Part shown: positions 1 to 64,000 of the stretch, piece by piece
How positions within the stretch are numbered: the stretch's first letter is position 1
Layout of the letters: each line of letters opens with the position of its first letter
Assembly: GCA_036785375.1 (NCBI GenBank)
Contig: JAWMAR010000010.1
Coordinates: 4,092,001 to 4,156,000 of the forward strand
Direction of reading: 5' to 3'
Source: Leucoraja ocellata
Taxonomy: Eukaryota
Length of the DNA: 64,000 nucleotides
Program-made: the position numbers and the translations under genes
The notes under the pieces: model-generated
Databases searched by the model: none
What the model saw: the letters and a program-made list of their open reading frames with translations, nothing else
What the model was told of the DNA's origin: nothing

Positions 1-199
1 TTTGTTCTTTGAAAGAGGAAATGGCTAAAGTGTATTATATACAATGGGTAACTCGCTTAAGGCCTGGAGGGATCAGAACAGTGCACATCCTAGTATCGTA
101 AAAAATGAGACAAAATGCGATGTATTCTAAATAGGCGCAGGTCAATTGCGGTTATAACATTGGCAACATTACTTTTTGTTAGATTAGTTCGGTTTAGTT

Positions 200-490
200 T
201 AGTTGAGTGATTAAAGCATGGAAATAGATCCGTCCACCGAATCCAGGCCGACCATCGAACACCGATTCACGCTAGATCTATGCCATCCTCCTTTCTTATC
301 TACTCATCATATATTTCGGCCACTTTATAGAGACCAATTAAGTGACAATCCTGCACGGCTTTGGGATGTGAGAGGAAACCGCAGCGGGCCGCTCGTTAAC
401 ATCGGGCCACTCGCTAACAGGGAGAACTTGCAAACTCCACGCAGACAGCACCCAAGGCCAGGATTGAACCAGGGACTCTACCGCTGAGTC
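200..490 (-). mobile_element. V-domain tRNA-derived SINE (HE1-like)
   Basis: The minus strand reads a B-box-like GGTTCAATCC followed by TGCGTGGAGTTTGCAAGTTCTCCC (V-SINE core). Confidence 0.65.
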
Positions 491-544
491 AGCGTCTGTA
501 AGTGAATTACCCCAGGTTTTGCGGCAGTGGTAATTTGGCGATAT

Positions 545-1165
545 AGACATAGAAACATAGAAAAAAGGTGCAAGAGTAGGCCATTCGGTCCTTCGAGCCT
601 GCACCGCAATTCAATATGATCATGGCTGATCATGCAACTCAGTATCCTGTACCTGCCTTCTCTCCATAACCCCTGATCCCTTTAGCCACAAGGGCTACAT
701 CTAACTTCCTCTTAAATATAGCTAATGAACTGGCCCCAACTATCTTCTGTGGCAGAGAATTCCACAGATTCACCACTCTCTGTGTAAAAAAATTATTTTC
801 TCATCTCAGTCCTAAAAGACTTCCCACATCCTTAAACTGTGACCCCTTGTTCTGGACTTCCCCAACATCAGGAATAATCTTCCTGTATCTAGCCTGTCCA
901 ACCCCTTAAGAATGTTGTAAGTTTCTATATGATCCCCCCTCAATCTTCTAAATTCTAGCGAGTACAAGCCGAGCCTATCCAATCTTTCTTCATATGAAAG
1001 TCCTGACATCCCAGGAATCAGTCTGGTGAACCTTCTCTGTACTCCCTCTATGGCAAGAATGTGTTTCCTCAGATTAGGAGACCAAAACTGTACACAATAA
1101 TCCAGGTGTGGTCTCACCAAGACCCTGTACAACTGCAGTAGAACCTCCCTGCTCTTATACTCAAT
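545..1165 (-). mobile_element. CR1-clade LINE 3' fragment
   Basis: ORF 812-1186 has LVRPHLDYCVQFWSP...LGLYSLEFRRLRGD, with a (TTCTATGT)n-type tail at about 545. Confidence 0.9.
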
Positions 1166-1227
1166 ATCACTGAAGAATATGAGCATGACGAGGATCAGGA
1201 GAAGAATCTGGCTACTGGCTCATTGAC

Positions 1228-1882
1228 CAAGGCTAATGCAATGTTGGCCTTCATAACAAGAGGGTTTCAGTATAGGAGTAAAGAGGTTCTTCTGAAGTTG
1301 TATAGGGCTCTGGTGAGACCACATCTGGAGTAGTGTGTACAGTTTTGGTCTCCTAATTTGAGGAAGGACATCCTTGTGATTGAGGCAGTGCAGCGTAGGT
1401 TCACGAGATTGATCCCTGGGATGGCGGGACTGTCATATGAGGAAAGATTGAAAAGGCTAGGCTTGTATTCACTGGAGTTTAGAAGGATGAGGGGGTACCT
1501 TGTAGAAACATATAAAATTATAAAAGGACTGGACAAGCTGGATGCAGGAAAAATGTTCCCAATGTTGGGCGACTCCAGAAGCAGGGGCCACACTTAGAAT
1601 AAAGGGGAGGTCATTTAAGACCGAGGTGAGAAAAAACGTTTCCACCCACAGAGTTATGAATTTGTGGAATTCCCTGCCACAGAGGGCAGTGGAGGCCAAG
1701 TCACTGGATGGATTTAAGAGAGAGTTAGATAGAGCTCTTGGGGATAGTGGAGTCAAGGTATATGGGGAGAAGGCAGGCACAGGTTATTGATTGGGAATGA
1801 TCAGCCATGATCACAATGAATGGCGGTATTGGCTCGAAGGGCCGAATGGCCTCCTGCTGCACCTATTTTCTATTTCTATGTC
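1228..1882 (+). mobile_element. CR1-clade LINE 3' fragment
   Basis: RT C-terminal residues ([21 protein letters not shown]) and the 3' tail. Same subfamily as 55310-55974. Confidence 0.9.
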
Positions 1883-1934
1883 TAATCACGTGAAACATTT
1901 CCGATTTTAACTTAACTGAGACATGGATTTATGA

Positions 1935-2500
1935 ATGAAGGAACTGCAGGTTCTGGTTTACATCGGCAATAAATCCTGGAGTAACGCAGTGGGACAGGCA
2001 GCATCTCCGGACAGAACAAATGGGAGACGTTTCGGGTCGAGACACTTCTTAGGTCTGGTAGTCAGGGGAAGAGACAGTTTAGAGGTATGGAAGGGCAAGG
2101 TGTGAAAACGGCATATTAAAGCAAACGATGCTGAGGGAATGTAGAATGATTAATTGTTGGCTGAGGGGAAGCTGACAAGAAAGCATACAATCAGTGAAAT
2201 TAATCAGGACAGTGAAACGTCGGAGAACTAGGATGGGGAGTGACAGAGAGAGAGGAAAAGCAAGGGTTAAATCAATATTTACAACCGCTGGGGTTGTAAG
2301 CTGCCCGAGCGAAATATGAGGTGCTGTTCCTCCAATATTCGGTGGGCCTCACTCTATCAGTAGAGGGGGCCAGGACAGAGCTCTGTGCGGGAATGGAGGG
2401 GGGGTGGGGGGGGGGGGGGGGAGTTAAAGTGTTTAGCAACTGGGAGATCAAGTAGGCCAAGGTGGATTGGTGTAGCTGTTGTGAAACACATTGCTTCGCT
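1935..2500 (-). mobile_element. Penelope-like element 3' fragment / derived repeat
   Basis: Similar to 18480-18950 and 43690-44420 (ttggaggaacagcacctcatattt motif on the minus strand). Confidence 0.55.
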
Positions 2501-3889
2501 GCTATCGACATTTTGACATGTTCACTTATGGCAACGTAGAACAGTACAACATAGGAACAAGTGCGTCGGCCCTTAATATCCTTGCCGAACATGGTGCCAC
2601 GTAAAGCTCATTGTTTCTGTTTGTACGTGTGCTATATTTCTCCATTCCTCACATATCTAGATGCTACTGTCATATCTGCCTCCACTAACACCCAAGGCAG
2701 CTACCAGTCTCAACTCTGTGCGCATATCTTCATGAAACATTGGCCCAGTGAACAGATAGTCATTTGTATCCTAGCTGTTGTTTATTCCACAATCATCTGC
2801 TAAAATCGCGAAGATGTTATCGGAATCTGGTGTGTTTATATTGCCTGATATTTCGCTAGATTCTGATCAGGGAAGCATTTTATAAGAGTGGCTGTGGGAA
2901 TATTTAGGACATTGAGACTCTCGAAAGTACATATAGTGACCCAATCTCAAATGTTTCAATTTTCAATCTTGAAATGTAAACGTTTTGCAGTTAAATCTAT
3001 GGACGTTAAATAATACGGCATGTTTGGTTCAGTCCGAGTATCCTTTGGTCAAGATGAAAGGTGCTGGGTTCGAATGGTTTCAATCATCCTGCAAATGGAC
3101 ATTGTGGAAGAGCAGCCTGCTCTCCAGAAGTGGTGTCGCATAGTTGCATTCCACTCACACAAACGCCGTGTTATTCTCTGCCATCGTATTGCAGGGAAGT
3201 CCCCTTTACACAAAATAATATCTGATAATCCTGTCCGGGAAATCTCAGGTCCCTTTACTATTGCTGCCAGTAGCCAGAAGAGAATCCCTCTGGTCAGTTG
3301 CGAAAAACACATTGAGGAACATTGTTTTTTTGTGTTTATTTTAGATGAGAGGGCAGCTGCACGCAACCGACACATTGATATAAATAATCTCAGAAATAGA
3401 AGTCCCAGATTAGAACACTGACAGACAGAAACAGCATCTAATTGTCCCTACCAATGCAGTACAGAATTAGGCCGTGTGTGATGCAAATCTTCAACCGATT
3501 CAAAAGCATGGTGAATGTTTCAGATGGTTTTCTGCTCGTCATTTGATAATATAATGGAGATTGTATCCACGTTCACTTGAGGTAAAGAGATCCAGAACTC
3601 GTAGTTTGTGCAAACATTCCAAAGGCTGGAATGGGGAGAAGGAAATTCCTTGGCCCAGTGCTCTCACCATACCAACTCACTCTTTTATTAAACCTCTCCC
3701 AGGACTGTCAATACTCGAATGTCAATGTGAAGGAAACCATGTTCTGCCTGAAAGGCTGAGGATAGTGTGAGGGGGAGACTTGTATCAACATGTAATACGT
3801 GTATTCAGTTATCGGATGGAAGTAAAGTACCCTGAAGCTGACACATGATGATACTGGCCTGGTTGTACGTGATGAGGCAGAGAAACATT

Positions 3890-6130
3890 GAAACAAAGAC
3901 AATAGGAGCAGGACTTGGGCATTTGGCCTTTCGAGTCAGCACCATTCAACATGATTGTGGCTGATCATCCACAATCAGTACCCCGTCTCTGCTTCTTCCC
4001 CATATCCCTTGATTCCGTTAGCCATTGGGGCTAAATATAACTCTCTCTTGAAAACATCCAATGAATTGGCCTCTACTGCCTTCTGTGGCAGAGAAGTCCA
4101 CAGATTCACAATTCTCTGGGTGAGAAAGGTTTTCCTCATCTCAGTAATAAATAGCCTACACCCTATTCATAAATTGTGACCCCCGATTCTGGACTCCCCA
4201 AACAAAGGGAACATTTTTTTCCTGCATCTAGCCTCTCCAATCCCTTAAGAATTGTATATGTTTCTGCAAGATCTCCTAGCATCATTCTAAATTCCAGTGA
4301 ATACAAGCCCAGTCGACCCATTCTTTCATCCTTTGTCAGTCACGCCACCCTGGGAATTAACCTTGTAAACCTACCTGCAACCCCTCAATAACAAGAATGT
4401 CCTTCCTCAAATTCGGAGACCAAAACTGCACACAATACACCAGGTGTGGTCTCACCACAGCCCTGTACAACTGCAGTAGGACCTCCTTGCTCCTAATCTC
4501 AAATCCTCTCGCAATGAAGGCCAACATGCCATTCGCTTTCTTCACTGCCTGCTGTATCTGCATGCTTACTTTCAGTGACTGATGTACAATACAATACAAT
4601 TTATTTGTTGTCATTTGAACCTCATTGAGCCTCATTGAGGTTCAAACAAAATTTGGTTCCTGCAATCATACCCACAAGGAAAAGAACCAAGACACAACAC
4701 AATTTACACAAACATCCATCACAGCGCATCTCCTCCTTGCTGTGATGGAAGGCAAAGACTTATAAAGCACACCCAGGTATCGTTGCACCTCCCCTTTTCC
4801 TAATCTGACACCATTCAGATAATAATCTGCCTTCGTGATCTTTCCACCAAAGTGGATACCCTCACAATTATCCACATTATACTGCCTGCCATGCAGCTGC
4901 CAAAACAACCAACCCATCAGGCTCATAGCATCCTCCTCTCAGTTCACTCGGCCATCTGTCTTTGTCAATAGACAATAGACAATAGGTATAGGAGTAGGCC
5001 ATTCGGCCCTTTGAGCCAGCACCGCCATTCAATATGACCATGGCTGATCATCCCCAATCAGTACCCCGTTCCTGCCTTCTCCCCATATCCCCCGACTCCG
5101 CTATTTTTAAGAGCCCTGTCTCGTTCTCTTTTGAAAGCATCCAGAGAACCTGCCTCCACCGCCCTCTGAGGCAGAGAATTCCGCAGACTCACAACTCTCT
5201 GTGAGAAAAAGTGTTTCCTCGTCTCCGTCATAAATGGCTTACTCTAAATTCTTAAACTGTGGCCCATCGTTCTGGTCTCCCCCAACATCGGGAACATGTT
5301 TCCTGCCTCTAGCATGTCCAAGCCCAGCATATGACAGTACCGCCATCCCATAAATTAACCCTGTAAACCTACGTTGTACTCCCTCAATAGCAAGAATGTC
5401 CTTCCTCAAATTAGGGGACCAAAACTGCACACAATACTCCAGGTGTGGTCTTACTAGGGCTCTGTACAACTGCAGAAGGACCTGTTTGCTCCTATATTCG
5501 ATTCCCCTTGTTATAAAGGCCAACATGGCATTCGCTTTCTTAACAGCATGCTATACCTGCATGCTTACTTTCATAGACTGATGTACAAGGACCCCAAGAT
5601 CCCCTTGTACTTCCCCTATTCCCAACTTGATGCCATTTAGATAGTAATCTACCTTCCTGTTTTTGCTACCAAAGTGGATAACCTCACATTTATCCGCATT
5701 AAACGTCACCTGCCATGCATCTGCCCACTCCCCCAACCTGCCCAAGTCACCCTGCATTCTCATAGCATCCTCCTCACAGTTCACACTGCCACCCAGATTT
5801 GTGTCATCTGCAAATTTGCTAATGTCACATTTAATTCCCATCATCTAATTTGTTAATGTATATTATAAGTAACTGGGGCCCCAGCACTGTGCCTTGCGGC
5901 AACCCACAACTCCTTCCCTGCCATTCCGAAAAGGACCCGTCAATTTCTACTCTTTGCTTTCTGTCAGTTCTCTATCCGTGTCAATACCCTACCACCAATA
6001 CCATGTGCTCTAATTCTGCACACTGATCTCTTGCGTGGGGCCTTTTTGAAAGTCCAGATACACTACATCCACTGGCTCTCCCTTATTGATTCTACTTGTT
6101 CCATCCTCAAAAGATTCCAGAAGATTAGTC
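3890..6130 (-). mobile_element. Two tandem CR1-clade LINE fragments (about 3890-4930 and 4965-6130); a short repeat with a (TACAA)n end is inserted at about 4590-4766
   Basis: ORFs 4357-4635, 5239-5526 and 5551-5844 ([25 protein letters not shown]). Confidence 0.88.
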
Positions 6131-6131
6131 T

Positions 6132-8722
6132 GTCCCAGTGTATTTCATGCGAAAGAGCCAAAGGAACTTTGTCATTGGGTCTCGTCAAGGATTACCCTCC
6201 CCTATAATATTTGTTGAAAAAATAGTTGTGAGGGCTTTGCTCAGTATATTAGCAGTACATCCCTCTGCCCTTGTAGAATTGGAACGAACAATGTTTATGA
6301 AGATAACCATGTATTTACCAGTGGTGTCATTGCCCGTGGACTGACTCCAGCAGATATACCGATAATGCTTAGCTGTGATTAAATGGTTCCATTCTATAGG
6401 TGCAAGGAAATGGACATTTGACTGAACTGTCATCGATGTTTGTTCGATAGACATTTTGTAACATTCATGGTGCCAGAAACATGGCGACTCTTTGTGCATT
6501 ATCTAGGTGAGGTCTGCTGTGCGATTTTACTAGATTGTATGTAGGTATGTTACAAAACCTACCTGAATTGTCGATGAGAATCTGCCCCCAGGCCGTGTGT
6601 GTGATTTTGGCGCTGTTTAGAGGGGGCGGGTTTAAAACGCGATTTTTACTAGGCTGTTGCAATCGAAAATGTTCAGCCTAGTAAATCATTAACGGAAAAT
6701 CGCTGAAAGACCCCGTCGCAAAAGGTATTATTAATTTTTATGGCCTTGTATAATAGTTATAGTAGTTTAAAAACCATCTCTCAACCCGCGACCTCTCGCA
6801 GCCCCAGGGTTTTATAAAGCAAACAATTAAAGGTATGTACCTTATTTTTACATTAAAAGGGGCTTCTTAAGAACCCTGTATATAAAGTTTTCTATAGCGA
6901 ATAGTTCATTTTGGGCTCTTTATATCCCGCAGTGTTTTTGAGGGCACAAATCCACTGCAATGTGAACGTTCTAAACCAGCGCGTTCACAGGAACCCACTA
7001 GAAAGCCGATTTAAATTGACTTTAATTTACAGCAATTGAACATTAAATTCCTTCCATTTGGCCTATAAATTGATGTAAATGAGATTTAAAAATCATGTTT
7101 TATTGTGAATTATTTGTGAATATTATTTGGACACAGGCTATTTAAAAATGTTAATCATTTATTAAGAAATGGATAGATGTTTAGATCTAGTAATTGAAGT
7201 TTGAAATTAGCTACAATTGGGTAACTAACTAATTATATGCTTTAATTTCAGGTCCTCCAAGTAAGATTATTTTATATTTGTTTCAGAATGGTTCAATCTA
7301 TGATAACTGAAAATTTCATTCAGTTCTCTTAATTTTTAATAAGGTTATGGGCTTTTGACTGTCCTCGATCACAGCATTTTTGTTATGTCAATGGAAAATC
7401 AATAGGGAACAAGATGCTAATTTCCGGGTATGAATATGGCCATAACTTTTTTATTACTTGAGATATGAAAGTGAATAAGGTGTCAAATTAAACTTATTGT
7501 TATGCTTTATCTGATGGGATAAATTGCAGACTTGATTTTTTAAATCTCAAAATTTTGTAACATTGCTATTGTATGCAGACATAAAGAATTTCACTGTACC
7601 TAGGTGCATATGGCAATAAAGTATCATTGAATCGTTGATTTTGTTGTATTCCGGTGCATTCATTTGCTAAAACAAAGTGAAATATACAATACGCGAGGGA
7701 CACATGGATCGCAGCATTTGTCGATTTGTAAAACGTCTGTGTGCTCTGGCTAAAGTACATGGAATCCAGACCACCCCAGATATGTTTTACATTTTCATAC
7801 ACGCCTACATTATATCACCCAGTGACCTTCACGCAGAAGCGTTCACTTCATGTACTCGGCTTCAGTGTGCAAAGGGAAACATTGTGGACACCTCTGGCCT
7901 TCGCTAAACTGGAATATAATGAACATCCATTCAGTATTTTACTCTGGTCACTATCTGTGTGGTGTGTGACTAGCAATCATACCCACTATATAAACTACCT
8001 TGTATCTCTGTGTCAGATAATCTCTAACAGATTCCATACAGAATCTAAGAGACATCGATGCCCACTGTACACGTGAAAGCTAATCCCAATCAAACACATT
8101 AGCCGGGATTTACATGATCAGAATGGATACTCCTGACAGTTTAACCAAAATGATGCAACATGTAACCAATGAGATTGGTAGCTGGAATTTGCGAGATCTG
8201 TTGCTAGGTAGATTTTTATTTTGTTAGTTGTTATTCACCATCAGAGTTTTCAGTGTTTGAGCAGCAGACTGCAAGCGCCTGATTAATTTAGCAGCACGGT
8301 CGACACAGGTGTTTCCTGTCAGTTACATGGTGAGCTCTTGCCCATCATTCATAATGAAATGTTTTGCCTTCGGCCACAGAAAATGTAGAAGAGGGGGGGA
8401 TATTCTGATTCAGCAGAATCAAAAATGCATTAATTCCTTTTCCTATTAGTAATTTTATCATTTATTCAACGCATATTCTTAGGATAATAAGGACTATCTC
8501 TGCAGAGCCACATTAACACAAACAATTAGAGGGAATTGTGATGCGTTAATAAAGTTAATTTAGTTTTCCCCACTTTGATGTAATGGACATGTAGTCTTGT
8601 AGAAGAAATGGGGAAGATGATCGCTATGTTACCAAATTTAAATTAATTTAATATTATATAGGCAGACAAAAGGTTACAGATGGATCGCTTGAGTGGGCCG
8701 TTCGATCTCAGATTATAGGTTT
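6132..8722 (+). repeat. Segmental duplicate, copy A (paralog of 12339-14905)
   Basis: Colinear, roughly 85-90% identical non-TE sequence. Each copy carries its own transposon insertion. Confidence 0.92.
6542..7568. mobile_element. Non-autonomous TIR DNA transposon, 1027 bp
   Basis: TIRs TAGGTATGTTACAAAA / TTTTGTAACATTGCTA, flanking duplication TTGTATG at 6535-6541 and 7569-7575. Absent from copy B. Confidence 0.88.
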
Positions 8723-8724
8723 GA

Positions 8725-11700
8725 AACAGAAACTTAGAAATTAGGTGCAGGAGTAGGCCATTCAGCCCTTCGAGCCAGTACCACCATGCAATATGATCAT
8801 TGTAGATCATACAAAATCAGTACCAGCATTCTCTCCATATCCCTAGGATTCGTTAGCGCTAAGAGCTAAATATAACTTTCTCTTGAAAACATCCAGTGAC
8901 TTGACCTCCACTGCCTCATCTGGCAGAGAATCCCACAGATTCACGCTTCTCATGAACAAAAAAATGGCAGATGAGTTGAACAGGTACTTTAGATCTGACT
9001 TCGCTAGGGAGGACACAAACAATCTTCCAGATATAGTAGTGGATCTGGGGTGAAGGAGGAACTGAAGGAAATCCACATTAGGCAAGAAATGGTGTTGGAT
9101 AGACTGATGGGACTGAAGGCTGATAAATCCACAGGGCCTGATGGTCTGCATCCCAGGGTACTTAAGGAAGTGGCTCTAGAAATTGTGGATACATTGGTGA
9201 TAATTTTCCAATGTTCTATGGGCACTGGAGCAGTACCTGTGGATTGGAGGGTAGCTAATGTTATCGCACATTTTAAGAAAGGCGGGAGAGAGAAAACAGG
9301 GAATTATAGACTCGTTAGCCTGAAATCGGTGGTGGGAAAGATGCTGGAGTAATTTATAAAAGATGAGATAGCTGAACATTTGGATAGCAGTAACAGGATC
9401 GGTCCGAGTCAGAATGGATTTACGAAGGGGAAATCATGCTTGACTAATCTTCTGGAATTATTTGAAGATATAACTAGGAAAATGGACAAGGGAGAGCCAG
9501 TGGATGTAGTGTACCTGGACTTTCAGAAAACATTTGATAAGGTCCCACATAGGAGACTAGTGGGCAAAATTAGGGCACATGGTATTGGGGGTAGAGTGCT
9601 GACATGGATAGAAAATTAGTTAGCAGACAGGAAACAAAGAGTAGGGATTAACAGTTCCCTTTAAGAATGGCAGGCAGTGACTAAAGGGGTACCGCAAGGC
9701 TCAGTGCTGGGACCGCAGCTATTTACAATATACATCAATGATTTGGATGAAGGGATTGAAAGTAACATTAGCAAATTTGCAGATGACACAAAGATGGGTG
9801 GCAGTGTGAACTGTGAGGAGGATGCTATGAGAATGCAGGGTGACTTGGACAGGTTGGAGGAGTGGGCAGATGCATGGCAGATGAAGTTTAATGCAGATAA
9901 ATGTGAGGTTATCCACTTTGGTAGCAAAAACAGGAAGGCAGATTACTATCTAAATGGCATCAAGTTGGGAAAAGGAGAAGTACAATGGGATCTGGGGGGC
10001 TTTGCACATCAGTCTATGAAAGTAAACATGCAGGTACAGCAGGCAGTGAAGAAAGTGAATGGCATGTTAGCCTTTATAACAAGAGGAATCGAATATATGA
10101 GCAAAGAGGTCTTTCTGCAGTTCTACAGAGCCCTAGTAAGACCACACCTGGAATATTGTGTGCAGTTTTGGTCCCCTAATTTGAGGAAGGACATTCTTGC
10201 TATTGAGGGAGTGCAGCGTAGGTTTACAAGGTTAAATCCCGGGATGGCGGGACTGTCAAATGCTGAGAGAATGGAGCAGCTGGGTTTGTACACTGGAGTT
10301 TAGAAGGATGAGAGGGTATCTCATTGAAACATATAAGATTGTTAAGGATTTGGACACGCTAGAGGCAGGAAACATGTTCCCGATGTTGGGGGAGTCCAGA
10401 ACCAGGGGCCACAGTTGAAGAATAAGGAGTAAGCTATTTAGAACGGAGACGAGGAAACACTTTTTCGCACAGAGAGTTGTGAGTGTGGAATTATCTGCCC
10501 CAGAGGGTGGTGGGGGCGGGTTCTCTGGATGCTTTCAAGAGAGAGCTAGATACGGCTCTTAAAAATAGCGGTCAGGGGATATGGGGAGAAGGCAGGAACG
10601 GGGTACTGATTGTGGATGATCAGCCATGATCACATTGAATGGCGGTGCTGGCTCGAAGGGCTGAATGGCCTACTCCTGCACCTATTGTCTATTGTCTCTC
10701 TAGATGAAAACGTTTTTCTTCATCTCTGTCCTAAATGGCCTATTCCTTAATCTTAAGCTGTGTCCCTGGTTTTGGACTCCCCCAACATCGGGACCATCAT
10801 GCTTGCATCTACCCTGTCCAGTGCTCTAATAATTTTATATGTTTCTATAAGATCCCCTCTCATCCTACTAAATTCCAGCGAATACAAATCCAGTCGACGC
10901 ATTCTTTCATCATACGTCAGTCCCGTCATCCCGGGAATTAACCCGGCGAACCTACGCTGCACTCACTCAATAGCAAGAATGTCCTTTCTCAAATTCGGGG
11001 ATCAAAACTGCACAATATACTCCAGGTGCGGTCTCACCAGGGCTCTGTACAACTGCAGTAGAACCTCTAAACTCAAATCCTCTCGCTATGAAGGCCAACA
11101 TGCCATTAGCTTTCTTCACTGTTCACTGTACCTGCATGCTCACTTTCAGTGACTGAACAAGCACAGCCAGGTCTCATTGCACCCCTCCTTCTCATAATCT
11201 GACGCCATACAGGTAACAATCTGCCTTCTTGTTTTTGCCACCAAAGTGTATAACCTCACATTAATCCACATCATACAGCACTGCCCTGCTTCTTCGCACT
11301 CAACCAACCTATACAAGTCACCCCTCAGCCTCGTAGAATCTTCCTCGCAGCCCACACTGCCCAAGTCACCACATTGTGTCACCCACAAACTTATTGTTTC
11401 ATTTAATTCCATTGTCTAAATCATTAATATATATTGTAAACAACGGGGGTCCCAGCAGCGAGCCTTGCGGCACCCCACTAGTCACAGCCTGCCAGTAGAT
11501 CCTCGTTCCCCTGTTTTTCCCGGGAGATTGTTTGTGTCGTCCTTAGTGAAGACAAAACTAAAGTACCCGTTTAACTGGTCTGCTTTTTCACATTTCCCAT
11601 TATAAATTCACCTGTTTCTGACTAGCGGATCTATATTTGCCTTCACTAATCTCTTCTTCTTCTTCATATATCTTTACAAATTTTTACAGTCAGTTGTTAA

Positions 11701-11830
11701 ATTCTCCGCAAGCTTTCTTTCATGCTCTATTTCCTCCCTCCTCTGTTGAATGTCTCCCAGTCCTCCGGTTTGATGCTTCCTCTGGCCAATGCTTATGGCT
11801 CTTTATTGGATTTAACACGATCTTCATGAT
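8725..11830. mobile_element. CR1-clade LINE cluster: minus 3' tail 8725-8948, plus RT copy 8950-10697, minus copy 10700-11830
   Basis: ORFs 9050-9352, 9380-9619 and 9677-10303 (PGPDG-type, YLDFQK.FDKVPH, GVPQGSVLGP, KFADDTK), interrupted by stops. Confidence 0.92.
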
Positions 11831-11969
11831 CTACATTTTCAATGACATGAGAATATTTTCGGGCGTAGAAGAGTGAGCAGTGCAAGAGAAGCATTCATGA
11901 GAAATAATGGAAATAGCTCCTTTAGGTATCTACCCTTGTGAATATATTTAATTGTAATTTTTGAGATGC

Positions 11970-12240
11970 CGCATGGATACAGGCCCTTGTGCCTAACGAG
12001 TCCATGGTGAACATCGACCCGCAGTTCACACTAGTGTATTGTTATCCCACTTTCTCATCCACATTGAACATATAAAAGGCAATAATATACAGCCCATTGC
12101 ACCTACAGATCCGTATATCTTTGGAATGTGGTAGGAAACCGGAGCCCCTGGAGTAAATCTATGCGGTCATAACCTCCACACAGACAGCTCCCGAGGTAAG
12201 GATCGAACCAGGATCTGTGCAACTGTGTGGCAGTGTGCAG
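11970..12240 (-). mobile_element. V-domain SINE (HE1-like)
   Basis: Homologous to 200-490. Confidence 0.6.
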
Positions 12241-12338
12241 ATTAGGACATGAGCAGGAGCATCACACTAAGTACACGCTACGTGCATTTTATAGTGTATT
12301 GAGGGATCTCGTCTCCGCATCCAACCAAATCTGCATTT

Positions 12339-14905
12339 GTCCCAGTGCATTTGATGGGAGAGAGTCAAGAGAACTTTGTCATTGGGTCTCATCAAGGGTT
12401 ACCCTCCACTATAATATTTGTCCGAAAAACAGTCGCGAGGGCTTTGCTCACTGTAGGGAGGTTTCACGGCAGTCGGGTCACGACCCATGACCCGTACTGT
12501 TGCTACGCTACTCCAAATGGAGTGTACGCGATTAGCTGCAGGTAGGCACTTACCATTGTTCCAGCGTAGTGGGCCCGTTAAAACCCACCAAAATGTCAAT
12601 TTTTGCGCTGTAAATAATTATGGAAATCGGGATAAGCGTGTGAGACATTTAGTCTACTTCAGAATTCCAAAAGTGAGGAGAAATGACGGTAGATAGATGC
12701 GAGAGCTGAGGGGACAACAACAGCCAGAGTGCTTAGCGAACATTGGCCGTTTGCTCACTGCATTTCATCAACTAAGGCATTATTTGTGTTTTTTCTTGAT
12801 TACTTTGGCATCTAAAAAGTTTCAGAAGTGATAAATCTGGCTGTAAAATTTTTAAATTGCCCATGGTTCTCAAGTGGGTTTTTACATACAAAATGAAAAT
12901 GCATCTGAAGAAAATTTACAGCCAGATTGATCTCTTCCGAGACATTTTAGATACCAAAGGAATCAAGAAAAAACACAAATAATGCCTTACTGTTGATGAA
13001 ATGCCATGAGCAAATGCGATAATTACAAATATTTTCAATTTCGATATCTGCACAGCCAATGTTTACCAAGCACTTTAGCTGTCGCTGTCCCTTCACCTCT
13101 CACTTCTCTTTACCTTTATTTCGCTTCACATTTGGAATTCTGAAGTTGGGTACATGTCTCTCACACTTACCCCAACTTCCACAATTTTTTTCAGCGCAAA
13201 AATCCAACATTTTGGGGGTTTTTAACAGGTAGGAAAGTATGCATTTCTTGCATTAATAACATATACCAGAAGTTACTGATGTCCTCCAGGTGGATTGAGC
13301 GGCTGCGTGCATCAAGCCATATGACCCAGTGACCTTGCGTGCAACCCCCCTATATTAGCAGTACATCCCTCTGCTCTTGTAGAATTGGAACGAGCAATGT
13401 TTATGGATGTATTTACCAGCGGTGTCAATACCCGTGGAATGACTAAAGCGGATATACCGATAATGCTTAGCTGTGATTAAATGGTTAAATCAAGGACTGA
13501 TTCTATCCGTGCAAAGACATTGACTTTTGACCAAAGTCAGTTGAATAGTAACTTTCTCGGTGCCAGAAACATGGCGACTCTTTACCTCGGTGAGGTCTGT
13601 TGTGCGATTTTACTAGATTGCATGCAAAAATAAAGAATTTCACTGCACCTAGCTGCATGTGGCAATAAAGAATTATTGAATCATTGGTTTTGTTGTATTG
13701 CGGTGCATTAATTTACTAAAACAAAGTGAAATATACAATTAATTGACAAGTAAATCATAAGGGTTGATGGGTTTAACTTAAGCGTAGGGCAGTGCATGCG
13801 CCCAAGGAGTATTTCTACTGCACTCAATAGTCAGAAAGAGATGACTGGTGCAGGAAAATACGCGGGGGACACATGGATCGCAGCATTTGTCGATTTGTAA
13901 AACGTCTGTGTGTTCTGGTTAAAATACATGGAATCCAGACCCCACTGATCATCCCAGATATGTTTTACATTTTCACACACGCCTACATTATATCACCCAG
14001 TGACCTTCACGCAGAAGCCTTCACTTCATGTACTTGGCTTCAGTGTGCAAAGGGAAACAATGTGGACACCTCTGGCCTTCGCTAAACTGGAATATAATGA
14101 ACATCCATTCGGTCTCTTATACATTTTCACTCGGGTCACTATCTGTGTGGTGTATGACTAGCAATCATACCCGCTATATGAACTTCCGTATATCTCTGTG
14201 TCAGATAATCTCTAAACAGATTCCATACAGAATCTAAGAAACATCGATCCCACTGTAAACGTGAAAGCTAATCACAATCAAACACAGTAGCCGGGATATA
14301 CATGATCAGAATTGATACTCCTGACAATTTAATCAAAATGATGCAGCATGTAACCAATACGATTGGTAGCTGGAATTTGCGAGATATAGATTGCGAGGTA
14401 GTTTTTTTTATTTTGTTAGTTGTTAATCACCATCAGAGTTTTCAGTGTTTGAGCAGCAGACTGCAAGCGCCTGATTAATTTAGCAGCACGGTCGACACAG
14501 GTGTTTCCTTTCAGTTACATGGTGGGCTCATGCCCATCATTCATAATTTTGCCACGGAAAATGTGGAAGAGGGGAGATATTCAGATTCGGCAGAATCTTA
14601 AATGCATTCCTTCCTTATGCTATTAGTCATTCTGTCATTTATTCAATGCGTACTCTTATAATAACAAAGACCGTTTGTGCAGAGCCACATAAACACAAAT
14701 AATTAGAGAGAAGTGTGAGACGTAAATAAAGTTAATTTCGTTTTCCCCACATGGATTTAATGAACTACATGTAGTCTTGGAGAAGACACGGGTAACCTGA
14801 TCGATACGGCAGAGAATTAAAATGGATTTGATATAACATAGGAGTACAAAAGGTAACAGATAGATCGCATGAGTGGGCCGTTCGATCTCAGATTACGCGT
14901 TAGAA
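12339..14905 (+). repeat. Segmental duplicate, copy B (paralog of 6132-8722)
   Basis: Colinear with copy A. It retains about 120 bp (13740-13857) that is missing in A. Confidence 0.92.
12456..13350. mobile_element. Foldback MITE, 895 bp, TA target duplication
   Basis: Ends GGGAGGTTTCACG / CGTGCAACCCCCC with TA on each side and long internal inverted arms. The empty site is in copy A and a second copy lies at 51923-52804. Confidence 0.92.
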
Positions 14906-15500
14906 GCATAGACACATCAGATGGAAGCTGCATTCCAAATCTCGTTGCACATATTTGCAATGACAATAAAATATATTATTATTAATTTGATCATGAATGA
15001 TCGTCCAAAATGTTACGTTTTCCCTGCCACATCTGTGTCGCACTTAATTTTATTAGCCTCAGACCTCGCCATTAAAGCTGAATTTAAAAAAATGAATGGC
15101 ATTTCATATTTATTCTGATTCCATTTGATTTCACCTATCCCCCACATATGATGTGGCTGGAGTCCAACACTCCACCGTTAGCAAAGAGCAGGTGGTAACT
15201 GAACGGGAGCACCTGTGGATTATTTAGAGATTTATTTTGTGCTCTTCTGACAGTTTGGACCCAAAGCCACTTTGGACTGAAAGTGAGAAGTGTAAATGAT
15301 TAAAAGACCGAATGGACACTCATTACATCTATTCACAAATCTGCTAGATGCAGTTCTTGGAGATGGAGGGATCTAATAATATTTGGAAGAATCGGACACA
15401 TGACGATCAGCAATGATTGGGTTGAAGGCTGAACCAGTTTTAAGGGCCTAATGGCCTACCTTGCTCCCATCGTTAATGTTCGTGTCTAGTCATGATCCTA

Positions 15501-15831
15501 TGCCCCTGTCCCACTTAGTAAACCTGAATGGAAACCTCTGGAGACTTTGTGCCCCTCCCAAGGTTTCCGTGTGGTTCCCGAGGGTTTTGTCAGTCTCCCT
15601 GCCTGCTTCAACTACCAGCAAGAAGAAGGGTTTCGGCCCGAAACATTGCCTATTTCCTTCGCTCCATAGATGCTGCTGCACCCGCTGAGTTTCTCCAGCA
15701 TTTTTGTGTACCTTCCACTACCTGCAACCTCCGGCAACCAAATGCCACCTCCGGGAACCGCACGGAAACCTTGGGTGGGGCGCAAAGTCTCCAGAGGTTT
15801 CTGTTCAGGTTTCCTAAGTGGGACAGGGGCA
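15501..15831. mobile_element. PIF/Harbinger-like MITE with about 80-bp TIRs and a nested 90-bp retroposed insert (15622-15711)
   Basis: TGCCCCTGTCCCACTTAG...CTAAGTGGGACAGGGGCA with CTA/TTA flanks. The insert is flanked by a 16-bp near-duplicate (15606-15621, 15712-15727). Confidence 0.8.
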
Positions 15832-15919
15832 TTACTATAATATTTTTCAGTGTACAACACTGTTGTTCATGTAATCGTGTCACAAATATTTCCCTGGAGC
15901 ATGTCCCAAGCACAATAAT

Positions 15920-16915
15920 AATAGACAATAGACAATAGGTGCAGGAGTAGTCCATTCAGCCCTTCGAGCCAGCACCGCCATTCAATGTGATCATGGCTGA
16001 CCATCCCCAATCAGTACCCCATTCCTGCCTTCTCCCCATATCCCCTGACTCCGCTATCTTTAAGAGCCCTATCTAGCTCTCTCTTGAAAGTATCCAGAGA
16101 ACCGGCCTCCACCGCCCTCTGAAGCCGAGAATTCCACAGACTGTCAAATCTCTGTGTAAAAAAGTGTTTCCTCATCTCCATTCTAAATGGCTTGCGCCTT
16201 ATTCTTAAACTGTGGCCCCTGGTTCTGGACCCCCCCAACATCGGGAACATGTTTCCTCCCTTTAGCGTACTCAAACCCTGAATAATCTTATACGTTTCAA
16301 TAAGATGCCCTCTCATCCTTCAAATCTCCAGTTTACAAGCCCAGCCGCTTCATTCTCATAGCACATGATAAACAATATTACATGGTAAAAATGACGTCAG
16401 AGAGTTTAAATGTGAATAAATGATGATAATTCACCTTGACTTAATGGCAAATACTTTCAGAATCTGGCAGAACATAGTGATGGCTTGACTGGCTTTACGT
16501 CTGCAAAGAGTGTTAGCTATAGGGAGAGGTTGAGTAGGCCAGCTCACTATTTGATGGAGCACAGGAGGATGGGGGGTGATCTTATAGAGGTGTACAAGAT
16601 GATGAGAATAGTGGAATCGAGGATGAGAGGACATGGGTTCAAGGTGAAGGGGAAAAGATTTAATAGGAAAACGATGGGTAACATTTTCACCCAGAAGGTG
16701 ATGGGTGTATGGAACAAGCTGCCAGAAGAGGTAGTTGAGGCTGGGACTATCCCATCGTTTAAGAAACAGTTGGACAGGTACATGGATAGCACAGATTTGG
16801 AGGGATATGGACCCAGCGCAGGCAAGTGGGACAAGTGTAGCTGGGACATTGTTGGTCGGTGTGGTCGAGTTGGGCCGAAGGGCCTGTTTCCACACTGTAT
16901 CACTGTTTCTATGAC
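15920..16915. mobile_element. CR1-clade 3' fragments (minus 15920-16357; plus 16490-16915, different subfamily)
   Basis: ORFs 16011-16316 and 16485-16952 with RRMRG/RRMGGDLIEVYK and WNxLP motifs. Confidence 0.85.
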
Positions 16916-17509
16916 TCTATCTTTCCGTTTCCGCCCCTTCCGTTTTCCGTAGAGACCACATTGTCCGCAGTTGCATGGTCTGCTCATCTCTGCCCACCGA
17001 AACCGCTCCATTCCCAAAGCATCTCCCCTACGCCTGGCCTGACAGCTCCTGTTTCACTTCCACCAGCCACGCAGGCAGTCGTCCCAGTTCAGACTGAGAT
17101 TCACATGCACCTCTGCAGATCACATGTGCAGCATTTGTCTCCCGCGATGCTCATTCGCGTACATTGGTGAGACCAAGCGTACACTGGGCGACCGTTTTGA
17201 TGACAATTCATGGTCTCTCCTTAAGGTTCACAGTCAGTTAAGCTCTGCTTCCCATTCCCACATCGAACATATTCCATTGACAACCTTGGCCTCACACAGT
17301 GGAGAGCAGCACCCGAGGATCCGCTTGGATATCTTACAATGGAACAGTATAAACACTAATTTCTCCAATTTAGAATCATAGCACCCTGCACACGCTCTTT
17401 CTCATTCTTGTGCATATATTATATTCCCCAGCACCCAGCTCTCAAGTCACCTTCGTCATTTAAACTTTAAAAAAACTCTGCCTCCGCTACATGAACGACT
17501 GCTTTCTGT

Positions 17510-17850
17510 CATAGACATAGAAAATAGGTACAGGAGTAGGCCATTCGGCCCTTCGAGCCTGCACCGCCATTCAATATGATCATGGCTGATCATCCAACTC
17601 GGTATCCCGTACCTGCCTTCTCTCCATACCCTCTGTTCCCTTTTGCCACAAGGGCCACATCTAACTCCCTCTTAAATATAGCCAATGAACTGGCCTCAAC
17701 TACCTTCTGTGGCGGAGAATTCCACAGATTCACCACTCTCTGTGTGAAAAATGTTTTTTGCATCTCGGTCCTAAAAGACTTTCCCCTTACCCTTAAACTG
17801 TGACCCCTAGTTCTGGACATCCCCAACATCGGGTAAAATCTATCTCCTGC
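17510..17850 (-). mobile_element. CR1-clade 3' fragment
   Basis: ORF 17590-17904 has FFTQRVVNLWNS, plus the tail. Confidence 0.88.
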
Positions 17851-18950
17851 ACAGATGCAGAACTCACTGACCATTAACGTCACAACCAAATTTCCATCCT
17901 GCACTGAAATTCACTTGGACCATCTCCGACATCTCCATGCCATTTCCAGATCTGACCGTCACCATCACAGGAGACAAGCTATCGACTGACATCTATGATA
18001 AGCCCACTGACTCCCATTATTATCTAGACTTCTTCCCAGCCCGTTTCCTGTAAAGACTCTCTCCCTACTCCCAATTCCTCCGCCTACGCCGCATCTGTGC
18101 CCACGATGAAGTGTTCCATACCAGGTCATCCGAGATGTCCTCATTCTTCAGGGAATGGGGATCCCCTCTTCCATTATAGATGAGGCTCTCATTAACGTCA
18201 TGTCGATATTCGTAACAAGGACAGAATGCCCCTTGTCCTCGGCTTCCACCCCATATAGCACATAATCCTCCGACATTTTCGCCATCTCCAACAGGATCCC
18301 ACTACTAGCCACAACTTCCCATCTCCACCCCTTTCTGCTATCCGCAGAGACAGAGACATATCCCATCGCAAATCCTTGGCCAACTCCTCCCCTCCCACCC
18401 AAACCACTAAGGTACTTTCCCCTGCACACCTGTCCCTATACCTCCCCATCAACTTCATCTAAGGACCCCAACAGTTTTGTCAGGTGAGGCAGAGGTTCAA
18501 TCGGCGAGACCAAGCGTAGGTTCGGCGATCATTTCGAAGAACACCTCCGCGCAGTCCGCCTAAACATACTTGATCTCCCGGTTGCTCAACACTTTAACTC
18601 ACCCTCCCATTCCCACACTGACCTTTCTGTCCTGGGCCTTCTCCATTGCCAGAGTGAGGCCCCGTGCAAATTGGAGGAACAGCACCTCATGTTGCTTGGA
18701 TAGCTTACACCCTAGCGGTATGAACATTGACTTCTCTAACATCAAGCAGCTCTTGCTTTTCCTCTCTCGCCATTCCCTTCCCGTTCCCAGTTCTCCCACC
18801 AGTCTTGCTGGCTCCAACTACATTTTAACTCTGTCCCGCCTGCTCCCCTGACATCAGTCTGAAGAAGCCCGAAACGTCACCCATTCCTTCTCTCAAGAGA
18901 TTCTGCCTGTCCCTCTGAATTACTCCAGCATTTTGTGTCTAGCTTCCACT
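17850..18950 (+). mobile_element. Penelope-like retroelement fragment (RT C-terminus and GIY-YIG region)
   Basis: Translates in pieces to FHPALKFTWTISD, LSTDIY.KPTDSH, PYSQFLRLRRIC and IGETKRRFGDHFEEH. A related piece (YIGETKRTLGDRF) lies at about 17100-17380. Confidence 0.78.
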
Positions 18951-19119
18951 TATTGTTTGCCAAACTTTGTCCTGCCACACCCACTCTGTTCCAGTTTTCT
19001 CCCCACCCTGACGGCAATTACTCAGAAGAAAGCATTCCATTAGGACACGTCATCTGCCCAGCCCCTCCACAGATGTACATTGGCTCGTTGAAACGCTACA
19101 TCAGTTTGTGTATTGCTTG

Positions 19120-19647
19120 AAAAGAGGAGATTCTTGCTATTGAGGGAGTGCAGCGTAGGTTCATAAGGTTAATTCCCACGATGGCGGGACTGTCATATGT
19201 TGAAAGAATGGAGTGACTGGGCTTGTATACTCTGCAATTTAGAAGGATGAGAGGGTATCTTATTAAAAAATATAAGATTATTAAGGGATTGGACATGCTA
19301 AAGACAGGAAACATGTTCCCGATGTTGGGGGAGTCTAGAACCAGGGGGCACATTTTAAGAATAAGGGGTAGGCCATTTAGAACGGAGATGAGGAAAAACT
19401 TTTTCACCCAGAGAGTTGTGAATCTGTGGAATTTTCTACCTCATAAGTCAGTGGAGGCCAATTCTCTGGATGCTTTCAAGAAAGAGTTAGATAGAGCTCT
19501 TAAAGATAGCAGAGTCAGGGGATATGGGGAGAAGGCATGAACGGGGTACTGATTGTGGATGATCAGCCATGATCACATTGAATGGCGGTGCTGGCTCGAA
19601 GGGCCGAATGGCCTACTCCTGCACCTAATGTCTATTGTCTATTGTCA
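19120..19647 (+). mobile_element. CR1-clade 3' fragment
   Basis: ORF 19223-19540 and a (TATTGTC)n tail. Confidence 0.88.
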
Positions 19648-21470
19648 ATTGAGAAACATTGCAGAAAGATGCTGACCCATCATTCAGGGTCACTTCGCTC
19701 TTCCATAAGATCATGGTGGATGCCGCCTAAGAATCCTCATCACCTTTCCTCTCATCCACGTACTCCTTGCCTTATTTGGGTTCTTTTAATTGAAATATCC
19801 ATATGAAATATTGTCAATATATTCATATCCATTGTGTCGGGAATAGAGAATTCCAAAGTGCTACAACCCACCGTCACAAATTACTCTGAATCACCGATTG
19901 CATTGGCTGGCCCTTATTCTGAATCCACGCTCATTAGTCCTGAACACCTCTGTAGAAACAATAATCTCACCAGCTAGCCCATCAACCCAGCACAGAATAC
20001 TAACAATAGTAAGTTCATCGCAAAGTCTTTGAATTTTTTATGCAGTGGCCTCTTTCTGCTTATCTGTCTCTCTACGTCATCTTGTCATGCCAGAATCAGC
20101 TTAGTGAACCATGCACTACCATCCTTACAAAAGTCCCAAGCATTGTAGTTCGGCATTAGAGATGTATCCAGACATGATCTAATTAGAAACCTATAAAACG
20201 TCCCATCGTCCGTATCCTTCCTCCGGCCATCTGCCAATCGATATCCTCACCTGCACTCTCCCTAACTCTAACCCTAACCCTATCCCGAACCCCAGCGGTA
20301 GGAATATTGATCTTCCTTATTTCCTCTAACCTTTGCAATCCATCACTCCCCTTCCTGACCCACCCTGGTCATCCTGCTAGTTTCACTGTCGTCCTGCTTA
20401 GTTTTACGGCTTGTATACACTTGTTATCACCTTTTCCACAGCCAACCAGAGGCCATTGTGGGCTCCACCATTCTTTGATCCTAGTGGCTGGCTTTTATTT
20501 TTTTCTTTTCATAACTTTCATTCATTTGTTATTTGTACCCTTACATGCCTCTAGTTTTCCCCCTCCTTTGATGTTTAAGCCAAAAAAGTAAGAATGTTAT
20601 CCAATATAAGTATGTCTACTATTGCTCCTCTCCTCTGACTCTCAGTCTGAAGAAGGAAGGTCTGGGGCCAAAGTCCACCCCACTTAAATAATATTGTCAG
20701 TACTTGCTTTCTTTCTTCATTTCAAATATGATGTCTTCAATGTTTCATAAAGCATCTGCCAATTTGGTACCCGTTGTACACATCACTGCAGGTTCTTTGT
20801 GTTAACCTGACACTTCTCACCGGAACACTATGTGTGCGGTCAAAAGGCCTAAACACGGTAAACGGTGCATTTATTGAAGTTATTAATATGCATTGTAAAC
20901 AATTGACATTTCATCACTCATCTATGCAAGTACCTCATCCAAAAACAAACCAGGACATACATTCCATCTTCAAAGACTTACAACAACTTTGTCACATACC
21001 GTTACTTTTTCAAAAAATGATGAACAATCTGTTAGAAGCGCTTATGAACCCTAAGCACCCGGATATTATCTTTTTAATCATGGCATTCAATATCTCCCCT
21101 CTGATAGATGTTCGACTATTTGACGTTTTTCATGCTCATTTCTGGCTCTCCTCCTTCTTAATCGTGGTCACTTTTGCAGTTTTAACTCAATTAGAGTTTT
21201 CCCACTATGTTATGTCATTTTGTAATATATTGTAATCCATACGCACCCTTTGTCTACATCTACTTAGTTCTAACACACACATTCAAGTCATTGGGTCCAG
21301 GTGACTTGTCGAGGTCTACCGCATTAGTTTACGGCATTTTCTCTGTTGTTTCAGCGTACTTTCATAAGTTCAGATATTTATGAATCATAGCAGCATAATT
21401 ATATCATTTGGCCCGTCGAGTCTACTCCGCCATTCAATCGCTGCTGATTTATCTTACTCTCTCATACCCA

Positions 21471-24400
21471 TTATAACCATATAACCATATTACAATTACA
21501 GCACGGAAACAGGCCATCTCGGCCCTACAAGTCCGTGCTGAACAATTATTTTACCTTAGTCCCACCTGCCTGCACTCATACCATAACCCTCTATTCCCTT
21601 CTCATCCATATGCCTATCCAATTTATTTTTAAATGATACCAACGAACCTGCCTCCACCACTTCCACTGGAAGCTCATGCCACACCGCTACCACTCTCTGA
21701 GTAAAGACATTCCCCCTCATGTTACCGCTAAACTTCTGTCCCTCAAGTCATGCCCTCTTGTTTGAATCTTCCCTATTCTCAAAGGGAAAAGCTTGTCCAC
21801 ATCAACTCTGTCTATCCCTCTCATCATTTTAAAGACCTCTATCAATTCCCCCTTAACCTTCTGCGCTCCAGAGAATAAAGACCTAACTTATTCAACCTTT
21901 CTCTGTAACTTAGTTGTTGAAACCCAGGCAACATTCTAGTAAATCTCCTCTGTACTCTCTCTATTTTGTTGACATCCTTCCTATAATTGGGCAACCAAAA
22001 TTGTACACCATACTCCAGATTTGATCTCACCAATGGCTTGTACAATTTTAACATTACATCCCAGCATCTATACTCAATGCTCTGATTTATAAAGGCTAGC
22101 ATACCAAAAGCTTTCTTTACCACCCTGTCTATATGAGATTCCACCTTCAAGGAACTATGCACGGTTATTCCCAGATTCCTCTGTTCAACTGCATTCTTCA
22201 ATTCCCTACCATTTACCATGTACGTCCTATTTTGATTTGTCCTGCCAAGGTGTAGCAGCTCACATTTATCAGCATTAAACTCCATCTGCCATCTTTCAGC
22301 TCATTCTTCCAAATGGCCTAAATCACTCTGTAGACTTTGGAAATCCTCTTCATTATTCACAACACCCCCTATCTTGGTATTATCTGCATACTTAGTAATC
22401 CAATTCACCACACCTTCATCCAGATCCTTGATGTACATGACAAACAACAAAGGACCCAACACAGAACCCCGAGGCACCCCATTAGTCACCTGCCTCCAAG
22501 CCGACAAACAGCCATCCACCATTACCCTCTGGCGTCTCCCATTCAGCCACTGTTGAATCCATCTTGCTACTCCTGCATTTATACGCAACAGTTGAACCTT
22601 CTTAACCAACCTTCCATGAGGAACCTTGTCAAAGGCCTTACTAAAGTCCATATAGACAACATCCACTGCTTTACCCTCGTCAATTTCCCTAGTAACCTCT
22701 TCAAAAAATTCAAGAAGATTAGTCAAACATGACCTTCCAGGCACAAATCCATTTTGACTGTTCCTAATCAGACCCTGTTTATCCAGATGCTTATATATAT
22801 TATCTCTAAGTATCTTTTCCATTAATTTGCCCACCACTGAAGTCAAACTAACAGGCTTATAATTGCTAGGTTTACTCTTAGAACCCTTTTTAAACAATGG
22901 AACAACATGCGCAGTACGCCAATCCTCGGGGACTATTCCCGTTTCTAATGACATTTGAAATATTTCTGTCATAGCCCCGGCTATTTCTACACGAACGTCC
23001 CTCAATGTCCTAGGGAATATCCTGTCAGGACCTGGAGACTTATCCACTTTTATATTTTTCAAAAATGCCAGTACTTCTTTTACTTAGAAACTCATAGTAT
23101 CTATAGCTACTCTACTAGTTTCCCTTACCTCACATAATTCAATATCCTTCTCCTTGGTGAATAGCAAAGAAAAGAAATTGTTCAATATCTCCCCCATCTC
23201 TTTTAGCTCTGCAGATAGCTGTCCACTCTGTCTCTCCAATGGACCAATTTTATCCCTCATTATCCTTTTGCTATTAATATAGCTGTAGAAACCCTTTGGA
23301 TTTACTTTCACCTTACTTGCCAAAGCAACCTCATATCGTCTTTTAGCTTTTCTAATTTATTTCTTAAGATTCTTTTTACATTCTTTATACGCCTCAAGCA
23401 TCTCATTTACTTCATGCTGCCTATAATTATTGTAGATCTCCCTCTTTTTCCGAACAAGATGTCCAATTTCCCTTGAAAACCAGGGCTCTTTCTGTAACGG
23501 GTATAGCTTGGACCCACTAGCAGCACAGAATCAGGCAGGTATAATTGGTAATGAACTTTATTACGATACCGTAACCCAGAGTAGAAACACAGGAATGGGT
23601 ACACCGTACTCACACAGAGGCTCAGGATTGAGCGAGGGTTCCGAAGAGGGGCAAGCAGGAGACGTAGTCGGGGTAGCGGAAGGTCCGGTAACCAGGAGAT
23701 CCAACACACAATGCAAACAAACCAGCGAGGGACAGACGAAAGGAGAGTCGAAGTCAGGCAGGAAGTCGAGGAGCCATTGCAGGGATACACCAAACAGCCC
23801 AGGAGAGAGGCAGACAGAAACCAGGAGGTCGGGGACAAAAGGCTGAGGTGATATCCGGGAAGACGACAGGACGGTATGGTCAGGGGCAGGCAGGTTCGAA
23901 TCCGTGTAGGCAGTCGTGAAATCGCTGGAGAGTCTTGCATGAATGCTGAGAACAATCTGGCACTGTGTGAACAGTGAGGAGAGTCTATATATCGGGTTAA
24001 TTGGTGATCAGAGGCAACTGAGTGCAACAGGTGAGGATAGTTAGGCTGATGAGAGGGGAGTGGCAGGCGAGGAGAAGGAGGGACCGGTGGAAAAGTACTG
24101 GGAGGTGAAGTGGATGAGAATGAGGAGAGGGCAGACTGTGACACTTTCTAATTTTTACTGTTTCCTTTCAACCGAACAGGAACATAAAGATTCTGTACTC
24201 TTAAAATGTCCCCTTTAAATGTCCTCCATTTCTCTTCTACATCTTTCCCATAAAACAAAATGGCCCAGTTCACTCCTTTTAAATCATTTCGCATCTCAGC
24301 AAAGTTAGCCTTTCTCCAATCAAAAATCTCAACCCTAGGTCCAGTTCTGACCCTCTCCATAATTATATTGAAACTAATGGTATTGTGATCACTGGGCCCG

Positions 24401-24660
24401 AAGTGCTCCCCAACGTATACCTCCGCCACCTGTCCCGTCTCATTTCCTAACAGGAGGTCCAGCACTGCCCCTTCTCTAGTAGGTACCTCTACGTATTGCT
24501 GCAAAAAACTATCCTTCACACATTTTACAAACTCCAAACCATCCAGCCCATTTACAGAATGTGTTTCCCAGTCTATGTGTGGAAAGTTGAAATCTCCCAC
24601 AATCACAACCTTGTGCTTACTACTAATATCTGCTATCTCCTTACATATTTGCTCTTCCAA
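21471..24660 (-). mobile_element. Long CR1-clade LINE ORF2 (EN-RT) relic, interrupted by a solo LTR
   Basis: ORFs 24148-24780 (VGDFNFPHIDW, SDH), 23084-23323, 22301-23062 (YMDFSKAFDKVPH, GVPRGSVLGP) and 21842-22285, with an (ATGGTTAT)n tail. Confidence 0.93.
23493..24143 (-). mobile_element. Solo LTR, 651 bp, 5-bp TSD
   Basis: TGTAAC...GTGACA ends, CTTTC duplicated at 23488-23492 and 24144-24148, and a minus-strand AATAAA near 23560. CR1 sequence continues on both sides. Confidence 0.88.
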
Positions 24661-26809
24661 TTCTGTTGCCTTTCTGCCAAAGCCCTTGACTCCCTCACTA
24701 AACACAAATCTGCCAATCTCCGCTTTAAAACAGAACCATATAACTTGGCCTCCACGGCTGCCCATGGCAATGAATTTCACAGATTCACCACTGACTAAAT
24801 AAATTCCTCATTCCTTTCTACGTCTATGTACTTTTACACTGAGGCTGTGCTCTCTTGTCCTTGACTTTCCAACAAGTGGAAACACCCTCTTCACATCAAC
24901 CCTCCTCGGGCCTTTCAATCTTCAATCAGTCGCAATAAGGTCTCACCACATCCTTTTAAAGTCTAGCGTGCATAGGCCTAGTGCCGTCAAACACTCATCA
25001 TAGGTTACCCCAATCACCCCCAGGATCATTATTCTCAACCTCATCGGAACCCTCTCCAATTCCAGCTTATCCCTCCACAGATATGGGCCCAAACACGGCT
25101 CAACATATTCCATATCCTTGTGGCCCATTCTACCAACATGTCCAGTTCATCTGCAGGCTCCTGCTTCCTCTACACTACCTGTCCTTCTACCTATGTTCAT
25201 ATCATCTGCTAACTTGGCCACAAAGTCAAGTGCTTTGAGATTTCCTGCATCTATAAACTTAGATAATTTACGGTAAAAATTCGATGCAAGATGCAATAAT
25301 TCCATCATTGCAGGTTTCCATTTTTTTTTAACAGAGATCCAAAGTGATTATATCTGTTGATAAAGTTATTCAGAATTTTCAAATACTTGTTGTATTTTTG
25401 TGTATATTTGATGCACAAAAAGTGGCTCAGCCCAGGTCCGGTAGTGGAACTGAGAAAATATGTGACCTTAACCCAACTTGCTAACACAGAAACTTCATTC
25501 CAGACTGCTACAGTCCCTGTAAGATTAATACAGTGAAGTCTGAAATAAATATAGACGCGCCGTCGTGCTTTAGAGCCAGCGGCATTTTGGGGTGTGATTA
25601 TTGTAGAGGTAGTACAGCATATGAAGTGGATAGGTGCTTGAAACAAATTGTGTAATGCACCAGAAGGATTTAGACAGGCATATGGATATGCAGAGAGTGG
25701 CGGGATGTGAATCATTTGCACGTAGGTGAGATTAGTTTATCTTGGCATTATATTTAGTAGAGAGATTGTGAGTTGAAAGGCATGAAACTGTGCTGTACAT
25801 TTCTATGGTCTATATAGTGTCTTTGCAAGACTATTGTGGAGTGTGCTCAGTGTAAGGTACAGAAGGTTGAGGCAGATTGTGATTTAAGCAAATACAGACG
25901 TTGTGCTTGACAGATGGATGCGTGTTACAGTGTAAAGTATGCAGATGTAAGGCCTAATGTGACTTAGAATTGTGCTTCAGAACATGGTATTATAGTTATT
26001 TTATGTTTTTAGTTTAGAGATTCCAAATATCATATAAATAAATACAGCCCATAAACAATGACGTTGTCTATTATAGTAGATACTAGACTAAGTGGGAGCC
26101 GTTGGGTCCCAGCATCACACAGGAGGGCTGGTCATCCAACGCAATATTCCACCTCTCCACCAATTCTAATATTGGTGGCCAGTTGGGGGTTGGGGGGGGG
26201 GGCTTTCTGGAGCGCTAGTATGGGTGTTGTGGGCTGAAGGGACTGGTTTCCAGAGGGCTAGTATGCAAATTGTGCGCCAAATGGATTCTTGGGCTGGCGT
26301 CTCAGTCAATCAAGCATGGCAACACACTCACTCACGGCTGGTGGGCTGGTAGTTGACACAGCTAATCCTTGAAATTCTATTTCAAGCAGGGTATAAGGCC
26401 ACCAAATTCAAGTGCAGTTTCTTACCACTTCTAACAGGGTGCAAGGCCACCAAATTCAAGTGCAGTTTCATACCATTTGAAGTAGGGTGCAAAGCCACTA
26501 AAGACAGCGAGTCATGACCTCTCCCTCCTCCATCTTGCAGAGACCGAGCCACACCCATATTTCCGGGTTTTATAACCTCTCCCTCCCACCACCGGAAAAG
26601 GTGTGCCTTTCATGGAGTGATTGACAGGAGAGAGATTCTCAACATTTTTTAAAAAACTAATAACACTTTTATTTTTCATTGATGGGAAGAATTCTCTGCA
26701 CCTGCTCAGTGGAGGGGGACTGAGTAAGATGGCCAAAAATCACAGCCGTAAGTGGTAATGTTTTATCTAAAATCAATATACAGTGCAAACAGGAAGTAAG
26801 TGCATTTTA

Positions 26810-27137
26810 CAGTAGTGCCTTTTAACTTCAAGCCGAAGCACCCACGCCACCATTTGCAGTAAGTAGTGCATTTCAACTTCATGCTACCATTAGCAGTAAA
26901 TAGTGCCTTTCAACTTCAAGCCAATGCACCCAAGCTACCATTTGCAGTAAGTAGTGGCTTTCAACTTCAAACCACACCCAAGCCACCATTAGCAGTAAGA
27001 GCTGCCTTTCAACTTAAAGTCAAAGCTCCCAAGCCACCATTTGCAGTAAGTAGTGCCTTTCAACTTCAAGCCAAAGCAACCAAGCCACCATTTGCAGTAA
27101 GTAGTGCCTGTCAACCTCATGCTACCATTTGCAGTAA
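26810..27137. repeat. Minisatellite, about 51-bp unit with about 37-bp variants, about 7 copies
   Basis: Unit TAGTGCCTTTCAACTTCAAGCCAAAGCACCCAAGCCACCATTTGCAGTAAG. Confidence 0.9.
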
Positions 27138-27149
27138 AATACTTGCCTC

Positions 27150-28853
27150 GCCCATCTGCATTCAACGTTCCCCCTCACACCTTATAGCTATGTCTTCTCG
27201 TGTTGGACATTTCCATCCTGGAAAATGATACTGAATATCTACCCTATCAATGACTCTCCTTGTATATACTTCTAGCAACTCCCCCACGAACCTCCAACAT
27301 TCCAGAGAAAACAATCCACGGATATCCAATATCTCCCTGTGGCTGATCCAGGCAGCATTCTGGTTAACCTATTTTGTACTCGTTCCAAAACCTCCGTTTC
27401 TTCCCTTTAATGGGGCGATCGGATCTGTACTCAATACTCCAATTGCGGCCTCATATAACATATAGAACTGCATCATGTTCCTGACCCTTATGCTCAACAC
27501 CCCTAGCAATGTGCGCAAGCATACCATACATCCATTTTACCATCTACATGTGCTGCCAACTGCAGCGAGCTATGAACTTGGACTTCAAGATCCCTTAGCA
27601 CATCCATGTCCTTCAGAATCTAGCAATTTACTGTATAAAACAGCCTATCATTGATGATCATTGGATGGTGGCGGCTTCACGTAAATTAAAATGGATTTAA
27701 GATGGTAAGCAAGGATCAAATGTGAGGGAAATGTCTTTTCCGATTTAAATGGAAACTGATTATAATATGGTCACTGTGGAGGAATGATATGTTGTTTCCA
27801 AGACCAAGCATTGGTGATCATTTTGTAATAACAAAAGGGATTGAGGCATCTTTTCTATACAGCGCCAAGCCAAATGTTATTAACTTACTATTAAGAGACG
27901 TTGAGGGTATGAGTCGGGAATTGGCTGGGATAGATGAGCAAATTATACTTAAAGTGTTGATGGTGGAGATGCAATCGCAAATATTTAAACACTGCATGGA
28001 TGAACTCCAAAATGTGTTCATCCCCGGTTGGAGAAATTAATAATATGGGAAAGGTGGTTCAACGTGACTAACGAGGAAATCAAGGATAGTGTTAAATCCA
28101 AGGAAGAGGTTATATAAATTGGCCAGAGGACTGGGAGAAATTTAGAACTCAACAGGGGAGGAAAAAAGGGTTAATTAAGAGCAGGAAAAGAGAGCATGAA
28201 AGAACGCTTGCATGGAATATCAAAACTGACTGCAATAGCTTCTTTAGATATGTAAAAAGGAAAAGATCAGTGAAGGAAATTTAGGTCATAAACCCAACAA
28301 CCCCCACAATTAAAATGTGGATTATGGAGATGTCGGAGACGTTACACTTGGAAATAATTAGACTTGTCTTAATTGACAAACCAGAAATATTTGCTAGAAT
28401 ATGGTCTCCATTTATTGATTACATAGAAACATAGAAACATAGAAACATAGAAAATAGGTGCAGGAGTAGGCCATTCGGCCCTTCGAGCCTGCACCGCCAT
28501 TCAATATGATCATGACTAATCATCCAACTCAGTATCCTGTACCTGCCTTCTCTCCACACCCCCTGATTCCTTTAGCCACAAGGGCCACATCTAACTCCCT
28601 CTTAAATATAGCCAATGAACTGGCCTCAACTACCTTCTGTGGGCAGAGAATTCCAGAGATTCACCACTCTCTGTGTGAAAAATGTTTTCCTCATCTCGGT
28701 CCTAAAAGATTTCTCCCTTATCCTTAAACTGTGACCCCTTGTTCTGGACTTCCCCAACATCGGGAACAATGTTCCTGCATCTAACCTGTCCAACCCTTTA
28801 AGAATTTTGTAAGTTTCTATGAGATCCCCCGTCAATCTTCTAAATTATAGCGT
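27150..28853. mobile_element. Mixed LINE debris: CR1 pieces, short L1-like C-terminal piece (about 28290-28422), minus CR1 3' end (28423-28853)
   Basis: The PTIKMWIMEMSETLHLE piece matches 62360-62490. ORF 28626-28835 is CR1. Confidence 0.75.
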
Positions 28854-28854
28854 G

Positions 28855-30104
28855 TATAACTATAAACTAAGTTATAGTGCAATCTATAGTGCCAGAGGTG
28901 CACTCACCTCCTATCTGATGCTGGAAGCAGGGCACGGGTCGATAGGAATGCACCCCTTTACAACAAAATTCATGAAGGGAATTTACAATTTAATACCTCT
29001 AAGGCCAAGGTACACGGACACATGGGATGTGAGCATGGTACTAACCCTACTTTGACAGTGGGGACCGCCTATAACTAACCCTGAAAGTGGTATGCTGACA
29101 AAGAGTCCAGAAACTGCAAAAGCTACAGTTGAACTACATGACCATCAATATGAACAACATAACATTCGTAATCAGGAACCTGATAAAACAGAGCAGGCCA
29201 GGAATGCCAGGGATGGAGATCCAGTTCTTGGCATATCCAGAGGACCTACAGTTGTGTGTGTGGTAACATACTAACACCACTATCTGAGAGTTATGGAGAA
29301 CCTCAGAGGCTCAGAACAATCGATCCTCATCAGCCATAAAAAAACCACACCAGAAGGTGTCAACTCAAACCATCTCCAGATGGTCAAAGGGGGTAATGGC
29401 GGTAACAGAGTGAACATTTATATGGTTAAATCTCACTCCACCAGGGCTGCATCTACGTCGGCAGCAAGCGCTATGGACGTGCCCCTTGACGACATCCTAG
29501 TGACTGCAGGATGGATGAATGAAATAACGGTCCACCAATTTTATAACATACCCATAACTGGACTGGGGGTGTTTGCACATTCAATTTTAAGTTCTGTCCC
29601 TTAGTTTACCCCCAAGGTTGGGAGGGGTAACTAGTTTTTTTTAAACTTTTCTTTCATTTAAAGCATCAGTGTCTTTACTTAACTACGTAATGTCTGAATG
29701 CTTTAATGATTACACGCATCCATAGTCAATCCATTCAGTGTGTGACGCCTGGATTCGTAACCGACGTAAAATCACAGAGCTTTGAAATCTTCACGTAGTC
29801 ACTCACGTGACTCCGAAGTAAAATAGTAAGATTAAACGAGAACTTACCGGTTTGAAGTTTGATCTTGATTTTATGAGGAGTTACGATGAGCGATTACGTG
29901 CCCACCCTCATACTATCAAGGTCATATGGAAGTTCTAGTTTCTTCACAATCTTACTATTCTCAGGTCTTCTTTTTATCTGTGATTTATTGAAGATTGATG
30001 CGCACGCAGACGGACGGCCCTTCTTCACGTAATCGCTCATCGTAACTCCTCATAAAATCAAGATCAAACTACAAACTGATAAGTTCTCGTTTAATCTTAC
30101 TATT
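28855..30104 (+). mobile_element. DIRS-like retroelement 3' part: decayed tyrosine recombinase plus terminal inverted structure
   Basis: LSYSAIYSAR...KFMKGIYN..P.RPRY..TWDV and KSHSTRAAS...AGW...FYN. A 79-bp inverted repeat lies at 29822-29900 / 30026-30104. Confidence 0.88.
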
Positions 30105-33070
30105 ATAGACCAGTTAGCCTGACATCGATGGTGGGTAAGATGCAGGAGTTAATTATAAAAGATAAGATAGTCGCACATTTTGATAGCAGTAACAGGATCG
30201 GTCCGAGTCAGCATGGATTTATGAAGGGGAAATCATGCTTGACTAATCTTCTGGAATTTTTTTAAGATGTAACTAGGAAAATGGACATGGGAGAACCAGT
30301 GGATGTAATGTACCTGGACTTCCAGAAAGCATTTGATAAGGTCCCACATAGGAGATTAGTGGGCAAAATTAGGGCACATGGTATTGGGGGTAGAGTGCTG
30401 ACATGAATACAGAAGTGGTTGGCAGTCAGGAAACAAAGAGTAGGGATTAACGGGTCCTTTTCAGAATGGCAGGCAGTGACTAGTGGGGTACCGCAAGGCT
30501 CGGTGCTGAGACCACTGCTATTTACACTGTACATCAATGATTTGGATGAAGGGATTCAAAGTAACTTTAGCAAATTTGCAGATGACACAAAGTTGGGTGG
30601 CAGTGTGAACTGTGAGGAGGATGCTATGAGAATGCAGGGTGACTTGGACAGGTTGGGGGTATGGGCAGGTGCATGGCAAATGAAATTTAATGCAGATAAA
30701 TATGAGGTTAGCCACTTTGGTAGCAAAAACAGGAAGGCAGATTACTATCTAAAAGGCGTCAAGTTGGGAAAAGGGGAAGTACAACGGGATCTGGGGGTCC
30801 TTGTACATCAGTCTATGAATGTAAGCATGCAGGTACAGCCGGCAGTGAAGAAAGTGAATGGCATGTTTGCCTTTATAATAAGAGGAATCTAATATATGAG
30901 CAAAGAGGTCCTTCTGCAGTTGTACGGAGCTCTAGTGAGACCACACCTGGAGTATTGTGTGCTGTTTTGGTCACCTAATTTGAGGAAGGACATTCTTGCT
31001 ATTGAGGGAATGAAGAGTAGGTTAATTAACAAGGTTAATTTCCAGGATGGCGGGATTGTCATATGCTGAGAGAATAGAGCGGCTGGGTTTGTACACTCTG
31101 GAGTTTAGAAGGATGAGAGGAAATCTCATTGAGACATATAAGATTGTTAAGGGCTTGGACACACTAGAGGCAGTAAACATGTTCTCAATGTTGGGGGAGG
31201 CCAGAACGAGGGGCCACAGTTTAAGAATAAGGAGTAAGCCATTTAGAACGGAGACGAGAAAACACTTTTTCTTACAGAGAGTGGTAAGTGTGGAATTCTC
31301 TGCCTCAGAGGGCGGTGGAGGCCAGTTCTCTGGATGCTTTCAAGAGAGAGCTAGATAGGGCTCTTAAAAATAGCGGAGTCAAGGGATATGGGCAGAAGGC
31401 AGGAACAGGGTACTGATTGTGGATGATCAGCCATGATCATATTGAATGGTGGTGCTGGCTCGAAGGGCCAAATGACCTATTCCTGCACCTATTATCTATT
31501 TTCTATTGATTTTGTGGGAGGGAGGAACTGAAGGGAACCGAAGTTAGCCAGGAAATGATGTTAGGTAAACTGTTGGGGCTGAAGACAGATAAATCCCCAG
31601 GGCCTGATGGTCTGCTTCCCAGAGTACTCAAGGAGGCGGCCCTAGAAATCATGGATGCATTGGTGATCATTTTCCAATGTTCTCTCAACTGGATCTGTTC
31701 CTGTGGACTGGAGGGTAGCCAATGTAACTCCACTTTTTAAGAAAGGAGGGAGAGAGAAATCGGGGAATTATAGACCAGTTAGCCTGACATCGGTAGTGGG
31801 GATGATGCTTGAGTCAATTATTAAAGATGTTACTGCGGTGCATTTGGAAAGCAGTGACAAGTCAAAGTCCGCATGGATTTATGAAGGGGAAATCATGCTT
31901 GACTAATCTTCTGAAATTTTTTGAGGATGTAACAAGTAGCTAGTGGATGTAAGGGAGAGCTAGTGGATGTGGTGTATCTGGACTTTCAAAAAGCCTTTGA
32001 TAAGGTCCCACACAAGAAATTAGTGTGCAAAATTAGATCACATGGTATTGGGGGAAGGGTATTGATATGGATAGAGAACTATTTGGCAGAGAGGAAGCAA
32101 AGAGTAGGCATTAACTGATCCTTTTCAGAATGCCAGGCAGTGACAAATGATGTGCGGCAAGGCTCGGTGCTGGGACCCCAGTTATTTACAATATTTATTA
32201 ACGATTTAGACGAGGGAATTAAAAGTGTCATTTCCAAGTTAAGTTTACGGATGACACAAAGCTGGGCGGCAGTGGGAGCTGCGATGAGGATGCTATGAGG
32301 CTGCAAGGTGACTTAAAATAAGACAGATGCATGCAGTATAATGTGGATACATGTGAGGTTACCCACTTTGGTAGCAAGAACAGGAAGGCAGTTTATTATT
32401 TGAATGGTGTCAGGTTTGGAAAAGGAGAAGTGCAACGAGACCTGGGTGTGCTTGTACATCAGTCACCGAAAGTAAGCATGCAGGTAGGGTAGGCAGTGAA
32501 GAAATCTAATGGCATGTTGGCCTTCATTGTGAGAGGATTTGAGTTTCGGAGCAAGGAGGTCCTACTGGCTGTTGTACAGGGCCCAGGTGAGACCACACCT
32601 GGAGTATTGTGTGCAATTTTTGTCTCCAGATTTCAGGAAATACATTATTGCTATTGAGGGAGTGCAGCGTAGGTTCACCAGGTTAATTCCCAAGATGGCG
32701 GGACTGAGAGGCTAGATGCAGGAAAAATGTTCCCGACCTTGGGGGAGTCCAGAACCAGGGGTCACGGTTTAAGAAGAAGGGATAGGCCATGTAGGACTGA
32801 GATGAGGATTAAAAAATTCACCCAGAGAGTTGTGAATCTCTGGAATTCTCTGCCACAGAAGGCAGTGAGGCCAATTATCTGGATCTTTGCAAGAGAGTTA
32901 GATTTAGCTCTTAGGACTAATGGAATCAAGGGATATGGGGAAAAAGCAGGAACGGGATACTGAATTTAGATGATCCGCCATGATTATGTTGAATGGTGGT
33001 TCCTGTTCAAAGGGCTGAATGGCCTACAGCACATATGTTTCTATGTTTCTATGTTTCCTCTATGTTTCTA
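30105..33070 (+). mobile_element. Two tandem CR1-clade LINE RT copies (30105-31507; 31515-33070)
   Basis: ORFs 30419-30892, 31047-31358, 31555-31906 and 32727-32963, each copy with a 3' tail. Confidence 0.9.
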
Positions 33071-33179
33071 ACACATGACGCGTCAAGTATCAAGAATGTA
33101 TAATTTTCTTAAGTGCCGAGAGCGGTACAAATAAATTCTGACTTGGGCCTGGACGAACATGGCAGTGGATCGTGCTTGA

Positions 33180-33471
33180 NNNNNNNNNNNNNNNNNNNNN
33201 NNNNNNNNNNNNNNNNNNNNNNNNNNNNNNNNNNNNNNNNNNNNNNNNNNNNNNNNNNNNNNNNNNNNNNNNNNNNNNNNNNNNNNNNNNNNNNNNNNNN
33301 NNNNNNNNNNNNNNNNNNNNNNNNNNNNNNNNNNNNNNNNNNNNNNNNNNNNNNNNNNNNNNNNNNNNNNNNNNNNNNNNNNNNNNNNNNNNNNNNNNNN
33401 NNNNNNNNNNNNNNNNNNNNNNNNNNNNNNNNNNNNNNNNNNNNNNNNNNNNNNNNNNNNNNNNNNNNNNN
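33180..33471. other. Assembly gap (292 N)
   Basis: Run of N. Confidence 1.
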
Positions 33472-34759
33472 TAATGAAAAGCCTACAATGGAGGTGTGGA
33501 AAGAATTCGATTCCTCCATTGACCTCACGTACTTAGATATTTCTTCAAGTGGAGATTCAAGTGAACAGCAAAATAATATTCTGAAGTGAATCAGAAATAT
33601 AAAATCACATCATTTTATTTGAACAAGATATGATAAAATAGACTCCCTCGGAGAATTCAGTTGATTCGCGCCAACTGCCAATATCGTTAAAACATATAAT
33701 CACCGTCGAGAATGATATCTTCATTGCCTTGTTTGTGCTGGTCTAAAAATGTTTGGAAACAGAGATGAGCTGATTTAAATAAACGCTGATTTAAACAGCC
33801 CCAGACCCAGGTTCATTTACTGAAGGACAGAAACAGAATCAATGTTTCCCCAGAGGCGGAAAGCAGATAAAGTGAGAAAACAATGCAAATCTCTCAACAG
33901 ATTACATCAGAGACATTTATTTTAAATTGTCAACGTTCTCTCCTGTAAAACAAAATAAAGTTGAAGTGCATATGGATGATGTTAGTCAATAATATTGCTA
34001 CAAAGCTAGGTTAACTGAGAACATGTATCATATCCCTTTATTTACCGACAATGGTTGGGATCAATAACATTCTCTGCATAGATTTAAATGTCACACGTGA
34101 CAAATTCACAGATGCATAGAAAATACAATGATAAATTAACATTCCAGTCATAGAAGAATACTCTGTTGGAGCGCAGGAAACTTTAATTCCCCGCATGCAC
34201 CTTAAATTTTCGACAATCCTCGTGTTTTCCTCACAAATCGGTTAACTACTGTTTCTATCTTTCTCCTTAGATAACTCTAGTGGATTCTTCTTCAGATACC
34301 TCTATTAGATTTTTCCACACCATCTGCCCAACCAGTGCTGTCTGAATCATTGAAACACTATCCAACAAATATGCTCATTGATTGATTGGTTAGAATGTGC
34401 CTTCATTCAACTTTGATCTTTGGAAGCAGCATCTGAAAATCAACACCACATGAATCATCCCGAATGCCGATCATTTCTCCAATCCCTCCACAGATCTACA
34501 ATTCCCCTCCTGCACGGTGCCATCCATTAATTTCCTTCCGATCTCTTCATGGCATTTTGATAGAATTTTGTGTTTGCTTTGTTATCAGTTTCCTCTACTG
34601 CCTTTTATGTAACCAATCTCGATATTGACATTTTATCTGTATGGCTGTATGGTGACCACACATTTCACTGTACCAACTGGGACATGTGACAAATAAATGT
34701 GTCTTGATATTGGAATGGACAGTCCCAATAATGTTCGAACGGCTCATATTGATAACAAC

Positions 34760-35220
34760 GTATGTGTAGGAAAGAACTGCAGATGCTGCTTTAAATGAAG
34801 ATAGACGCAAAATGTTGGAGTAGCTCAGCGGGACAGGTAGCATCTCTGGAGATCTGAAACATAGAAACATAGAAACATAGAAAATAAGTGCAGGAGTAGG
34901 CCATTCGGCCCTTCGAGCCTGCACCGCCATTCAATATGATCATGGCTGATCATCCAACTCAGTATCCTGTACCTGCCTTCTCTCCATACCCCCTGATCCC
35001 TTTAGCCACAAGGGCCACATCTAACTCCCTCTTAAATATAGCCAATGAACTGGCCTCAACTACCTTCTGTGGCAGAGAATTCCAGAGATTCACCACACTC
35101 TGTGTGAAAAATGTTTTCCTCGTCTGGGTCAGAGAAGGGTCTCGATCCAAAACGTCACACATTCTTTCTCTCCAGAGATGCTGCCTGTCCCACTGGGTTT
35201 CTCCATTTTGTGTCTACCTA
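34760..35220. mobile_element. CR1 3' tail (minus, 34857-35123) flanked by short Penelope-derived repeats
   Basis: (AGAAACAT)n tail and FFTQSVVNLWNSLP, with agatgctg...gaagggtctcga motifs on both sides. Confidence 0.75.
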
Positions 35221-35233
35221 ACAATGAAGACAG

Positions 35234-35307
<74 letters not shown>

Positions 35308-35378
35308 TTTCTGTCTGTCTGTATGTCTGCCTGTCTGTCTGTATGTCTGCCTGTCTGTCTATCTGCCTGTCTGTCTAT
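35234..35378. repeat. (TCTG)n microsatellite
   Basis: Direct reading of the sequence. Confidence 0.97.
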
Positions 35379-35559
35379 CTTGCTCAAATATTTTTTCTCA
35401 CCTCTCCTCTTTCTCCCTCTCACACACGCAAACACACGCACACCACGAAGCATTTCAATATACATTTGAGGAATTCCGATCATATTTTGCGAAAATAACT
35501 GCACTATGAAACCAATCTTTAAACCATCTTATTTACAACGATACCATGAGTTTATATTG

Positions 35560-35831
35560 TGTAAGGGGCGGAAAAGCACGCTGGTTTATTAACCTCGTGT
35601 GCATCTGTATCAGTTAATAGATGTGAAAGCGTGAGTCCATCTTGCTGTTGAGTTGGGAGCCGTGTCTCAGCTCCGCCCGCTGCACCACTCGGTTTACAGG
35701 CCCCACCCACAGCCGCACCCTCTTTTGCCGGGTATTTAATTCTCTCTAAGATGGTCTGAAATCCAACTTCCTTGCAGTTGGTTTGTTGCGAGATTCTGTA
35801 CAGAAACAACCGGGTCACACTTCCCAGCGGG
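35560..35831 (+). promoter_or_regulatory. Putative VH promoter (GC boxes, CACCC, TATA-like TATTTAA, ETS-like ACTTCCT; no octamer)
   Basis: GGGGCGG at 35565, CCGCCC at about 35673, CCCCACCC at 35701, TATTTAA at 35733-35739 and ACTTCCT at 35766, all directly upstream of the leader ATG. The TSS is not determined. Confidence 0.6.
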
Positions 35832-35877
35832 ATGATGTCGGCGGTTTCACTCAGTCTGTTCCTGGCGTTAATAGTCC
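35832..35877 (+). CDS. IGHV: VH leader exon (MMSAVSLSLFLALIV plus phase-1 C)
   Basis: ATG at 35832, hydrophobic signal peptide, donor GTGAGT at 35878. It splices in frame to the acceptor at 36037, giving ...IV-R-VHS. Confidence 0.93.
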
Positions 35878-36036
35878 GTGAGTAATGAGATGGACAAATT
35901 CCTCACGCGAGTTTCTACACCATTCCCCTCCTACCCACTCTAGAACCCTCCCAATTTATTTCCTATTGATAATTATAGTGGGGGATTAATGGTCAATATT
36001 TTAACCTCGCCATTCATGCCTTTCTTTAACTTGCAG

Positions 36037-36340
36037 GTGTCCATTCCGATATCGTTCTCACTCAGCCCAAGACAGAGGCCGCCACTCCTGGAGGCTCCAT
36101 CACACTGACCTGTAAAGTCAGCGGGTTCGCTCTTAGCAGCTACGCGATGCATTTGGTCCGTCAGGCCCCCGGGCAGGGGCTGGAGTGGCTGCTTCGCTAC
36201 TTCAGTTCTTCTAACAAGCAATTCGCTCCGGGGATAGAAAGCCGATTTACTCCGTCCACAGACCATTCGACTAACATATTCACCGTGATCGCCAGGAACC
36301 TGAAGATCGAAGACACCGCTGTCTATTACTGTGCGAGAGA
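36037..36340 (+). CDS. IGHV: VH exon ([97 protein letters not shown])
   Basis: Acceptor ttgcAG ends at 36036. The V-set motifs [14 protein letters not shown] and [10 protein letters not shown] are present, followed directly by a heptamer. Confidence 0.97.
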
Positions 36341-36379
36341 CACAGTGTGAGGATTCAGTGTCAGATCCGTACAAGAACG
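36341..36379 (+). promoter_or_regulatory. V 3' RSS, 23-bp spacer
   Basis: CACAGTG at 36341-36347, 23 nt spacer, ACAAGAACG at 36371-36379. Confidence 0.95.
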
Positions 36380-36722
36380 GCACGTTGGGAAGTCCAGCTT
36401 TTACCATCAAAGGCTAGAGGTGAGCAATTATTTCAACAGCTATAATAGCAGTTGGGAAATGGAGGCAAAGCACCATTCGCAAATCCAACACGATATTAAA
36501 AAATGTAACCAAATGTATGAGGTTTTTTTATTCGCTTCACACATACCCATAGCGTTGTGCAAAATCATAGACCACGAAAATATGCTCATTCCATTAGGCA
36601 AGTGAGATGCAGGGAGATTGTTGGTGTTATGTATATTTACTGTGTTCTCTGTGAACTGCTGGGCCATTTAAAATCGTGTGGAAGGCCGTTTCAAATGAAA
36701 CCTGAGTGTGAACTGCATGGGA

Positions 36723-36801
36723 GGTTTTTGTGCGGGTCTGTCTCACTGTGTACAACAGTGGGTCACGGTGCTGCAAACAGCGACTTCCCCGTACAAAAAC
36801 C
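36723..36801 (+). other. IGHD: D1 segment (TACAACAGTGGGT, 36751-36763) with 5' 12-RSS and 3' 22-RSS
   Basis: GGTTTTTGT 36723-36731, 12 nt, CACTGTG 36744-36750. CACGGTG 36764-36770, 22 nt, ACAAAAACC 36793-36801. Confidence 0.95.
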
Positions 36802-37033
36802 CGGACACCTAGTTTTCTCCTGCTCCAACCTACAAGCACCGTAGGAGAGGCCGTGTGAAGCAAATTCAAATGAAAGTTCACCGCTTAAAGTTGCATGGAT
36901 TGTTTTGAGAAATGTCCAGCTGTCTTATTTTATATGAGTTTTAGAAGAACAGCGTTTAGCTTTATAAGTGACAGCGAAGAGTGCCCTGGGACATCCTTAG
37001 TTAGCAGTACATGCATCAGTTCTTGAAGAGCGA

Positions 37034-37097
37034 AGTATTTGACATGGCATGTTTCACTGTGTATACTGGCACAGCGGTTCCTACCAATACAAAAACA
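37034..37097 (+). other. IGHD: D2 segment (TATACTGG, 37062-37069) with 12-RSS on both sides
   Basis: AGTATTTGA 37034-37042, 12 nt, CACTGTG 37055-37061. CACAGCG 37070-37076, 12 nt, ACAAAAACA 37089-37097. Confidence 0.93.
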
Positions 37098-62500: not shown

Positions 62501-62940
62501 TAGATTGGCCCAGCACGAAAACCCAACTGAAACTTGAACTCAGGATTAGATGAAAAGTCATACTTTATAATCTACGAACCTATCTCCAATGACGTATTAT
62601 AAGTAATCCATTCCACCTTTTTTGTTTTTTTTTGATATGTGTAACTCTTTTTTCTCTCTTTCTCTCTTTTTCTATATTAAAAAACACTAGAAGCAGGAGT
62701 AATCGACAATTGAAAATTTTAGTAATGTATGACTGATGTATATGAAAAGTTTTTTTACTATAATATGTAACTATGCTTTATAATATGTCTACTTCTAATA
62801 AAAATATTATTAAAAATAAAAAAGGAATTTTGTAAGTTTCTATAAGATCTCCCCTCAATCTTCTAAATTCTAGCGAGTACAAGCTGAGTCTATCCAGTCT
62901 TTCTTCTTATGAAAATCCTGACATCCCAAGAATCAGTCTT
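59538..62940 (-). mobile_element. CR1-clade 3' fragment inserted in the DIRS YR (59538-59916 and 62825-62940), itself split by an L1
   Basis: ORF 59630-59893; the CR1 sequence resumes colinearly after the L1. Confidence 0.88.
59917..62824 (+). mobile_element. 5'-truncated L1-clade LINE (RT plus C-terminus, frameshifted)
   Basis: ORFs 60002-60196, 60406-61581 (LDAEKAFD, RGCRQG, LYADD) and 61574-62503. TSD GAATTTTG(A/T)AAGTTT at 59902-59916 / 62825-62839, decayed A tail. Confidence 0.92.
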
Positions 62941-63619
62941 CAGTTGCTCTTGAAGTTGCATTTCAATGAGAAAATAAGCTACAGTGCTCTAAATTGTGCC
63001 AGAAGTGTGCTGTCGTCATACTTGCTGCTTAGTTCAGAACACCAGGGTGTGAGATCTCATCCTTTAGTTTCAAGGTTCATGAGGGGAGTCTTTAATTTGA
63101 ACCTTCCTAGGCCCAGATATACTGAAATTTGGGATGTAGGGGTGGTCCTAAATGTACTTTGCTCATGGTCTCTAGCATCTTCCCTGTCTCTACTCCGGCT
63201 TAGGCACAAGGTAGCCATGCTCATGGCCTTAGTGTCAGCTCACCGGGTCCAGTCCTTGCAGAAGCTATGGCTGGACAGGATGCTCACCTCTGCCAGTGGG
63301 TTCATCTTTTTTGTGTACGACCCTATCAAACAGAGTAGACCAGCACCTTGGGACTTAAATTCGAATTCATTGCATACCCTTTGGATCCAAAATTATGTTT
63401 AGTTGCTCACCTCTAGCAATACATCAAGGTCACCAAGGGGCTAAGGGGGTCTGAGAGCATTATTGGTCAGCCACATGAAACCACATAAGAGGGTCTCAAC
63501 TCAGACCATTTCCAGGTGGCTGAAACAGGTTCTGCCGGATGCTGGGGATGATACTAAAATATTTAAATCTTATTCCTCCAGGGCTGCAGCAATGACATGG
63601 ACGTCCCGCTAGACCAGAT

Positions 63620-64000
63620 TTTAAAAAAAAATATATATTTTTTTAATTTATTAGAAGTACAGTAAATTACAGTAGTACAAGCCAGATATATCTTATTGCA
63701 TTTAATGTACCCCTTCATTTTTTAAGCTTTAAGGAAAAATAGAAATAAAGAAAGTAGAGAAAGTGAGAGAGCGACAGTAGTGTTTGTGTAAAAGAGTGAT
63801 CAATAAAAAAATATTTGTAAAAAACACATTAGTTAGAGAAAAGAATTAAGAAATAGACCCTAGAAAAGAAAGAAGGAAAAAGGAAAAAACAAAAAACAAA
63901 AGCTCTATTATAAAAACCACGCAAAAGGGATATACCAACTTCATATATTTCCTCCCCCCTTACCAGATCCTGACACCATTTATTTTTTGAAGTACTGATG
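63620..64000 (-). mobile_element. L1-clade 3' UTR/tail in reverse orientation, running off the window
   Basis: tttattagaagtac at about 63647 is the reverse complement of the gtacttctaataaa end of the 57561-59030 L1, and the 3' UTR is similar. Confidence 0.7.

Follow-up and report, generated by a model that had tools for sequence, protein, structure and literature searches.

Two short non-coding modules, here termed A and B, lie upstream of the VH gene of an IgM heavy-chain cluster in the skate Leucoraja ocellata and carry, both on the plus strand, an intact octamer ATGCAAAT, a signal that is absent from the promoter of that gene. The DNA analysed, referred to below as the window, is a 64,000-nucleotide stretch of contig JAWMAR010000010.1 (positions 4,092,001 to 4,156,000). 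A and B are old paralogs of 130-320 bp that have been copied together with the IgM unit, and we would give about an even chance to the interpretation, drawn from their sequences, that they are duplicated distal B-cell enhancers of the Oct/OCA-B type. What makes them likely candidates for this role is the octamer signal, which they keep and which shark heavy-chain genes reportedly lack.

The window contains one complete cluster-type IgM heavy-chain locus in the order V-D-D-J-Cmu, the IgH organisation typical of cartilaginous fish. The VH gene, the likely target of the modules, occupies 35835-36340 on the plus strand (leader exon 35835-35877, an intron and V exon 36037-36340), and is followed on the same strand by D1 (36751-36763), D2 (37062-37069) and JH (37462-37510), which span 36744-37510 once the recombination signals are counted, and by Cmu1-4 with a membrane exon of the same cluster at approximately 41523-49610, as placed from open frames. 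The 60 kb preceding the window and the 20 kb following it gave no second VH-like or Ig-like frame. In the VH gene the conserved framework-2 Trp is replaced by Leu (xLVRQ, 36154-36156); the same holds for all five IgM VH genes translated (window, C5, C388, C1461 and C1544), a family trait rather than a defect of the window's copy.

Module A, at its full extent of 3218-3534 (plus strand), can be aligned with a third lineage on contig C356 (67% over 318 columns; see below), and its main octamer (3481-3488) lies about 32 kb from the VH leader. The core of module B (33771-33903, plus strand) lies ~1.95 kb upstream of the leader, with its main octamer at 33883-33890. The preliminary description had aligned 3340-3560 with 33760-33970 by eye: the homology is real, but the alignable part is narrower, namely 3376-3500 in A and 33771-33903 in B by pairwise alignment. 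Here 85 of 123 aligned pairs are identical (69%), and the score of 58.5 was reached by none of 1000 dinucleotide shuffles (mean 22.6, sd 3.6, z=10), which answers the doubt that the resemblance might not exceed that of shuffled sequence. The similarity stops at the core, since widening the compared segments to 1.3-1.4 kb adds no extension (0/200 shuffles as high). When module A is scanned across the whole window, B is the top non-self match and the next distinct site scores 37.5. The shared blocks first seen by eye are all present at the positions given for them, including the identical 57-nt distance from GACAGAAACAG to the octamer in both modules (3424 to 3481; 33826 to 33883). GACAGAAACAG occurs in the window at these two places only; it is exact in 19 of 34 A copies and 37 of 39 B copies and is altered in the third lineage.

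The association of both modules with IgM VH genes extends across the genome. By BLAST, A is present in 34 copies (92-100% identity) and B in 39 (90-100%), and IgM VH genes number 40 (73-100% identity) among 150 matches scored of 410 candidates. Among the VH genes so scored, A lies 29-69 kb upstream (median 50) of 33/40 and B 2.3-6.3 kb upstream of 38/40, and in every pair the module and its VH gene are on the same strand. Altogether, 73 of the 77 module copies belong to IgM-type units, and the proposal that matches to the two copies would co-locate with IgM clusters is borne out. The clusters on C5 and C388 match the window colinearly at about 85-93%, transposon fragments included, over a stretch that starts upstream of A and reaches ~51,900, which argues that the two modules and the coding segments have recently been amplified as one unit. 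The A tree and the B tree show the same division into two contig groups. Module A had initially been regarded as an orphan, or as left over from a neighbouring cluster without coding segments. Neither label fits a sequence that is a standing part of the IgM cluster unit and belongs, with the V-D-D-J-Cmu segments downstream of it, to one duplicated unit.

Seven VH genes lack an A copy, and for five of these only 2-44 kb of contig exists upstream (the 44 kb belong to a cluster on C1356, of which 10 kb were examined). Two clusters lack A despite having room for it, C2360:28357 and C1544:188787; the latter lacks B as well and sits directly behind another cluster. Both are truncated in their 5' part and keep open VH frames, and such clusters without A, or without A and B, are natural controls for function. 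A true orphan does exist for module B: the copy at C524:493258, on a 1.3-Mb contig, has no IgM VH among the scored matches, and the 10 kb ahead of it contain nothing specific to the unit.

The third lineage, C, consists of four copies on C356 (71-74% identical to the A query), two in each arm of a ~200-kb palindrome. The palindrome spans about 2,280,000-2,474,970 with its centre near 2,371,300; its arms are 97-99% alike and each holds a 20-kb tandem duplication. In the tree each of the three lineages is a clade of its own, with bootstrap values, not fully settled, of 100/100 for B, 98/96 for C and 92/89 for A. Mean identity is 62% for A-B, 72% for A-C and 60% for B-C, against 94-96% within families, and the flanks of the three cannot be aligned to one another. 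Profiles built with one lineage left out recover the missing one (E 5e-23 for A, 8e-7 for B and 2e-26 for C) and give no further match at E<=1 in 1.14 Mb of DNA, so that alignment and profiles alike uphold the suggestion of a duplicated module. When 24.5 kb of non-repeat segments from the IgM unit were compared with C356, the 320-bp module was the one common block that did not look like a scattered repeat; it is also the only upstream paralog pair of such kind. No Ig domain was found around lineage C in 269 kb of C356 by motif search and tblastn. The 300 unmasked open frames of the palindrome gave only retroelement-type Pfam matches of weight, in a search that small exons could escape, and the sole gene identified nearby is an SLC43A3/ENBT1-like exon ~117 kb away (E 6.5e-15).

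Region A was also found in 4/4 public runs from four other organisms at about 93-94%; these organisms are too closely related for its presence there to show constraint. In two other organisms, C variants were found, one with deletions inside the main octamer and another with a 1-nt spacer deletion. One of the runs contains contigs of a further module variant, with deeper coverage than the A-type contigs, which aligns over the core only (window 3375-3458) and whose loose ends combine features of all three lineages.

A and C have a common layout which, counted from the main octamer, places TGTTTA(T/C) at ~-148, CAGCTG at ~-128, an octamer-type site at ~-104 and CAGATG at ~+40; the first and the two CANNTG motifs are putative sites for Forkhead/Fox and E-box-binding factors. 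In the window these are, all on the plus strand, the Forkhead-type site TGTTTAT at 3333-3339 (30/30 A and the same position in 4/4 C; B has TGTTTGT at 33730), the E-box CAGCTG at 3354-3359 (30/30 A, 2/4 C, none in B), the upstream octamer-like site ATATAAAT at 3378-3385 and the E-box CAGATG at 3521-3526 (12/30 A, 4/4 C). The upstream site reads ATGTAAAT in 12/30 A copies and GTGTAAAT in 17/30, is a perfect ATGCAAAT in 4/4 C, and reads ATTTAAAT in 30/30 B (33773). Lineage C, with two perfect octamers, has the most complete motif set. B retains the main octamer, TCCC 32 nt upstream of it and the degenerate ATTTAAAT site; its positional E-boxes are gone, and CAGATG occurs at another place in 11/30 copies. 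A CAGGTG site of the muE5 type occurs in none of the A, B and C copies. As judged from sequence, the main ATGCAAAT is intact at all loci examined (30/30 A and 30/30 B, out of 34 and 39 copies in total, and 4/4 C). The octamer by itself is ordinary and not enriched in the window, with 6 observed against 4.8 expected and 34 of 100 shuffles giving at least 6. Under a grammar set post hoc, 5 of the 52 octamers in 613 kb belong to a combination of Fox site, E-box and two octamers, and each of the five is in a copy of the module. The motif content fits the idea of a B-cell regulatory module put forward in the preliminary description.

The promoters of the VH genes have no such signal: in five of five clusters, no octamer ATG(C/T)AAAT was found on either strand within 1.5 kb upstream of the V exon, which agrees with the statement that shark IgH genes lack an upstream octamer (PMC2435157). 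Two V genes that look light-chain-like carry ATTTGCAT at a distance of no more than about 300 bp from the V frame; this and all other V-gene class labels used here (light-chain, IgW, TCR) are judged from sequence. An OCA-B-family gene (PF09310) is present on C34. OCA-B requires the A5 of the octamer, and shark orthologues of OCA-B are reported to exist (PMC13043367); A5 is kept in A, B and C.

A plausible history begins with an ancestral module of Fox site, E-box, octamer, octamer and E-box that would have been duplicated long before the present clusters multiplied, as suggested by an A-B branch length of ~0.86 changes per site compared with at most ~0.1 within families. Oct1/Oct2 with OCA-B, E-proteins and FoxO may bind A and B. 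From their positions at 29-69 kb and 2-6 kb, the bound modules could loop to the TATA-like VH promoter and supply the Oct1/Oct2-OCA-B input that this octamer-less promoter is missing, and such looping might help one cluster to become accessible to rearrangement and transcription. Partial redundancy between A and B would account for the loss of A in some clusters. Several findings speak against an enhancer function: octamers are not enriched in the window, variation within the families gives no sign of constraint, B has lost the positional E-boxes and has ATTTAAAT as its upstream site, the two clusters without A, one of them also without B, keep an open VH frame, and lineage C is remote from Ig domains and decays in other organisms.

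The loss of A and the decay of C, together with the mixed evidence on constraint, bear on a second explanation, which we consider rather unlikely, namely that the modules are neutral relics, either of a short duplication that took place long ago or of a low-copy repeat now extinct, with an octamer present by chance, carried along as passive passengers of the amplified IgM unit. Comparison between the lineages argues for constraint. All three retain one short block despite unalignable flanks, and its 87-column core is equal in length across A, B and C, which is improbable at the local indel rate (6.5 indels expected from an indel-to-substitution ratio of 212 to 1916; P=0.007 with boundaries chosen post hoc), although the pairwise aligner places two compensating 2-nt gaps inside this block. 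The longest stretch on which all three lineages agree, 10 columns, is ATGCAAATCT, made up of the octamer and CT (P=0.022, again with post hoc boundaries). Variation within the families argues the other way and would suit a passive passenger: diversity in the core does not leave the range seen in the flanks, at 0.030-0.047 for A (flanks 0.025-0.086) and 0.030-0.043 for B (flanks 0.023-0.043), and polymorphism is not significantly lower at those columns that the other two lineages conserve (p=0.07-0.17 for A, 0.66-0.81 for B, pooled p=0.24). The presence of the modules in most clusters may therefore simply reflect recent amplification. A neutral origin would equally accommodate the likeness of whole units between clusters, transposon fragments included, the chance-level frequency of the octamer, the decaying C copies in their Ig-free palindrome and the disappearance of A from two clusters; it accords less well with the lack of terminal inverted repeats and with a genome-wide total of only ~77 copies by BLAST and patterns.

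A third reading, which appears improbable, is that the modules are promoters rather than enhancers, either relics of an ancestral octamer-type VH promoter or starts of sterile transcripts that open the cluster by transcription in the manner of mouse PAIR elements, which are VH-linked repeats with lncRNA promoters (PMC10390877). The octamer does stand in the ATGCAAAT orientation relative to VH, and this orientation is fixed in all pairs, but co-duplication would give a fixed orientation as well. Furthermore, no conserved TATA-like block follows the octamer in the three lineages, there is no V remnant near A, and the window has no match, allowing up to one mismatch, to a 12-bp CTCF consensus applied as a plain string, which is a weak test. 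The weakest alternative, and likewise an improbable one, is a functional element without B-cell specificity, serving Oct1 or another POU factor or chromatin or matrix attachment, that the IgM unit captured from a C356-type locus; it would suit the full motif set of lineage C, the lack of an Ig domain there and its single identified neighbour, but 73 of 77 copies lie in IgM-type units, and the surroundings of the three modules gave no match at gathering level to an snRNA or any other Rfam family.

Several other identities were considered and rejected. The concern that the module might be a dispersed repeat unrelated to Ig loci, such as a MITE or SINE, is met by the small number of copies, mostly in IgM-type units, as counted by BLAST and two patterns that far-diverged copies may escape. 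The queries for A, B and C drew 38, 39 and 40 candidates, all scored, compared with 357 for an intron query touching a repeat. The pattern TKTCCC-N32-ATGCAAATCT has 81 genome matches, of which 72 are A or B, 4 are C and 5 lie elsewhere (reversed control, 0), and a second pattern has 56, every one A or B; terminal inverted repeats were not found on the module (best arm scores 8-9.5). A protein-coding exon is rejected, as in every one of the six frames 7-10 of 10 sequences contain stops, and the module differences by codon position (12, 16 and 15 of 29) show no third-position bias. No snRNA-type distal element or known RNA was recognised, no Rfam match coming near the gathering score at six loci (A, B and the four C copies). 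The octamers are not VH promoter octamers, since the leader lies ~32 kb beyond the octamer of A and ~1.95 kb beyond that of B, and no V segment occurs near A.

The module profile has no match elsewhere in the cluster; both modules lie 5' of VH, whereas known IgH enhancers occupy the J-C intron or a place 3' of C. With 10-40 kb sampled per V locus, it also has no match around 11 IgW- or TCR-like V genes (200 kb), nor did it find one in 210 kb covering 16 light-chain, TCR and other V loci, additional flanks of IgW and the surroundings of the OCA-B gene (best E 2.5). At seven loci, IgW-like V genes have an octamer pair ~430 bp apart, 10-20 kb upstream. As a relative of the module this pair was rejected, one site being repeat-like DNA and the other having a repeat beside it; the repeat beside one site recurs in the window.

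Among described systems, the catfish IgH enhancer Emu3' offers a close likeness, and as enhancers A and B would act in a similar way. Its core consists of two variant octamers and an E-protein site, and one variant, ATGTAAAT, which binds Oct1 (PMC1800861), also occurs in 12/30 A copies; both systems have two octamer or variant sites in a short core. The catfish enhancer sits just 3' of IGHM1 and its function has been demonstrated (PMC1800861), whereas A and B are putative enhancers and lie 5' of VH. As far as the published motif description allows comparison, A and B further differ in forming two paralogs per cluster and in having CAGCTG and CAGATG rather than muE5. With the mammalian VH promoter octamer and the Emu and 3'RR enhancers (PMC13043367), A and B share a perfect ATGCAAAT, A5 and the heavy-chain orientation; the mammalian octamer is promoter-proximal, whereas A and B lie 2-69 kb from the leader and neither in the J-C intron nor 3' of C.

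Mouse PAIR elements resemble the modules as repeated non-coding elements of a few hundred bp tied to VH genes. However, they bind Pax5, E2A, CTCF and YY1 and drive lncRNAs (PMC10390877), whereas A and B have no CTCF consensus, and the word octamer does not occur in the main text of that paper. The mouse 5' Igh DNase I cluster HS1-3 likewise combines B-lineage factor sites with a position at the 5' edge of IgH, but it is single copy with PU.1, E2A and Pax5 sites (PMC2981565), whereas A and B are multicopy and octamer-based. Its deletion is reported to leave Igh unaffected (PMC2981565), a warning that elements like A and B can be dispensable. A further comparison is with shark IgH clusters, whose promoter without an octamer (PMC2435157) is matched in 5/5 clusters here; that report concerns the nurse shark, whereas the distal octamer modules 2-6 kb and 29-69 kb upstream were seen in the skate genome.

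The autonomous IgH miniloci number in the dozens, and A and B bear on the question of how each of them is switched on. No cis-element for the IgH miniloci of cartilaginous fish is described in the literature searched, and older papers or supplements may describe upstream sequence. It is conceivable, if doubtful, that the IgM clusters of cartilaginous fish moved octamer control from the promoter to an ancient 5' enhancer pair that is copied with each cluster, so that each minilocus would have its own Oct/OCA-B kit and compete with light-chain genes for factors. If so, A and B would be the first IgH enhancer type identified in elasmobranchs, a stated premise of the published model of shark H-chain exclusion would be undercut, and the Ig-free C356 copies would mark either a further B-cell locus or the origin of the module. 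In any case, A and B are short, defined and cluster-linked targets for regulatory tests.

Other octamers occur within the cluster. The JH-Cmu1 intron contains a 118-bp block twice, in inverted orientation and 84% alike (39550-39667 and 40603-40717), each with a perfect octamer (39646 and 40617) and a GTGGGAATT motif; it is unrelated to modules A and B. Both octamers are kept in two of three other clusters checked, with one altered in the third, and ~300 bp around the blocks were found in 40 IgM clusters. By its sequence, this block is a candidate Emu-like intronic enhancer and perhaps a stronger lead than A. A further octamer lies on the minus strand of the Cmu3-Cmu4 intron (45321-45328) and is kept in 4/4 other clusters checked.
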